Sequence record: NC_031047.1
Length of the DNA: 64,000 bases
Direction: 5' to 3' (one strand)
DNA from: Escherichia phage HY03
Shown here: in pieces, positions 1-64,000 of the stretch
How the letters are laid out: every line of letters begins with the position of its first letter
Numbering within the stretch: position 1 is the first letter of the stretch
The notes under the pieces: model-generated
The model's input: the letters and a program-made list of their open reading frames with translations, nothing else
What the model was told of the DNA's origin: nothing
Database searches by the model: none
Position numbers and translations under genes: made by a program

Positions 1-2
1 GA

Positions 3-206
3 AACGAAATTACTGGTGGAAAACCTGCAGAGTATAAAAAGAGCGCTATTGTTCGTCAATATGCTCGTGATGCTAAAACAGTAACAAAAGAAATTGAAAT
101 TAAAGGTCTGTGGCCTACTAACGTGGGTGAACTTCAATTAGATTGGGATTCAAACAATGAAATCCAAACCTTTGAAGTAACTCTTGCTCTCGATTATTGG
201 GAATAA
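3..206 (+). CDS. 19: tail tube protein gp19, C-terminal fragment (5' end outside window)
   Basis: Open frame from window edge to TAA at 204-206 (ends ...EVTLALDYWE); sits immediately upstream of the portal gene as in T4-type phages. Confidence 0.6.
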   Translation, partial: NEITGGKPAEYKKSAIVRQYARDAKTVTKEIEIKGLWPTNVGELQLDWDSNNEIQTFEVTLALDYWE

Positions 207-238
207 AATGAATGGGGAGAAATCCCCATCCTGCTTAA

Positions 239-1863
<1,625 letters not shown>

Positions 1864-1864
<1 letters not shown>

Positions 1865-2103
1865 TGGAAGGTTTAATTGAAGCTATTAAATCAAACGACC
1901 TCGTAGCCGCTCGTAAATTATTTGCTGAAGCCATGGCTGCAAGAACGACTGATTTAATTAAAGAAGAAAAAATCGCTATCGCTCGTAATTTCTTAATCGA
2001 AGGTGAAGAACCTGATGACGAGGATGATGACGAAGACGAAGATAGTGATGATAAAGACGACAAAAAAGACAAAGACTCTGACGAAGACGAGGATGATGAA
2101 TAA
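1864..2103 (+). CDS. 67: prohead core protein gp67 (acidic C-terminal tail)
   Basis: 79-aa ORF overlapping gp20 stop; poly-Asp/Glu tail; T4 gene order 20-67-68-21. Confidence 0.85.
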
Positions 2104-2528
2104 TGCTTCTGATCCCTGAAACTCATGAATTAGTTCTCGAGAATGTCGAAGCACTTATTCCTGAAGCACAGGGTCGCTTTGACGAATTGTCTTCTGCTTT
2201 AAATAAAGACGATATAAATACAATTGTCGAGAATATGCTTGATGATGAAACTGATTTAGCGGTTGCATTAGCTTCTATTAATGAAAATATGCCGTTAAAT
2301 GAATTTATCGTTAAACATGTTTCTGCCCGTGGTGAAATTACTCGCACTAAAGATCGCAAAACCCGCGAACGTAATGCATTTCAAACTACCGGGTTGTCTA
2401 AAGCAAAACGTAGACAAATTGCTCGTAAAGCTACCAAAACGAAGATTGCCAATCCAGCAGGTCAATCTCGTGCTCAGCGTAAGCGTAAAAAAGCTCTTAA
2501 ACGCCGTAAAGCATTAGGATTAAGCTAA
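2103..2528 (+). CDS. 68: prohead core protein gp68
   Basis: 141-aa ORF in conserved position with basic C-terminus. Confidence 0.85.
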
Positions 2529-3166
2529 TGAATGAACCCCAATTACTAATTGAAACTTGGGGTCAACCTGGCGAAATTATTGATGGCGTACCAATGCTTG
2601 AATCTCATGATGGAAAAGACTTAGGTTTAAAACCGGGTTTATACATCGAAGGAATATTCATGCAAGCGGAAGTCGTCAATAGAAATAAACGTCTTTATCC
2701 AAAACGTATATTAGAAAAAGCGGTAAAAGACTATATTAATGAGCAAGTTTTAACTAAACAAGCTCTCGGAGAATTAAATCATCCTCCACGCGCTAATGTT
2801 GACCCGATGCAAGCCGCTATCATTATAGAAGATATGTGGTGGAAAGGAAATGACGTATACGGACGAGCTCGTGTTATTGAAGGTGACCACGGTCCTGGAG
2901 ATAAATTAGCAGCTAATATTCGTGCCGGATGGATTCCAGGAGTTTCTTCTCGTGGATTAGGTTCATTGACTGACACAAATAAAGGTTATCGTATCGTAAA
3001 CGAAGGATTCAAATTAACTGTAGGTGTTGATGCAGTATGGGGTCCAAGTGCTCCAGATGCATGGGTAACTCCTAAGGAAATTACAGAATCACAGACGGCG
3101 GAAGCCGATACAAGTGCCGATGACGCCTATATGGCTCTCGCAGAGGCCATGAAAAAAGCGTTATAA
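2528..3166 (+). CDS. 21: prohead core scaffold protease gp21
   Basis: 212-aa ORF, same length and position as T4 gp21. Confidence 0.9.
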   Translation: MNEPQLLIETWGQPGEIIDGVPMLESHDGKDLGLKPGLYIEGIFMQAEVVNRNKRLYPKRILEKAVKDYINEQVLTKQALGELNHPPRANVDPMQAAIIIEDMWWKGNDVYGRARVIEGDHGPGDKLAANIRAGWIPGVSSRGLGSLTDTNKGYRIVNEGFKLTVGVDAVWGPSAPDAWVTPKEITESQTAEADTSADDAYMALAEAMKKAL

Positions 3167-3196
3167 ATATTATTATCTAAACAACAGGACTACAAA

Positions 3197-4006
3197 ATGC
3201 TTAAAGAACAACTGATTGCCGAAGCGCAGAAAATTGATGCTTCCGTTGCTCTTGATAGTATTTTCGAATCAGTTAATATTTCTCCGGAAGCAAAAGAAAC
3301 TTTCGGCACTGTATTCGAAGCTACCGTCAAGCAGCACGCCGTTAAATTAGCTGAATCTCATATCGCTAAAATTGCTGAAAAAGCAGAAGAAGAAGTAGAA
3401 AAAAATAAAGAAGAAGCAGAAGAAAAAGCTGAGAAGAAAATCGCTGAGCAAGCTTCTAAATTCCTTGACCATCTTGCAAAAGAATGGCTCACTGAAAATA
3501 AATTAGCAGTAGATAAAGGTATCAAAGCCGAACTGTTTGAATCCATGCTTGGTGGATTGAAAGAGCTCTTCGTTGAACACAACGTTGTTGTTCCAGAAGA
3601 ATCAGTTGATGTTGTAGCTGAAATGGAAGAAGAACTGCAAGAACATAAAGAAGAATCAGCTCGTCTGTTCGAAGAACTCAATAAGCGTGACGCATATATC
3701 AATTATGTGCAGCGTGAAGTGGCATTGAGCGAAAGTACTAAAGATCTGACTGAGTCTCAAAAAGAAAAAGTCTCTGCTCTGGTCGAAGGTATGGATTATT
3801 CAGATGCATTCTCAAGTAAATTGAGTGCAATCGTAGAAATGGTGAAGAAATCTAATAAAGATGAAAGCACTATTACTGAGAGTATAAATACTCCTGATAC
3901 TGAAGCAGCCGGACTGAATTTCGTCACTGAAGCTGTAGAAGATAAATCTGCACAAGGTGCAGAAGATATTGTAAGTGTATATGCGAAAGTCGCATCTCGT
4001 TTCTAA
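3197..4006 (+). CDS. 22: prohead scaffolding core protein gp22
   Basis: 269-aa Glu/Lys-rich coiled-coil protein in T4 gp22 position. Confidence 0.9.
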   Translation: MLKEQLIAEAQKIDASVALDSIFESVNISPEAKETFGTVFEATVKQHAVKLAESHIAKIAEKAEEEVEKNKEEAEEKAEKKIAEQASKFLDHLAKEWLTENKLAVDKGIKAELFESMLGGLKELFVEHNVVVPEESVDVVAEMEEELQEHKEESARLFEELNKRDAYINYVQREVALSESTKDLTESQKEKVSALVEGMDYSDAFSSKLSAIVEMVKKSNKDESTITESINTPDTEAAGLNFVTEAVEDKSAQGAEDIVSVYAKVASRF

Positions 4007-4024
4007 TTTTAAAGGTTAACACAA

Positions 4025-5590
4025 ATGACTATCAAAACTAAAGCTGAACTTTTGAACAAATGGAAGCCATTACTGGAAGGTGAAGGTTTACCGGAAATTG
4101 CTAATAGCAAACAAGCGATTATCGCTAAAATCTTTGAAAACCAGGAAAAAGATTTCCAGACAGCTCCGGAATATAAAGACGAAAAAATTGCTCAGGCATT
4201 CGGTTCTTTCTTAACAGAAGCTGAAATCGGTGGTGACCACGGTTACAATGCTACCAACATCGCCGCAGGTCAGACTTCTGGCGCAGTAACTCAGATTGGC
4301 CCAGCTGTTATGGGTATGGTACGTCGTGCTATTCCTAACCTGATTGCTTTCGATATTTGTGGTGTTCAGCCAATGAACAGCCCGACTGGCCAGGTATTCG
4401 CGCTGCGCGCAGTATATGGTAAAGATCCAATCGCTTCCGGCGCTAAAGAAGCATTCCACCCAATGTATGGTCCAGATGCAATGTTCTCTGGTCAGGGTGC
4501 TGCTAAGAAATTCGCTGCTTTGAAAGCAAGTGATACTCTTGAAGTCGGAACTATTTACACTCACTTCTTCCAGGAAACTGGTACAGTATATCTGCAAGCT
4601 ACAGCAGCTAAACAAATTGATTCAGGCGCATCTGACGCAGACAAATTAGATGCTGAAATTAAGAAACAAATGGAAGCTGGTGTACTGGTAGAAATCGCTG
4701 AAGGTATGGCTACTTCTATCGCTGAACTTCAGGAAGGTTTCAACGGTTCTACCGATAACCCATGGAATGAAATGGGCTTCCGTATCGATAAACAAGTTAT
4801 CGAAGCTAAATCTCGTCAGCTGAAAGCTGCTTACTCTATTGAATTAGCACAAGACCTCCGCGCTGTTCATGGTATGGATGCTGATGCTGAACTGTCTGGT
4901 ATTCTGGCTACAGAAATTATGCTGGAAATCAACCGCGAAGTTGTTGATTGGATTAACTACTCCGCTCAGGTTGGTAAATCTGGTATGACCCTGACTCCGG
5001 GTTCTAAAGCTGGTGTATTTGACTTCCAGGACCCAATCGATATTCGTGGTGCTCGCTGGGCAGGTGAATCCTTTAAAGCTCTGTTGTTCCAGATTGACAA
5101 AGAAGCAGTTGAAATTGCTCGTCAGACTGGTCGCGGCGAAGGTAACTTCATTATCGCTTCCCGTAACGTAGTTAACGTTCTGGCTTCAGTTGATACCGGC
5201 ATTTCTTATGCTGCACAGGGTCTGGCTACCGGCTTTAACACTGATACTACCAAGTCAGTATTTGCTGGTGTTCTGGGTGGTAAATACCGTGTATATATCG
5301 ACCAGTATGCTAAACAGGATTATTTCACTGTAGGTTATAAAGGTCCGAACGAAATGGATGCTGGTATTTACTACGCTCCATATGTAGCTCTGACTCCGCT
5401 GCGTGGTTCCGATCCGAAGAACTTCCAACCGGTAATGGGATTCAAAACTCGTTACGGTATCGGTATCAACCCATTTGCAGAATCCGCTGCTCAGGCTCCG
5501 GCTTCTCGCATCCAGAGCGGTATGCCTTCTATTCTGAATAGCCTTGGTAAAAATGCTTACTTCCGCCGTGTATATGTTAAAGGTATCTAA
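4025..5590 (+). CDS. 23: major capsid protein gp23
   Basis: 521-aa ORF; length and sequence match T4 gp23. Confidence 0.97.
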   Translation: MTIKTKAELLNKWKPLLEGEGLPEIANSKQAIIAKIFENQEKDFQTAPEYKDEKIAQAFGSFLTEAEIGGDHGYNATNIAAGQTSGAVTQIGPAVMGMVRRAIPNLIAFDICGVQPMNSPTGQVFALRAVYGKDPIASGAKEAFHPMYGPDAMFSGQGAAKKFAALKASDTLEVGTIYTHFFQETGTVYLQATAAKQIDSGASDADKLDAEIKKQMEAGVLVEIAEGMATSIAELQEGFNGSTDNPWNEMGFRIDKQVIEAKSRQLKAAYSIELAQDLRAVHGMDADAELSGILATEIMLEINREVVDWINYSAQVGKSGMTLTPGSKAGVFDFQDPIDIRGARWAGESFKALLFQIDKEAVEIARQTGRGEGNFIIASRNVVNVLASVDTGISYAAQGLATGFNTDTTKSVFAGVLGGKYRVYIDQYAKQDYFTVGYKGPNEMDAGIYYAPYVALTPLRGSDPKNFQPVMGFKTRYGIGINPFAESAAQAPASRIQSGMPSILNSLGKNAYFRRVYVKGI

Positions 5591-5605
5591 TCTTTGACGA
5601 TTTAA

Positions 5606-5621
5606 GGGACCTTCGGGTCCC
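5606..5621 (+). terminator. stem-loop GGGACC-UUCG-GGUCCC after gene 23
   Basis: Perfect GC stem with UUCG-type loop followed by a T-rich run. Confidence 0.7.
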
Positions 5622-5638
5622 TTTAGTTGTTTTTATGG

Positions 5639-5646
5639 TATAAATA
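5639..5646 (+). promoter_or_regulatory. late promoter TATAAATA upstream of gene 24
   Basis: Exact TATAAATA 28 nt upstream of the gp24 ATG. Confidence 0.65.
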
Positions 5647-5673
5647 AATCATATAAACCAAAAGGAAAGCGCA

Positions 5674-6957
5674 ATGGCTAAAATCAACGAACTTTTGCGC
5701 GAATCAACCACAACGAATAGCAACTCAATCGGTCGCCCAAATCTCGTTGCTTTGACTCGCGCTACCACTAAATTAATATATTCTGACATTGTAGCAACGC
5801 AAAGAACTAATCAACCTGTTGCTGCTTTTTACGGTATCAAATACCTTAACCCAGACAATGAATTTACATTTAAAACTGGTGCTACTTATGCTGGCGAAGC
5901 TGGATATGTAGACCGAGAACAAATCACAGAATTAACAGAAGAGTCTAAATTAACTCTCAATAAGGGCGATTTATTCAAATATAATAATATCGTTTATAAA
6001 GTATTAGAAGATACACCATTTGCTGATATTGAAGAAAGCGATTTAGAATTAGCTCTTCAGATTGCAATTGTTCTTTTAAAGGTTCGTCTATTTTCTGACG
6101 CAGCGTCAACAAGCAAATTTGAAAGCTCTGATAGTGAAATTGCGGATGCTAGATTCCAGATTAATAAATGGCAAACCGCAGTTAAATCTCGTAAACTTAA
6201 AACTGGTATCACAGTTGAATTAGCACAAGATTTAGAAGCAAATGGATTCGATGCTCCTAATTTCCTGGAAGATTTGCTTGCAACTGAAATGGCGGATGAA
6301 ATCAATAAAGATATTTTACAGTCTTTGATTACAGTATCAAAACGCTATAAAGTTACAGGAATTACTGATACTGGATTCATTGATTTGAGCTATGCATCTG
6401 CACCTGAAGCTGGTCGTTCATTATACCGAATGGTATGTGAAATGGTTTCACATATCCAAAAAGAATCAACTTATACAGCAACGTTCTGTGTTGCTTCAGC
6501 TCGTGCCGCTGCGATTCTTGCTGCATCAGGTTGGTTAAAACATAAACCAGAAGATGATAAATATCTTTCACAAAATGCCTACGGGTTCTTAGCTAATGGT
6601 TTACCGCTTTATTGCGATACTAACAGCCCATTAGATTATGTAATCGTTGGTGTAGTAGAAAATATCGGCGAAAAAGAAATTGTTGGATCAATTTTCTATG
6701 CTCCGTATACAGAAGGTCTTGACTTAGATGACCCTGAACATGTAGGTGCATTTAAAGTTGTAGTTGACCCAGAAAGTTTGCAGCCATCTATCGGTTTATT
6801 AGTTAGATATGCTTTATCAGCAAATCCTTACACTGTAGCAAAAGATGAAAAAGAAGCAAGAATAATTGATGGTGGAGACATGGATAAAATGGCGGGTCGT
6901 TCAGATTTGTCTGTTTTATTAGGTGTTAAGCTACCAAAAATTATCGTTGATGAATAA
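5674..6957 (+). CDS. 24: capsid vertex protein gp24
   Basis: 427-aa gp23 paralog in conserved position. Confidence 0.95.
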   Translation: MAKINELLRESTTTNSNSIGRPNLVALTRATTKLIYSDIVATQRTNQPVAAFYGIKYLNPDNEFTFKTGATYAGEAGYVDREQITELTEESKLTLNKGDLFKYNNIVYKVLEDTPFADIEESDLELALQIAIVLLKVRLFSDAASTSKFESSDSEIADARFQINKWQTAVKSRKLKTGITVELAQDLEANGFDAPNFLEDLLATEMADEINKDILQSLITVSKRYKVTGITDTGFIDLSYASAPEAGRSLYRMVCEMVSHIQKESTYTATFCVASARAAAILAASGWLKHKPEDDKYLSQNAYGFLANGLPLYCDTNSPLDYVIVGVVENIGEKEIVGSIFYAPYTEGLDLDDPEHVGAFKVVVDPESLQPSIGLLVRYALSANPYTVAKDEKEARIIDGGDMDKMAGRSDLSVLLGVKLPKIIVDE

Positions 6958-6963
6958 AACAAA

Positions 6964-6979
6964 GGGACCTTTCGGTCCC
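6964..6979. terminator. bidirectional stem-loop GGGACC-UUUC-GGUCCC between convergent gene 24 and rnlB
   Basis: Perfect 6-bp GC stem flanked by A-run and T-run. Confidence 0.7.
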
Positions 6980-6986
6980 TTTTTAT

Positions 6987-7990
6987 TTAACTTACCAATT
7001 CAATCCAAGCCGGACGAAGTACATCTTGTACCATTTTAACTAATTCCTTTTTAACCAAAGAAGGATTATCTGCTTGAGTTAGAGTAATACCTTCACGAGA
7101 AGTTTCTTCCAAAATATCTTGAACAGTTAGTCCCATCACCTTTCCAAAATCCTTCGAACCAATTTCACCAATTTTAGAAATAACGTTATTTACTCGGTTC
7201 AGTGTAACGTAGCAAGCTAAAATTCCCACCAATTTGTTATCAGCTTCTGATAGTTCAACTTTAGCTTTAATAGGCTTATCAGACTTTTTCTTTTCACTAA
7301 ATTTGGAATTCTTGCATTTGATGGCTACACGATTTCCATTATGAAGCCAAGAAGGATAACAAGGTTTCAATACATATCCTTCAGCGGTAAATACTTCGCC
7401 TTTGGCTTCAGCTTTCCAAACACATTTGTTAGCGTCAACTAATCCAGCATGGTCTACCGTAAAATTATAATCCTGTACGACAGAATCTAAATCATTTGGC
7501 AATTTAATAAGTTCTTCAAATTTACCACGACCTAAAAGTGGAGCCATTTTAAATTTAAATGTATTACAGAATGATTCCATCATATAATCATCGACATAAG
7601 TCACATCACCACTTTCTGTAGTGACAATAATGTCAAATACATAAAAATCTTTACGCCATAATCGACATTCTTCTGAATGCCAGGTCCAGCGAATTCGCCA
7701 AAGACTTGATAAGATACAACCGCTGAGGTTTCCATAATATCTTGTACTGCTTTAATAGAATCTTCGTAATTCTTTAGAATAATTTCATACCCAAAGAAAT
7801 CTTCAGCAGGAAGAATCGGTCCAGTACGTTTAGCGCAAGTTACTTTATCACGCTCAATAATCAATGAGAAATTTGTGCCGTGAATCTTTTCACGAGCTAC
7901 CCACTCCCCACCAGTCAATCCCAAGCTATAAAGTTTTTCAATAAATTTAGAGTTGTAATGATTTTCAAGACTGCTATACTTTTTAAACAT
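6987..7990 (-). pseudogene. rnlB: RNA ligase 2 (Rnl2) split into two ORFs by a frameshift near 7653-7657
   Basis: N-terminal ORF 7601..7990 carries ligase motif I (REKIHGTN, Lys35); C-terminal ORF 6987..7604 continues in another frame starting at GTG; the switch maps to the GGCGT segment. Confidence 0.6.
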
Positions 7991-7999
7991 AATTAATCC

Positions 8000-8278
8000 T
8001 CAAAATGTAATTTCTAACCAATCACCATCACGCTGATCACTATTGACTTTAAAGCTGAATCCTTCTTTTCTCAGCCAATCACCAATTTCTTCAGTAATCA
8101 ATTTATCACGAGCAATACAATAATAACTAAAATGTGTTTTACCTTGTTCAGCTGCTTTATTAGCAAGTTCCGAAAAATCTTTAATAAAACACTCTAGCTT
8201 AAACTGTTTACTTTTAAGTGCTTTTTCGCGCAATTGATTAGCAAAAGATTCATTTTCATAAAGATCATACTGTTCCAT
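8000..8278 (-). CDS. hypothetical protein (24.2-like position)
   Basis: 92-aa ORF between rnlB and hoc. Confidence 0.6.
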   Translation of the reverse strand: MEQYDLYENESFANQLREKALKSKQFKLECFIKDFSELANKAAEQGKTHFSYYCIARDKLITEEIGDWLRKEGFSFKVNSDQRDGDWLEITF

Positions 8279-8480
8279 TTTTCACCTTTTTATTGATATG
8301 TCTTTTTCTATAGACGACTTTTTCTCGAGTTTCAAATTTATTTTTAGCAGTCATAGCTCGAGCCCATAATACAGCCACTTCTTTTGCCTGTAAGTTTAAT
8401 TCACGAGCAATTTCAATGAATGACTTTCCAGACTCATGAAGAGTAAACACCACAACCTCAGTTCTCATAATCAATCTCAT
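8265..8480 (-). CDS. hypothetical small protein with helix-turn-helix-like segment (24.3-like position)
   Basis: 71-aa ORF; segment SFIEIARELNLQAKEVAVLWARA resembles an HTH. Confidence 0.5.
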   Translation of the reverse strand: MRLIMRTEVVVFTLHESGKSFIEIARELNLQAKEVAVLWARAMTAKNKFETREKVVYRKRHINKKVKNGTV

Positions 8481-8547
8481 GTTATCGAGTTGATGCCATT
8501 ATATACATCATTTTCTGAGTATGTTTTGTGTGCTTTCAAAATGAAGA

Positions 8548-8565
8548 AAGGGGCCGAAGCCCCTT
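8548..8565 (-). terminator. stem-loop downstream of hoc (UUCG loop on the minus strand)
   Basis: AAGGGGC-CGAA-GCCCCTT inverted repeat just 3' of the hoc stop. Confidence 0.6.
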
Positions 8566-8575
8566 ATGATTATGA

Positions 8576-9706
8576 TTATGGATAGGTATAGATGATACCA
8601 GTTTCTAAAGCAGTTTTATGAATGATGTATCCATTACGCGATTCTTGAACATCAACTTCTGGATATTCTTTCATCATCTTCTGAAGAGTGTAACGATGTA
8701 GGTAATATTTACTATCTGGGTCGTCAGTTTTCCAATCTTTACCTTCTTCGGTCATTTTTTGGATTTCATCCATAACCCACCAACCGCACCAGATATAAGC
8801 TGAAGTACGATGTGGAAGAGGATGAACATAAGGTAGTTCACCTTCTGGTTCTGGAGCAACTTTATCAGTTACCTGAACTTGACCTTCTGCTGTAATAGTT
8901 TTGCTATCGTAATCAGTTGCAGTAACGACAGCAGTAACTTCAATAGTTTGACTTCCAACAGATGAGGTATCGACAGTATATACGTTAGTTGACCCTTCTA
9001 CAGGAGAAGAATCTTTCTTCCATGAGTAAGTAATTTGTGCTTCTTCTGGAGCACCCGTAACATTAGCCGTAAATGTAGCCGAAGCATCTTGCTGAACATT
9101 AATAGAAGGAGGAGTCAATGTAACCTGTGGATTCATTGTCTTCTTATTAACTGTCAATGATACTTCATTAGAAGTAACTTCCTTTTCATTGTAATTTTCA
9201 GCAGTTACTTGGGCTACGCATTTAATTCTTTTTACTCCACTTGTAGTTGGAGTATAGCTAAATGTAGAGTTAGTTTCTCCACCAACTTGTGAATCATCTA
9301 CATACCACTGATACGTAGCCGATGCGCCTGGTGGCTGCGAATCTAAGGCAGCAGTAAATTGAACAGCTGTTCCAATTACTCCAGCGTCAGGGCTATTAGG
9401 AGTTACAGCTAAGGTGGTCGTTTGTGTCTTATTTTGAACTGTGATAGTTGTAGTAGCTTCTGCTGTTTCAGCATCAGTATCTGGAACTGTATTTGTTGCA
9501 ACTACTTTAATAGTCTTTTGTCCAGCAGGTCCTTTTAATACATAATCAAAAGTTGCTTCAGCTCCATCTTGTGGAGCATCATCTACAGTCCAAGCATATG
9601 TAATAGTTCCGCCTCCAGTTTCACCACTGGGTGTAGCAGTAAACTGCTTAGTTTCATCAATAACCCCTGTCGGTGTTTTAGGAGTTATATCAACTGTAAA
9701 AGTCAT
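8576..9706 (-). CDS. hoc: Hoc, outer capsid protein with Ig-like domains
   Basis: 376-aa Thr/Val-rich repetitive protein in conserved position. Confidence 0.9.
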   Translation of the reverse strand: MTFTVDITPKTPTGVIDETKQFTATPSGETGGGTITYAWTVDDAPQDGAEATFDYVLKGPAGQKTIKVVATNTVPDTDAETAEATTTITVQNKTQTTTLAVTPNSPDAGVIGTAVQFTAALDSQPPGASATYQWYVDDSQVGGETNSTFSYTPTTSGVKRIKCVAQVTAENYNEKEVTSNEVSLTVNKKTMNPQVTLTPPSINVQQDASATFTANVTGAPEEAQITYSWKKDSSPVEGSTNVYTVDTSSVGSQTIEVTAVVTATDYDSKTITAEGQVQVTDKVAPEPEGELPYVHPLPHRTSAYIWCGWWVMDEIQKMTEEGKDWKTDDPDSKYYLHRYTLQKMMKEYPEVDVQESRNGYIIHKTALETGIIYTYP

Positions 9707-9715
9707 AAGTTATCC

Positions 9716-10396
9716 TTATTTTAATGTTACGAAAGAAGAGTTGCGTGTTTCACGAATTAAAACTGATCCGTCACGGTTAATGTAATAAATTAAGCTAAAT
9801 AAAGTTTGGTGTGCTGACGCATGTTCAAAACTAGTTGGGTGAGATTTCCAATCTGGGGTTTCAGCAATCCATTGATAAATCCACCAAGGAACAGTGCAGA
9901 ATCCTGGATTTTTTCCAATCAGCTGAAGATTCGGACTAAAGTTTTCCGGAAGAGTAAATACAGACGGCTTTTCAGATTCAATAATCTCAGCTACAGCCTG
10001 TTCGAATTTTTCTTCAACAAAAGGAGTATCTTCAATTAAAACAGTGGTATTTTCAGGAATTTTATCCGTTTCTACTACTTCAATTTTAATGTCAGATTTA
10101 ACCGGAGAATCAATCAGAAGTGCTGCCTCTGGATTGACTTCTTCATCGTCATATTTTAATCCGTCTGCGGCATCAGCAGCATCAATTAAGTCTTTAATAG
10201 ATAACCCATCAGTCTCTGGCATAGGTTCACTAGCGAGCTTCTGGAGAGCTTCTTCAATATCATTAACGATATTATCAAAAGATTTATTCTTTTTGACCTT
10301 TATACCAAACTGTTCAGCATATTCAGCTAATTTAGCTTTAGCTTCTTTATTATCATCAAGAGCCTTCAGCTCTGCAATATAATCTTTATCTATCAT
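9716..10396 (-). CDS. inh: Inh, inhibitor of prohead protease
   Basis: 226-aa ORF adjacent to hoc as in T4. Confidence 0.8.
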   Translation of the reverse strand: MIDKDYIAELKALDDNKEAKAKLAEYAEQFGIKVKKNKSFDNIVNDIEEALQKLASEPMPETDGLSIKDLIDAADAADGLKYDDEEVNPEAALLIDSPVKSDIKIEVVETDKIPENTTVLIEDTPFVEEKFEQAVAEIIESEKPSVFTLPENFSPNLQLIGKNPGFCTVPWWIYQWIAETPDWKSHPTSFEHASAHQTLFSLIYYINRDGSVLIRETRNSSFVTLK

Positions 10397-10409
10397 AATA
10401 TTTCCTCAG

Positions 10410-10417
10410 TATAAATA
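10410..10417 (+). promoter_or_regulatory. late promoter TATAAATA upstream of segE-uvsW
   Basis: Exact TATAAATA 29 nt upstream of the segE ATG. Confidence 0.55.
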
Positions 10418-10445
10418 TAGATATATTTATTACTCGGAAAATAGT

Positions 10446-11063
10446 ATGTACCACTTTGTATATGAAACAACAAATCTAATAAATGGTAAAAAGTATATAG
10501 GAAAACACTCTACTGATGACTTGAATGATGGTTACCTTGGTTCCGGTAAGGCAATTCAGCAGGCTATAAAGAAATATGGTGAAAACAATTTCTCTAGAAC
10601 AATACTAAAAGAGTTTAAAACTTCCGAAGAAGCGTACATGTATGAAGAAGAAATTATAACTCCTGAACTAATAAAAAGCAAAAATTATTATAATATGAAA
10701 CCTGGTGGAATTGGTGGAATTGTTATGACTACAGAGGTTATAGCAAAGATGAAAGAATCTTCCGCTAAAAGATTTGAAAACTCACCAGGCACGGTATTAG
10801 GTAAAACTTGTTACACCAATGGAACTAAAAATATTTTTATTAAACCTGGAGAACTTGTTCCAGAAGGATTTGTAAAAGGGATGGTTCATCCTAATAGAAA
10901 GTCCAGAAAAGGATGTAAAGTCAAACCGACTACCACAGGAACTTTTTGGGTCAATAATGGCGCAATAAATAAATTAATACAACCAGACGGTATTATTCCC
11001 GACGGATTTATTAAAGGTCGTCTCATGAAAAGAGATTCTAAAGGCAAATTTAGTAAGGCATAA
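10446..11063 (+). CDS. segE: GIY-YIG homing endonuclease (SegE-like)
   Basis: N-terminal GIY-YIG motif (YETTNLINGKKYIGKHS) with Gly-rich DNA-binding repeats; hoc/inh-uvsW position. Confidence 0.8.
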   Translation: MYHFVYETTNLINGKKYIGKHSTDDLNDGYLGSGKAIQQAIKKYGENNFSRTILKEFKTSEEAYMYEEEIITPELIKSKNYYNMKPGGIGGIVMTTEVIAKMKESSAKRFENSPGTVLGKTCYTNGTKNIFIKPGELVPEGFVKGMVHPNRKSRKGCKVKPTTTGTFWVNNGAINKLIQPDGIIPDGFIKGRLMKRDSKGKFSKA

Positions 11064-11065
11064 TT

Positions 11066-12574
11066 ATGGATATTAAAGTACATTTTCACGACTTCAGTCA
11101 TGTACGCATCGATTGTGAAGAGAGCACGTTCCACGAATTAAGAGATTTCTTTTCGTTTGAGGCCGATGGATATAGATTTAACCCTCGCTTCAGATATGGC
11201 AACTGGGATGGACGAATCCGTCTTTTAGATTATAATCGTCTTCTTCCATTCGGCTTAGTCGGGCAAATTAAAAAGTTCTGTGATAACTTTGGCTATAAAG
11301 CCTGGATTGACCCACAAATTAACGAAAAAGAAGAATTATCAAGAAAAGATTTTGATGAATGGCTTTCTAAATTAGAAATCTATTCAGGAAATAAAAGAAT
11401 TGAACCACACTGGTATCAAAAAGATGCAGTGTTCGAAGGATTAGTTAATCGTCGTAGAATTCTTAATCTTCCAACATCCGCTGGTAAATCGTTAATTCAA
11501 GCTTTGCTTGCGCGATATTATTTGGAAAATTATGAAGGTAAAATTCTTATCATTGTTCCAACAACTGCTCTAACAACTCAGATGGCTGATGACTTCGTTG
11601 ACTATCGTTTATTCAGTCATGCAATGATAAAGAAAATTGGTGGCGGAGCATCAAAAGATGATAAATATAAAAATGATGCACCAGTCGTTGTTGGTACATG
11701 GCAAACTGTAGTAAAACAACCGAAAGAATGGTTCTCACAGTTTGGAATGATGATGAATGATGAATGCCATCTTGCTACAGGAAAAAGTATTTCATCTATC
11801 ATATCAGGTTTAAATAACTGCATGTTCAAATTTGGTCTATCTGGTTCATTACGTGATGGCAAAGCCAATATCATGCAGTATGTTGGAATGTTTGGTGAAA
11901 TATTTAAGCCAGTAACGACTTCTAAGTTAATGGAAGATGGACAAGTAACTGAGCTAAAAATTAATAGTATTTTTCTTCGCTATCCCGATGAGTTCACTAC
12001 TAAATTAAAGGGAAAAACTTATCAAGAAGAAATAAAAATTATTACGGGGCTTAGTAAAAGAAATAAATGGATCGCTAAATTGGCTATTAAGCTTGCACAA
12101 AAAGATGAAAACGCTTTTGTCATGTTTAAACACGTATCGCACGGTAAAGCTATTTTCGATTTAATTAAAAATGAATACGATAAAGTTTATTACGTATCAG
12201 GGGAAGTTGATACCGAAACCCGCAACGTAATGAAAACCTTAGCTGAAAATGGTAAAGGAATAATTATAGTAGCTAGTTATGGTGTATTTTCTACTGGTAT
12301 TTCAGTTAAAAATCTGCATCACGTTGTTTTAGCGCACGGTGTTAAATCAAAAATCATTGTATTACAAACAATCGGTCGTGTATTACGTAAGCATGGTTCT
12401 AAGACAATAGCAACGGTCTGGGACCTCATTGATGACGCGGGCGTAGTTTCTAAATCAAAAACATCTTCTAAAAAATACTCGCATTTAAACTATCTTTTAA
12501 AACATGGACTTGATCGTATTCAGCGTTATGCTGATGAGAAGTTTAATTATGTGATGAAAGAGGTTAAACTTTGA
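11066..12574 (+). CDS. uvsW: UvsW RNA-DNA and DNA-DNA helicase
   Basis: 502-aa SF2 helicase (Walker A PTSAGKS, DECH box). Confidence 0.95.
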   Translation: MDIKVHFHDFSHVRIDCEESTFHELRDFFSFEADGYRFNPRFRYGNWDGRIRLLDYNRLLPFGLVGQIKKFCDNFGYKAWIDPQINEKEELSRKDFDEWLSKLEIYSGNKRIEPHWYQKDAVFEGLVNRRRILNLPTSAGKSLIQALLARYYLENYEGKILIIVPTTALTTQMADDFVDYRLFSHAMIKKIGGGASKDDKYKNDAPVVVGTWQTVVKQPKEWFSQFGMMMNDECHLATGKSISSIISGLNNCMFKFGLSGSLRDGKANIMQYVGMFGEIFKPVTTSKLMEDGQVTELKINSIFLRYPDEFTTKLKGKTYQEEIKIITGLSKRNKWIAKLAIKLAQKDENAFVMFKHVSHGKAIFDLIKNEYDKVYYVSGEVDTETRNVMKTLAENGKGIIIVASYGVFSTGISVKNLHHVVLAHGVKSKIIVLQTIGRVLRKHGSKTIATVWDLIDDAGVVSKSKTSSKKYSHLNYLLKHGLDRIQRYADEKFNYVMKEVKL

Positions 12575-13263
12575 ATTATAAATTAATATACGATAATTTA
12601 ATTAATAGAGCCCAGAATCGGGCTCGCCTTAATGGATACACTGAAACTCATCATATAATTCCTAGATGTATGGGCGGTACAGATGATAAGTGTAATTTGG
12701 TAGAACTAACAGCTGAAGAGCATTTTATAGCTCATAAACTTTTAGCTAAAATTCATCCAAACCATTACGGTATAATTAAAGCCGTTATATGTATGGGGAT
12801 GAATTCAAAAACTCATGAAAGACACGTTAATAAATCTTACGCCTGGGAACGTCGTAAAATGGCAGAACTTCAATCAGGTGAAGGTAATCCATTTTACGGA
12901 AAACACCATACGGAAGAACATAAACAATATATGTCAAAACTCATGAAAAATCGTCCAATTACGTGGGGAAGTAAAATTAGTAAAACTAAAAGAATGAACC
13001 CAACAAAATGGACTGAAGAAGCTAAAAGATTGCATTCTATCAATCAATCAGGTAAAAATAATGGCATGTATGGAAGGAAACATTCCGCTAAATCTATTCA
13101 GAAAATTAAAGATAACATGCCAGATAATTCAGGAGCTAATAACCCAGCTGCTAAACCTATAGAAGTAAATGGTGTTAAGTATAAATGCATGAAAGATGCT
13201 TCTAAAGCTACTGGATTATCAATGTACAAACTAAGAATACTTAGAAAAACAGTTAATTTATAA
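12571..13263 (+). CDS. HNH homing endonuclease, free-standing, with repeated Gly-rich DNA-binding modules
   Basis: HNH motif THHIIPRCMGG...NLVELTAEEH; TTG start overlapping uvsW stop with GAGG RBS; no ORF at this position in T4 as I recall it. Confidence 0.8.
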   Translation: MNYKLIYDNLINRAQNRARLNGYTETHHIIPRCMGGTDDKCNLVELTAEEHFIAHKLLAKIHPNHYGIIKAVICMGMNSKTHERHVNKSYAWERRKMAELQSGEGNPFYGKHHTEEHKQYMSKLMKNRPITWGSKISKTKRMNPTKWTEEAKRLHSINQSGKNNGMYGRKHSAKSIQKIKDNMPDNSGANNPAAKPIEVNGVKYKCMKDASKATGLSMYKLRILRKTVNL

Positions 13264-13277
13264 GGGCTTCGGCCCTT
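13262..13277 (+). terminator. stem-loop AAGGGC-UUCG-GCCCUU between the HNH gene and uvsW.1
   Basis: Perfect stem with UUCG tetraloop directly after the HNH stop. Confidence 0.5.
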
Positions 13278-13288
13278 TGGAGAAAAAG

Positions 13289-13519
13289 ATGTTACTAGAA
13301 TTTAAACAATTTCTTTATGAAGCTTCTATTGATGAATTTATGGGTAAAATTGCCTCTTGCCAAACATTAGAAGGTCTAGAAGAACTTGAAGCTTATTACA
13401 AGAAAAGAGTTAAAGAAACTGAATTAAAAGATACTGATGACATCTCTGTGAGAGATGCTTTGGCAGGAAAAAGAGCTGAATTAGAAGATTCAGACGATGA
13501 AGTAGAAGAAAGCTTTTAA
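13289..13519 (+). CDS. uvsW.1: UvsW.1-like small acidic protein
   Basis: 76 aa from ATG 13289 (ORF track begins at upstream TTG); GGAG RBS. Confidence 0.75.
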   Translation: MLLEFKQFLYEASIDEFMGKIASCQTLEGLEELEAYYKKRVKETELKDTDDISVRDALAGKRAELEDSDDEVEESF

Positions 13520-13574
13520 ATTAAAAAAGGCCCAACCAAAAAGGAAGGGCCAAAACTATAGACTAAAGGTCACA

Positions 13575-13742
13575 CTATAGCAAAAGTTGTGTTTCATTTA
13601 ATTGTTCTTCCGAACTTTCTGAAACTGGTAGTTCTTTAATGTAATTATAGCAAGGCCCAGGATGTACAGGACCTTTGTCTGTTTCAACAACCAATGCAGA
13701 ATCGATTGGAGTTTTACAGACAACACAAATCTTATCTGACAT
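13575..13742 (-). CDS. small Cys-rich protein (uvsY.-2 position)
   Basis: 55 aa from internal ATG with AGGAG RBS; CxxC...C motif. Confidence 0.6.
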   Translation of the reverse strand: MSDKICVVCKTPIDSALVVETDKGPVHPGPCYNYIKELPVSESSEEQLNETQLLL

Positions 13743-13865
13743 GATTGTCTCCTTTTGAATATAGTAATATTTATAAACCCATTTTAATCCGCATTTCTTG
13801 TACACGGATTAAGCAAGCTTCCATCTCTGCTAATAGTCGAAATACTTCTTTATAATCTGTCATAT

Positions 13866-14093
13866 TTACCCCATATCTCTCATATGCATATCAATGCCCA
13901 TATCTTTAGAATAAAAATATTCATCAAGATATCCGGCAAATTTTCCTTTAATATAAAGGACATCTTCACCACACGGGTGGTCGGCCAGGATACGAATATC
14001 CTGACGCTTAAGATTATGCTTTTTCATTAAGAATTGAATCTCAGTTTCAAATTCTTCTTCATAATTAAAAGCATCATCAATGCTATATCTCAT
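13866..14093 (-). CDS. UvsY.-1-like protein
   Basis: 75-aa ORF immediately downstream of uvsY. Confidence 0.7.
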   Translation of the reverse strand: MRYSIDDAFNYEEEFETEIQFLMKKHNLKRQDIRILADHPCGEDVLYIKGKFAGYLDEYFYSKDMGIDMHMRDMG

Positions 14094-14506
14094 TATTTTC
14101 CAGCCTCAAATGCCCGCATGTCTTGAATATGCTTAATAGCAAATCCACGTGATTTAATAGCATCAAGAGCTCCGCTACAGAAATCTAATAAAATTCCCCA
14201 ATATTGTAATGAAGTATCAACCTTTAAAACATCCTTATCAGCTGATAGAACTGTCTTCATTTCTGATTTCTCGTAACGATCCATACTAAATTCATCACCA
14301 TCTCCTCGTCCCGAGTAGTAGTCTAATCTAGCTTTAAGAGCAACTTTTTTCTGTGCGTCAATTCTAAGCATTTCCTTTTTAATACTTGAATGCTTATTAA
14401 GCCATTTACTATATAACATCACATTATTAGCTGCTTCATACTGTAATTTAGTCGAATCTATAAACACATCTTTCTTCAATTCTTCTTGAAGATCTTCTAA
14501 TCTCAT
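14093..14506 (-). CDS. uvsY: UvsY recombination mediator
   Basis: 137-aa ORF matching T4 UvsY. Confidence 0.95.
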   Translation of the reverse strand: MRLEDLQEELKKDVFIDSTKLQYEAANNVMLYSKWLNKHSSIKKEMLRIDAQKKVALKARLDYYSGRGDGDEFSMDRYEKSEMKTVLSADKDVLKVDTSLQYWGILLDFCSGALDAIKSRGFAIKHIQDMRAFEAGK

Positions 14507-14546
14507 ATTGTTCTCTATTCAATTGTTATTGGATGGACTTAGATTC

Positions 14547-14572
14547 ATTATACCACGTTTTAACGTGAAGCA
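14547..14572 (-). promoter_or_regulatory. candidate MotA-dependent middle promoter for uvsY
   Basis: Minus strand reads TGCTTCA, 13 nt, TATAAT, about 40 nt upstream of the uvsY ATG. Confidence 0.4.
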
Positions 14573-14971
14573 TTATACCCTATTACTCGAAGCCAGTTGC
14601 AGTTTTATCTGCTCAATATCATCAGGGTTATCGATGACCGAAAAGCGTATTTCTACTATCAGAGTATAATCATCATAAACTGGTATCACATTAACTGATA
14701 ATTTATCAATACGTGGCTCATAGTTTCTTACTGCGCTTTCGATATTGCGCTCAACTGTGTCAGCAGTAAGAGGAGTCATATTTTCAAAAAGCTGGTCTGA
14801 TAAATCACATCCAAATTCAGGGTCAAACGGTCTTGAACCTTTTCTTGTTGTAATAATTCCCAAAAGACTGTTTTTAATTGACCTTAATCCAAGTGATCTG
14901 GAAACATCTTTGTTCCAATCCATTTTCATTTCCGGGTCAATATCAGAATAAAGCTTATTAATATTTGCCAT
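14573..14971 (-). CDS. 25: baseplate wedge protein gp25
   Basis: 132-aa ORF matching T4 gp25. Confidence 0.9.
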   Translation of the reverse strand: MANINKLYSDIDPEMKMDWNKDVSRSLGLRSIKNSLLGIITTRKGSRPFDPEFGCDLSDQLFENMTPLTADTVERNIESAVRNYEPRIDKLSVNVIPVYDDYTLIVEIRFSVIDNPDDIEQIKLQLASSNRV

Positions 14972-15597
14972 TATAGTAACTCAAAGAACTCTTTGAGGCC
15001 TCTTATTACATGAGCATGGGTTTTTCCACACTCTGGACATTTAATTGGAACAGCCAAATAGACGGTAGGTTTTAAAAGCATATCTTTTATAGCTACAATA
15101 TCTGACTCTGTGATGATAGAATATAAATCTTCTAGTTCCTTTTCATTTAAGTCTTCAACTGGAATGCTTTCCCCGTTAGCATGAATCGTTTCTATGCATG
15201 ATACTATCATGTGGGCTATATTTTTATCATCAAAAATTTTAGGGTATCGGAATTTAATTTTAATGTCACCCAGTGTATACCAGAGGTCTTCTGGTGCATC
15301 TATTTGTGTATGTAATAGATTTATATGGGTTGGTATTTCAGTTCCACAGGTGCACTTCCAGGAGTTTTCGTGATTAACTTCGCCGAGAGAATGTGCCCAT
15401 AAATGAATCAACAATAGTTCTGATTCTTGGCGGTTTAAATCTTTTGCATTTGTGCAGTCTTTGATTAGCTTTTTAACAATTACTTCTACAGAACCATTAT
15501 TTTTGGCAGTAATAAGTTCTAGATATTCTTTAAGCGTGAATGCGCGACAATTGATTATTTTAGAACCAACTCTCACATCAAATTTGTATTCATACAT
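14971..15597 (-). CDS. 26: baseplate hub protein gp26
   Basis: 208-aa ORF in conserved position. Confidence 0.9.
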
Positions 15598-15618
15598 ATT
15601 TAGCTCCTTTATTTATCA

Positions 15619-15626
15619 TATTTATA
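15619..15626 (-). promoter_or_regulatory. late promoter TATAAATA on the minus strand for genes 26-25
   Basis: Plus-strand TATTTATA, 22 nt upstream of the gp26 ATG. Confidence 0.6.
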
Positions 15627-15630
15627 AATA
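15623..15630 (+). promoter_or_regulatory. late promoter TATAAATA for gene 51, overlapping the divergent gene 26 promoter
   Basis: TATTTATAAATA composite element; gp51 ATG at 15648. Confidence 0.6.
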
Positions 15631-15647
15631 GAATAAAAGGAGCATCT

Positions 15648-16397
15648 ATGGCAAACATTATTCGTTGTAAATTACCAGATGGTGTTCATCGTTTTAAACC
15701 ATTTACGGTAGAAGATTATCGAGATTTTTTGTTAGTTCGAAACGATATAGAACATCGGTCACCACAAGAACAAAAAGAAGTAATTGCTGATTTAATTGCT
15801 GATTATTTTGGAGACTATCCGAAGACTTGGCAACCATTTATATTTTTGCAGGTATTTGTAGGGTCGATAGGTAAAACTAAAGTACCGGTCACATTTGTAT
15901 GCCCAAAATGTAAAAAAGAAAAGACAGTTCCATTTGAAATATATCAAAAAGAATTAAAGGAACCTATTTTTGACGTAGCTAATGTTAGAATTAAATTAAA
16001 TTTTCCTTCTGAGTTTTATGAAAATAAAGCAAAGATGATTACTGAAAATATTCATTCTGTTCAAGTAGATGAAATATGGTATGATTGGAAGGAAATTAGT
16101 GAATCAAGTCAAATAGAACTTGTTGACGCCATTGAGATAGAAACATTAGAAAAAATTCTCGATGCAATGAATCCTATTAATTTAACACTGCATATGTCGT
16201 GTTGTAATAAGTATGTAAAAAAATACACTGATATAGTAGATGTGTTTAAGCTATTAGTTAACCCAGATGAAATATTTACTTTTTATCAAATTAATCACAC
16301 ACTTGTAAAAAGTAATTATAGCTTAAATTCAATAATGAAAATGATTCCTGCTGAGCGCGGATTCGTATTAAAACTGATTGAGAAGGATAAACAATAA
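15648..16397 (+). CDS. 51: baseplate hub assembly protein gp51
   Basis: 249-aa ORF in conserved position. Confidence 0.9.
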
Positions 16398-17572
16398 TGA
16401 GTATGTTGCAACGCCCCGGATATCCAAATCTCAGCGTTAAATTATTTGAGAGTTATGACGCTTGGAGTAATAATAGATTTGTTGAATTAGCTGCTACTAT
16501 TACCACATTAACTATGCGGGATTCTCTTTATGGTCGAAATGAAGGAATGCTACAGTTTTATGATTCTAAAAATATCCATACAAAAATGGATGGAAATGAA
16601 ATAATTCAGATTTCTGTAGCTAACGCAAACGATATTAATAATGTTAAAACACGAATTTATGGATGTAAGCATTTTTCTGTATCTGTAGATTCAAAGGGCG
16701 ATAACATCATTGCTATTGAATTGGGAACTATTCATTCCATAGAAAATCTTAAATTTGGCAGACCGTTTTTCTCTGATGCAGGTGAATCTATAAAAGAAAT
16801 GCTTGGTGTCATTTATCAAGACCGCACATTATTAACTCCAGCAATAAATGCTATAAATGCTTATGTTCCTGATATTCCATGGACTAGTACATTTGAAAAT
16901 TATTTGTCCTATGTAAGAGAAGTTGCTCTAGCTGTAGGAAGTGACAAATTTGTATTTGTGTGGCAAGACATCATGGGAGTTAACATGATGGATTATGATA
17001 TGATGATAAATCAAGAACCATATCCAATGATTGTAGGTGAGCCATCTTTAATAGGTCAATTCATCCAAGAATTAAAATATCCATTGGCATATGATTTTGT
17101 TTGGTTGACTAAATCAAACCCGCATAAACGTGATCCAATGAAAAATGCTACTATCTATGCTCATTCGTTTTTAGATTCTTCACTGCCAATGATTACTACA
17201 GGAAAGGGTGAAAACTCTATTGTAGTGTCAAGGTCAGGTGCTTATTCTGAAATGACTTATAGGAATGGATATGAAGAAGCTATTCGTCTTCAAACTATGG
17301 CGCAATATGACGGCTATGCTAAATGTTCTACTGTCGGTAATTTTAACTTGACACCTGGCGTTAAAATTATTTTTAATGATAGTAAAAACCAATTTAAAAC
17401 AGAATTTTACGTTGATGAAGTTATCCACGAATTATCCAATAATAATTCAGTAACTCATCTATATATGTTCACTAATGCAACGAAACTGGAAACAATAGAC
17501 CCAGTTAAGGTTAAAAATGAATTTAAATCTGATACTACCACTGAAGAAAGTAGTTCTTCCAATAAGCAATAA
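16397..17572 (+). CDS. 27: baseplate hub protein gp27
   Basis: 391-aa ORF matching T4 gp27. Confidence 0.95.
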
Positions 17573-18050
17573 AGAAGTTTCTATTCCTAAAATGGGTCTT
17601 AAACACTATAACATTTTAAAAGATGTTAAAGGTCCTGATGAAAATTTAAAACTTTTGATCGATTCTATTTGTCCGAATTTGTCACCGGCAGAAGTTGATT
17701 TCGTTTCTATTCATTTATTGGAATTTAATGGAAAGATTAAATCTCGTAAAGAAATAGATGGTTATACTTATGACATTAATGATGTTTATGTGTGCCAAAG
17801 ATTAGAATTTCAATACCAAGGAAATACATTTTATTTTAGACCTCCTGGAAAATTTGAGCAATTTTTGACAGTAAGCGATATGTTATCTAAATGCTTGCTT
17901 AAGGTCAATGATGAAGTTAAAGAAATTAATTTTCTTGAGATGCCAGCATTTGTATTAAAATGGGCAAATGATATTTCTACAACTTTAGCAATTCCTGGCC
18001 CTAATGGTCCAATAACTGGAATTGGCAATATTATTGGATTATTTGAATGA
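17517..18050 (+). CDS. 28: baseplate hub distal subunit gp28
   Basis: 177-aa ORF overlapping the gp27 3' end. Confidence 0.85.
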
Positions 18051-19819
18051 AAAAGCCACAAGAAATGCAAACGATGCGTAGAAAAGTTATTTCAGATAAT
18101 AAACCAGTTCAGGAAGCGGCTAAATCCGCTTCTAATACTTTATCTGGACTTAACGATATATCTACGAAATTGGATGATGCTCAAGCTGCTTCTGAATTAA
18201 TTGCTCAAACTGTCGAAGAAAAATCGAATGAAATAATTGGAGCAATTGACAATGTAGAAAGCGCAGTGAGTGATACTACTGCTGGTTCTGAGTTAATTGC
18301 TGAAACTGTTGAAATTGGCAATAATATTAATAAAGAAATCGGCGAATCGCTCGGGAGCAAATTAGATAAATTAACAAGTTTACTAGAGCAAAAAATTCAG
18401 ACAGCTGGAATTCAACAGACTGGAACTAGTTTAGCCACGGTTGAAAGCGCTATTCCTGTTAAAGTTGTTGAGGACGATACAGCTGAATCTGTGGGTCCTT
18501 TATTACCGGCTCCTGAAGCAGTTAATAATGATCCTGATGCTGATTTTTTCCCTACCCCTCAGCCAGTTGAACCCAAACAAGAATCGCCAGAAGAAAAACA
18601 GAAAAAAGAAGCATTTAATTTAAAATTATCTCAAGCTTTAGATAAATTAACAAAGACTGTTGATTTTGGATTTAAAAAATCCATTTCAATTACTGATAAA
18701 ATATCAAGTATGCTATTTAAGTATACTGTCAGTGCTGCTATTGAAGCTGCTAAAATGGTTGCATTAATAATGGCTGTTGTTATTGGAATAGACCTACTGA
18801 TGGTTCATTTTAAATATTGGTCAGATAAATTTTCAAAAGCCTGGGATTTGTTTAGCACTGATTTTAAAACTTTTTCAAGCGAAACCGGAACTTGGGGTCC
18901 TTTATTACAGAGCATCTTTGAATCTATTGATGAAATTAAAAAGTTCTGGGAAGCTGGAGACTGGGGTGGATTGACAGTAGCTATTGTGGAAGGACTTGGA
19001 AGTGTTCTTTATAATTTAGGAGAACTTATTCAACTTGGAATGGCTAAATTATCAGCAGCAATTCTTCGAGTTATTCCTGGTATGAAGGATACCGCTGATG
19101 AAGTAGAAGGAAGAGCATTAGAAAATTTCCAAAATTCTACTGGAGCATCTCTCAATAAAGAAGACCAAGAAAAAGTAGCAAATTATCAAGATAAACGAAT
19201 GAATGACGATCTTGGTCCAATAGCAAAAGGATTAGATAAAATTGCTAATTGGAAAACCCGTGCATCTAACTGGATTCGTGGTGTTGATAATAAAGAAGCA
19301 TTGACAACCGATGAAGAACGCGCAGCAGAAGAAGAAAAATTAAAGCAACTTTCACCAGAAGAAAGAAAAAACGCTTTAATGAAGGCTAATGAAGCTCGTG
19401 CTGCGATGATTCGTTTTGAAAAATATGCCGATTCAGCTGATATGAGTAAAGACTCAACAGTTAAATCAATTGAAGCCGCTCATGAAGACCTTAAAAAACG
19501 GATGAATGACCCGGATTTAAATAATTCACCTGCAGTTAAAAAGGAGCTTGCTTCTAGATTTGCTAAAATTGATGCTACTTATCAAGAGCTTAAGAAAAAT
19601 CAACCTGAGGCCAAACCTGAAACTTCTGCTAAATCGCCAGAAGCAAAACAAGTCCAGGTAATAGAAAAGAACAAAGCGCAACAAGCTCCTGTTCAACAAG
19701 CATCTCCTTCAATCAATAATACTAATAATGTTATTAAGAAAAATACTGTCGTTCATAATATGACACCTGTTACGAGTACAACTGCTCCTGGTGTATTTGG
19801 CGCGACTGGAGTTAATTAA
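18047..19819 (+). CDS. 29: tail length tape-measure / baseplate hub protein gp29
   Basis: 590-aa ORF in conserved position. Confidence 0.9.
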   Translation: MKKPQEMQTMRRKVISDNKPVQEAAKSASNTLSGLNDISTKLDDAQAASELIAQTVEEKSNEIIGAIDNVESAVSDTTAGSELIAETVEIGNNINKEIGESLGSKLDKLTSLLEQKIQTAGIQQTGTSLATVESAIPVKVVEDDTAESVGPLLPAPEAVNNDPDADFFPTPQPVEPKQESPEEKQKKEAFNLKLSQALDKLTKTVDFGFKKSISITDKISSMLFKYTVSAAIEAAKMVALIMAVVIGIDLLMVHFKYWSDKFSKAWDLFSTDFKTFSSETGTWGPLLQSIFESIDEIKKFWEAGDWGGLTVAIVEGLGSVLYNLGELIQLGMAKLSAAILRVIPGMKDTADEVEGRALENFQNSTGASLNKEDQEKVANYQDKRMNDDLGPIAKGLDKIANWKTRASNWIRGVDNKEALTTDEERAAEEEKLKQLSPEERKNALMKANEARAAMIRFEKYADSADMSKDSTVKSIEAAHEDLKKRMNDPDLNNSPAVKKELASRFAKIDATYQELKKNQPEAKPETSAKSPEAKQVQVIEKNKAQQAPVQQASPSINNTNNVIKKNTVVHNMTPVTSTTAPGVFGATGVN

Positions 19820-19827
19820 GGAATAAT

Positions 19828-20922
19828 ATGGCAATTGTTAAAGAAATAACTGCTGATTTAATTAAAAAGTCTGGCGAGACAATTTCAGCTGGACAGAGTA
19901 CTAAATCAGAAGTAGGAACTAAAACATACACAGCCCAGTTTCCAACTGGGCGTGCTAGTGGGAATGACACTACAGGGGACTTCCAGGTAACAGATCTATA
20001 TAAGAATGGATTATTATTTACTGCATACAATATGTCATCTAGGGATTCTGGAAGTCTCAGAACGATGAGATCTAACTACTCTTCTTCATCTTCTAGTATT
20101 TTACGTACAGCCAGAAACACTATCAGTAATACAGTATCAAAACTGTCAAATGGATTAATATCAGATAATAATTCAGGAACAATAAGTAAAGCCCCTGTTG
20201 CAAATATTCTTTTACCAAGATCTAAATCTGATGTTGATACATCATCACATAGATTTAATGATGTTCAAGAAAGTCTTATCAGCAGAGGCGGAGGTACTGC
20301 TACTGGTGTGCTAAGTAATATTGCTTCAACTGCAGTATTTGGGGCACTGGAAAGTATAACACAAGGTATAATGGCTGATAATAATGAGCAGATTTATACT
20401 ACAGCCAGAAGTATGTATGGTGGTGCTGAGAATAGAACTAAAGTGTTTACATGGGATTTGACTCCACGTTCAACAGAAGATTTAATGGCTATTATTAATA
20501 TCTATCAGTATTTTAACTATTTTTCTTATGGTGAAACGGGCAAATCTCAATATGCTGCTGAAATAAAGGGGTATTTAGATGATTGGTATCGTTCTACGTT
20601 AATTGAACCTTTATCTCCGGAAGACGCAGCTAAAAATAAAACACTATTTGAGAAAATGACATCGAGTTTAACTAACGTTTTAGTAGTTTCAAACCCGACA
20701 ATTTGGATGGTGAAAAACTTTGGTGCAACATCTAAGTTTGATGGAAAAACTGAAATATTTGGTCCATGCCAAATACAGAGCATCAGATTTGATAAAACAC
20801 CTAATGGTAACTTTAACGGATTAGCTATTGCTCCAAACCTCCCTAGTACATTTACTCTTGAGATTACTATGAGAGAAATTATCACGTTAAACCGTGCTTC
20901 TTTATATGCGGGGACTTTTTAA
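19828..20922 (+). CDS. 48: baseplate tail-tube junction protein gp48
   Basis: 364-aa ORF in conserved position. Confidence 0.9.
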   Translation: MAIVKEITADLIKKSGETISAGQSTKSEVGTKTYTAQFPTGRASGNDTTGDFQVTDLYKNGLLFTAYNMSSRDSGSLRTMRSNYSSSSSSILRTARNTISNTVSKLSNGLISDNNSGTISKAPVANILLPRSKSDVDTSSHRFNDVQESLISRGGGTATGVLSNIASTAVFGALESITQGIMADNNEQIYTTARSMYGGAENRTKVFTWDLTPRSTEDLMAIINIYQYFNYFSYGETGKSQYAAEIKGYLDDWYRSTLIEPLSPEDAAKNKTLFEKMTSSLTNVLVVSNPTIWMVKNFGATSKFDGKTEIFGPCQIQSIRFDKTPNGNFNGLAIAPNLPSTFTLEITMREIITLNRASLYAGTF

Positions 20923-21845
20923 TGTATTCTTTAGAGGAATTTAATAATCAAGCAATAAACGCAGATTTCCAACGTAATAATATGTTTAGCTGCGTTTTTG
21001 CGACAACTCCATCAACTAAAAGCTCTTCGTTGATAAGTTCAATTAGCAACTTTTCTTATAATAACTTGGGCTTAAATTCAGATTGGTTAGGATTGACTCA
21101 AGACGATATTAATCAGGGAATTACTACGCTAATTACTGCTGGCACACAAAAACTGATAAGAAAATCAGGGGTTAGTAAATATCTTATTGGTGCCATGAGT
21201 CAACGTACAGTTCAAAGCTTATTAGGCTCATTTACAGTTGGTACATATTTAATTGACTTCTTTAACATGGCATATAACTCATCTGGATTGATGATATACT
21301 CCGTAAAAATGCCAGAGAATAGATTATCCTATGAAACTGACTGGAACTATAATTCTCCTAATATTCGCATAACCGGAAGAGAATTAGACCCTTTGGTTAT
21401 TTCATTTAGAATGGATTCAGAAGCTTGTAACTATCGTGCAATGCAAGACTGGGTTAACTCCGTTCAAGACCCAGTAACTGGATTACGCGCTTTGCCGCAA
21501 GATGTCGAGGCAGATATTCAGGTTAATCTTCATTCTCGCAATGGATTGCCTCATACTGCGGTGATGTTCACCGGATGCATTCCAATATCAGTGAGCGCTC
21601 CTGAGTTATCATATGATGGAGATAACCAAATAACTACATTTGATGTTACTTTTGCGTATAGAGTGATGCAGGCTGGAGCGGTTGATAGGCAAGCTGCGCT
21701 TGAATGGCTTGAATCTGCTGCTATAAATGGTATTCAAAGCGTTCTCGGAAATAGTGGAGGTGTTACTGGACTATCTAATTCGCTTTCACGACTTAGTAGA
21801 CTAGGAGGAACCTCAGGAAGCATTTCAAATATTAGTATACTATGA
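20922..21845 (+). CDS. 54: baseplate tail-tube initiator gp54
   Basis: 307-aa ORF in conserved position after gp48. Confidence 0.9.
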   Translation: MYSLEEFNNQAINADFQRNNMFSCVFATTPSTKSSSLISSISNFSYNNLGLNSDWLGLTQDDINQGITTLITAGTQKLIRKSGVSKYLIGAMSQRTVQSLLGSFTVGTYLIDFFNMAYNSSGLMIYSVKMPENRLSYETDWNYNSPNIRITGRELDPLVISFRMDSEACNYRAMQDWVNSVQDPVTGLRALPQDVEADIQVNLHSRNGLPHTAVMFTGCIPISVSAPELSYDGDNQITTFDVTFAYRVMQAGAVDRQAALEWLESAAINGIQSVLGNSGGVTGLSNSLSRLSRLGGTSGSISNISIL

Positions 21846-21894
21846 CAGGGATTGTCAATTCGCAGAGTAAAATATTAGGAGCAATATAACAACG

Positions 21895-21911
21895 GGGACC
21901 TTTCGGTCCCC
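21895..21911. terminator. bidirectional stem-loop GGGGACC-UUUC-GGUCCCC between gene 54 and a convergent gene
   Basis: Perfect 7-bp GC stem. Confidence 0.7.
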
Positions 21912-21917
21912 ATATTT

Positions 21918-22208
21918 TTATTTGCGGAATGAAATGAAAGCAGAAACTGAAGCAACTAAACTGTCTTCAATATAAACTTCAATTTTTACCGGAGCTTCTG
22001 ACTCAAATTTACCTGTTACTACACCCTGAAAAATACTTTCAGTCTGTTCTGGCTTTGAAAAATTTTCAGAAGGAAAAATTCCGAACTTTTTATCTGTTCC
22101 AAAAATTTTAATAAATTCATCGTAAACCGCTTCGTTAAAAGCATTATCAGCAGGAATAACGCCTTCAACTACAAGTTCTTGACCTAAAAAGCGTAAAGAA
22201 GATTTCAT
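21918..22208 (-). CDS. hypothetical early protein
   Basis: 96-aa ORF with GAGGA RBS and its own minus-strand early promoter. Confidence 0.6.
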   Translation of the reverse strand: MKSSLRFLGQELVVEGVIPADNAFNEAVYDEFIKIFGTDKKFGIFPSENFSKPEQTESIFQGVVTGKFESEAPVKIEVYIEDSLVASVSAFISFRK

Positions 22209-22239
22209 TTTGTGTTCCTCATGTTATGTCAGTAAGACT

Positions 22240-22269
22240 ACTATAACACAACACGAGGGACTTGTAAAC
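22240..22269 (-). promoter_or_regulatory. T4-type early promoter on the minus strand
   Basis: Minus strand reads GTTTAC, 18 nt, TATAGT upstream of the 96-aa gene. Confidence 0.6.
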
Positions 22270-22591
22270 TACATTTTGAACTTTTTAGTACGCGTAATAG
22301 GCATGCGTCGATTTTATACTGTTTCATTGTTTGAAGAGCAGTATCAAAAACAGCATTAATGACACCAATTGGATTTCCACCCAAGTTTTTAAGCTTAACT
22401 AATGATAGTTTCTAGTTTCTCATTAACACCTATCATTACGATATGCATCATTTTGTCGCCTGGTTTAACGTTTTATCTGTATCACCGCCAGAGGTGTATG
22501 TACAAAATCTAAATCCAGGAAGCACGCTTTCTTCGCCGGCTTGAATAGCAAAAATTTGTGGTATTTTATGCTTAGGATTTAAGTTAACAAC

Positions 22592-22607
22592 CGGCGCCGA
22601 AGCGCCG
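22592..22607 (-). other. GC stem-loop with UUCG loop 3' of the 214-aa ORF
   Basis: CGGCGC-CGAA-GCGCCG; no U-tract on either strand. Confidence 0.4.
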
Positions 22608-22636
22608 TCAAATAATTATGTAATAAGTTCCATGAT

Positions 22637-23281
22637 TTATCCTTGAACGAACTTGTAAGGCATGTTTGCAATATCTATGCAAGACGCAATAATTCCAAGA
22701 GATGATTCTACTTTCTGTTTAACATTTGATGAAACAAATGATGCAAAGTCAACTCTGTCTTCTATTTCAATATCACCTGTCATTGCAACTACTTCACCAG
22801 TTTCCATTAGACGGTCACCGTCATAAATTACTGATTCGGTGAGTTCTTCCGTAGTCATAACTTCAGCTTGAATGAGTTTTGTATTATTAAATGTTGTTCC
22901 GTCATTATTAGAAGCATCAGTTATTTTATTAACTTTGACCATCAATCCACGTGGTAGAATAACTTCAGCTTCTGTTGCTATTCCGAGACTTCCTGGATAT
23001 ACAACATTAACTTTATGAGCTCCATCAATTGCCCATCCTATTTGAACTTTAACGTATTCAGGATTTTCTTTATACGCTCTTATTTCGTTTGGATTAATAG
23101 TTATTCCTTCTTCATTTTTATCAACTGTCAATTCATTACGAGCTTCTGGTTCTAAAAGACCGATACCAGCATGTGTAATTCCAAAACGTCCAAAAATGAT
23201 AGGAGTTAAAGAAGTAGATACAAAATTTCTGAAATAGAACACTTTATTTTTAACTAATGCTTCGTATATAGGAGCAGTCAA
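22637..23281 (-). CDS. hypothetical protein, possibly a 5'-truncated gene remnant at the synteny breakpoint
   Basis: 214-aa ORF whose only start is TTG without RBS; in-frame stop 6 codons upstream; abuts the divergent 116-aa gene. Confidence 0.45.
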   Translation of the reverse strand: MTAPIYEALVKNKVFYFRNFVSTSLTPIIFGRFGITHAGIGLLEPEARNELTVDKNEEGITINPNEIRAYKENPEYVKVQIGWAIDGAHKVNVVYPGSLGIATEAEVILPRGLMVKVNKITDASNNDGTTFNNTKLIQAEVMTTEELTESVIYDGDRLMETGEVVAMTGDIEIEDRVDFASFVSSNVKQKVESSLGIIASCIDIANMPYKFVQG

Positions 23282-23282
23282 T

Positions 23283-23633
23283 ATGAAAGGTAATGTTTAT
23301 TTAGTAGTTCATGATTTAACATTCTATTTTAATCATAATGATACTGTTATTTCTGAACGTGTAATTAATTTGCTTTATCAGCATGCAGATTATGTTTATG
23401 TCGAAAACGAATATGGTCATTGGCAATTTCTCAAAAATCGTTCATTTGGTTTAGATGGTTACGAATATTTTGATCGTAAAGACCTTTTAGATACAATTCC
23501 GTTATCTACACAATATCAAAATCATAAGTCTTTACATAAATGCCGGCTAATTCGAAATGCTGAATCCGCGTATGAAGCAATTGATTTATGGCGTAAACGC
23601 CGTGAACAGATTGATGCTTTAAAAGAATATTAA
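23283..23633 (+). CDS. hypothetical protein
   Basis: 116-aa ORF with AGGAG RBS, immediately upstream of the structured RNA locus. Confidence 0.65.
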   Translation: MKGNVYLVVHDLTFYFNHNDTVISERVINLLYQHADYVYVENEYGHWQFLKNRSFGLDGYEYFDRKDLLDTIPLSTQYQNHKSLHKCRLIRNAESAYEAIDLWRKRREQIDALKEY

Positions 23634-23639
23634 GAAACC

Positions 23640-23940
23640 GGGTCGCTACCGGTAAGTCGTCGGACTGATGTTCCCTGGAGTATAGTTTCCTCCCACAGTT
23701 TTACTGTGTTCTGGCTCTTTACTATTACAGCAGAAACGGCGCACCGAATTATCGATTCGAGGAAATATCTTTGCCATAAGCCGAGTAGCGTTTTTGACGG
23801 AACGTTCGGATATGGTCGAGATATGGCCTTTTAAAAATATTGAGTAGCGTCAACTACTTAATAACCGGGTTCAAATCCCGGCGTTTCGTACAAACACTTG
23901 CCTTAGCAGGTGGAACCCCGACAAGGTTGCCGCAAGGCTT
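23640..23940 (+). ncRNA. structured non-coding RNA locus (tRNA-cluster remnant or stable small RNA); contains a tRNA-like T-arm
   Basis: 300 nt without ORF, GC-richer than flanks, several hairpins, canonical T-arm CCGGG-TTCAAAT-CCCGG at 23865-23881, GNRA-capped helices. Confidence 0.4.
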
Positions 23941-23969
23941 AGCCCTGACCGAAAGGTTGGGGCTTTTTA
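23941..23969 (+). terminator. intrinsic terminator: 10-bp stem, GAAA loop, U5 tail
   Basis: AGCCCTGACC-GAAA-GGTTGGGGCT followed by TTTTT. Confidence 0.8.
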
Positions 23970-24043
23970 GTTTGAATCACTCAGAGAATGCTGTTACGGA
24001 TAATAAATAATTAATAACCAATAAATTATTTCAAGGATTTTAA

Positions 24044-24607
24044 ATGAAAACCTATGCCGAATTTTTAACTGAAGCAGCAAAATTACCATCTGAAGCAGAT
24101 CTTACTAAAGTATTCTTCCACTTGGACCCAAAAGACCGGGGCGATTTTCTTAAGTGGAAAGCTAAAGCTATTGAAATGTATAACATCGATAACAGTTCTT
24201 TTACGATGAGCCAAGAAAATAGTTTCAATAAAGCATTTTTCAAAATTTCTAAGAAATTGGCATCTGGCGCTCAGGTTTCTAAATCTGCATTAGCTACTCC
24301 TGAACGTGCACCTGTTAAAATTTCTAAGAATATGTTTGACACTAAAAAATATGTCAATGCTTTGAATAAAGCTCTTGATGCATTGGATGATGCAAAGAAG
24401 GCAGCCCGCGATCTTCAAGACGTGTATACCGATTTTGATCGTAAAACTAAAGGTTCTATTTCAAATAGCGAACGCAATAGTGTAAGTGTTTATTCTGATA
24501 GCCTTGATGTTCTTGGCGATGCATATACTGAAATTAAAAATCGTATTAACACCGCATCTAAGCTAAAAGCTGCTGCAGAAGCTATAATAACTAAACTAGG
24601 TAAATAA
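24044..24607 (+). CDS. internal protein-like capsid-targeted protein (N-terminal CTS MKTYAEFLTEA)
   Basis: 187-aa ORF beginning with the T4 IP capsid-targeting sequence, predicted gp21 cleavage after LTEA. Confidence 0.8.
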   Translation: MKTYAEFLTEAAKLPSEADLTKVFFHLDPKDRGDFLKWKAKAIEMYNIDNSSFTMSQENSFNKAFFKISKKLASGAQVSKSALATPERAPVKISKNMFDTKKYVNALNKALDALDDAKKAARDLQDVYTDFDRKTKGSISNSERNSVSVYSDSLDVLGDAYTEIKNRINTASKLKAAAEAIITKLGK

Positions 24608-24615
24608 TTTTAAAT

Positions 24616-24640
24616 CCCTATCTAAATGATAGGGCTTTTT
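24616..24640 (+). terminator. stem-loop CCCTATC-TAAAT-GATAGGG with T-run
   Basis: 7-bp stem then CTTTTT. Confidence 0.6.
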
Positions 24641-24762
24641 GGTATCTAGGCCTTTCCGGGCCTCTCTAGGCATCATTTAGTTTATATCCTTTATAATATA
24701 TTATCCTACCTTTTAATTGCCCCTCCCCGCCCTAAAATTCCCTAAAAATTTTTCACAAAACT

Positions 24763-24792
24763 GTTTACATCCCTGTTCTTCTATGGTACTAT
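24763..24792 (+). promoter_or_regulatory. T4-type early promoter (GTTTAC, 18 nt, TACTAT) with A/T-rich UP region
   Basis: Part of the repeated promoter-leader cassette family. Confidence 0.7.
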
Positions 24793-24835
24793 ATCAATAT
24801 CAACTACTGATACAGAAAACAACTTGGAGAATAAA

Positions 24836-25099
24836 ATGGATAATTACGGTGAACTGTTCAACTTCTTTATGAAATGTGTTTCAGAAGATTTCGGTCGTAC
24901 AGTGAATGATATTAAAGTTATCGGTCCTGATCATCCGATGTTTGAAACTTACGCAGTAATGGGTAATGAAGATGGTCAGTGGTATACTGTAAAGGTTGTG
25001 ATTAACATGTTCACTGCTGAAGGTTATGTTAAACTGTCTTCTAAAGTTTACCATGATAACGATGAAATCGCAGAAGAATATTTCAATAATATGAAATAA
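24836..25099 (+). CDS. hypothetical protein
   Basis: 87 aa from ATG with GGAGA RBS (ORF track starts at upstream TTG). Confidence 0.65.
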   Translation: MDNYGELFNFFMKCVSEDFGRTVNDIKVIGPDHPMFETYAVMGNEDGQWYTVKVVINMFTAEGYVKLSSKVYHDNDEIAEEYFNNMK

Positions 25100-25167
25100 T
25101 TGTGTACAAACACCAAGGACGGTGTTATTATAGACTTATCAAAACAAATACAGAAACGGAGAAATAA

Positions 25168-25332
25168 ATGACTACTTTAATTATTTGGTTTGACGAAAAT
25201 GAAGAAACATACTGCGTGAACATTGGCGAAAGCCCAATGCCAGAATTTGAATCTTCGGATAAAAACTCGGTTGTATCTTGGGCTGAAGGTTATAAAGCAG
25301 CAAAAGGCGATGTTGAAATAGTTTACAAATAA
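25168..25332 (+). CDS. small acidic hypothetical protein (54 aa)
   Basis: ATG with GGAG RBS at 7-nt spacing; below the ORF track length cutoff. Confidence 0.45.
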   Translation: MTTLIIWFDENEETYCVNIGESPMPEFESSDKNSVVSWAEGYKAAKGDVEIVYK

Positions 25333-25375
25333 TACTCTTATGGATTTTAAATCTTAATTAACCTAAGGAAATACT

Positions 25376-25969
25376 ATGAACACACTGAAGAAAATTGTTG
25401 AGTTTATTCGCACTAAACTTGGTTCTGCTATGGCTAAAAATTTATCCGTTGAAGAACAGTATACTGCTGCGGCAGCAAAACTACTTGATAAGATTAAAGA
25501 TCTAAAAACTGCTTCTGTTAAATCTATTAATGAAGAAAAGCGTATTCGTGAACTTATTGTCGAAAAGAATAAGCAGGCCGAATCAAAAGAGCGTGAAATT
25601 CGCAAGCTTCTTTCTGAAGGTCAAGATGTAACAATGCATGCTAAACTTGGTTTGCTATATCGTCGAACAGCTGAACAGTTGACTACTAAAGCTGATGGTT
25701 ATGCTGAAATGCGAATTGAAATCGCCAAGAAAGTAGTTGAGTTAGATGATGCTCGCCAAGAACTTGCAGTTAAATTGGAATATATCCGTGAAACTCGTGC
25801 AGCAAATGCCCTTGGAATTAGTACTGCTGATGATGTAGTTGAAATTGCAGCGCTGACTAAGGTTGATATTGAAGATACTCTTGCTCGAGTTGAAACCTTT
25901 AATGGTAATATTTCTGGGGTTGAAACTACCTCTGCCGATGTTCAGGAATACATTAATTCTCTGAAATAA
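25376..25969 (+). CDS. coiled-coil protein, tentatively PspA/IM30 (Vipp1)-like
   Basis: 197-aa all-helical heptad-rich protein whose pattern resembles PspA; assignment from memory only. Confidence 0.5.
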
Positions 25970-26010
25970 TGATAAGGGGCTTAGGCCCCTATTACTTGGA
26001 GTAAATAGGA

Positions 26011-26619
26011 ATGAAAATGCAAAGTGATTTCAATTCAATGTTTGAAGAGTTCCAAAGACAGGTTGATGTTCCAGACCAATTGCTAAATGCTCTTAAACGC
26101 ATGGCAGAAGGACGTAATTATTATTGGGGTTCTTCATATGAAACAGACGAAAGCCTTTCTGGAAGATTTTCCAGAGGTAAAAAGTCTTTAATACGTCCTG
26201 GAATACTTATTAACAGTATTGAATCAATTTATTCATTGACATGCGATTTTGATGTTGAATTTACTGATTTCATTTCTCCTGAATGGACAGTTTGTTATTT
26301 AAACGACGATTTTGATTATCTCGGTGTTTATAGTTTAAGTGACGCATGGTTTAAACGTAACTTACAAAAGTCAAATTTATTCTATATTGATACTACAGTA
26401 AAATTTCAGGGAAAGAAATATTTCTTTACTCTTATAGTTGATTCTGAAACGAAGCATGAAAATAAACGTATTCTTAGTAAAAGAAATATCTTGAATATTG
26501 TTGATGATCTTTTTGATAAATTAGTGGAAAATCCTAATTTTGAAAGTGATTTATTACTAGAAAAATTTGTTAAGGAATGTAGAGAATATGTCAAAACCAT
26601 CACTATACCTTCCAAGTAA
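26011..26619 (+). CDS. hypothetical protein with C-terminal FVKECRE motif
   Basis: 202-aa ORF; C-terminal motif shared with the next three genes. Confidence 0.65.
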   Translation: MKMQSDFNSMFEEFQRQVDVPDQLLNALKRMAEGRNYYWGSSYETDESLSGRFSRGKKSLIRPGILINSIESIYSLTCDFDVEFTDFISPEWTVCYLNDDFDYLGVYSLSDAWFKRNLQKSNLFYIDTTVKFQGKKYFFTLIVDSETKHENKRILSKRNILNIVDDLFDKLVENPNFESDLLLEKFVKECREYVKTITIPSK

Positions 26620-26980
26620 ACCGTTGAAGTATGAATTAAAGCGTCAGATAATTTCTACTGATGTATTAATAGGTCCTGTTATACTTATATCATTTGTAAT
26701 TCTATTGATTATTGGAGGTGTTTTAGATGTTATGACTGATATTGATTCTGGCGAAATACTTGTGTTAATGCTAATTCTTCCATTAATAGTTCCATTTTTA
26801 TTAGTACCTATAAATTGGGTAGGATACTGGTATCAAGGAAGGCATTATCGTAAACGTGTACGTGATTGGAAAGCACAGTGTAAAAAGATTAAAAAGGAAC
26901 ACCAGCTTAAACTTGCTGCGTATGAATTTGATGAAATTATGAAATTTGTTAAGGAATCACGATGCAAAAGCCAAAACTAA
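26588..26980 (+). CDS. small membrane protein (2 predicted TM helices), paralog family
   Basis: 130 aa from ATG; hydrophobic core; C-terminal FVKESRCK motif. Confidence 0.65.
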   Translation: MSKPSLYLPSKPLKYELKRQIISTDVLIGPVILISFVILLIIGGVLDVMTDIDSGEILVLMLILPLIVPFLLVPINWVGYWYQGRHYRKRVRDWKAQCKKIKKEHQLKLAAYEFDEIMKFVKESRCKSQN

Positions 26981-27324
26981 ATAAAGTCAAATATTCGCTT
27001 CCTGAGTCATTTTTAATTTTTGCTGTGGCGTTGGCTGCAGCTCTTGCAGGTAGTATTTTTGGATTGTTAATTGACTGTCTTATTTTAAACATCGACGACA
27101 CAGTAAATATAACAGAAGTTTGGAGTGAGCTTTGTTATACTAAAATTATTTCATTGTTTTCATTCTTTGGTACAATGTTATATTTTCATTATGATAATTT
27201 TAAAATAAATTGGCAAAGAAAAAAGGATTACAAAATACAATTAAAAGAATATAACAACTACGTGTCTTATATTGAAAAAGAATCAATGGAAGAGTTTGTG
27301 AGTGATTGTAGGAAAATCAAATGA
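26962..27324 (+). CDS. small membrane protein, paralog family
   Basis: 120 aa; TM segments; C-terminus EEFVSDCRKIK. Confidence 0.65.
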   Translation: MQKPKLNKVKYSLPESFLIFAVALAAALAGSIFGLLIDCLILNIDDTVNITEVWSELCYTKIISLFSFFGTMLYFHYDNFKINWQRKKDYKIQLKEYNNYVSYIEKESMEEFVSDCRKIK

Positions 27325-27809
27325 TTTTAAAAACTCGCTGGTATGATTTAGATGATGGGGATGATGGCATTTCAGTTGATAGAGTTGATTGGAATGGTTG
27401 TTCCGAAGATACAAAGAAACGATTAATTAGGGAGTTTAGAATGGGATATCAAGCAGCTAAACCATTTACTGTAACAGATGATAAATTCGTGTGTATTCAA
27501 AATGGTCGCGCTAAGTTAACGAATGCCGATTGGTTCACAGATAAGAAGGTTATTCTGTGGTATATCATTAGTCTTCCTATATCATCGTTCGTATTTTACT
27601 TTTTTATAAAAAATCCAATGGACAGAATAGGAGATTGGGTTCTTTTAACTATACTTGTTAATATTTTTACAGCAGCAGTATTATCAGGAATATGGCGTAT
27701 GTTCATTGAAATGCCATGGCGTTTACGCAGACAGCAAAAGATTTTTGATGAAAAGAAATATGCTCAAAATTTAAATAACTTTATCACTGAATGCAGGAAA
27801 TTAAAATGA
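27321..27809 (+). CDS. small membrane protein, paralog family
   Basis: 162 aa; TM segments; C-terminus NNFITECRKLK; ATGA overlap with previous gene. Confidence 0.65.
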   Translation: MILKTRWYDLDDGDDGISVDRVDWNGCSEDTKKRLIREFRMGYQAAKPFTVTDDKFVCIQNGRAKLTNADWFTDKKVILWYIISLPISSFVFYFFIKNPMDRIGDWVLLTILVNIFTAAVLSGIWRMFIEMPWRLRRQQKIFDEKKYAQNLNNFITECRKLK

Positions 27810-28246
27810 AAACATTATCAGCTGGTATTATCTTCATGACAGAAGATAAAGATTTATTTATGGGTCGGGTTACTGGTTCTCGTAAGCCTGGAATGATGGC
27901 ACATCGCTGGGATATTCCAAAGGGACGTGTAGAAAGTTCTGATTTGAATGCACTGGAAGCTGCAAAAAGAGAATGCTTAGAAGAGACCGGTTTTAGCAAT
28001 TATAATCCAGACCTTCTAGAAGACCTAGGTGTATTTAAATATTCTAGTAATAAAGACTTACAGTTATTTTATTATACGATTCCAGTAGAGCATGAGATGT
28101 TTAGAAATTGCCATTGTGAGTCTTATTTTGAAAATAAAGATGGTGTTATGATTCCAGAGATGGACGCTTTTGCTCTTATTCCTCGTACTCAGTGGCAATA
28201 TGTGATGGGTCCTTCACTTTACCGAATAATGAACAACCTCTTTTAA
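27791..28246 (+). CDS. nudE: Nudix hydrolase NudE (e.1)
   Basis: 151 aa; Nudix box GRVESSDLNALEAAKRECLEETGF. Confidence 0.85.
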   Translation: MQEIKMKTLSAGIIFMTEDKDLFMGRVTGSRKPGMMAHRWDIPKGRVESSDLNALEAAKRECLEETGFSNYNPDLLEDLGVFKYSSNKDLQLFYYTIPVEHEMFRNCHCESYFENKDGVMIPEMDAFALIPRTQWQYVMGPSLYRIMNNLF

Positions 28247-28777
<531 letters not shown>

Positions 28778-28781
28778 AGCT

Positions 28782-28811
28782 GTTTACTTTCTCTTAGAAT
28801 TGTGATAGTAT
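28782..28811 (+). promoter_or_regulatory. early promoter (GTTTAC, 18 nt, TAGTAT)
   Basis: Directly after the e stop, upstream of the second IP-like gene. Confidence 0.65.
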
Positions 28812-28870
28812 ATTCACAGTTACTTGAATAGACAATTACCAATTAAAATATTTACATTTAAAGGAAACAC

Positions 28871-29344
28871 ATGAAAACATATCAAGAATTTATTACTGAA
28901 GCAGCTATTAATTCTCAAATTATTGCTGAATCTTTTACTGATCTTTTGAAATTTAAAAAAGGACAGAAAATCACTGCTGTATTGGATGATGGTACAGAAG
29001 TTGAGATGGATGTACAGGGATATAATTATGCAGTAGATGGAAAACTGTATAATAAATCTCATGCTAAATTTGATTCATTTGACGACTTTGTTAATACAGT
29101 TGAAGATGAAAAAACTCGTCGATCCATTGCAACTGGTGATGCTAAGGTTCTTATGGCACATGGTCATGAACGCATTCGCGCTAAACAGAATAAAATGGGT
29201 GAAGATAATTTTGCATTAGTTGGTTATCAATCTGGTAAGCAAACTTATGGCTATCAGCGTACTGCTACCATGTATAATAAAAATGGTAAAATCGCTTTCG
29301 TGAATAGTAAAGGTTCTATTCAGTACGTTAAATCGTTCAAATAA
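28871..29344 (+). CDS. internal protein-like capsid-targeted protein (CTS MKTYQEFITEA)
   Basis: 157 aa with canonical IP capsid-targeting sequence. Confidence 0.8.
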   Translation: MKTYQEFITEAAINSQIIAESFTDLLKFKKGQKITAVLDDGTEVEMDVQGYNYAVDGKLYNKSHAKFDSFDDFVNTVEDEKTRRSIATGDAKVLMAHGHERIRAKQNKMGEDNFALVGYQSGKQTYGYQRTATMYNKNGKIAFVNSKGSIQYVKSFK

Positions 29345-29437
29345 TATGGGAACAACCTGGACCTCATGATTCTGTGAGGGATTCCCGCCAACCTGTAATA
29401 AGGTCGAGCCCAAGTGCGGTAATGGGTAAATACAGAA

Positions 29438-30025
29438 ATGGACAATTCATGCGCCATGGAATGGCCCAAACCTAGAGAGAACAAAATGAGAACATTTTTA
29501 ACTGGTCCTTATCTATCCCTGATGAATGCTTTTACACACCATTCTGATGCTAGAGTAGAAGAAATTTGTAAAAACGATTATATCCCGCCATTTGAAGACT
29601 TACTTAAGCAGTATTGCACACTTCGACTAGATGGTGGACGTCAATCCGGTAAATCAACTGCAGTAACTAATTTTGCCGCTAATTGGTTGTATGACGGTGG
29701 AACAGTTATTGTTCTTTCTAATACTTCAGCTTACGCTAAAATTTCTGCAAATAGCATCAAAAAGGAATTTTTGCGTTATTCTAATGATGATATACGTTTT
29801 CGTTTATTTACTGATTCTGTGCGCAGTTTTATCGGTAATAAAGGAAGCAAGTTCAGAGGTTTAAAGCTTTCGCGAATTTTGTATATAATTGATGAGCCTG
29901 TCAAATCTCCTGATATGGATAAGATTTATAGTGTCCATATTGACACTGTACACTGCTGCTGTAATATTAAATGTTGTATTGGTGGTATTACTCGTCCACA
30001 GTTTTTCGTAATCGGAATGCAATGA
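29438..30025 (+). CDS. hypothetical P-loop protein at the position where T4 has denV
   Basis: Walker A-like GGRQSGKST; start ambiguous (ATG at 29438, 29456 or 29486); no similarity to endonuclease V as recalled. Confidence 0.55.
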   Translation: MDNSCAMEWPKPRENKMRTFLTGPYLSLMNAFTHHSDARVEEICKNDYIPPFEDLLKQYCTLRLDGGRQSGKSTAVTNFAANWLYDGGTVIVLSNTSAYAKISANSIKKEFLRYSNDDIRFRLFTDSVRSFIGNKGSKFRGLKLSRILYIIDEPVKSPDMDKIYSVHIDTVHCCCNIKCCIGGITRPQFFVIGMQ

Positions 30026-30351
30026 TGACAGACACTCAGCTTTTCGAATATCTTTATTTTTCGCCAAAAACTATTAAAAATAAATTAGTGAATCATTTTG
30101 AAATTTTGGCAAATAACAACGTCTTGAGCGAATTTTATCCTAAGCAATACAAATTACAAAAAGGCGTATTCAAAGGATGCAGAGTTTTGTGTACTGCTCC
30201 TAATGCACGGCTAATGAATAAAATTCCATATTTTACCATGGAATTTATTGATGGGCCTTTTAAAGGACTAATCACCCAAAGTTTAATGGCATATGATTCT
30301 GAGCCATTTTTAATTAAAGAACAATCTTGGATAAATTTATTTTCTAATTGA
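30025..30351 (+). CDS. hypothetical protein
   Basis: 108 aa from ATG overlapping the upstream stop (ATGA). Confidence 0.55.
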
Positions 30352-30358
30352 GGTTTAT

Positions 30359-30721
30359 ATGAAAGCATATCAAATTCTTGAAGGCACACATAAAGGTACT
30401 ATTTATTTTGAAGATGGTATTCAAGCACGAATTATCGTTTCTAAAACCTTTAAAGAGGACTCTTTTGTAGACCCAGAAATTTTCTACGGTTTGCATGCCC
30501 GTGAAATTGAAATTGAGCAACAGCCTACAGTTAAAATTGAAGGTGGTCAACACCTGAACGTTAACGTTCTGCGTCGTGAAACTCTGGAAGATGCAGTTAA
30601 GCATCCGGAAAAATATCCGCAGCTGACCATCCGTGTATCCGGTTATGCAGTTCGCTTTAACTCTCTGACTCCGGAACAGCAGCGCGACGTTATCGCTCGT
30701 ACCTTCACCGAGAGTTTGTAA
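30359..30721 (+). CDS. autonomous glycyl-radical cofactor (GrcA/YfiD-like)
   Basis: C-terminal 60 aa nearly identical to E. coli GrcA glycyl radical domain ([39 protein letters not shown]); T4 encodes a known homolog (Y06I). Confidence 0.9.
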
Positions 30722-30942
30722 TGGCAAAGATAATTATTGAAGGTTCTGAAGATGTGCTAAATGCTTTCGCCGAATGGTTTAGTAATTCAGGCGAACAGCA
30801 ATTTAACGAAGCATGGAACATGGGTGATATTGATGGAATTTATCCCACGACAGAAATTTCTGTTCAAGGATATGGAATTCATGAGCCTATTCGTTTAGTT
30901 GAATATGATTTAGGTACTGGTGAGGAAGTAAAATATGATTGA
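30721..30942 (+). CDS. hypothetical protein
   Basis: 73-aa ORF with ATGA coupling to upstream gene. Confidence 0.55.
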   Translation: MAKIIIEGSEDVLNAFAEWFSNSGEQQFNEAWNMGDIDGIYPTTEISVQGYGIHEPIRLVEYDLGTGEEVKYD

Positions 30943-31201
30943 AGATATTAAGGGTTATAAGCCACATACTGAAGAGAAAATCGGTAAAGTGAATGCTATT
31001 AAAGACGCTGAAGTTCGTTTAGGACTTATCTTTGATGCTTTATACGATGAATTCTGGGAAGCACTAGATAATTGTGAAGACTGTGAATTCGCGAAGAATT
31101 ATGCTGAAAGCCTCGATCAGTTAACTATTGCTAAAACGAAACTCAAAGAAGCCAGTATGTGGGCTTGCCGTGCTGTGTTCCAACCAGAGGAAAAATACTA
31201 A
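30935..31201 (+). CDS. hypothetical protein (vs.4/Acb2 position, unverified)
   Basis: 88-aa ORF; size and position similar to T4 vs.4. Confidence 0.5.
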
Positions 31202-31479
31202 TGGCTCAATTAAGCGCAGGGTTTGGTTATGAGTATTATACTGCCCCTCGTCGTGTATCTGTTGCTCCTAAGAAAATTCAAAGTCTTGATGACTTCCAGG
31301 AAGTAGTTCGTAACGCTTTCCAGGACTATGCACGTTATCTTAAAGAAGATTCACAGGACTGTCTCGAAGAAGATGAAATTGCTTACTATGAGCAGCGTCT
31401 TGAACAGCTCAAAAATCTACATGAGGTTCGTGCAGAAGTTTCAAAGTCTATGAATAAATTGGTCAGATTTAAAGAATAA
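31201..31479 (+). CDS. hypothetical protein
   Basis: 92 aa from ATG overlapping the upstream stop. Confidence 0.5.
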
Positions 31480-31481
31480 CT

Positions 31482-31511
31482 GTTTACTTTTCCTCTTGAC
31501 TGTGGTATAAT
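31482..31511 (+). promoter_or_regulatory. early promoter (GTTTAC, 18 nt, TATAAT) upstream of regB
   Basis: Consensus T4 early promoter with extended -10 TGTGGTATAAT. Confidence 0.7.
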
Positions 31512-31538
31512 TTTTCTATCAGTTAAGAGGAGAATAAC

Positions 31539-32000
31539 ATGACTATCAACACAGAAGTTTTTATTCGTCGAAATAAGCTCCGTCGTCACTTTGAGTCGGA
31601 GTTTCGTCAAATTAACAATGAGATTCGTGAGGCATCAAAAGCAGCAGGGGTCTCATCGTTTCATCTAAAATATTCTCAACATCTTCTTGATCGCGCAATT
31701 CAACGGGAGATTGATGAGACATACGTTTTTGAATTATTCCATAAAATAAAAGACCATGTTTTAGAAGTTAATGAATTCCTGAGTATGCCTCCGCGTCCTG
31801 ACATTGACGAGGATTTTATTGATGGGGTTGAATATCGTCCTGGACGTTTAGAAATCACAGATGGAAATCTTTGGCTTGGATTTACAGTTTGTAAACCTAA
31901 CGAGAAGTTCAAAAACCCGTCACTTCAATGTAGGATGGCAATTATCAACAGTCGTCGTTTACCAGGAAAGGCTTCTAAAGCAGTAATTAAAACTCAATGA
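31539..32000 (+). CDS. regB: RegB site-specific endoribonuclease
   Basis: 153-aa ORF matching T4 RegB in length and position. Confidence 0.85.
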   Translation: MTINTEVFIRRNKLRRHFESEFRQINNEIREASKAAGVSSFHLKYSQHLLDRAIQREIDETYVFELFHKIKDHVLEVNEFLSMPPRPDIDEDFIDGVEYRPGRLEITDGNLWLGFTVCKPNEKFKNPSLQCRMAIINSRRLPGKASKAVIKTQ

Positions 32001-32007
32001 GGTAAGC

Positions 32008-32553
32008 ATGAGAAAAGCACTACTCGCTGGTCTATTGGCCATTTCAATGATGGCACATAGCTCCGAGCATACTTTCAGTAATGTCCAACTCGATAACATG
32101 CGTTACGCGTATCAATTCGGGGAACAATTTTCTAAGGATGGAAAATATAAAACACACAAAAATATCCACAAGAGCGGATTAGGTCATATAATGGCTGCTA
32201 TTTTATGGCAAGAAAGCTCTGGCGGAGTTAATTTAAAATCTAAACCAAAGCATCACGCTTATGGAATGTTCCAAAATTATTTGCCTACTATGCGAGCGAG
32301 AGTTAAGGAACTTGGTTATAATATGACCGATGCTGAAATAAAAAGAATGTTGAATAAACGATCCAATTCAGCTTCCTGGGCGTACATTGAACTTTCTTAT
32401 TGGTTAAATATACACAAGGGAGATATAAGAAAAGCAATATCCTCTTATAATTCGGGATGGAATGTTAAAGCTGGTTCTAAATATGCTTCTGAAGTCCTAG
32501 AAAAGGCTAATTACCTTAAAAATAATAAACTTTTGGAAATAGTAAATGACTAA
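32008..32553 (+). CDS. secreted lytic transglycosylase-like protein (vs.1 position)
   Basis: Signal peptide MRKALLAGLLAISMMAHS; SLT-type catalytic motif ILWQESSG. Confidence 0.65.
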   Translation: MRKALLAGLLAISMMAHSSEHTFSNVQLDNMRYAYQFGEQFSKDGKYKTHKNIHKSGLGHIMAAILWQESSGGVNLKSKPKHHAYGMFQNYLPTMRARVKELGYNMTDAEIKRMLNKRSNSASWAYIELSYWLNIHKGDIRKAISSYNSGWNVKAGSKYASEVLEKANYLKNNKLLEIVND

Positions 32554-32893
32554 AATTTTGGTTTTATGTATAGGATTAATTTCATTTTCTGCTTCTGCGT
32601 CAGCAGATACATCATATACTGAAATTAGAGAATATGTAAACCGCACTGCGGCAGATTATTGTGGGAAAAATAAAGCATGCCAAGCTGAATTTGCGCAGAA
32701 ATTAATATATGCATATAAAGACGGAGAAAGAGATAAATCAAGCAGATACAAAAATGATACTTTATTAAAACGATATGCTAAAAAGTGGAATACCTTAGAA
32801 TGTTCAGTTGCGGAGGAGAAAGATAAAGCCGCTTGTCATTCAACGGTTGACCGTTTGGTAGATTCTTATAATCGAGGATTGAGTACTAAATGA
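32546..32893 (+). CDS. small Cys-rich protein with signal peptide (vs position)
   Basis: 115-aa ORF; N-terminal hydrophobic leader; position of T4 vs. Confidence 0.5.
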   Translation: MTKILVLCIGLISFSASASADTSYTEIREYVNRTAADYCGKNKACQAEFAQKLIYAYKDGERDKSSRYKNDTLLKRYAKKWNTLECSVAEEKDKAACHSTVDRLVDSYNRGLSTK

Positions 32894-33357
32894 TTGTAAA
32901 ATATATCAAGGGCGATATTGTCGCCCTTTTCACTGAAGGTAAAAATATTGCGCATGGATGCAATTGTTTTCATACGATGAAAGCTGGAGTCGCAGGTCAA
33001 TTAACCAAAGCTTTCCCTAAAATTTTGGAAGCTGATAAATTACAGACTGAATGGGGTGATGTAACTAAACTTGGTTCTTATTCAGTCTATGAAAAATACT
33101 TTAGGACTCATAAAGCTTACTGCTTTAATCTTTATACTCAATTTCAACCAGGGCCAAATTTTGAATATTCCGCTTTAATGAATTGTATGTTAGAATTAAA
33201 TGAGTTTGGTGAAAATAAACTGATTAAACCTACAATCTATATGCCTAGGATTGGTGCAGGCATAGGTAAAGGGAACTGGGATATTATTGAGGGGATTTTA
33301 GATACATATTCCTCTAAATTAGAAATTGTGATTGTTGATTGGGAACCATTATTATGA
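32890..33357 (+). CDS. macro-domain-like protein (putative ADP-ribose binding/hydrolase), tk.4 position
   Basis: Motifs AHGCNCFHTMKAGVAGQL and IGAGIGKG resemble macro-domain signatures; assignment tentative. Confidence 0.5.
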   Translation: MIVKYIKGDIVALFTEGKNIAHGCNCFHTMKAGVAGQLTKAFPKILEADKLQTEWGDVTKLGSYSVYEKYFRTHKAYCFNLYTQFQPGPNFEYSALMNCMLELNEFGENKLIKPTIYMPRIGAGIGKGNWDIIEGILDTYSSKLEIVIVDWEPLL

Positions 33358-33566
33358 ATATACATTATCCACATCCATATGACCCAAAGAATAAGGCAGT
33401 AATTATTCGTCAATGGGAACGCATTTGCCGTACTAAATGCCCAATTAATAGTCCGCATGATGTAGATAAAGACTATATTGGAACATTCGTTGAATATACC
33501 TTTATTGATAAGAAAGGTCGTAAACAACACGTAGAAGAATATTGCTTAAAGGTGCAATGGTTATGA
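33354..33566 (+). CDS. hypothetical protein
   Basis: 70 aa from ATG overlapping the upstream stop; Cys/His-rich. Confidence 0.5.
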   Translation: MNIHYPHPYDPKNKAVIIRQWERICRTKCPINSPHDVDKDYIGTFVEYTFIDKKGRKQHVEEYCLKVQWL

Positions 33567-33748
33567 GTCTGAGTAAAGGACAAAAAGATAAATTGTTTGA
33601 GCTTATCCATGAACTTCTAGATGAGCATACAGAAGCAAACACCTTTTATGATGAATACGGCCCGCTATCTCCCGAACAGCAAGAAGAATTTGCTGACCGG
33701 TTTGATAAGAAAGAAAACGAATTAATAGCTTATGTGAATACGCTTTAA
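33563..33748 (+). CDS. hypothetical protein
   Basis: 61 aa from ATG overlapping the upstream stop. Confidence 0.45.
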   Translation: MSLSKGQKDKLFELIHELLDEHTEANTFYDEYGPLSPEQQEEFADRFDKKENELIAYVNTL

Positions 33749-33757
33749 GAAGGTGAT

Positions 33758-34339
33758 ATGGCGAGTTTAATTTTTACTTATGCAGCAATGAATGCTGGAA
33801 AATCTGCTTCTCTTTTGACTGCTGCGCATAATTATAAAGAACGTGGAATGAGTGTATTAGTTCTTAAGCCTGCTATTGATACTCGTGATTCTGTCTGTGA
33901 AGTCGTTTCTCGCATTGGAATTAAACAGGAAGCTAATATTATTACGGATGATATGGATATTTTTGAGTTCTATAAATGGGCTGAAGCACAAAAAGATATT
34001 CATTGCGTATTTGTAGATGAAGCTCAGTTTTTAAAAACTGAACAAGTGCATCAATTGAGTCGAATTGTTGATACATATAATGTTCCTGTTATGGCTTATG
34101 GATTAAGGACTGATTTCGCTGGAAAATTATTTGAAGGTTCTAAAGAACTTTTGGCGATTGCAGATAAACTTATTGAACTAAAAGCAGTTTGTCATTGTGG
34201 TAAAAAAGCTATTATGACAGCTCGATTAATGGAAGATGGAACACCAGTTAAAGAAGGTAATCAAATCTGTATTGGTGATGAAATTTATGTTTCTTTGTGC
34301 AGAAAACATTGGAATGAATTAACTAAAAAGCTCGGTTAG
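33758..34339 (+). CDS. tk: thymidine kinase
   Basis: 193 aa; P-loop GKSASLL; Zn-ribbon CHCG...C; matches T4 Tk. Confidence 0.95.
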   Translation: MASLIFTYAAMNAGKSASLLTAAHNYKERGMSVLVLKPAIDTRDSVCEVVSRIGIKQEANIITDDMDIFEFYKWAEAQKDIHCVFVDEAQFLKTEQVHQLSRIVDTYNVPVMAYGLRTDFAGKLFEGSKELLAIADKLIELKAVCHCGKKAIMTARLMEDGTPVKEGNQICIGDEIYVSLCRKHWNELTKKLG

Positions 34340-34381
34340 TGCAAAAGTTATAAATAGGTTTATCTAACTAAAGGGGTATAT

Positions 34382-34594
34382 ATGTTACAATTAACTGAAA
34401 AGCAACTTCGCAATCTTACTGTTCTTCAATTAGATGAAATTCGTAGGGAAGTTGGAAATATCATTTCAGCTTTGCGTCGAGAAGTATCACTCAACCAATC
34501 TCCGGCAGACTATACTAGATTGCGAAATTTTGAAAAATACCTTGATAAAGTTAAGGCCGTGCATCGGCATAAAGTAAATACAGGGCAAAAATGA
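34382..34594 (+). CDS. hypothetical protein (rI.-1 position)
   Basis: 70-aa ORF between tk and rI. Confidence 0.55.
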
Positions 34595-34606
34595 TAGGAG
34601 GCCTTT

Positions 34607-34900
34607 ATGGCCTTAAAAGCAACGGCACTATTTGCCATGCTAGGATTGTCATTTGTTTTATCTCCATCGATTGAAGCGAATGTCGATCCTCATTTTGATA
34701 AATTTATGGAATCTGGTATTAGACATGTTTATATGCTTTTTGAAAATAAAAGCGTAGAATCATCTGAACAGTTCTATAGTTTTATGCGAACGACTTATAA
34801 AAATGACCCGTGCTCTTCCGATTTTGAATGTATAGAGCGAGGCGCGGAGATGGCACAATCATACGCTAGAATTATGAACATTAAATTGGAGACTGAATGA
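34607..34900 (+). CDS. rI: RI lysis-inhibition regulator (periplasmic antiholin)
   Basis: 97 aa with signal-anchor sequence; matches T4 RI length and position. Confidence 0.8.
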   Translation: MALKATALFAMLGLSFVLSPSIEANVDPHFDKFMESGIRHVYMLFENKSVESSEQFYSFMRTTYKNDPCSSDFECIERGAEMAQSYARIMNIKLETE

Positions 34901-35283
34901 AATTCAGCGACTTTTCACAAAGTGGAAAACCTTCAAAGGCAGATGAATACTTAGGTTTATTAATGGCTGCGCAAGCTTATTTTCATTCTGCGCATTTTGA
35001 AACTAAAAGTTATGCTAGACACAAAGCATACGATTTTATTTTCTCTGAGTTGCCAGATTTGATTGATAAATTTGGTGAGCAATATTTGGGGTATTCTGGT
35101 AGAAAATACACGCCTTCAATTCCAGATGCTAGTAAACTTCCTACCGACACAATTAAAATGATTGATCGCATACTAGACCAATCTAACAGCATTTATAAAG
35201 AAATGCCTCCAGCTATCCAAAGCACGATAGATGATATTACTGGAATGTTTTACCAGAGTAAGTATCTTCTTTCCCTCGAATAA
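34897..35283 (+). CDS. hypothetical protein (rI.1 position)
   Basis: 128-aa ORF with ATGA overlap with rI. Confidence 0.6.
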
Positions 35284-35287
35284 CATT

Positions 35288-35310
35288 AGTCTCCTTCGGG
35301 AGACTTTTTT
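35288..35310 (+). terminator. intrinsic terminator AGUCUCC-UUCG-GGAGACU with U6
   Basis: Perfect 7-bp stem, UUCG loop, TTTTTT. Confidence 0.75.
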
Positions 35311-35320
35311 CATTTTACCG

Positions 35321-35350
35321 GTTTACTTTCCGTTTGAGCTGTGGTACTAT
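35321..35350 (+). promoter_or_regulatory. early promoter (GTTTAC, 18 nt, TACTAT) with conserved leader
   Basis: Member of the repeated cassette; leader TGGTACTATACAACTATC. Confidence 0.7.
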
Positions 35351-35378
35351 ACAACTATCGGATAAAGAGGAGAACATC

Positions 35379-35567
35379 ATGAAAATTGAAGCACTTAATC
35401 AAGAAGGAAATATCTACGTCATCATTAATGGTGATTTTTTCGTCGACATGGATGAAGTTACCAGTGAAGAACTTGTAGAACTTCTTAAGAAACGTTATAA
35501 TATGTGTGATGAAGTTGCAACTCACATGGCGTGTGCAATATTCTCTCTTTCATATGTGGTGGAATAA
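35379..35567 (+). CDS. hypothetical small protein
   Basis: 62 aa from ATG with GAGGAG RBS. Confidence 0.6.
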
Positions 35568-35770
35568 TGATTAGTATCGAACAAGCGGATAAGATTAAAG
35601 AATTGGTAGCTTTAATTCGTAAAGCAGATGAAGAGCTGATTGACTTTGCTTGGTATTCATCGGGTATTTCGAATAAAGGCATTAAAGACTTTGAAACTAA
35701 AGTGGATAATGCTATAGAAGCGTTAGATATGTTTCTTGATGAAATTATTGATCATAATACGAGAGTTTAA
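35567..35770 (+). CDS. hypothetical small protein
   Basis: 67 aa; ATG overlaps the upstream stop. Confidence 0.55.
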   Translation: MISIEQADKIKELVALIRKADEELIDFAWYSSGISNKGIKDFETKVDNAIEALDMFLDEIIDHNTRV

Positions 35771-35772
35771 GT

Positions 35773-35973
35773 ATGTTAACACGTGAACAGTTTGAAAAAA
35801 TCATTAAATTAGCACGTGATGTTGAAATAGATTCATACCAATTGGCAGTTGAGCATTGTGAAGGATATTCATACGACGGTATAGAAGCAGCTAAAAAGGA
35901 TTTGGATAAATCTAAAGCTAAGTTAGTTCAATATCTTGAAATGATTAGGTGGAATAATGAAAACTGTAGTTAA
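35773..35973 (+). CDS. hypothetical small protein
   Basis: 66-aa ORF. Confidence 0.55.
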   Translation: MLTREQFEKIIKLARDVEIDSYQLAVEHCEGYSYDGIEAAKKDLDKSKAKLVQYLEMIRWNNENCS

Positions 35974-36967
35974 GTCTTATTTTGGTAGTCATCTTTATGG
36001 AACTTCTACTCCAGAATCTGATGTAGATTTTAAAGAAATCTTTGTTCCTCCTGCTCGTGATATTCTTATCGGAAATGTTAAAGAGCATATGAGTAAAAAC
36101 ACTAACAACACATCATCTAAAAACACCAAAGATGATATTGACCATGAACTATACAGTCTTAAATATTTCTTTAAATTAGCAGCAGATGGTGAAACTGTAG
36201 CATTGGATATGCTCCACACTCCACCTGAACTGGTAGTTAAATCTGATTTGCCTGATGTATGGAAGTTTATTCAAGACAATCGTTCTCGTTTTTATACGAC
36301 TAACATGAAATCCTATTTAGGATATGTTCGCAAGCAAGCTTCTAAATACGGTGTTAAGGGTTCTCGTTTGGCCGCATTACGTGATGTATTGAAAGTAGTT
36401 AATCAAATCCCCGATCAGTGGGTTGATTATCAAGAAGGAATCCCTGATAGACTTCGTCGTACTAAGGTAGAAGATATCAAACACAGACTCCCTGAAAACG
36501 AATTCTGTGAATGGGTGTTCCATAATCATGAGAAAACAGGCCCACAGACGTTTTACACAGTGTTGGGTCGTAAATATCAGACAACTCTTTCTCTTATTGA
36601 GCTTAAGCAGTCACTGAATAAATTAGATGCTGAATACGGTGAACGCGCTCGTAAGGCCGAAGCCAATGAAGGCATTGACTGGAAAGCTCTGAGTCATGCT
36701 TGTCGTGGTGGACTCCAACTATTGGAAATTTACAAAACTGGTGACTTGGTTTATCCACTTCAAGACGCTCCATTTATTCTCGACGTGAAGTTGGGTAAAC
36801 ATCCATTTAAAACCGTTCAAGAGTTTTTGGAAGATGTGGTCGATCAAGTAGAAGCAGCATCTACTGAAGCTTCTAAGAACGGTATGCCTAAAACAGTAGA
36901 CATGAGTTTCTGGGATGACTTCCTTGAGAAGGTCTATCTTGAAAACCACCGAAGTTATTATAAATGA
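35957..36967 (+). CDS. nucleotidyltransferase-fold protein (Pol-beta-like NTase motif GS...SD.D)
   Basis: N-terminal GSHLYGTSTPESDVD matches the minimal NTase signature; 336 aa with helical C-terminal domain. Confidence 0.65.
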   Translation: MKTVVKSYFGSHLYGTSTPESDVDFKEIFVPPARDILIGNVKEHMSKNTNNTSSKNTKDDIDHELYSLKYFFKLAADGETVALDMLHTPPELVVKSDLPDVWKFIQDNRSRFYTTNMKSYLGYVRKQASKYGVKGSRLAALRDVLKVVNQIPDQWVDYQEGIPDRLRRTKVEDIKHRLPENEFCEWVFHNHEKTGPQTFYTVLGRKYQTTLSLIELKQSLNKLDAEYGERARKAEANEGIDWKALSHACRGGLQLLEIYKTGDLVYPLQDAPFILDVKLGKHPFKTVQEFLEDVVDQVEAASTEASKNGMPKTVDMSFWDDFLEKVYLENHRSYYK

Positions 36968-36969
36968 TA

Positions 36970-36993
36970 GGGAGCCTTCGGGCTCCCTTTTTT
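36970..36993 (+). terminator. intrinsic terminator GGGAGCC-UUCG-GGCUCCC with U6
   Basis: Perfect 7-bp stem, UUCG loop, TTTTTT. Confidence 0.75.
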
Positions 36994-37018
36994 ATTTCAA
37001 AAATTTTTTCACAAAGTG

Positions 37019-37048
37019 GTTTACAAGCATAAAGCTTTATGGTACTAT
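37019..37048 (+). promoter_or_regulatory. early promoter (GTTTAC, 18 nt, TACTAT) with conserved leader
   Basis: UP element AATTTTTTCACAAAG; leader TGGTACTATACAACTATCAA. Confidence 0.7.
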
Positions 37049-37084
37049 ACAACTATCAAAACAAACACTTAAACGGAAAACAAA

Positions 37085-37234
37085 ATGAAAATTACACCAA
37101 TTGAAGTAAAAAAGTTGATTGACACAGAAGAAATTTCAGAGTGTTTTGAAAGTTTCTTAGAAGATGCAACTGAAGATAATGCAGTTTATCTCGCTCAGAA
37201 AATTATCGAAACTTATTTGGAGAAGAATCAATGA
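37085..37234 (+). CDS. small acidic hypothetical protein (49 aa)
   Basis: ATG downstream of early promoter; ATGA overlap with next gene. Confidence 0.45.
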   Translation: MKITPIEVKKLIDTEEISECFESFLEDATEDNAVYLAQKIIETYLEKNQ

Positions 37235-37494
37235 CAGTTTACGTAGATGTTTTAATGAATCATGGATGGAAACTTCGCGGTCATCCAACTAAAAATTGTC
37301 ATATGTTCACTGATGGAGATATTGAAGAGCTTCACGAAATGGCAGAAGCAATAGGAATGAAACGTTCTTGGTTTCAAGATAAACGCATTAAACATTATGA
37401 CTTACACGCTCGGCGACGCCAAAAAGCTGTAGAACTTGGAGCTGTAGAAGTATCTCGTCGCGAAGCAGTAAAAATTTGGCAAACATTAAAATAA
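37231..37494 (+). CDS. hypothetical protein (conserved His/Cys-containing small protein)
   Basis: 87-aa ORF. Confidence 0.6.
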   Translation: MTVYVDVLMNHGWKLRGHPTKNCHMFTDGDIEELHEMAEAIGMKRSWFQDKRIKHYDLHARRRQKAVELGAVEVSRREAVKIWQTLK

Positions 37495-37497
37495 ATT

Positions 37498-37527
37498 GTT
37501 TACAGCAGGGTAGTAGTGTGATACTAT
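37498..37527 (+). promoter_or_regulatory. early promoter (GTTTAC, 18 nt, TACTAT)
   Basis: Upstream of the ATPase gene; leader ...TTGGAGAATAAAATG shared with the gene at 24836. Confidence 0.65.
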
Positions 37528-37563
37528 TACCCTATCAAAACAAATGTAAAATTGGAGAATAAA

Positions 37564-38532
37564 ATGAAAACTGTAACTATCAATAAGGGTATCTACTTTG
37601 GTAAAGAAATCTCTGGAACTTTTGAGCTCTTAGGTGAATGGTTCCCAGATAATGCTCCGGTAGATGCACAAGGAGATGGTAAAGTTTTTGTTGAAATTGA
37701 CGGTAAACGTCGCGGTGTTTGGGTTTACAAATCAGACATTTCATATGATGGTGTAAAAGTTGAAGAAGTTAAAGAATCATATGAAGATATGAAAACCCGC
37801 ATTAATAAAAGATTTAATGTTATGGGAATGATGACGAATGGTATTATTAACGGAAACATTCGTTCATTAATTATCTCTGGTGCGGCGGGTATTGGTAAAA
37901 CGTATTCTTTAGATAAAGCTTTAAATAAAGCAAATGATAATGGATACATTGAATATAAAAGCATTAACGGTAAAATCTCTGGTATCGGTCTTTATGAACA
38001 GCTCTGGAATAATCGTGAAGAGAATTCTGTCCTTTTGATTGATGATGTGGATGTTTTCTCTGATATGGACATTCTTAATCTTCTGAAAGCTGCTCTGGAC
38101 ACTGGAGAGACCCGTAAAGTCTGCTGGAGCACCGCATCTTCTTACTTAGAAGAAAAAGGCATTGAGCGTGAGTTTGAATTTAAAGGAACGATTGTTTTTA
38201 TCACAAACGTTGACATTGACCGCGAATTAGACCGTGGTACTAAACTTGCTCCACATTTACAAGCATTAGTGTCCCGCTCAGTTTATTTAGATTTGGGTGT
38301 TCACACTAATGAAGAAATTATGGTCAGGGTTGAAGATGTTATTCTTTCAACCGACATGATGCAAAAGCGTGGTCTTTCTGATGAAGAAACTTATAAAGCA
38401 TTATCATGGATGAAAGTCAATGTTAACCGTTTACGTAATGTTTCACTGCGTACTGCACTTTATCTTGCTGACTTTATTATGACCGACAAAAACGGTTGGG
38501 AAGAAATTGCTGAGGTTACTCTTCTGAAATAA
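37564..38532 (+). CDS. P-loop NTPase / AAA-type ATPase, unknown function
   Basis: Walker A GAAGIGKT and Walker B LLIDDVD; 322 aa from ATG. Confidence 0.7.
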   Translation: MKTVTINKGIYFGKEISGTFELLGEWFPDNAPVDAQGDGKVFVEIDGKRRGVWVYKSDISYDGVKVEEVKESYEDMKTRINKRFNVMGMMTNGIINGNIRSLIISGAAGIGKTYSLDKALNKANDNGYIEYKSINGKISGIGLYEQLWNNREENSVLLIDDVDVFSDMDILNLLKAALDTGETRKVCWSTASSYLEEKGIEREFEFKGTIVFITNVDIDRELDRGTKLAPHLQALVSRSVYLDLGVHTNEEIMVRVEDVILSTDMMQKRGLSDEETYKALSWMKVNVNRLRNVSLRTALYLADFIMTDKNGWEEIAEVTLLK

Positions 38533-38631
38533 ATTCATAAGAGGACTTCTAAGACAAAAAGGCAGTTCAGAAATAGATTATATGGACTGCCATTAAAAAG
38601 ATGACTAGAATTAAACTGGTAAATGGAGGTA

Positions 38632-38937
38632 ATGATGTTATACTCAAAGGCTCGTGAAATTTACGAAACTAAGATTAAAGAAGCTGTATTTCAGTTCGCA
38701 ACAACAATGCGATGGACAAATGATTGGGAATATTCAAAAAATCATAAGAAGCCCATGGTGACAAGAAAGGCTCATATGTTAGTGTTAATAGACCGTGAGC
38801 AGATTAAAGCCCGAGAAGCCCTCCAGAATCATAAAAAGGCTGCCTTTGAATGGTTTATGGATAACACTGCTCCTGAGACTAAGAAAGTAGTGAGCGCATG
38901 GTTCAGTGGAAAAAATTGTGAAAGAAGTTTCTTTTAG
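38632..38937 (+). CDS. hypothetical protein
   Basis: About 101 aa; GGAGG RBS precedes ATG 38632/38635. Confidence 0.55.
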   Translation: MMLYSKAREIYETKIKEAVFQFATTMRWTNDWEYSKNHKKPMVTRKAHMLVLIDREQIKAREALQNHKKAAFEWFMDNTAPETKKVVSAWFSGKNCERSFF

Positions 38938-38939
38938 TT

Positions 38940-38969
38940 GTTTACAAGACTGTTCCTCTGTGGTACTAT
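38940..38969 (+). promoter_or_regulatory. early promoter (GTTTAC, 18 nt, TACTAT) with conserved leader
   Basis: Third exact copy of TGGTACTATACAACTATCAA. Confidence 0.7.
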
Positions 38970-38997
38970 ACAACTATCAACTACGGAGGAACACAAA

Positions 38998-39525
38998 ATG
39001 AACGCTAAAGATATTTTCAACCTGGTAAATTACAACGATGGTAAATTTAAATCTGAAGCACAAAGCAAGTTCTTTAATGACATCTCAATCGGAGGTGAAA
39101 TCACGGTTGATGGAGGACAAATTTACAAATCCCGTTGGAATTGGATCGTTATTATCGATGAGATTGGTATTGTAGAAATTTACAAGAATACGAATAAAAA
39201 TCGTACATTACACTGGTCTCGTGATACTAACGAACAGTACAAAAAGGATAAAGCATCTAAATTATCTCGTGTAACTCAAGAAGATATTGAGTTCATCAAG
39301 AAAGATATTTTAATGTATGATAACTTAATTGCTGAAGAGCAAGCTGTTATTGATAAATTTGACGAGATTAAAGCTTCTCGTGAAATTCCTGATTTTATGA
39401 AAGAATCAGTAAATGAACGATACACTCTCATTTCAGAGCGTATTGAAACTTACAAAAAGCAAAGAGCTGAACGCCAAAATACTCTTCGGAAGTTTGAAGA
39501 ACGGTTAAAGACGGTACTCGCATAA
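38998..39525 (+). CDS. hypothetical protein
   Basis: 175 aa from ATG with GGAGGA RBS (ORF track begins upstream inside the promoter). Confidence 0.65.
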   Translation: MNAKDIFNLVNYNDGKFKSEAQSKFFNDISIGGEITVDGGQIYKSRWNWIVIIDEIGIVEIYKNTNKNRTLHWSRDTNEQYKKDKASKLSRVTQEDIEFIKKDILMYDNLIAEEQAVIDKFDEIKASREIPDFMKESVNERYTLISERIETYKKQRAERQNTLRKFEERLKTVLA

Positions 39526-39526
39526 C

Positions 39527-39551
39527 TGCTTTATACCAAGGATGGTATAAT
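39527..39551 (+). promoter_or_regulatory. candidate MotA-dependent middle promoter (TGCTTTA, 12 nt, TATAAT)
   Basis: MotA-box-like sequence positioned about -30 relative to a TATAAT. Confidence 0.45.
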
Positions 39552-39580
39552 GGTTCTAAGCCCTTTTAATTGAGATTATT

Positions 39581-39988
39581 ATGAAACAGTTGATAATTAA
39601 AAGATTGAATTTATTGATATGTTGTTTATGTATAGCAATTGCATATGGTTATTACGCAATTAATGATTATATGCATTATAAAGATTATGATGTTACTGTA
39701 GTTAATACTATTACAGGAACACAAGGAAAGGGGTCTAGTTTATCGTTTATTGCTATATATGAACTCAAAGACGGTTATAGATTTAGTGAATATATTTCCC
39801 CAGAGATGTATTCTTCAATAGAAAAAGGCGATAATATTACTGTAAGTTTACGTCCTTTTGACGTAAAACAGACATTGTTTGATAATATTGTTTGGTTCTT
39901 TGGAATGGTATTAGTTCAATCTGTGTGTGGTGCTTATATAGTCTGTTCCATCATATTCTGTGTATTTAGTAAAATTGAAATTGAGTGA
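39581..39988 (+). CDS. small membrane protein
   Basis: 135 aa with N- and C-terminal hydrophobic helices. Confidence 0.6.
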   Translation: MKQLIIKRLNLLICCLCIAIAYGYYAINDYMHYKDYDVTVVNTITGTQGKGSSLSFIAIYELKDGYRFSEYISPEMYSSIEKGDNITVSLRPFDVKQTLFDNIVWFFGMVLVQSVCGAYIVCSIIFCVFSKIEIE

Positions 39989-39995
39989 GGAAAAT

Positions 39996-40883
39996 ATGTC
40001 AGTAGCAATTAATAATGTCAATGCAGTAATTAAATCTTTAGTTAATAAAAAATCAAATGAATGGACTGTACTTCAACGCGACGAGTCAGATAAATTTTTT
40101 CATAAATTTAACCCAGTACTAAATTTAAATGTTATTGATAAAGATGTTCATGCTGAAATTTTAGATAAGTTTAAAGTTGATATTGGATTTGGATTAGAAA
40201 AACATTTACAACGAACAAACGGGTCTGGAATGCTTTTATCTAATCGCATCATGAAAGCCCTTAATAAAATTGGAGCATTGTCTCGTATTAATGCGAGTGA
40301 AATCCTTCGCAATTATAATAAAGGATACGACCTTTATGGTCGACTAATGCCGAAATTATCATTTGACCAAATGATCGCAGATTTGTGGGAAAATCAACGA
40401 CGATTATTAGCATTAGGCGCTCGATTGGCTAAAGGTCTAGATAAACAAATGATTTTTAAGACCAATAATACAGAAGACCTTAAATGCTTTAAATTTAGCA
40501 CTCGTGGAGATGATTATTACGTCAGAGCTCACTCTACAGATTATGTTAATATGGGGCATCATCTCTGTTTAGCTTTTGAAATTTTAAAAGAAGCTGGAAC
40601 ATTAGAATATGTGTCTGGTGCTAAATGTCCGATTGGTTCAAATTGCATTTTAATTTATCGCCCGGATGAATCCAGTTCATCTAAATTACCTACAAAACCT
40701 GTACCAGTTCGCAGTAATGAAAAACATTCTGAACAAATTGCTTATTTTAATAAGCAGATTGAAGAGCTAAATATTTCTATTCAGCAATATGATGATGAAA
40801 TTTTCAGACTATCTGGATTGAGTAGTAAAGCTAAATCTGAACGTGAAAAATTAATTAAAATTGTTGATTTACTTAAATCTTAA
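39996..40883 (+). CDS. hypothetical protein with C-terminal coiled coil
   Basis: 295 aa from ATG. Confidence 0.6.
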   Translation: MSVAINNVNAVIKSLVNKKSNEWTVLQRDESDKFFHKFNPVLNLNVIDKDVHAEILDKFKVDIGFGLEKHLQRTNGSGMLLSNRIMKALNKIGALSRINASEILRNYNKGYDLYGRLMPKLSFDQMIADLWENQRRLLALGARLAKGLDKQMIFKTNNTEDLKCFKFSTRGDDYYVRAHSTDYVNMGHHLCLAFEILKEAGTLEYVSGAKCPIGSNCILIYRPDESSSSKLPTKPVPVRSNEKHSEQIAYFNKQIEELNISIQQYDDEIFRLSGLSSKAKSEREKLIKIVDLLKS

Positions 40884-40891
40884 GGAACACC

Positions 40892-41915
40892 ATGAAAACT
40901 CGTTCTCAAATTGAAGATATGGTTCGTAATGCCAGTTATACTCGTGATGTTATGACATTTTTGTGTGAAAATAATTTAGACCCTGATAAAGTTAATCGTG
41001 TTATTTATCACTTTAAGTATACGAATAGCAGTGAATGGTTACGTCATTTTAGTAAAGCGGGGTATATTACACAAATGACTGCTCGTGAACAGCTCACCGA
41101 TTTCTGTAAAACTATTGATTATAAAAATCCTCTATTTGTTCGAGGCGTTGGTCAAAGTAAGACTGATCTATCAACTGGATTTTTTTAATCCAAATCATTA
41201 TCGTCTTGAATGGAGATTTATTGCTTTATTCCGTAAACAATTAAAGCAAATTTTGTCTACTGCTAGTCGATTAAAAGGCTCTGATATTAACTTAAAGAAT
41301 CTGAAATTTGATGGTTATACTCTTCAGATGGAAGTAAGACCGTTAAAAGAAAATAATAGAACTGCACGAATTAGCTTTAAACCTAATACAAAAAATTCTC
41401 TTTCAATTTGCGAATGCCTTAAATCGCAGTTGACAGAAGCATTTAAGTATATGGATGTTGTTGCTGCTGTTCAATCTAAGATTTTACCTCGTTTTGAGCG
41501 AAATTGGGAACATACAACAACATATGAACTTGATATGATCGTTTCATTTAAATATGAATTTTTGAGAAAGGATGAAATTGTTCAAGAGAAAAAGCAGGAA
41601 GTGCAAGATACCTTAAATTCATCTAATTACTCATCAAACGATCCTAAATTTTGGATGTATAGCTCAAGCAATATAGATGCATGTAAACTTAATAAAGTGA
41701 GTTTTCTTCCTACTGAAAATTCAAATTTTAAACCTGTTGAAAAATGGCACGCGGATGCGATTGAGAAGTCTATCAAGGCAGTAGATGATGAACTCGTTAA
41801 AGCAACTAATGAAGTGTTAGAAGCTGAAAAGATGCTAGAAAAAGCTCAAGAAAAAGTCAAAAATCTCACGAAGCAACGTTCTAAACTGAACAATGCACTA
41901 AATGCACTAAACTAG
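40892..41915 (+). pseudogene. hypothetical gene interrupted by a frameshift at a T7 homopolymer (41180-41186)
   Basis: ORF 40892..41188 and overlapping ORF 41085..41915 are in adjacent frames; deleting one T fuses them into one reading frame of about 337 aa; downstream frame has no ATG until 41328. Confidence 0.5.
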
Positions 41916-41944
41916 TTTACTTCGCCACAAGGATGTGGTATAAT
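41915..41944 (+). promoter_or_regulatory. early promoter (GTTTAC, 18 nt, TATAAT)
   Basis: Extended -10 TGTGGTATAAT. Confidence 0.7.
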
Positions 41945-41972
41945 GTTCTTACTTTCTACTGAGGAGATTAAT

Positions 41973-42899
41973 ATGACTCGTAAACATTATATTGATTATT
42001 TTGACAGTCTTATTACTAAACACCGTAATTATCAGATCGGACGCAGAGCAGTAATCAATAATATTCTTCGTGATTTCCTTCAATATGTTGGCCAGGAAAA
42101 TCATATCTGTAAAGATACTCAAAACGCTTATTCTCATTCGTTAGGCAATTTGCTTCAATGGTTTAAACGTTCTCGTCTGTTATCTTCTACTGTAGCTAGT
42201 GATAACATTAAAAACTTTATGAAGCCGAGCTTCATTAAATCTGAGACATCTATAACCGATTTGGTTGAATTTACTATTGTTAACGATGTTAAAAAGACCC
42301 ATTTGGCTGATTGGTTATCTACCATTCCCGAAACTAAATTTGCTGATAAATTCGCTTGTCAATTCAATGACCAAGTGAATATGCTTTTTAAGCATGCTCG
42401 TAAACTATTTACCGCGGGCGATGACCGTACAAATACAGTTCATGTTAAGGATTGGGTTATTGCTGATGAAGTAACACGCAAGCCAGGTGGTTCATCAGTA
42501 TTAATTAATATCCAGGTTCCTTATTATTACTCACATAATCTCGGCACCATGACAGCTAGAGAAATTAATAAGCACAACAAAATTATTCGTTCGTTGTCTT
42601 ATAAACTCTGCACGATGGTGGAGATGATGGACGTAGTGGAAATGTATGACGAAACCGAAGATAATGGTTCAATGCTGTACAGTTCACGCATTCTAATTAA
42701 ACTGAAGAACCCTAATACATATAAGCAAGTTGTAAAAGAACCTAAAGCAGAAAAGGCTGATAATCTGAGTGAAGAACGTGAATATCTCAATGCTCGTTTG
42801 ATTGAAGTTGAAGCCCAAATTGCAGAACACACCAAATTGTTAAAAGCTCTTAATGCAAAAGCAAATGGTTTACGCAATGCTATTGAGGTATTGAAATGA
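41973..42899 (+). CDS. hypothetical protein with C-terminal coiled coil
   Basis: 308 aa from ATG with GAGGAG RBS. Confidence 0.6.
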   Translation: MTRKHYIDYFDSLITKHRNYQIGRRAVINNILRDFLQYVGQENHICKDTQNAYSHSLGNLLQWFKRSRLLSSTVASDNIKNFMKPSFIKSETSITDLVEFTIVNDVKKTHLADWLSTIPETKFADKFACQFNDQVNMLFKHARKLFTAGDDRTNTVHVKDWVIADEVTRKPGGSSVLINIQVPYYYSHNLGTMTAREINKHNKIIRSLSYKLCTMVEMMDVVEMYDETEDNGSMLYSSRILIKLKNPNTYKQVVKEPKAEKADNLSEEREYLNARLIEVEAQIAEHTKLLKALNAKANGLRNAIEVLK

Positions 42900-43210
42900 A
42901 AAAGCGTCTATTAGAAGACATTGCAGCTTCAAGTAATTCTAGTCTAATTAAAATTATTATGGCTGGTGAAGAAGACGATTTGGAAATGCGTGGAAAGATT
43001 CATGGTTGTGATGATTATAGCCCTCCTGTTAATTGGGATTCTGTAATGGTCATGGTTAAACGTCGCGAAAGGGCTTCTAAAAACGTTCCTAATTGTCCTG
43101 AATGCGGTACTGAACAGGTACAATTAGTTCATTGGCAGACTAGTAATCTTCGTTATAAATGTCGCCATTGTAAACACCGATTTGACCGAGAAGAAAATGA
43201 CCAAGCGTAA
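42896..43210 (+). CDS. zinc-ribbon protein
   Basis: 104 aa; CPECG...CRHCKH four-Cys motif. Confidence 0.55.
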
Positions 43211-43439
43211 AGAATATATGGAGGCTGCTGAAAAGGCAGTCCGTGAATTAGCAATAGCTTATTATAATGAACATGGTAAATTTCCTGATAGATACAGCGT
43301 GCTTAAATCTGCTTTAACTCGTTCATATAAAAATATGCTATCAGAAGTAAGTGATATTATATACAAACATAAAGAACAAACGGGCCAAAGTCTTGATTAC
43401 GACGAGACTTTTAAACAAGTACTAGGAATTAAGGAATAA
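43182..43439 (+). CDS. hypothetical protein (start uncertain)
   Basis: 85-aa ORF; candidate ATGs at 43182, 43197, 43218. Confidence 0.5.
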
Positions 43440-43440
43440 T

Positions 43441-43704
43441 ATGTTTAAAGTATATGGTTATGATAGCAACATTCATAAATGCGTGTATTGCGATAATGCA
43501 AAACGTCTTTTGACCGTGAAGAAACAGCCGTTTGAATTTATCAACATTATGCCGGAAAAAGGTGTTTTTGATGATGAGAAAATTGCTGAGCTTCTGACTA
43601 AACTAGGTCGTGATACTCAAATCGGCTTGACAATGCCTCAGGTATTTGCTCCTGATGGAAGTCATATTGGTGGATTTGACCAATTGCGGGAATACTTTAA
43701 ATGA
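43441..43704 (+). CDS. nrdC: thioredoxin/glutaredoxin NrdC
   Basis: 87 aa; active site CVYC; matches T4 NrdC. Confidence 0.9.
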   Translation: MFKVYGYDSNIHKCVYCDNAKRLLTVKKQPFEFINIMPEKGVFDDEKIAELLTKLGRDTQIGLTMPQVFAPDGSHIGGFDQLREYFK

Positions 43705-43916
43705 TGCTCGAAGGAACTGATTATATTCACGATTACCGCGGAAGCGCGGTATATGTAGGTGATGAAGTTGCAGTTTATTATGGGTATGGAACTTTGATGA
43801 CAGCAAAGGTTATTCAAATTAAAAATAATCGTGCTAAACTTGAAGTTTATTATTCTAATGGTGAAAAGTCCATTTCTAAGTGGAAATACGGCGATTGTAT
43901 GGTCAAACTGGGGTAA
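43701..43916 (+). CDS. hypothetical protein
   Basis: 71-aa ORF with ATGA overlap with nrdC. Confidence 0.5.
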   Translation: MMLEGTDYIHDYRGSAVYVGDEVAVYYGYGTLMTAKVIQIKNNRAKLEVYYSNGEKSISKWKYGDCMVKLG

Positions 43917-43917
43917 A

Positions 43918-44089
43918 TATGATTTACGATATTAATGTAGCAAGAGCTCCGTCAATGGTTACTATTCCTGCTGAAGAATTAGATCGTCTTCATAAAATTG
44001 AAGAACTTCTTTGGGAAATTGAATCTGATTTGCCATCAGGATTAGAATCCTGGATTGATTATGAAGAACTTAATAAGCTTCGGGGTTAA
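43918..44089 (+). CDS. hypothetical small protein
   Basis: 57 aa from ATG just after the upstream stop. Confidence 0.45.
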
Positions 44090-44211
44090 ACCCTGGTGGG
44101 CGGTTAGATGGGAAACTGTAGAGCCAGAGCCGGAAGAACCGGTTTACACTGATGAAGAAACAGTATATAATGAACCTACAATAAATGACTTAATTGATAT
44201 GGAGATGGGAC

Positions 44212-44658
44212 ATGATTACAGTAGATAAGTGGTTTAGAATTAATCGTGCTGATAAAGGGCTGTGTAATTACTGGCCGGAACTTAGTGCAGGTACTGTCTT
44301 TAAAGTTCGTGAACTTGCAAAAGAATGTGAAGATGACATAGAACCTGATACTGGAATTATTGAAATTGAACTTTCTGATGGAAAGATTATTAACATCTAT
44401 GATAAGCCAATTACGTATTGGTGCTTGTGGAATACTGAATCCGCAGAAAATGGCGAAATTGAAGAAGTTGTAGAACGAATTGATCAAGTTATTCGGAAGC
44501 CTGAAGCCGCTTTTCAAGGTGAACGTATTTCATATGCATTAGCTAAATTAGCTGCACAAGAAAATAATGATGGTTATGAAGGAAATTTAATGCAAGCTGC
44601 GGCAGAATATATTGAATGGCTTGAAACTCAAATTTCTTTTTCTGACCGAGCGTTTTAA
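44212..44658 (+). CDS. hypothetical protein
   Basis: 148 aa from ATG with GGAG RBS. Confidence 0.6.
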   Translation: MITVDKWFRINRADKGLCNYWPELSAGTVFKVRELAKECEDDIEPDTGIIEIELSDGKIINIYDKPITYWCLWNTESAENGEIEEVVERIDQVIRKPEAAFQGERISYALAKLAAQENNDGYEGNLMQAAAEYIEWLETQISFSDRAF

Positions 44659-44706
44659 TACTTGAAATAATAAATACCCTTATCTATTTAAGGTAAGGGT
44701 TTTATT

Positions 44707-45180
44707 ATGTTATTGACTGGCAAATTATACAAAGAAGAAAAACAAAAATTTTATAATGCACAAAACGGTAAATGCTTAATTTGCCAACGAGAACTAAATC
44801 CTGATGTTCAAGCTAATCACCTCGACCATGACCATGAATTAAATGGACCAAAAGCAGGAAAGGTGCGTGGATTGCTTTGTAATCTCTGCAATGCCGCAGA
44901 AGGTCAAATGAAGCACAAATTTAATCGTTCTGGCTTAAAGGGACAAGGTGTTGATTATCTTGAATGGTTAGAAAATTTACTTACTTATTTAAAATCCGAT
45001 TACACCCAAAATAATATTCACCCTAACTTCGTTGGAGATAAATCAAAGGAATTTTCTCGTTTAGGAAAAGAGGAAATGATGGCTGAGATGCTTCAAAGAG
45101 GATTTGAATATAATGAATCTGACACCAAAACACAATTAATAGCTTCATTTAAGAAGCAGCTTAGAAAGAGTTTAAAATGA
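44707..45180 (+). CDS. 49: endonuclease VII (Holliday junction resolvase) gp49
   Basis: 157 aa; Cys4 Zn site and HNH-like core; matches T4 gp49. Confidence 0.9.
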   Translation: MLLTGKLYKEEKQKFYNAQNGKCLICQRELNPDVQANHLDHDHELNGPKAGKVRGLLCNLCNAAEGQMKHKFNRSGLKGQGVDYLEWLENLLTYLKSDYTQNNIHPNFVGDKSKEFSRLGKEEMMAEMLQRGFEYNESDTKTQLIASFKKQLRKSLK

Positions 45181-45714
45181 CAATTGAAAAAGAAATTGAA
45201 GGATTGATTCATAAAACTAATAAAGACCTTTTAAACGAGAATGCTAATAAAGATTCTCGTGTTTTTCCAACTCAACGGGACCTTATGGCCGGTATTGTGT
45301 CTAAACACATTGCCAAAAATATGGTCCCGTCTTTTATTATGAAAGCGCATGAAAGCGGAATTATTCACGTGCATGATATTGATTATTCTCCTGCTCTTCC
45401 GTTTACCAATTGCTGTTTAGTCGATTTAAAGGGGATGCTTGAGAATGGATTTAAATTAGGCAATGCTCAAATTGAAACGCCTAAATCTATTGGCGTTGCT
45501 ACTGCAATTATGGCACAAATTACAGCACAAGTTGCTTCACACCAGTATGGCGGAACTACATTTGCGAATGTCGATAAAGTTCTTTCTCCTTATGTTAAAC
45601 GTACATACGCTAAACATGTTGAAGATGCAGAAAAATGGCAAATCGCTGATGCGTTGAATTATGCTCAATCTAAAACAGAAAAAGATGTATACGATGCATT
45701 CCAGGCGTATGAGT
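45177..45714 (+). CDS. nrdD: anaerobic ribonucleotide reductase NrdD, exon 1
   Basis: ATG overlapping gp49 stop; exon ends at U 45714 by predicted group I splice site; frame is restored at 46748. Confidence 0.7.
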
Positions 45715-46747
45715 TAATTTAATTCAGGCTCATGTAAAACCGGTCTAAACGGGGAACCTCTCTAGTAGACAATCCCGTGCTAAATGTTCTTTTGAACTAA
45801 ATGCCTAACGACTAACCGTGATGAATGTAGCGGTGTAGAATAGAAGCTAATGCTATTCGAAACGGCCGGCATCGAAAGATGAAGATATAGTCTAATCTGC
45901 ATGGCGACATGCAGCAGTCATCTTGTATAAATAAGATTATCTTATGAATACGAGGTGAAACAATGAAATGGATAAAAAGACGTTGTACTAAAATAAAAGA
46001 TAAAGACGCATTTACATACTTAGTTAAGTTTTCTAATGGCGACATTTATATCGGTTATAAAAAATTTAGAACAATTAAAAACAAGCCCACAAACTGGAAA
46101 ACTTACACAACGTCATCTAAGTATATAAATGAACGCTTAAAAACTGATACACCTACTAAATGGATAATTTTAAAAACATTTGATAGTTATAAAGATGCAT
46201 TAAAACATGAAGAAGAGGTCATACGTAAATATTTTTATAGCAAAAAATGTTTAAATAAATCCATAGGCGGTAAAAAGTTTTATAAGCATCCGGATACTGA
46301 AGAACATATTCAAAAATTAAGAGATGCTCATAAGGGTAAAGTGTTATCCGAATCTCATAAAAACAATATAAAATCTTCTGTGGCTGAATATTATGCTAAA
46401 AACAGAAGATCTAAGGAACATGTGCAAAATAATATCAATAGTCGAAAAAGTAAAAAACAAGTATCGATAAAGCTTAAAAATAAAACTTTTAGAAGTTTTA
46501 AAAAAGCAGCGGAATATTTAAATTGCACTGAAAGTGAAGTCGAAACTCATCCTCTTGTTTTGAGTATTAAGACTACTATTCATAAAGTTCCTGAATATGT
46601 GGTTGTTGACGGTATTAAGTATACGTCTTATATAGAAGCAGCTAAAGCGCTAAATTTTCATCCTAGCACTATAAAAGAACGTTGCATATCTATGGACTAT
46701 CCAAATTTTGTTGTTTCATATAAACGGGCATGAATTTGCGACTCATG
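45715..46747 (+). mobile_element. group I self-splicing intron in nrdD carrying I-TevII
   Basis: Predicted 1033-nt intron (exon 1 ends in U, intron ends in G, frame restored); same length as the T4 nrdD intron as recalled. Confidence 0.65.
45963..46733 (+). CDS. intron-encoded GIY-YIG homing endonuclease I-TevII
   Basis: 256-aa ORF inside the intron with GIY-YIG N-terminal motif and basic C-terminal DNA-binding region. Confidence 0.85.
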   Translation: MKWIKRRCTKIKDKDAFTYLVKFSNGDIYIGYKKFRTIKNKPTNWKTYTTSSKYINERLKTDTPTKWIILKTFDSYKDALKHEEEVIRKYFYSKKCLNKSIGGKKFYKHPDTEEHIQKLRDAHKGKVLSESHKNNIKSSVAEYYAKNRRSKEHVQNNINSRKSKKQVSIKLKNKTFRSFKKAAEYLNCTESEVETHPLVLSIKTTIHKVPEYVVVDGIKYTSYIEAAKALNFHPSTIKERCISMDYPNFVVSYKRA

Positions 46748-48039
46748 CTGAATATAATGATGAAGTAAATACACTTTTCAGCTCTAATGGACAGACTCCT
46801 TTTGTAACAATTACATTTGGTACGGGAACTGACTGGACTGAACGAATGATTCAGAAAGCAATTCTGAAAAATCGTATTAAAGGTCTTGGTCGTGATGGGA
46901 TAACTCCTATTTTCCCTAAGCTTGTTATGTTTGTTGAAGAAGGTGTTAATCTTTACAAAGACGATCCGAACTATGATATTAAGCAGCTTGCTCTAGAGTG
47001 CGCAAGCAAAAGAATGTATCCTGATATTATTTCAGCTAAGAACAATAAAGCTATCACTGGTTCATCTATTCCTGTTTCTCCGATGGGATGCCGTAGTTTC
47101 TTGAGTGTATGGAAAGATTCGACTGGTAATGAAATTCTTGATGGACGTAATAATCTTGGTGTTGTAACACTGAATCTTCCTCGTATCGCATTAGATTCTT
47201 ATATTGGAACACAGTTCAATGAACAGAAATTTGTTGAATTGTTCAATGAACGAATGGATTTGTGTTTTGAAGCTTTGATGTGTAGAATTAGTTCCTTAAA
47301 AGGAGTTAAAGCTACTGTTGCTCCTATTCTTTACCAAGAAGGTGCATTCGGGGTTCGTCTTAAACCTGATGACGACATAATTGAGTTATTTAAAAACGGT
47401 AGAAGTTCAGTGTCCCTAGGATACATTGGTATTCATGAATTGAATATTCTTGTCGGTCGTGATATTGGACAGGAAATTTTAACTAAAATGAATGCCCATC
47501 TTAAACAGTGGACTGAAAGAACTGGATTTGCTTTTAGTTTATATTCGACTCCTGCTGAAAACCTTTGTTATCGCTTCTGTAAACTTGATACAGAAAAATA
47601 TGGAAGCGTAAAAGATGTTACCGATAAAGGTTGGTACACTAATAGTTTCCATGTTTCAGTAGAAGAAAATATTACTCCGTTTGAAAAGATTTCTCGTGAA
47701 GCGCCATATCATTTCATTGCGACAGGTGGTCACATTTCTTATGTTGAACTTCCTGATATGAAAAATAACTTAAAAGGTCTTGAGGCCGTATGGGATTATG
47801 CTGCACAGCATTTAGATTATTTTGGTGTTAATATGCCAGTAGATAAATGTTTTACATGTGGAAGTACCCATGAAATGACTCCTACTGAAAACGGATTTGT
47901 TTGTTCTATTTGTGGAGAAACTGATCCTAAAAAGATGAACACCATAAGAAGAACATGCGGATATCTTGGAACTCCTAGCGTTGTCCCATGGAATTTAGGT
48001 AAAATGAAAGAAATGGTAAAACGAGTAAAACATGCATAG
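46748..48039 (+). CDS. nrdD: anaerobic ribonucleotide reductase NrdD, exon 2
   Basis: Continues exon 1 frame; C-terminal Cys cluster (CFTCGS...CSICG). Confidence 0.7.
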
Positions 48040-48862
48040 GTATTATATAATTTATAAAATAACAAATATAATTAATTCAAAGGAATATATCGGTGCGCAT
48101 AGCACCGATAACATAAATGACGGTTATATGGGGTCAGGAACATTGATTCGTGCCGCTTTATTAAAATATGGTAGAAAAAATTTTAATAAAGAAATTTTAC
48201 ATGTTTTTGATAATGAAAAACAAATGTATGATAAAGAAGCTGAACTCGTAACCGAAGAGTATTGTCTAAAAGAAAATACATATAATATTAAACCTGGTGG
48301 CAAAGGTGGAACTGCCTATGAACAGACGCTTGAACATCGCCGCAAAAATAGCTTAGCAAATAAAGGTAAAAAGAGAACAGCAGAAACTAAAATAGCTATT
48401 TCAAATGCTTTAAAGAAATATAAACGTACGTCAGAACATCAAGCAAACTTAAATAAAGCTGTAAGCATAGCCATGAAGCGAAAAGATGTTAGAAGTAAAT
48501 TAACTGGAGCGCGTTCTGAGAAAGATAAATTATCTATATCAAATGGTGTTAAAAAATATTACAATTCTTTGAGCGAAGAAGAACGTGAACTTCATCGCAA
48601 GCGAATTATTGAAGGTAAAAAGAATTCTCCCATGACATTGGAATCCAGACAAAAGCTTTCAAAAGCTTTAAAAGGACTTCAAGTTGGTTCAAAAAATCCA
48701 ATGTATGGAAAAATTTCTCCAACTAGCAAAACCGTTTCAGTTGACGGTATTAAATATGATTCAATTAAAAAGTGCTCAAATGCCATAAAAGTTTCTAGAC
48801 ATCTTATACTAAAACGCTGTAATTCTACTGATGAAGCTTGGAAAAATTGGATATTATTATGA
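48032..48862 (+). CDS. free-standing GIY-YIG homing endonuclease (Seg-like) between nrdD and nrdG
   Basis: N-terminal YIIYKITNIINSKEYIGAHS motif plus repeated Gly-rich DNA-binding modules; 276 aa. Confidence 0.8.
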   Translation: MHRYYIIYKITNIINSKEYIGAHSTDNINDGYMGSGTLIRAALLKYGRKNFNKEILHVFDNEKQMYDKEAELVTEEYCLKENTYNIKPGGKGGTAYEQTLEHRRKNSLANKGKKRTAETKIAISNALKKYKRTSEHQANLNKAVSIAMKRKDVRSKLTGARSEKDKLSISNGVKKYYNSLSEEERELHRKRIIEGKKNSPMTLESRQKLSKALKGLQVGSKNPMYGKISPTSKTVSVDGIKYDSIKKCSNAIKVSRHLILKRCNSTDEAWKNWILL

Positions 48863-49329
48863 ATTATGATAGATTTTATCCTTGCGATTTTGTTAATGGT
48901 CCTGGGTGCAGGACCGTTCTTTTTGTTACTGGATGTTTGCATAAATGCGAAGGGTGTTATAATAAATCAACATGGAATGCTAGAAATGGTATTCCATTCA
49001 CTGGTGAAACACTAGAGCAATTAATTGAATGTTTGAATAATGATTATATAGAAGGATTGACTATAACTGGAGGAGACCCTCTCTATCCTGATAACCGAGA
49101 TGTTATTCATTGCATTGTTCAAACAGTAAAAAATCTTTATCCAAATAAAAGCATTTGGTTGTGGACAGGATATAAGTTTGAGGATATTAAACAACTAGAA
49201 ATGCTTAAATATGTTGATGTTATTATTGATGGGAAGTATGAGAAAAATCTTCCGACTAAAAAGCTGTGGCGAGGATCAGATAATCAGCGACTTTGGTCAA
49301 ATACCGATGGGGTGTGGAAACATGATTAA
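48859..49329 (+). CDS. nrdG: anaerobic RNR activating enzyme NrdG (radical SAM)
   Basis: 156 aa from ATG; Cys cluster CDFVNGPGCR...CLHKCEGC. Confidence 0.85.
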   Translation: MNYDRFYPCDFVNGPGCRTVLFVTGCLHKCEGCYNKSTWNARNGIPFTGETLEQLIECLNNDYIEGLTITGGDPLYPDNRDVIHCIVQTVKNLYPNKSIWLWTGYKFEDIKQLEMLKYVDVIIDGKYEKNLPTKKLWRGSDNQRLWSNTDGVWKHD

Positions 49330-49444
49330 ATTGAATTATATTATGGACACTATAAATGATATGATTTTTCATTTTGGTCCAGAGTTTTATTCACAATATA
49401 GTTTAGTGCTTATCAATGCTTGGTTAATCAATTAAGGGTAAAAT

Positions 49445-49657
49445 ATGTATAAATTTCGTAAAGGTTTAGCTGATTTTCTTACAACTGTAACATTCTTTTT
49501 GTTTATGGCAGTTGGAGCTATTTTTCTTATTCCTTTTATTGCTATATTTTTCGTGATTAGTTTGATTTCTCCAGAAAAAGGACTGTCTTCTAGTGAGTTC
49601 AATGAGCGTCTGGATAAAATTACTAACAAACTGAATGCTGCTCTTAGTAAGGAATAG
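49445..49657 (+). CDS. small membrane protein
   Basis: 70 aa with a long hydrophobic helix. Confidence 0.5.
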   Translation: MYKFRKGLADFLTTVTFFLFMAVGAIFLIPFIAIFFVISLISPEKGLSSSEFNERLDKITNKLNAALSKE

Positions 49658-49659
49658 TT

Positions 49660-49968
49660 GTGAAACAGAACAAGATTGAAGTCTATGGAATTCCAGATGA
49701 AGTAGGTCGTTGTCCTGGATGTCAATCAGTTACAAAACTTCTAAAGGAGCTCAATGCTCCTTTTACTTTCTATAAAGTTCTTACAAATAATGGTAAGATT
49801 GAGTATGATCGTCCACTGATTGTATCTCTTGCTAAACGCGCTGGATTCACATCTCTTAATATTCGTTATCCAGTCATTTTCATTAATGATTCTAGACAAA
49901 AGAATATTAAACACTTCAAAGAAACTCTCATTTCACTTGGATATGATAGAGATATCATAGAAGATTAA
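49660..49968 (+). CDS. nrdH: glutaredoxin-like protein NrdH
   Basis: GTG start; CPGC redox motif; 102 aa. Confidence 0.7.
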   Translation: MKQNKIEVYGIPDEVGRCPGCQSVTKLLKELNAPFTFYKVLTNNGKIEYDRPLIVSLAKRAGFTSLNIRYPVIFINDSRQKNIKHFKETLISLGYDRDIIED

Positions 49969-49972
49969 GACG

Positions 49973-49990
49973 GGCCCTCTGGGCCTTTCT
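49973..49990 (+). terminator. stem-loop GGCCC-UCU-GGGCC with U-rich tail
   Basis: Directly after the nrdH stop. Confidence 0.55.
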
Positions 49991-50066
49991 TTCTCGCATT
50001 CTGTATATTACCATTCTAAGCTATCGTTCCTTTCTTATCATTCCCTAAAATAATTTTCACAAAGTT

Positions 50067-50096
50067 GTTTACAACGAGCTCAAACTGTGGTATTAT
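50067..50096 (+). promoter_or_regulatory. early promoter (GTTTAC, 18 nt, TATTAT) with conserved UP element
   Basis: UP region CCCTAAAATAATTTTCACAAAG matches the cassettes at 24.7 and 37.0 kb. Confidence 0.65.
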
Positions 50097-50126
50097 TAAC
50101 ACATGAATTGCCTTTGAGGAATTGAT

Positions 50127-50309
50127 ATGGTTATGATTGATAAAGAAATTAAAAAGGGACAGTATTATCTTATTAATGATAATGTTGTTCGCGTTACTTA
50201 CGTAAATGGTTATGATGTTTATTATCTTATACTTAAGTTACATAAACACATGATTTGTGACCGTGCTGTATTTAGTTCAGTTGCTAAGGAAATTAAACTC
50301 CATGGGTAA
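50127..50309 (+). CDS. hypothetical small protein
   Basis: 60-aa ORF downstream of an early promoter. Confidence 0.5.
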   Translation: MVMIDKEIKKGQYYLINDNVVRVTYVNGYDVYYLILKLHKHMICDRAVFSSVAKEIKLHG

Positions 50310-50595
50310 AACGTATCGTCGTAAAGACTTAAAAGTGCGTGATTATGACTATTTCGGAAAGCGTAAAGCTCCTGATGGGGTAAGTCATAAAGATATGGTT
50401 GAAAACATTTTTCGCTCAGATAAATGGCGACGTATGCGAGGTGTTGATTCAGAGGTTAAGAATGAATTGAATCGTCAATTACGTGGTGAAGTAAGAAAGT
50501 TGAAAAAATCAGTTTACATTGACGATGATTTTGATTATAATATTTCTCAACGAGTTGCTAAACGTAAATCAAACGAGTGCTATCGTTACAGCTGA
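50302..50595 (+). CDS. hypothetical basic protein
   Basis: 97 aa from ATG overlapping the upstream stop. Confidence 0.5.
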   Translation: MGKTYRRKDLKVRDYDYFGKRKAPDGVSHKDMVENIFRSDKWRRMRGVDSEVKNELNRQLRGEVRKLKKSVYIDDDFDYNISQRVAKRKSNECYRYS

Positions 50596-50602
50596 GGAAA
50601 AT

Positions 50603-50734
50603 ATGAATATCAAACGAATGCTTTTTAAGCAGGGGTTATATACTTTAAATGTTACTCCAAAAGGCGATACGACCAAGTGGTCAGTAAATGACTGGATTAA
50701 ATTTATTGATGAAAACGGTAACTGGAAAATTTAA
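50603..50734 (+). CDS. hypothetical small protein (43 aa)
   Basis: ATG with GAGGAA RBS. Confidence 0.4.
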   Translation: MNIKRMLFKQGLYTLNVTPKGDTTKWSVNDWIKFIDENGNWKI

Positions 50735-50935
50735 ATGAATCCTGAATCTAAATTATCGCAGCGAATTGCTGAAGAACGCGCCAAATTTTTCCAGAACATG
50801 AAACACAATGGTATTGAGGATGAAGTTTTTCTAAATTGGTTCTGGAATAATAAGTATGCAGCATGTGAAGGAGCTTTGTCATTGTCAGTCGCAATGATGT
50901 ACGAAGGCTGGAAGGGTGCCAAAAAGTTTAGCTAA
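50735..50935 (+). CDS. hypothetical small protein
   Basis: 66-aa ORF. Confidence 0.5.
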   Translation: MNPESKLSQRIAEERAKFFQNMKHNGIEDEVFLNWFWNNKYAACEGALSLSVAMMYEGWKGAKKFS

Positions 50936-50952
50936 GGGCTTCGGCCCTTTTT
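50934..50952 (+). terminator. intrinsic terminator AAGGGC-UUCG-GCCCUU with U-run
   Basis: Perfect stem, UUCG loop, TTTTT. Confidence 0.7.
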
Positions 50953-50987
50953 GGATAATAAAATTTTAACGTAATTGAGGATAATGT

Positions 50988-51314
50988 ATGACTATTCAAA
51001 TTAAAAACGTCATTAATTCTTACGCATATGATAAAGTAGTTTCTTTGCTAGAAAAAGGCGATATTGTAACTCCTCAAATTTTGGATAAATGGGAAAAAGA
51101 GCTTCATCAGATGATGAAACAGAATGATCAGAAGATTGGACGCAATACTGTCCGTGAATTGTTGGTTCAATATATCTTGTCAGAATTTGATGTTAAAGCT
51201 TTTGGTGTAGAATCTAAAGCTTATCAAAAGCATGAAATTTCCGATAAAACTATTCGTCGCATGAAAAATCAACGCAAGAAAAAATTTGCAGACCTGAAAA
51301 TTACTAAGGTATAA
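50988..51314 (+). CDS. hypothetical protein
   Basis: 108-aa ORF. Confidence 0.55.
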   Translation: MTIQIKNVINSYAYDKVVSLLEKGDIVTPQILDKWEKELHQMMKQNDQKIGRNTVRELLVQYILSEFDVKAFGVESKAYQKHEISDKTIRRMKNQRKKKFADLKITKV

Positions 51315-51316
51315 TT

Positions 51317-51532
51317 ATGAACGAAGCTCTTATTAACGATTTGCGTCTTGCTGGATATGAAGTAAATACAAATGGCATTGGTTTAACTCAAATTGAAGGA
51401 AACGGATTCATCCTTGAGTATGAATTTAGCCAATGGTGGTTATATGCTAATTACGGCGAATTGATTGAATATGTTGACCAATTTGATTCACTAGATGCAG
51501 CTCTTGAAGCGGCTAAGTTGATGAATGTATGA
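51317..51532 (+). CDS. hypothetical acidic small protein
   Basis: 71-aa ORF. Confidence 0.5.
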   Translation: MNEALINDLRLAGYEVNTNGIGLTQIEGNGFILEYEFSQWWLYANYGELIEYVDQFDSLDAALEAAKLMNV

Positions 51533-51798
51533 AATTTATTAATATTTCTATTACTATTGAAAATTATGGCATTTTCTATGTTGACCAATGCATGAAAATT
51601 TCATTTTTCCCAAATAAGACTGGTGTTGGATATTGGGAAAGTCATGTTTCTGAATTAAATGAAAGTGAATATGTTAGCACACATGAAAAGTTTTTAGACT
51701 TTTTATATCATGCTGATTTAACTAGTCATTATATAGATATTCATGAATTTAAAAAGATGATGGAGAAAGTATTCCAAGCATACTGTTTACTTAGATAA
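51529..51798 (+). CDS. hypothetical protein
   Basis: 89-aa ORF with ATGA overlap. Confidence 0.5.
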   Translation: MKFINISITIENYGIFYVDQCMKISFFPNKTGVGYWESHVSELNESEYVSTHEKFLDFLYHADLTSHYIDIHEFKKMMEKVFQAYCLLR

Positions 51799-51811
51799 CT
51801 GATATCCTCTA

Positions 51812-51839
51812 TGCTTTAAGATAGATCTTCAAATATTAT
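51812..51839 (+). promoter_or_regulatory. candidate MotA-dependent middle promoter upstream of gene 55
   Basis: TGCTTTA, 15 nt, TATTAT about 40 nt upstream of the gp55 ATG. Confidence 0.4.
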
Positions 51840-51876
51840 GATATAATAGATCTATGAATTGAGCTAAGAGGTGAAA

Positions 51877-52434
51877 ATGTCAGAAACTAAGCCTAAATAT
51901 AATTACGTAAACAATAAAGAGCTTTTACAAGCTATTATTGATTGGAAAACAGAATTAGCAAATAATAAAGACCCAAATAAAGTAGTTCGTCAGAATGATA
52001 CTATCGGATTAGCCATTATGCTTATTGCAGAAGGCTTATCTAAACGTTTCAACTTTTCAGGATACACCCAGTCTTGGAAACAAGAAATGATTGCAGATGG
52101 TATAGAAGCTTCTATTAAGGGGCTTCATAATTTTGATGAAACGAAATATAAAAACCCACATGCGTATATAACTCAAGCTTGTTTTAATGCATTCGTCCAA
52201 CGTATTAAAAAAGAACGTAAGGAAGTTGCAAAGAAATATAGTTACTTCGTTCACAATGTCTATGACAGCCGTGACGACGATATGGTTGCGTTAGTAGATG
52301 AAACTTTTATTCAAGACATCTACGATAAAATGACGCATTACGAAGAATCAACCTATAGAACACCGGGGGCTGAAAAGAAAAGTGTTGTAGACGATTCTCC
52401 TAGTTTGGATTTTTTATATGAGGCTAACGATTAA
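51877..52434 (+). CDS. 55: late-transcription sigma factor gp55
   Basis: 185 aa from ATG; matches T4 gp55. Confidence 0.95.
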
Positions 52435-52636
52435 CCTCTCCGGATTCTTGGAAGAAATACCTGAAGTTGAAGCTATTCCCTATTTACTTAAAATGTATCT
52501 CAGGGAAGTTTTAGCTCTTGACATTGATATTGATCCAGAAAATCCGTATGATACCGCTTTTAAATCTAATGGTGTAGAATTAAACTATCGGTATCATTTA
52601 ACAGATGATGATTTTTATTTTATATTAGAGAAATAA
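52418..52636 (+). CDS. hypothetical acidic small protein
   Basis: 72-aa ORF overlapping the gp55 3' end. Confidence 0.45.
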
Positions 52637-52637
52637 T

Positions 52638-52955
52638 ATGACTGATAAACCCGAAATTAATGATGAAGTGGAAAAGCTTATTTCTTCTATTGAAGAAAAG
52701 AACCGTCTTGAAGCAGAAAGAAAAGCAAATAAGTTATTGTCTAAAAACAAACGCGAACTGAATCGTCTTTATAAGCACGCTCAGATTGCGGCTGAAAATA
52801 ATAATTTTGCTCAATACGAGTATGCTATCAAGAAAAGTCGGGATATTCTAAAACAGCCATATAACGATGAACTCATCAGTATTCTTTGGAAGACTACTAG
52901 ATCGCAGATTGAGGATATGATTGATGCTTACACACGTAAAATTCAAGCGTCTTAA
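52638..52955 (+). CDS. hypothetical protein
   Basis: 105-aa ORF. Confidence 0.55.
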   Translation: MTDKPEINDEVEKLISSIEEKNRLEAERKANKLLSKNKRELNRLYKHAQIAAENNNFAQYEYAIKKSRDILKQPYNDELISILWKTTRSQIEDMIDAYTRKIQAS

Positions 52956-53127
52956 AATTAATGCAGGATTTACTGAATCTTTGAACGGTCATCTTTGCGT
53001 GAAAATTTCTGAAAAAGAATACCACGATAGTTCAATTAAAGAAGTTAATCCTCCTATTGTAAGAGCAGACCCTAATATGAAAGTGTGGGTTGATTCTTAT
53101 CAAGTCAAAAAATGGTGGCAGTTATGA
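52924..53127 (+). CDS. hypothetical small protein
   Basis: 67 aa from ATG. Confidence 0.45.
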   Translation: MLTHVKFKRLKINAGFTESLNGHLCVKISEKEYHDSSIKEVNPPIVRADPNMKVWVDSYQVKKWWQL

Positions 53128-53302
53128 AAGATGAACACCAGACTTCTGAAATAGATTATAATAAAATTCGTTCCTCTAAAGTAGAAATGATGAGACGCTT
53201 TAAAGAGTCTCATGATAAAGCTAAAGCAGAAGGAACTATAACATATAAGCGTATAAAAATTTAGAAGCTCTAACGAGCCTTTGTATGGGCGTATTATGCG
53301 GA

Positions 53303-53320
53303 TAGGAGCTTCGGCTCCTA
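53303..53320 (+). other. stem-loop UAGGAGC-UUCG-GCUCCUA upstream of agt
   Basis: Perfect 7-bp stem with UUCG loop. Confidence 0.5.
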
Positions 53321-53372
53321 TATTGCTTTATAAATTTTTTGATAAAATAAACCAAAACAAAGAGGATATTAA

Positions 53373-54575
53373 ATGAAAGTATGCATTTTTCTGGCTCGGG
53401 GTCTTGAAGGTTGTGGTGTAACTAAATTTTCTCTTGAGCAGCGTGATTGGTTTATTAAAAATGGTCATGAAGTAACTTTGGTTTATGCTAAAGATAAATC
53501 ATTTACTCGTACAAGTTCTCATGACCACAAATCATTTTCAATTCCAGTTATTTTAGCTAAAGAATACGATAAAGCACTTAAACTGATTAATGATTGTGAT
53601 ATTCTAATTATTAATTCTGTTCCTGCTACTTCCGTTCAAGAAGCCACGATTAATAACTATAAAAAACTTTTAGATAATATTAAACCTTCTATTCGTGTTG
53701 TAGTTTATCAGCATGATCATTCTGTTCTTTCTTTGCGTCGAAATTTGGGATTAGAAGAAACTGTTCGTCGAGCTGATGTTATTTTTAGTCATTCTGATAA
53801 TGGCGATTTTAATAAAGTTCTGATGAAAGAATGGTATCCAGAAACTGTTTCTCTGTTTGATGATATTGAAGAAGCACCAACAGTATATAATTTTCAGCCT
53901 CCTATGGATATTGCGAAGGTTCGGTCAACTTATTGGAAAGATGTTTCTGAAATTAACATGAACATCAACCGTTGGATTGGTCGTACGACTACATGGAAAG
54001 GTTTTTATCAGATGTTTGATTTTCACGAAAAATTCTTAAAACCTGCTGGTAAATCCACTGTAATGGAAGGTCTTGAACGTTCCCCTGCTTTTATTGCAAT
54101 TAAGGAAAAAGGTATTCCGTATGAATATTATGGTAATCGTGAGATTGATAAAATGAATCTCACGCCGAATCAACCGGCACAAATCCTAGATTGTTATATT
54201 AATAGTGAAATGCTTGAACGAATGAGTAAATCTGGCTTTGGATATCAGTTGAGTAAACTTAACCAGAAATACTTACAACGCTCACTCGAATATACTCATC
54301 TTGAATTAGGTGCTTGCGGTACAATTCCTGTTTTCTGGAAATCAACAGGTGATAATTTAAAATTCCGTGTTGATAATACTCCTTTGACCTCACATGATAG
54401 CGGTATCATTTGGTTTGATGAAAATGACATGGAATCAACATTCGAGCGTATTAAAGAACTGTCATCTGACCGAGCTCTTTATGACCGTGAGCGAGAAAAA
54501 GCATATGAATTTTTGTATCAGCATCAAGATTCAAGCTTCTGCTTTAAAGAACAGTTTGACATTATTACAAAATAA
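53373..54575 (+). CDS. agt: DNA alpha-glucosyltransferase
   Basis: 400-aa ORF matching T4 alpha-gt in length and position next to gene 47. Confidence 0.85.
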   Translation: MKVCIFLARGLEGCGVTKFSLEQRDWFIKNGHEVTLVYAKDKSFTRTSSHDHKSFSIPVILAKEYDKALKLINDCDILIINSVPATSVQEATINNYKKLLDNIKPSIRVVVYQHDHSVLSLRRNLGLEETVRRADVIFSHSDNGDFNKVLMKEWYPETVSLFDDIEEAPTVYNFQPPMDIAKVRSTYWKDVSEINMNINRWIGRTTTWKGFYQMFDFHEKFLKPAGKSTVMEGLERSPAFIAIKEKGIPYEYYGNREIDKMNLTPNQPAQILDCYINSEMLERMSKSGFGYQLSKLNQKYLQRSLEYTHLELGACGTIPVFWKSTGDNLKFRVDNTPLTSHDSGIIWFDENDMESTFERIKELSSDRALYDREREKAYEFLYQHQDSSFCFKEQFDIITK

Positions 54576-54590
54576 AGGGCTTCGGCCCTT
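54575..54590 (+). terminator. stem-loop AAGGGC-UUCG-GCCCUU after agt
   Basis: Perfect stem with UUCG loop. Confidence 0.6.
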
Positions 54591-54614
54591 TAGCTTTATA
54601 CAGAGTTTGATATA

Positions 54615-54755
54615 ATGATATTTCTTGGATATGTGATACTTTTTCTTGCATTTTATCTATTCGCTAGAGCATGTTGGATTGGGTTCTTTAGCACTCCAGA
54701 TGGATTTATTTCAATAATTTTATTTTGCATTTCAATGACGGTTCTTGATATATGA
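54615..54755 (+). CDS. small hydrophobic membrane peptide (46 aa)
   Basis: ATG after TATAAT-like element; stop overlaps the gp47 start (ATGA). Confidence 0.45.
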   Translation: MIFLGYVILFLAFYLFARACWIGFFSTPDGFISIILFCISMTVLDI

Positions 54756-55771
54756 AAATTTTAAATTTAGGTGATTGGCATTTAGGCGTTAAAGCTGATG
54801 ATGAGTGGATTCGCGGTATTCAAATTGATGGAATTAAACAAGCAATAGAATATTCTAAGAAAAATGGAATTACTGTATGGATTCAATATGGTGATATTTT
54901 TGATGTGCGAAAAGCAATCACACATAAAACTATGGAGTTTGCCCGTGAAATAGTTCAAATGCTTGATGACGCTGGAATCACATTACATACTATTGTAGGA
55001 AATCACGATCTCCACTACAAAAATGTAATGCATCCAAATGCCTCTACTGAGCTTTTGGCTAAATATCCTAATGTTAAAGTATATGATAAGCCTACTACAG
55101 TAGATTTTGACGGATGTTTGATTGATTTAATTCCTTGGATGTGCGAAGAAAATACTGGTGAAATTCTTGAGCACATCAAAACTTCATCTGCTTCTTTTTG
55201 TGTTGGTCACTGGGAACTGAATGGATTTTATTTTTATAAAGGAATGAAATCTCATGGTCTTGAACCCGATTTCCTTAAGACTTATAAAGAGGTGTGGTCT
55301 GGTCACTTCCATACTATCTCTGAGGCTGCTAACGTCAGATATATTGGGACACCATGGACACTAACTGCCGGTGACGAGAATGACCCTCGTGGGTTCTGGA
55401 TGTTTGATACAGAAACAGAACGAATGGAATTTATTCCAAACAATACTACCTGGCATCGTAGAATTCATTATCCATTTAAAGGAAAAATTGACTATAAAGA
55501 TTTTACAAATCTATCAGTACGTGTTATAGTAACTGAAGTAGACAAAAATCTGACGAAGTTCGAATCTGAACTAGAAAAAGTTGTGCATTCATTACGAGTT
55601 GTGTCAAAGATTGATAACTCTGTCGAGTCAGATGACAGTGAAGAAGTTGAAGTTCAATCGCTTCAGACATTAATGGAAGAGTATATTAATGCAATTCCAG
55701 ACATCACTGATTCTGACCGTGAAGCACTTATTCAATATGCAAATCAGCTATATGTAGAGGCAACACAATGA
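54752..55771 (+). CDS. 47: recombination endonuclease subunit gp47 (Mre11-like)
   Basis: 339 aa; phosphoesterase motifs (GDWH, GDIFD, GNHD). Confidence 0.95.
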   Translation: MKILNLGDWHLGVKADDEWIRGIQIDGIKQAIEYSKKNGITVWIQYGDIFDVRKAITHKTMEFAREIVQMLDDAGITLHTIVGNHDLHYKNVMHPNASTELLAKYPNVKVYDKPTTVDFDGCLIDLIPWMCEENTGEILEHIKTSSASFCVGHWELNGFYFYKGMKSHGLEPDFLKTYKEVWSGHFHTISEAANVRYIGTPWTLTAGDENDPRGFWMFDTETERMEFIPNNTTWHRRIHYPFKGKIDYKDFTNLSVRVIVTEVDKNLTKFESELEKVVHSLRVVSKIDNSVESDDSEEVEVQSLQTLMEEYINAIPDITDSDREALIQYANQLYVEATQ

Positions 55772-56031
55772 CTTTTGATGAATTTAAAAATGTTATGATG
55801 AGTCAGCATTTTGAATGCGAAGTAAAAGATGATATTGGGCATAAAGAAATTATTGAATACTGGTTTGAACCGCTAGAAGTTGAAGATAATTGTATTAAAA
55901 AGGTTACAGTCTGCACTGACTGGGCTGTATCTTTTAACTTCAACATTTTAGATAATGACACACCTAAATCATTACGAAATATGGCTGTATCTTGTATTAA
56001 GGATGCATACTGTGAAGTTTTCGACATTTGA
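55768..56031 (+). CDS. hypothetical protein (46.x position)
   Basis: 87-aa ORF. Confidence 0.55.
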   Translation: MTFDEFKNVMMSQHFECEVKDDIGHKEIIEYWFEPLEVEDNCIKKVTVCTDWAVSFNFNILDNDTPKSLRNMAVSCIKDAYCEVFDI

Positions 56032-56218
56032 CATTAATGATGAATTCATAGCAAATATTGATTACACCGAAGAAGATTCTAGATATGTTGGAATAATTTA
56101 TATCACATCAAAAGCAGCACAAGGCGTTGTTTGCACGGCTGAATTTGATGAATACTTTTTAGATTATGATGATATGATAGAATGGTCTAAAAGATACATT
56201 AAAAGGAATCTTTTGTGA
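56003..56218 (+). CDS. hypothetical protein (46.x position)
   Basis: 71 aa from internal ATG. Confidence 0.45.
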   Translation: MHTVKFSTFDINDEFIANIDYTEEDSRYVGIIYITSKAAQGVVCTAEFDEYFLDYDDMIEWSKRYIKRNLL

Positions 56219-57897
56219 AGAATTTTAAACTAAACCGAGTTAGGTATCAAAATATAATGTCAGTAGGTGGAAATCCTATTGACATTCAATTAGATAAGGT
56301 TCAAAAAACTCTTATTACTGGACGAAATGGCGGTGGTAAGTCTACTATGTTAGAAGCCATCACATTTGGGCTTTTTGGCAAGCCATTTCGCGATGTAAAG
56401 AAAGGTCAATTAATAAACAGCACAAATAAGAAAGAACTTTTAGTTGAACTGTGGATGGAATATGATGAGAAAAAGTATTATATCAAAAGAGGACAAAAAC
56501 CAAACGTTTTCGAAATCACCGTTAACGGTACACGTCTTAATGAATCTGCCAGCAGTAAAGATTTCCAAGCAGAATTTGAACAGCTTATCGGAATGTCATA
56601 TGCCAGTTTCAAGCAGATTGTTGTCCTTGGTACAGCAGGGTATACCCCTTTCATGGGTTTGTCGACCCCTGCGCGAAGAAAGCTTGTGGAAGACCTGCTC
56701 GAGGTAGGAACATTAGCTGAAATGGATAAGCTTAATAAAGCACTAATACGTGAATTAAATTCACAAAACCAAGTGCTTGATGTTAAAAAAGATAGTATTA
56801 TCCAACAAATTAAAATATATAATGATAATGTTGAACGCCAGAAAAAATTGTCTGGTGACAATCTTACTCGTCTTCAAAATATGTATGATGATTTGGCAAA
56901 AGAAGCTAGAACGCTAAAATCGGAAATAGAAGAAGCTAATGAAAGATTAGTTAATATTGTTTTGGATGAAGACCCTACTGATGCATTTAATAAAATCGGT
57001 CAAGAAGCAGTTTTGATTAAATCAAAAATTGACTCGTATAATAAAGTCATTAATATGTATCACGAAGGTGGATTATGTCCAACCTGTTTGTCACAATTAA
57101 GTTCCGGTGATAAAGTTGTTTCTAAAATTAAAGATAAAGTTTCTGAATGTACGCATTCGTTTGAACAGCTTTCAACACACCGTGATAATTTAAAAGTTCT
57201 TGTTGATGAATACCGAGATAATATTAAAACCCAGCAGTCGTTGGCAAATGATATTCGCAATAAAAAGCAATCTCTGATCGCAGCAGTAGATAAAGCTAAA
57301 AAGGTTAAAGCGGCTATAGAAAAAGCATCTTCTGAGTTTATTGACCATGCTGATGAAATAGCACTGCTTCAAGAAGAACTTGATAAAATTGTTAAGACAA
57401 AAACTAATTTAGTAATGGAAAAATACCACCGAGGAATTTTGACTGATATGCTCAAAGATTCTGGTATTAAAGGTGCTATTATTAAAAAGTACATTCCATT
57501 ATTTAATAAGCAGATTAACCATTATCTTAAAATAATGGAAGCGGATTATGTGTTTACATTAGATGAAGAATTTAATGAGACAATTAAATCCCGTGGTCGT
57601 GAAGATTTTAGTTATGCTTCATTTAGTGAAGGTGAAAAGGCACGAATCGATATTGCTCTTTTATTTACTTGGCGTGATATTGCTTCTATCGTATCTGGTG
57701 TTAGTATTAGTACATTAATTCTTGATGAAGTGTTTGATGGGTCATTTGATGCCGAAGGTATTAAAGGTGTAGCTAATATTATAAATTCAATGAAAAACAC
57801 TAATGTTTTTATAATTTCGCATAAAGACCATGACCCGCAAGAATATGGTCAGCATCTTCAAATGAAGAAAGTCGGTCGATTTACTGTAATGGTTTAA
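56215..57897 (+). CDS. 46: recombination endonuclease subunit gp46 (Rad50-like ATPase)
   Basis: 560 aa; Walker A GRNGGGKST, central coiled coil with CPTC zinc hook, signature FSEGE, Walker B LILDE. Confidence 0.95.
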   Translation: MKNFKLNRVRYQNIMSVGGNPIDIQLDKVQKTLITGRNGGGKSTMLEAITFGLFGKPFRDVKKGQLINSTNKKELLVELWMEYDEKKYYIKRGQKPNVFEITVNGTRLNESASSKDFQAEFEQLIGMSYASFKQIVVLGTAGYTPFMGLSTPARRKLVEDLLEVGTLAEMDKLNKALIRELNSQNQVLDVKKDSIIQQIKIYNDNVERQKKLSGDNLTRLQNMYDDLAKEARTLKSEIEEANERLVNIVLDEDPTDAFNKIGQEAVLIKSKIDSYNKVINMYHEGGLCPTCLSQLSSGDKVVSKIKDKVSECTHSFEQLSTHRDNLKVLVDEYRDNIKTQQSLANDIRNKKQSLIAAVDKAKKVKAAIEKASSEFIDHADEIALLQEELDKIVKTKTNLVMEKYHRGILTDMLKDSGIKGAIIKKYIPLFNKQINHYLKIMEADYVFTLDEEFNETIKSRGREDFSYASFSEGEKARIDIALLFTWRDIASIVSGVSISTLILDEVFDGSFDAEGIKGVANIINSMKNTNVFIISHKDHDPQEYGQHLQMKKVGRFTVMV

Positions 57898-57952
57898 TTT
57901 ATAAGAGATTATGCTTTAATTTATTAGAGTATAATCTCTATGGAGGAAAAAC

Positions 57953-58141
57953 ATGGAATATTCAACTGGACAGCATCTATTAACTATTCCTGAAATAAAA
58001 CGATATATTCTGAGAAATAATTTTTCTAACGAAGAGCATATAGTTACTGAATCTATGCTTAGGAATGCATTTAAATCAGAATATACAAAAATAATGTCCA
58101 ATAGAAATGAAGCTTGGACTGTTACTGATTATTATGACTAA
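57953..58141 (+). CDS. hypothetical small protein (45.2 position)
   Basis: 62-aa ORF. Confidence 0.5.
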   Translation: MEYSTGQHLLTIPEIKRYILRNNFSNEEHIVTESMLRNAFKSEYTKIMSNRNEAWTVTDYYD

Positions 58142-58150
58142 AGGTGTATT

Positions 58151-58540
58151 ATGACTAAAATTACTGTGAATTATACTGTTGATGTAAAAGATATTCAGCC
58201 AAAACACGTGCGTTCTGAATCAAATCCACAAAACCAAAATAAAATTCGTCGAGCATGGGTTTTGTCTCTTTCTGATAACGCAATGGAAGTTATTCAGAAC
58301 AAAATTAAATCTGCACCTGCTCGTCATGCGTATTATGAAGCTATCGATCGTGAAGTAAGTAATAAATGGATTGAACTAATGCGCAAACATACTACAGAAT
58401 CTCTAAACGCTGGTGCTAAATTTATTATGACTTCATGTGGTGAACGCCTTGAAGATGATTATTGCGGTAATGCAGATGAACGTCTAATTGTTGCTGCTCA
58501 AATTATTGCGGAAACAATTGCGGCTGATTTTAATCGTTAA
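58151..58540 (+). CDS. rpbA: RNA polymerase binding protein RpbA
   Basis: 129-aa ORF upstream of gene 45 as in T4. Confidence 0.8.
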
Positions 58541-58595
58541 TTGCTTTATTAAATTAGTTATAAAAATAAATCTCATTTGAATTGAAGGAAATTAC

Positions 58596-59282
58596 ATGAA
58601 ACTGTCTAAAGATACACTGAATATTTTGAAAAATTTCGCTACTATTAACTCCGGTATTATGCTTAAATCCGGTCAATTTATTATGACTCGCGCAGTTAAT
58701 GGTACAACTTATGCGGAAGCAAATATTTCTGACGTTATTGATTTTGATGTAGCAATTTACGATTTGAACGGTTTTCTCGGTATTCTGTCTTTAGTTAATG
58801 ATGATGCAGAAATTTCCCAGTCAGAAGATGGTAATATTAAAATTGCTGATGCTCGCTCAACAATTTTTTGGCCAGCAGCCGATCCGAGTACAGTAGTTGC
58901 TCCTAATAAACCAATTCCATTCCCGGTAGCATCTGTTGTTACTGAAATTAAAGCTGAAGACCTTCAACAACTGTTGCGTGTATCTCGTGGTCTGCAAATT
59001 GATACAATTGCTATCACGGTAAAAGAAGGTAAAATCGTAATTAACGGTTTTAATAAAGTAGAAGATTCTGCTCTGACCCGTGTTAAATATTCTTTGACTC
59101 TTGGTGATTATGATGGTGAAAATACATTTAATTTCATTATCAATATGGCAAATATGAAAATGCAACCAGGAAATTATAAACTTCTGCTCTGGGCAAAAGG
59201 TAAACAAGGTGCTGCTAAATTTGAAGGTGAACACGCGAATTATGTAGTAGCTCTTGAAGCTGATTCTACCCACGACTTTTAA
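58596..59282 (+). CDS. 45: sliding clamp gp45
   Basis: 228 aa; matches T4 gp45. Confidence 0.95.
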   Translation: MKLSKDTLNILKNFATINSGIMLKSGQFIMTRAVNGTTYAEANISDVIDFDVAIYDLNGFLGILSLVNDDAEISQSEDGNIKIADARSTIFWPAADPSTVVAPNKPIPFPVASVVTEIKAEDLQQLLRVSRGLQIDTIAITVKEGKIVINGFNKVEDSALTRVKYSLTLGDYDGENTFNFIINMANMKMQPGNYKLLLWAKGKQGAAKFEGEHANYVVALEADSTHDF

Positions 59283-59285
59283 TAG

Positions 59286-59299
59286 AGGGCTTCGGCCCT
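59286..59299 (+). terminator. stem-loop AGGGC-UUCG-GCCCU after gene 45
   Basis: Perfect stem with UUCG loop. Confidence 0.6.
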
Positions 59300-59333
59300 T
59301 TATAATTTACACTAAAACTTGAATGAGGAAATT

Positions 59334-60293
59334 ATGATTACTGTAAATGAAAAAGAACACATTCTTGAACAGAAATATCGTCCATCTACTATCGATGAAT
59401 GTATTCTTCCCGCCTTTGATAAAGAAACCTTTAAATCTATTACAAGTAAAGGTAAGATTCCACATATTATTCTTCATTCTCCTTCTCCGGGAACAGGTAA
59501 AACAACTGTAGCAAAAGCATTGTGTCATGATGTAAATGCTGATATGATGTTTGTGAATGGATCAGATTGTAAAATTGATTTCGTTCGCGGTCCTTTGACC
59601 AATTTTGCTAGTGCAGCTTCATTTGATGGTCGTCAAAAAGTAATCGTTATTGATGAATTTGACCGTTCAGGGTTAGCAGAGTCTCAGCGACATCTTCGTT
59701 CCTTTATGGAAGCTTATAGTTCAAACTGTAGTATTATTATTACTGCTAACAATATTGATGGTATTATTAAACCACTTCAGTCACGCTGCCGAGTTATTAC
59801 ATTCGGTCAACCGACCGATGAAGATAAAATTGAAATGATGAAGCAGATGATTCGTCGATTGACTGAAATCTGCAAGCGTGAAGGAATTGCTATAGCTGAT
59901 ATGAAAGTTGTAGCAGCTTTGGTTAAAAAGAATTTTCCTGATTTTCGTAAAACTATTGGCGAGCTCGATAGTTATTCATCTAAAGGTGTTTTGGATGCTG
60001 GTATTTTATCACTGGTTACTAACGATCGTGGTGCTATTGATGATGTTCTTGAGTCTCTCAAAAATAAAGATGTTAAACAGCTCAGAGCTTTAGCACCAAA
60101 ATATGCAGCTGATTATTCGTGGTTCGTAGGTAAACTTGCCGAAGAAATCTATACACGCGTAACTCCGCAAAGTATTATTCGTATGTATGAAATTGTTGGT
60201 GAAAATAACCAGTATCATGGAATTGCGGCTAATACTGAATTACATTTAGCATATCTTTTCATTCAATTGGCATGTGAAATGCAGTGGAAGTGA
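59334..60293 (+). CDS. 44: clamp loader large subunit gp44
   Basis: 319 aa from ATG; Walker [15 protein letters not shown] box. Confidence 0.95.
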
Positions 60294-60294
60294 T

Positions 60295-60858
60295 ATGAGC
60301 TTATTTGAAGATGATATTCAATTAAACGAGCATCAAGTTGCTTGGTATTCAAAAGATTGGACAGCTGTCCAATCTGCTGCTGATTCTTTTAAGGAAAAAG
60401 CTGAAAATGAATTTTTTGAAATAATTGGAGCGATCAATAATAAAACTAAATGCTCTATTGCTCAAAAAGATTATTCAAAATACATGGTTGAGAATGCATT
60501 ATCACAATTTCCTGAGTGCATGCCAGCTGTATATGCTATGAATTTAATTGGATCAGGTTTAAGCGATGAAGCCCATTTTAATTATCTGATGGCTGCTGTT
60601 CCTCGTGGTAAAAGATATGGTAAATGGGCAAAACTGGTTGAAGATTCTACCGAAGTATTGATTATTAAGTTACTTGCTAAGCGGTATCAAGTTAATACAA
60701 ATGATGCAATTAACTATAAATCAATTCTTACTAAAAATGGAAAACTTCCTTTAGTATTAAAAGAACTAAAAGGTTTAGTCACGGATGATTTTTTGAAAGA
60801 AGTGACTAAGAACGTAAAAGAACAGAAACAACTCAAAAAACTAGCATTGGAATGGTAA
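60295..60858 (+). CDS. 62: clamp loader small subunit gp62
   Basis: 187 aa from ATG just after the gp44 stop. Confidence 0.9.
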
Positions 60859-60859
60859 A

Positions 60860-61228
60860 ATGATTGAAATTACTCTTAAAAAACCTGAAGATTTTCTGAA
60901 AGTTAAAGAAACTCTGACTCGTATGGGAATTGCTAATAATAAAGATAAAGTTCTGTATCAATCCTGTCATATTCTCCAGAAAAAAGGACTATACTATATC
61001 GTTCATTTTAAAGAAATGCTTCGTATGGATGGTCGCCAGGTTGAAATGACAGAAGAAGATGAAGTTCGTCGTGATTCGATTGCATGGCTGTTAGAAGATT
61101 GGGGACTGATTGAAATCGCTCCCGGTCAAAGAACTTTTATGAAAGATTTAACTAATAACTTCCGAGTTATTTCTTTTAAACAAAAACACGAATGGAAACT
61201 CGTTCCTAAATATACGATTGGTAATTAA
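60860..61228 (+). CDS. regA: translational repressor RegA
   Basis: 122-aa ORF between 62 and 43. Confidence 0.9.
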   Translation: MIEITLKKPEDFLKVKETLTRMGIANNKDKVLYQSCHILQKKGLYYIVHFKEMLRMDGRQVEMTEEDEVRRDSIAWLLEDWGLIEIAPGQRTFMKDLTNNFRVISFKQKHEWKLVPKYTIGN

Positions 61229-61230
61229 GC

Positions 61231-61248
61231 AAGGGGCTTCGGCCCCTT
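61231..61248 (+). terminator. stem-loop AAGGGGC-UUCG-GCCCCUU after regA
   Basis: Perfect 7-bp stem with UUCG loop. Confidence 0.6.
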
Positions 61249-61267
61249 AATTGGAGTATAATATATC

Positions 61268-61306
61268 AAGAGCCTAATAACTCGGGCTATAAACTAAGGA
61301 ATATCT
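61268..61306 (+). promoter_or_regulatory. gene 43 translational operator (hairpin plus RBS bound by gp43)
   Basis: Hairpin GAGCC-UAAUAACUC-GGGCU directly 5' of the gp43 Shine-Dalgarno and ATG, as in the T4 gp43 autoregulatory site. Confidence 0.5.
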
Positions 61307-64000
61307 ATGAAAGAATTTTATATCTCTATTGAAACAGTCGGAAATAACATTGTTGAACGTTATATTGATGAAAACGGAAAGGAACGTACTCGCGAAGTAG
61401 AATATCTTCCAACTATGTTTAGACATTGTAAGGAAGAGTCAAAATACAAAGACATTTATGGTAAAAACTGCGCTCCTCAAAAATTTCCATCAATGAAAGA
61501 TGCTCGAGACTGGATGAAGCGAATGGAAGACATCGGTCTCGAAGCTCTCGGTATGAACGATTTTAAACTCGCTTATATCAGTGATACATATGGTTCAGAA
61601 ATTGTTTATGACCGAAAATTTGTTCGTGTAGCTAACTGTGACATTGAGGTTACTGGCGATAAATTTCCTGACCCAATGAAAGCAGAATATGAAATTGATG
61701 CTATCACTCATTATGATTCAATTGACGACCGTTTTTACGTCTTTGATTTGTTGAATTCAATGTACGGTTCAGTATCAAAATGGGATGCAAAGTTAGCTGC
61801 TAAGCTTGACTGTGAAGGTGGTGATGAAGTTCCTCAAGAAATTCTTGACCGAGTAATTTATATGCCATTTGATAATGAGCGTGATATGCTCATGGAATAT
61901 ATCAATCTTTGGGAACAGAAACGACCTGCTATTTTTACTGGTTGGAATATTGAGGGATTTGACGTTCCGTATATCATGAATCGCGTTAAAATGGTTCTCG
62001 GTGAACGTAGTATGAAACGCTTCTCTCCAATCGGTCGAGTAAAATCTAAACTAATTCAAAATGTGTACGGTAGCAAAGAAATTTATTCTATTGATGGCGT
62101 ATCTATTCTTGATTATTTAGATTTGTATAAGAAATTCGCATTTACTAATTTGCCGTCATTCTCTTTGGAATCAGTTGCTCAACATGAAACCAAAAAAGGT
62201 AAATTACCGTACGATGGTCCTATTAATAAACTTCGTGAAACTAATCATCAACGATACATTAGTTATAACATCATTGACGTAGAATCAGTTCAAGCAATTG
62301 ATAAAATTCGCGGGTTTATCGATCTAGTTTTAAGTATGTCTTATTATGCTAAAATGCCTTTTTCTGGTGTAATGAGTCCTATTAAAACTTGGGATGCTAT
62401 TATTTTTAACTCATTGAAAGGTGAACATAAGGTTATTCCTCAACAAGGTTCGCACGTTAAACAGAGTTTTCCGGGTGCATTTGTGTTTGAACCTAAACCA
62501 ATTGCTCGTCGATATATTATGAGTTTTGACTTGACGTCTCTGTATCCTAGCATTATTCGTCAGGTTAACATTAGTCCTGAGACTATTCGTGGGCAGTTTA
62601 AAGTTCATCCAATTCATGAATATATTGCAGGAACAGCTCCTAAACCGAGTGATGAATATTCTTGTTCTCCGAATGGATGGATGTATGATAAGCATCAAGA
62701 AGGTATCATTCCAAAGGAAATCGCTAAAGTATTTTTCCAGCGTAAAGACTGGAAAAAGAAAATGTTCGCTGAAGAAATGAATGCCGAAGCTATTAAAAAG
62801 ATTATTATGAAAGGCGCAGGGTCTTGTTCAACTAAACCAGAAGTTGAACGATATGTTAAGTTCAGTGATGATTTCTTAAATGAACTATCGAATTACACCG
62901 AATCCGTTCTCAATAGTCTGATTGAAGAATGTGAAAAAGCGGCTACACTCGCTAACACAAATCAACTGAACCGTAAAATTCTTATTAACAGTCTTTATGG
63001 CGCTCTTGGTAATATTCATTTCCGTTACTATGATTTGCGAAATGCTACTGCTATCACAATTTTCGGCCAAGTTGGTATTCAGTGGATTGCTCGTAAAATT
63101 AATGAATATCTGAATAAAGTATGCGGAACTAATGGCGAAGATTTCATTGCAGCAGGTGATACTGATTCGGTATATGTTTGTGTAGATAAAGTTATTGAAA
63201 AAGTTGGTCTTGACCGATTCAAAGAGCAGAACGATTTAGTTGAATTCATGAATCAGTTCGGTAAGAAAAAGATGGAACCTATGATTGATGTTGCATATCG
63301 TGAGTTATGTGATTATATGAATAACCGCGAGCATCTGATGCATATGGACCGTGAAGCTATTTCTTGCCCTCCACTTGGTTCAAAGGGTGTTGGTGGATTT
63401 TGGAAAGCGAAAAAGCGTTATGCTCTGAACGTTTATGATATGGAAGATAAACGATTTGCTGAACCACATCTAAAAATCATGGGTATGGAAACTCAGCAGA
63501 GTTCAACACCAAAAGCAGTGCAAGAAGCTCTCGAAGAAAGTATTCGTCGTATTCTTCAGGAAGGTGAAGAGTCTGTCCAAGAATACTACAAGAACTTCGA
63601 GAAAGAATATCGTCAACTTGACTATAAAGTTATTGCTGAAGTAAAAACTGCGAACGATATAGCGAAATATGATGATAAAGGTTGGCCAGGATTTAAATGC
63701 CCGTTCCATATTCGCGGTGTGCTAACTTATCGTCGAGCTGTTAGTGGTCTGGGTGTAGCTCCAATTTTGGATGGAAATAAAGTAATGGTTCTTCCATTAC
63801 GTGAAGGAAATCCATTCGGTGACAAGTGCATTGCTTGGCCATCGGGTACAGAACTTCCAAAAGAAATTCGTTCTGATGTGCTATCTTGGATTGACCACTC
63901 AACTTTGTTCCAAAAATCGTTTGTTAAACCGCTTGCAGGTATGTGTGAATCGGCTGGCATGGACTATGAAGAAAAAGCTTCGTTAGACTTCCTGTTTGGC
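61307..64000 (+). CDS. 43: DNA polymerase gp43 (runs to window edge; stop codon not in window)
   Basis: 898 in-frame codons from ATG 61307 with no stop; 3'-5' exonuclease and family B polymerase motifs (DIE, SLYPS, NSLYG, DTDS). Confidence 0.95.
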   Translation, partial: MKEFYISIETVGNNIVERYIDENGKERTREVEYLPTMFRHCKEESKYKDIYGKNCAPQKFPSMKDARDWMKRMEDIGLEALGMNDFKLAYISDTYGSEIVYDRKFVRVANCDIEVTGDKFPDPMKAEYEIDAITHYDSIDDRFYVFDLLNSMYGSVSKWDAKLAAKLDCEGGDEVPQEILDRVIYMPFDNERDMLMEYINLWEQKRPAIFTGWNIEGFDVPYIMNRVKMVLGERSMKRFSPIGRVKSKLIQNVYGSKEIYSIDGVSILDYLDLYKKFAFTNLPSFSLESVAQHETKKGKLPYDGPINKLRETNHQRYISYNIIDVESVQAIDKIRGFIDLVLSMSYYAKMPFSGVMSPIKTWDAIIFNSLKGEHKVIPQQGSHVKQSFPGAFVFEPKPIARRYIMSFDLTSLYPSIIRQVNISPETIRGQFKVHPIHEYIAGTAPKPSDEYSCSPNGWMYDKHQEGIIPKEIAKVFFQRKDWKKKMFAEEMNAEAIKKIIMKGAGSCSTKPEVERYVKFSDDFLNELSNYTESVLNSLIEECEKAATLANTNQLNRKILINSLYGALGNIHFRYYDLRNATAITIFGQVGIQWIARKINEYLNKVCGTNGEDFIAAGDTDSVYVCVDKVIEKVGLDRFKEQNDLVEFMNQFGKKKMEPMIDVAYRELCDYMNNREHLMHMDREAISCPPLGSKGVGGFWKAKKRYALNVYDMEDKRFAEPHLKIMGMETQQSSTPKAVQEALEESIRRILQEGEESVQEYYKNFEKEYRQLDYKVIAEVKTANDIAKYDDKGWPGFKCPFHIRGVLTYRRAVSGLGVAPILDGNKVMVLPLREGNPFGDKCIAWPSGTELPKEIRSDVLSWIDHSTLFQKSFVKPLAGMCESAGMDYEEKASLDFLFG

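What the first reader, a model, noticed from the sequence alone, without database searches (positions are those of the whole stretch)
32890..33357. Macro-domain-like protein between vs and tk
The motifs AHGCNCFHTMKAGVAGQL and IGAGIGKG resemble the two signature elements of macro domains (ADP-ribose binding or hydrolysis). In a phage lineage that uses ADP-ribosyltransferases, a macro domain could reverse ADP-ribosylation or degrade ADP-ribose-derived defense signals. I am not aware of functional annotation of the homologous tk.4-position gene.
Basis: inference. Interest (0 to 1): 0.5.

Follow-up and report, generated by a model that had tools for sequence, protein, structure and literature searches.

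The report
T4 tk.4 macrodomain, the anti-DarTG2 factor AdfM

Summary

Many phage records already annotate it as macro domain, phosphatase or Poa1p-like. A 2025 preprint (HIDEN-SEQ) found tk.4 to be the only T4 gene needed on a DarTG2 host. A clean knockout became DarTG2-sensitive, and the gene was named adfM.

Two smaller points came out here. First, the family has an invariant Gln where DarG and TARG1 have their catalytic Lys. This matches Streptomyces SCO6735, which cleaves thymidine-linked ADP-ribose on DNA and needs that Gln. So it works like DarG but is not a DarG member. Second, this window carries a minority allele, K31/A32 in the ADP-ribose loop where T4 has G31/S32, inside a 45-nt mosaic patch.

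Verdict: already known, low interest. Enzymatic hydrolysis by Tk.4 is still inferred, not shown.

The parts
32890..33357 (+). tk.4 / adfM coding sequence: 155 aa, 17.6 kDa, a single macro domain
32950..33003 (+). Loop 1 and start of helix 1 (residues 21-38, AHGCNCFHTMKAGVAGQL). Contains H22 and N25, which align to SCO6735 His24 and Asn27, and the G-x-G-[VI]-A ADP-ribose loop. In this allele the loop reads K31-A32-G33.
   Evidence: H22, G23, C24, N25, C26, M30, G33 and A35 are 90-100% conserved in 102 relatives and in 141 further representatives.
32952..32994 (+). Mosaic patch: 11 of the 16 nucleotide differences from T4 tk.4, including G31K and S32A
   Evidence: 0 of 20,000 permutations reach this clustering. 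The K-type patch is in about 24 phage records (RB51, RB68, wV7, SG1 and others). The T4-type patch is in 167.
33127..33141 (+). N80-L-Y82-T83-Q84 motif. Q84 occupies the position of the catalytic Lys of TARG1 (K84) and DarG (K80) and of the essential Gln85 of SCO6735.
   Evidence: Q84 and Y82 are invariant in 102 + 141 sequences. The mutagenesis of SCO6735 is in PMC9411070.
33244..33279 (+). Loop 2, the phosphate-binding loop (residues 119-130, PRIGAGIGKGNW). G124 aligns to SCO6735 Gly128. G126 sits where TARG1 has Asp125.
   Evidence: P119, I121 and G124 are invariant.
32546..32893 (+). Upstream gene vs (valyl-tRNA synthetase modifier). Its stop overlaps the tk.4 start (ATGA), which suggests translational coupling within one early transcript.
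33354..33566 (+). Downstream gene tk.3. Its ATG overlaps the tk.4 stop (ATGA).

Best explanation
The ORF is the ortholog of phage T4 tk.4, recently named adfM (anti-DarT factor, macrodomain). It is a stand-alone macrodomain of the TARG1/ALC1-like class, made from the early regB-vs-tk gene block. Proposed mechanism: when a host DarT2 toxin ADP-ribosylates thymidines in single-stranded phage DNA and blocks replication, the protein binds the ADP-ribose in the cleft formed by loop 1 (H22..N25..M30-x-x-G33-V-A) and loop 2 (P119-R-I-G-A-G124). It then hydrolyses the thymidine-ribose bond and restores replicable DNA. The catalytic set-up is the SCO6735 type: a Gln (Q84), held by N25, positions the distal ribose for attack by an activated water. 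It is not the DarG/TARG1 type, which uses a catalytic Lys. Shown: gene identity, macro fold, conservation of the SCO6735-essential residues, and, from the literature for T4, a genetic requirement of tk.4 for growth on a DarTG2 host. Inferred: that protection is by hydrolysis, that the chemistry is SCO6735-like, and that this window's K31/A32 allele is as active as the T4 allele.
Against: No biochemical assay of Tk.4 was found in the searched literature, and the preprint itself says hydrolysis 'seems likely'. The genetic evidence comes from one preprint and from the T4 allele. This window's allele replaces the first glycine of the ADP-ribose loop with lysine, at a position that is Gly in 88 of 102 relatives. 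The two lysines that position DNA in SCO6735 (K34, K89) are not conserved at the aligned positions (A32, about G88). The long 'mobile loop' of the SCO6735 subclass is about five residues shorter here. Macrodomains of this class, including inactive mutants, can also inhibit DarT by direct interaction (PMC9411070), so protection need not be catalytic.
Confidence: 0.7

Rival explanations
1. The protein protects against DarTG2 without catalysis. It would bind and inhibit the DarT2 toxin, or shield ADP-ribosylated DNA, acting as a stoichiometric antitoxin mimic.
For: It lacks the catalytic Lys of DarG and TARG1 and the Asp of TARG1. Catalytically dead SCO6735 Q85A, DarG K80A and TARG1 K84A still inhibit DarT in vitro (PMC9411070). 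Other anti-DarT factors (AdfA, AdfB) are thought to act by binding the toxin (PMC11825919).
Against: It has no counterpart of the DarG C-terminal DarT-binding domain (155 aa, one domain). The invariance of N25, Y82 and Q84 across 243 sequences is the pattern expected of an active site, and the same Gln is essential for hydrolysis in SCO6735. A binder tuned to one toxin would not be expected to be this conserved across about 2700 phage genomes with many different hosts.
Confidence: 0.12
2. Its main substrate is not DarT2-modified DNA. Candidates are a small molecule or other ADP-ribose conjugate: ADP-ribose-1''-phosphate or O-acetyl-ADP-ribose (the 'phosphatase/deacetylase' of the database names), ADP-ribosylated RNA or protein, or ADP-ribose metabolites linked to NAD salvage. 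The DarTG2 effect would then be one activity among several.
Against: The names are inherited from family labels, not from assays. The only phenotype reported for T4 tk.4 is DarTG2-specific. CmdTAC, which ADP-ribosylates mRNA, still defends strongly against T-even phages, which argues against efficient reversal of that modification (abstract of PMC11618068).
Confidence: 0.12
3. It reverses the phage's own Alt/ModA/ModB arginine ADP-ribosylation of host proteins, or it degrades Thoeris-type ADP-ribose-derived signals. These are the first reader's other suggestions.
Against: From established knowledge of these families, arginine-linked ADP-ribose is removed by ARH/DraG-type enzymes, not by TARG1-class macrodomains. 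None of the retrieved papers that mention tk.4 or AdfM links it to Thoeris. The closest structures are DNA and ester-linked ADP-ribose hydrolases, not signal-binding macro domains.
Confidence: 0.04

Closest known systems
Phage T4 Tk.4 = AdfM (anti-DarT factor macrodomain; bioRxiv 10.1101/2025.11.20.689424)
   Same: 152 of 155 residues are identical. It has the same length and the same position between vs and tk.3, with overlapping start and stop codons.
   Different: Three substitutions: T15A, K31G and A32S, written as window residue, position, T4 residue. Two lie in the ADP-ribose loop, inside a 45-nt mosaic patch. The window's phage also lacks tk.1.
Streptomyces coelicolor SCO6735 (PDB 5E3B) and Bacteroides BT1257 (2FG1/2AFC): Gln-type ALC1-like macrodomains
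   Different: Only 21-29% identical. The 'mobile loop' after the Gln is about five residues shorter. DNA-positioning Lys34 and Lys89 are not conserved in place. The host genes are cellular, whereas this family is almost entirely phage-borne.
DarG macrodomain, antitoxin of DarTG2 (PDB 5M3I, 5M31, 7OMU)
   Different: Gln84 replaces the catalytic Lys80. There is no C-terminal DarT-binding domain and no adjacent darT. The NCBIfam DarG model scores 24 bits against a cut-off of 250.
PhiKZ gp104, also named AdfM (Cell Rep 2026, PMC13309987)
   Same: A stand-alone phage macrodomain that counters DarTG2. In vitro removal of DarT2-made ADP-ribose from DNA was shown.
   Different: A different lineage: 19% identity and hhalign probability 96.5%. 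It carries the DarG-type FPTK lysine and is imported into the phage nucleus.
Human TARG1/OARD1 (PDB 4J5R) and yeast Poa1p (6LFQ)
   Same: Same fold class and top Foldseek hits (4.9e-10; TM 0.74-0.82). The two binding loops align.
   Different: The TARG1 Lys84/Asp125 dyad is Gln84/Gly126 here. About 20% identity. Their known substrates are protein Glu/Asp-ADPr (TARG1) and, going by its deposited name, ADP-ribose-1''-phosphate (Poa1p).

Membership tests
Macro domain (Pfam PF01661) | Profile match at or above Pfam's gathering score | tested here: met
   25.0 bits against a cut-off of 22, E 1.9e-5, covering profile positions 2-113 of 118.
Macro domain (Pfam PF01661) | Three-layer alpha/beta/alpha fold with a six-stranded mixed sheet and five helices | tested here: met
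Macro domain (Pfam PF01661) | Two glycine-rich ADP-ribose/phosphate-binding loops | tested here: met
   The M30-x-x-G33-[VI]-A35 and P119-x-I121-G122-x-G124 loops are conserved and align to those of TARG1, DarG and SCO6735. The first Gly of loop 1 is Lys in this allele.
Macro domain (Pfam PF01661) | Binds ADP-ribose | not testable with these tools
   Needs ITC or thermal shift with ADP-ribose, or a co-crystal.
TARG1/ALC1-like macrodomain class | Closer in structure and sequence to TARG1, DarG, Poa1p and BT1257 than to the MacroD, PARG or viral X-domain classes | tested here: met
TARG1 (OARD1) orthologs | Catalytic Lys84/Asp125 dyad | tested here: not met
   The aligned residues are Q84 and G126.
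DarG antitoxin (NCBIfam NF048014) | Full-length model score at or above the curated cut-off, which includes the C-terminal DarT-binding domain | tested here: not met
   24.3 bits against a cut-off of 250. Only the N-terminal macro part of the 338-position model is matched. PADLOC DarG gives 29 bits, also on the macro part only.
DarG antitoxin (NCBIfam NF048014) | Catalytic Lys80 in the F-P-T-K motif | tested here: not met
   NLYTQ aligns to NFPTK, giving Gln84.
DarG antitoxin (NCBIfam NF048014) | Encoded next to a darT toxin gene | tested here: not met
   The neighbours are vs and tk.3. Relatives in L013 and L014 lie among T4-like phage genes.
SCO6735/BT1257-type (Gln-type) ALC1-like macrodomains | Gln at the catalytic position, plus His24, Asn27 and Gly128 equivalents | tested here: met
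   Q84, H22, N25 and G124 align. Q84, N25 and G124 are invariant in the family and H22 is 95% conserved.
SCO6735/BT1257-type (Gln-type) ALC1-like macrodomains | Extended 'mobile loop' after the Gln, described as characteristic of the subclass (PMC9411070) | tested here: not met
   hhalign places a 5-residue gap in Tk.4: FQP-----GPN against HGMKTGSKGAP.
SCO6735/BT1257-type (Gln-type) ALC1-like macrodomains | Hydrolysis of thymidine-linked ADP-ribose on DNA | not testable with these tools
   Needs an in vitro assay with a DarT2-modified oligonucleotide.
T4 Tk.4/AdfM orthologs | Near-identity and conserved position between vs and tk.3 | tested here: met
   98% identity. The flanks are collinear at 96-97% nucleotide identity.
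T4 Tk.4/AdfM orthologs | Required for plating on a DarTG2 host | not testable with these tools
   Published for T4 only. Not known for the K31/A32 allele.

The most novel reading that the evidence does not exclude
The T4-type AdfM may not be a captured DarG antitoxin. It may be a separate, phage-wide lineage of Gln-type macrodomain hydrolases that uses the water-activating SCO6735 mechanism. The short mosaic patch that swaps the ADP-ribose loop (G31-S32 to K31-A32) in RB51/RB68/wV7-like phages would then be an arms-race allele. It would retune substrate or toxin specificity, for example towards other DarT2 variants or another nucleic-acid ADP-ribosylation.
Probability: 0.25. Interest if true: 0.4.

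Novelty: already known. Interest (0 to 1): 0.2.

Why it matters
DarTG systems stop phages by ADP-ribosylating their DNA. Knowing which phage genes undo this helps predict host range and helps choose therapeutic phages. For this gene, both the macro-domain assignment and the anti-DarTG2 role in T4 are already in databases and in the literature, so the finding adds little. Two questions remain open. One is biochemical proof of hydrolysis. The other is whether the Gln-type active site and the K31/A32 loop allele change specificity. Both could be settled with simple assays.

Tried and rejected
1. Membership in DarG: rejected (24 bits against a cut-off of 250, no C-terminal domain, Gln instead of Lys80, no darT neighbour).
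2. A TARG1-type Lys/Asp mechanism: rejected (Q84 and G126).
3. The idea that the closest non-phage relatives are bacterial housekeeping genes: the two 'bacterial' MAG proteins examined (P0071, P0099) lie in T4-like phage contigs.
4. Promoter scan: 16 sites against 17.3 expected by chance, so no promoter is claimed.
It was rerun without that sequence.
7. A literature search for 'tk.4' with 'bacteriophage T4' returned only two genome-comparison papers, which were not read. The functional paper was found through 'tk.4' plus 'macro'.
8. The IMG/VR locus scan returned only 11 loci, and its search patterns included the K allele, so it was not used for allele frequencies.

Full report
**Observation.** The window has an ATG-started ORF at exactly 32890..33357 on the + strand, 155 aa. 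The protein is 17.6 kDa with pI 6.3. Its translation contains AHGCNCFHTMKAGVAGQL (residues 21-38) and IGAGIGKG (residues 121-128). The start codon overlaps the stop of the upstream ORF as ATGA, and the stop overlaps the ATG of the next ORF in the same way. This is typical of a tightly packed, probably translationally coupled phage operon.

**What the region is.** Megablast of 32000-34400 finds 745 phage records, almost all T4-like (Tequatrovirus). The best match is phage AR1 at 97.9%. The annotated gene order is regB, vs.1, vs, tk.4, tk.3, tk.2, tk. In the T4 reference the corresponding gene is tk.4 (NP_049723), annotated 'phosphatase; contains A1pp phosphatase motif'. The window protein is 152/155 identical to it. 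Other records call it 'macro domain protein', 'Poa1p-like family protein', 'ADP-ribose binding module protein' or 'hypothetical protein'. So the macro-domain assignment is already in public annotation.

**Is it a macro domain?** Yes, by every test used here.
- Pfam PF01661 scores 25 bits against a gathering score of 22.
- PHROG 335 matches at 7.8e-65.
- The single sequence already hits solved macrodomains: BT1257 at 4e-8, Poa1p at 3e-5, TARG1 at 3e-3, DarG at 1e-2.
- A profile of 101 relatives raises these to BT1257 8e-20, TARG1 2e-16, SCO6735 1e-15, Poa1p 2e-14, DarG 9e-14 to 3e-12. Coronavirus and alphavirus macrodomains sit near 1e-3.
- An AlphaFold2 model built from that alignment has mean pLDDT 96.5 and pTM 0.91, with six strands and five helices.
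- Foldseek against the PDB returns macrodomains (TARG1 4.9e-10; Poa1p TM 0.82; DarG TM 0.76-0.80), apart from a few designed serine hydrolases.

The protein therefore belongs to the TARG1/ALC1-like class.

**What is known about the function.** A full-text search found a bioRxiv preprint of November 2025 (10.1101/2025.11.20.689424). A T4 transposon library was grown on E. coli expressing DarTG2. tk.4 was the single significant hit, and a clean tk.4 knockout became sensitive to DarTG2. The authors named the gene adfM, anti-DarT factor macrodomain. They state that enzymatic removal of ADP-ribose from DNA 'seems likely', by analogy with AdfN. [quoted passage not shown] A separate paper gave the same name, AdfM, to PhiKZ gp104. 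That paper showed in vitro that gp104 removes DarT2-made ADP-ribose from a TNTC oligonucleotide (PMC13309987).

**Mechanistic detail added here.**
- In an alignment of 102 relatives the invariant residues are G33, A35, Y82, Q84, P119, I121 and G124. H22, G23, C24, N25, C26, M30, N80 and T83 are 90% conserved or more.
- In 141 further representatives of 50%-identity clusters, N25, Y82, Q84, G122 and G124 are again invariant.
- HMMER, MAFFT and hhalign all place Q84 at the position of TARG1 Lys84 and DarG Lys80. TARG1 Asp125 corresponds to G126. The protein therefore lacks the catalytic residues defined for TARG1 and DarG.
- The same is true of Streptomyces SCO6735, which has Gln85 at that position and still cleaves thymidine-linked ADP-ribose on DNA efficiently. 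In SCO6735, Q85A and H24Y abolished activity (the H24Y loss was attributed to a disrupted structure), while N27S and G128E strongly reduced it. A water-activated mechanism was proposed (PMC9411070).
- I recovered the 5E3B sequence through a BT1257 query and aligned it to the family profile. The match has probability 98.7% and E 1.6e-16, with H22/His24, N25/Asn27, N80/Asn81, Q84/Gln85 and G124/Gly128 in register.
- PhiKZ gp104 carries the DarG-type FPTK lysine and is only 19% identical.

So T4-type AdfM works like DarG in outcome but resembles SCO6735 and BT1257 in its active site. It fails the DarG membership tests: NCBIfam DarG 24 bits against a cut-off of 250, no C-terminal DarT-binding domain, no adjacent darT. 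It also differs from SCO6735. Its post-Gln loop is five residues shorter, and the DNA-positioning Lys34 and Lys89 are not conserved in place.

**The allele in this window.**
- Against T4 tk.4 there are 16 nucleotide differences. Eleven fall within 45 nt (gene nt 63-105; window 32952-32994), a clustering reached in 0 of 20,000 permutations.
- The patch includes several synonymous changes, so it looks like an imported tract rather than point mutations.
- It changes the loop from M-G-S-G (T4) to M-K-A-G.
- Position 31 is Gly in 88 of 102 relatives. It is K, A, N, D, E, F or R in 14 scattered lineages, so non-Gly residues are tolerated.
- About 24 phage records carry the K-type patch, including RB51, RB68, wV7, SG1, G8 and ECML-134. 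The T4-type patch is in 167.
- In SCO6735 and DarG the neighbouring loop position is a Lys, and in SCO6735 that Lys contacts the distal ribose, the terminal phosphate and the DNA. A lysine in this loop is therefore plausible for a DNA-directed enzyme. Whether it changes activity is unknown.

**Distribution.** tblastn finds relatives in 2726 of 50,697 phage records, from Escherichia, Klebsiella, Salmonella, Pseudomonas, Vibrio and Acinetobacter phages among others. Two homologs labelled as bacterial MAG proteins lie in T4-like phage contigs, next to Rnl1, a Dda-like helicase, PNKP, dCMP deaminase and a T4 spanin. The close family is thus essentially phage-borne. BFVD shows many phage macrodomains of this type, some with extra domains.

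**Rivals.**
- A non-catalytic, toxin-binding mode is possible, because dead mutants of this class still inhibit DarT. The strict conservation of the SCO6735-type active-site residues argues for catalysis.
- Other substrates (Appr-1''-p, OAADPr, ADPr-RNA or ADPr-protein, NAD-salvage intermediates) are suggested only by inherited names and by gene neighbours in distant phages.
- Reversal of Alt/ModA/ModB arginine modification, and degradation of Thoeris signals, have no support.

**Verdict.** The thing is already known: it is annotated as a macro domain in many records and is functionally assigned in T4 as the anti-DarTG2 factor AdfM. The Gln-type active site, the distinction from DarG and from PhiKZ AdfM, and the loop-1 mosaic allele are modest refinements. 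Interest is low.

Noticed in passing
window 33563..33748 and 33749..33757: The window has only two small ORFs between tk.4 and tk. tk.1 is absent. The second ORF is a diverged tk.2, roughly half identical to T4 Tk.2. T4 Tk.1 and Tk.2 themselves look like weak paralogs.
   Followed up: partly
window about 35947..35966: blastn against T4 jumps over about 1.7 kb at this point. T4's mobD homing endonuclease, with mobD.1, mobD.2 and mobD.2a, is missing from this phage.
   Followed up: partly
window 32908..32928: A perfect 9-bp GC-rich hairpin (AAGGGCGAT-ATT-GTCGCCCTT) lies inside codons 7-13 of tk.4. It is terminator-like on the minus strand. RNA folding z-scores are -2.8 (+) and -4.0 (-). It is identical in T4, and one RefSeq relative lists a 'terminator' among the features under the tk.4 match.
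   Followed up: partly
phage records MK170160 (TAC1), OL960030 (vB_AbaM_P1), MW344056 (ABurr); hits H50, H51, H56: Distant relatives of Tk.4 sit next to nicotinamide phosphoribosyltransferase or ribose-phosphate pyrophosphokinase genes. This hints at a link to NAD/ADP-ribose salvage in those phages.
   Followed up: no
L013 1927..2397 and L014 6001..6480: Homologs filed under bacterial MAGs (Bacilli, Culicoidibacterales) are in contigs full of T4-like phage genes, so the 'bacterial' labels are probably binning artefacts or prophage-free phage contigs.
   Followed up: yes
literature (bioRxiv 10.1101/2025.11.20.689424 and PMC13309987): The name AdfM has been given independently to two different macrodomain lineages: T4 Tk.4, with Gln at the catalytic position, and PhiKZ gp104, with a DarG-type Lys. 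They are 19% identical.
   Followed up: yes
window 32546..32893 (vs): The same preprint reports vs, the gene just upstream of tk.4, as the most strongly depleted T4 gene in minimal medium compared with LB.
   Followed up: no

Follow-up and report, generated by a model that had tools for sequence, protein, structure and literature searches.

The DNA analysed here is a stretch of 64,000 nucleotides (the window) from a T4-like phage (Tequatrovirus), which showed approximately 96–97% identity to the nearest deposited genomes, ELT1, JEP6, CE1, and AV121, and was the same phage as none of them. The locus under study lies within the nrdC.11–nrdC accessory cluster, with the thioredoxin gene nrdC and endonuclease VII following downstream, and the features predicted at the locus and on either side of it are collected in Table 1.

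Two overlapping open reading frames occupy the region of nrdC.5. The first begins with an ATG codon preceded by the Shine-Dalgarno sequence AAGGAA (40882–40887), which overlaps the stop codon of nrdC.6, and its 3' end reads GGA TTT TTT TAA. The last base of the run of seven T's (T7; in what follows, T6 and T8 denote runs of six and eight T's, and the phage of that name is written as phage T6) is also the first base of the TAA stop codon at 41186–41188. The original prediction, that the first ORF stops at a TAA directly behind seven consecutive T's, was thus borne out at the positions it gave. The second ORF continues to 41915 in the +1 frame and overlaps the first; a GTG at 41085 was its start in the ORF list. 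No in-frame ATG, GTG, or TTG codon with a Shine-Dalgarno-like sequence ahead of it could be found within 41085–41400, and the earliest in-frame ATG corresponds to residue 146 of the repaired protein. The 3' part of nrdC.5 has neither its own start nor its own ribosome-binding site, and the claim that this frame has no usable start therefore holds in practice. Removal of one T from the run produced an ORF of 1023 nt encoding 340 amino acids (AA), which agrees with the single frame that had been proposed and corrects its estimated length of about 337 AA. The flanking genes are of similar size, as had been noted (295 AA for nrdC.6 and 308 AA for nrdC.3).

Table 1. Predicted features at the nrdC.5 locus, in window coordinates
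Feature	Position	Strand	Basis
nrdC.6 ortholog, 295 AA, upstream neighbour	39996–40883	+	Colinear with annotated nrdC.6 of RB3; phrog_2257, E = 2e-149
nrdC.5 ortholog, 5' part: codons 1–98 and premature TAA	40892–41188	+	Same register as residues 1–98 of 340-AA orthologs
T7 homopolymer with putative one-base insertion	41180–41186	+	Ortholog alignments; private against three relatives
nrdC.5 ortholog, 3' part: codons 99–340 and TAG stop	41187–41915	+	+1 frame relative to the start codon; DUF7235 match runs through
Early-promoter-like site, TTTACT-N17-TG-TATAAT	41916–41944	+	Promoter scan, 10/12 matches, extended -10
nrdC.3 ortholog, 308 AA	41973–42899	+	phrog_1435 match

Identity of the interrupted gene

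Judged from sequence comparison, the region 40892–41915 is a single ortholog of T4 nrdC.5 that has been broken by one extra T, as the idea of one accessory gene split at a homopolymer had anticipated. In a global alignment of the region with the annotated nrdC.5 genes of UPWr_E4 and RB3, the only gap was the 1-nt gap of the extra T. The repaired 340-AA protein had 90% sequence identity over 340 residues to NrdC.5 of T4 (NP_049703, 340 AA) and 95% to the SG1 ortholog, compared with approximately 22% to NrdC.4. The Pfam domain DUF7235 (PF23882) matched residues 1–340 of the repaired protein with profile positions 1–307 of 307 (406.3 bits against a gathering threshold of 30 bits; E = 1.2e-121), and phrog_2351, the family of T4 nrdC.5, matched it over the full length (E = 8.7e-166). 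The position in the cluster, between nrdC.6 and nrdC.4/nrdC.3, is the same as in RB3 and T4, with which the locus is colinear. T4 differs from the window in having TTTTTC, with five T's, at the corresponding site, and the frame in the window is broken after codon 98. No intact single ORF of about 335–342 AA is present at the locus, and the sequence as written represents a disrupted allele of this family.

The structure of the protein was modelled with the sequence of the SG1 ortholog. The only part predicted with confidence was a long C-terminal helix (residues 281–339), with an overall pLDDT of 54 and a pTM of 0.33; this helix is compatible with the earlier remark that the genes of this region end in coiled coils.

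Two genuine separate genes, of 98 AA and approximately 240–276 AA, would be another way to read the two ORFs, as would a deletion hybrid of nrdC.5 and nrdC.4, and we regard this pair of explanations as barely credible. A fusion was suspected at first, as the relatives are approximately 1,050 bases longer across the region, and the GTG at 41085 offers the downstream ORF a nominal start. Against this, the window is colinear between 40600 and 41992 with the whole of nrdC.5, with one 1-nt gap, and the missing kilobase corresponds to a clean loss of nrdC.4 further downstream. The BLAST coordinates ruled out the deletion hybrid, the gene being colinear with nrdC.5 alone, and the marked difference in identity to NrdC.5 and NrdC.4 points the same way. 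Two independent genes are further opposed by the lack of any start codon with a Shine-Dalgarno sequence ahead in the downstream ORF and by the single Pfam domain that spans the break. Orthologs consisting of two genes, which had been named as the observation that would overturn the prediction, were not what the databases held: in a database of 5.8 billion proteins, 52 of the 56 homolog clusters had a length of 330–342 AA, and approximately 490 phage records carried one colinear nrdC.5 gene. No ortholog split at the T run could be found among the homolog clusters, including the four short ones (P0053, P0054, P0055, and P0056). Members of P0053 and P0054 are truncated near residue 245, and P0056 is a fusion of NrdC.5 with NrdC.3. 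These short homologs were considered as natural two-gene forms and rejected, being broken elsewhere than at the T run or fused to NrdC.3.

The neighbouring gene nrdC.4 (approximately 1 kb) is absent from the window, and its promoter, ribosome-binding site, and first codons (ATGACTCGTAA) join nrdC.3 in frame. The promoter-like site directly behind the nrdC.5 stop codon corresponds to the nrdC.4 promoter of the relatives and is conserved in JEP6 and CE1. The deletion, in the region 41916–41995, ran through the microhomology ATGA(AA)ACTCGTAA common to the 5' ends of the genes; the paralogs nrdC.3, nrdC.4, and nrdC.5 all begin with M(K)TR. The same nrdC.4-less junction was present in CE1, PD112, and about 25 other Tequatrovirus records. 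Natural variation accounts for the loss of nrdC.4, which has no connection with the nrdC.5 frameshift. In ELT1 (22306–23236; window position 42510), nrdC.3 is annotated as two CDS because of a 4-nt duplication of TTAA that is absent from the window, JEP6, and CE1. The split nrdC.3 of ELT1, the nrdC.5 truncations and fusions elsewhere, and the loss of nrdC.4 together strengthen the case that breakage, deletion, and recombination recur naturally in the nrdC.3–nrdC.6 accessory cluster.

Rarity and age of the extra T

The orthologous site carries a T6 run (GGA TTT TTT AAT) in JEP6, UPWr_E4, CE1, T2, and phage T6, and TTTTTC (T5C) in T4, RB3, SG1, and ELT1. The T7 allele was searched for by megablast using a 30-mer probe in which a seed is possible only if the run has at least seven T's, and neither the 50,697 phage records nor the set of 5,426 complete E. 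coli genomes gave a match. Exact-pattern scans did not detect it in IMG/VR, JGI metagenome contigs, or GTDB genomes; the control pattern for T6 gave two matches in IMG/VR. Control 31-mers retrieved 69 records with an exact T6 match and 21 with an exact T5C match. The exact 98-AA product was likewise not on record, including in the gene-position index.

Within the window, the tract is the longest T run and the sole T run of at least seven in 64 kb, and it goes beyond what chance would explain. Under a first-order Markov model of the whole window, 65 ± 7.5 A/T runs of at least seven bases were expected and three were observed; the corresponding figures were 66 observed against 176 expected for runs of at least six bases, and none against 24.5 for runs of at least eight. 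Such a strong depletion of long A/T runs would be expected if tracts prone to slippage were selected against in this AT-rich genome. On the basis of these sequence searches, the T7 allele is taken to be private to this sequence and atypical for the genome.

The gene showed no other decay. When the frame is restored, comparison with JEP6 over the 242 codons behind the break gives 26 synonymous and 11 nonsynonymous substitutions (dN/dS of 0.107), and only two substitutions in the whole gene were absent from all of the five orthologs compared. No further stop codons or indels were present in the restored nrdC.5, and JEP6 has an identical local context with T6. Because no other decay could be observed, the extra T is, as far as the sequence allows it to be dated, either very recent or artefactual.

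Private indels were listed after alignment of the entire window, block by block, with three relatives each. Among the A/T runs of at least six bases with an aligned relative, the length agreed with at least one relative in 64 of 65 cases, the T7 run of nrdC.5 being the sole discordant one; both A7 runs of the window are conserved in the relatives. Such agreement argues against a sequencing platform with systematic homopolymer errors.

The window carries three further private indels that disrupt a frame, none of them in a homopolymer. The gene for RNA ligase 2 (rnlB, gene 24.1; 6987–7990 on the complementary strand) has lost 1 nt near 7654 beside a base substitution (GGTGATAAAG changed to GGCG-TAAAG), which leaves two pieces of 129 AA and 205 AA where AV121, phage T6, and ESh30 have one ORF of 334 AA. 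The gp54 gene (20922–21845) contains a 2-nt insertion at 21835 (ATTAATAC changed to ATTAGTATAC), which leads to an early stop; the product has 307 AA compared with 321 AA in the same three phages, with the last 14 residues lost, and the original frame downstream is still open. In T4, gp54 is the baseplate-tail tube initiator and is essential. Downstream of alt, an alt-like remnant (22250–22640, complementary strand) has a 7-nt insertion at approximately 22408 and holds no ORF of at least 50 AA; its counterparts are a 129-AA CDS in AV121 and a full paralog of 685 AA in phage T6, and it looks like a decaying pseudogene. Whether lesions fall in essential or non-essential genes was considered as a test for sequencing error, and it proved uninformative, three coding lesions being too few.

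The window is also composed of two blocks. Positions 1–23280 form a late-gene block (gp19/20 through gp54 to alt) which matches 97.4–123.0 kb of phage T6 on the forward strand, and positions 23281–64000 form an early block which begins shortly after the tRNA cluster and reaches gp43; tRNA genes were not present in the window. In T4, phage T6, and AV121 a long distance separates the two blocks, and they lie on opposite strands. The join at 23280/23281 is abrupt, with a 1-nt overlap, and lies 2 nt ahead of the ATG of the next gene, and alt is cut by it to its C-terminal 214 codons. Either an inversion of approximately 50 kb has its breakpoint here, or the junction is an artefact of scaffolding or chimeric assembly.

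These observations bear on whether the seventh T exists in the phage. A homopolymer miscall or assembly artefact, in which the true sequence is T6 and nrdC.5 is an intact gene of 340 AA, is a serious possibility that we place somewhat short of an even chance. A base-calling error would be expected to show up in just this way, as an allele that no other genome shares. The gene is undamaged in every other respect, which fits an artefact equally well, and no T run in the 64 kb is longer than this one, where errors are likeliest. The contig also has other suspicious features, namely the 23280 junction, the 2-nt insertion in gp54, and the split rnlB. On the other side, had the platform tended to misjudge homopolymers, far more discordant lengths would be expected among the 425 runs of at least five bases, and the other private lesions are complex and have no error signature in common with the T7 run. 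Non-homopolymer indels are rarely made by sequencing platforms, and the lineage does appear to carry real indels; alternatively, the private lesions and the 23280 junction together could reflect imperfect assembly. Further, nrdC.5 is dispensable on hosts without the Dsr1 defence system and has been broken independently in other genomes.

A real mutation, in which a T6 run in nrdC.5 has recently expanded by one T to leave a null or hypomorphic allele, is the main reading, to which a probability of roughly 0.5 is assigned. We lean slightly towards such a loss-of-function allele over a sequencing error. Of the three options raised in the original prediction, sequencing error and a pseudogene or null allele both stay in play, and a slippage-prone on/off site was disfavoured, since T7 could be found nowhere else.

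Possible slippage and recoding at the T7 tract

As read from the sequence, the wild-type residues G-F-F-N would be recreated exactly if the polymerase left out one U, or if tRNA-Phe slipped by +1 from UUU onto the overlapping UUU while UAA occupied the A site. T4-type phages use E. coli RNA polymerase. The length of the tract equals the published minimum of seven T's for slippage by this polymerase (Koscielniak et al. 2018, PMC6260861), which implies a low efficiency. In that study, transcript indels at a T7 tract amounted to 0.75%, and the rescue of a reporter by insertion reached approximately 5% at T7 and 10% at T8. The direction needed here, one U lost, was quantified only at T8, where rescue by deletion was 10% (PMC6260861). 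Frameshifting by +1 at shifty stops has also been documented, and the rescue of homopolymer 'savior' indels has been reviewed (PMC5009743). It is plausible from the published reporter data that a few percent of full-length protein at most would be made from the T7 allele, either by RNA polymerase dropping a U or by the +1 slip of tRNA-Phe.

Comparison with known systems helps to place such a leak. In the frameshift hot spots of the Streisinger type in T4 rII and e, single bases are gained in a run and high reversion is expected, as would be the case here; the difference is that the event in the window is deduced by setting it beside relatives that carry T6, such as JEP6. The G7 'savior indel' of the herpes simplex virus thymidine kinase gene (PMC5009743) resembles it, as does non-programmed slippage of E. 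coli RNA polymerase at T7/T8 tracts (PMC6260861): in each a homopolymer indel nominally kills a gene, and the tract is of a length at which a minority of transcripts or ribosomes may regain the frame, which in the window would yield the wild-type protein exactly. The +1 frameshift of prfB (RF2) at CUU UGA shares a slippery P-site codon beside a stop, UUU in the present case, and +1 re-pairing to an identical codon. Unlike prfB, which has an upstream Shine-Dalgarno stimulator, the window has only GGA, and its site is unconserved, private, and in a UAAU context. UAAU is a strong terminator context in E. coli and would therefore limit ribosomal +1 rescue.

An evolved contingency or recoding site, that is, a reversible on/off switch or programmed +1 or transcriptional slippage that tunes NrdC.5, is very unlikely. 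It would account well for a tract at the exact threshold of polymerase slippage, for a precise wild-type product after a +1 shift at UUU-UAA or the loss of one U, and for a target with an anti-defence role, useful on some hosts and not on others. The low standing given to it rests above all on the fact that no relative conserves the arrangement. A conserved slippery site or two-frame arrangement was not detected, with no T7 in the phage, IMG/VR, metagenome, GTDB, and E. coli collections, and tract-length polymorphism among isolates was limited to T6 or T5C, with T7 in the window alone; the orthologs are single intact ORFs, and no collection yielded a T7 or T8 allele, compared with the 69 exact T6 and 21 exact T5C records. 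The genome itself strongly avoids long A/T runs, and T4, in which the function has been demonstrated, has an interrupted run. A search for stimulatory RNA structure across 41150–41270 gave no significant result (z = -0.94), a 6-bp hairpin being the only one to embrace the run, and no proper Shine-Dalgarno stimulator was present upstream, where GGA is the sole similar element. The leak, if it occurs, is a sequence accident and not an evolved switch.

Predicted effect on NrdC.5 and host range

The function of nrdC.5 has been studied in T4. A T4 clone with a deletion that includes nrdC.5 could not infect ECOR17 or MG1655 carrying dsr1, a sirtuin defence system, and expression of T4 nrdC.5 restored infection of Dsr1 hosts (Srikant, Guegler and Laub 2022, PMC9391042). 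Without nrdC.5, T4 is still able to grow on MG1655, though not where dsr1 is present (PMC9391042). In the literature, this single paper was found to tie nrdC.5 to a function, and none was found on DUF7235. The anti-Dsr1 activity was demonstrated for the T4 protein and not for the allele in the window; from the 90% identity, the window gene would be expected to have the same role as NrdC.5 of T4.

The following course of events would explain the locus under the main reading. A synonymous change from TTC to TTT relative to the T4-type alleles would have created the T6 tract, and Streisinger-type replication slippage on that tract, within codons 97–98, would then have added the seventh T. Since the extra T makes TTT TTT TAA, the ribosome would stop after residue 98 without adding an aberrant tail, and the 242 remaining codons, which encode the central part and the long C-terminal helix, would be out of frame and without a start. 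The resulting allele is likely to be null or strongly hypomorphic; it would be neutral in the absence of Dsr1 and would restrict the infection of Dsr1 hosts. Reversion from T7 to T6 would be frequent. A strong early-promoter-like site follows nrdC.5 directly, and nrdC.3 should therefore escape polar effects.

One could go further and see in T7 a 'standby' form of the anti-defence gene that leaks and is easily reversed. On hosts without Dsr1, NrdC.5 would hardly be made, polymerase slippage at the threshold tract length or a +1 shift at UUU-UAA would provide a small supply of the exact wild-type product, and T6 revertants, expected at hot-spot frequency, would sweep on a Dsr1 host. We consider this far-fetched; if it were true, it would represent natural contingency-locus behaviour in a counter-defence gene of a lytic phage.

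Should the extra T be an artefact, the record needs correcting and the annotation becomes one gene of 340 AA. Either way no new biological principle is involved, the gene being known and the homopolymer frameshift of a textbook kind, with the T4 hot spots of the Streisinger model and leaky 'savior indel' alleles as its nearest parallels. If the mutation is real, this phage is a Tequatrovirus strain that is naturally nrdC.5-null and nrdC.4-less. The host-range prediction that follows is that E. coli carrying Dsr1 should block the phage unless it reverts, and such sensitivity to Dsr1 would be relevant to the choice of T4-like phages for therapy cocktails.
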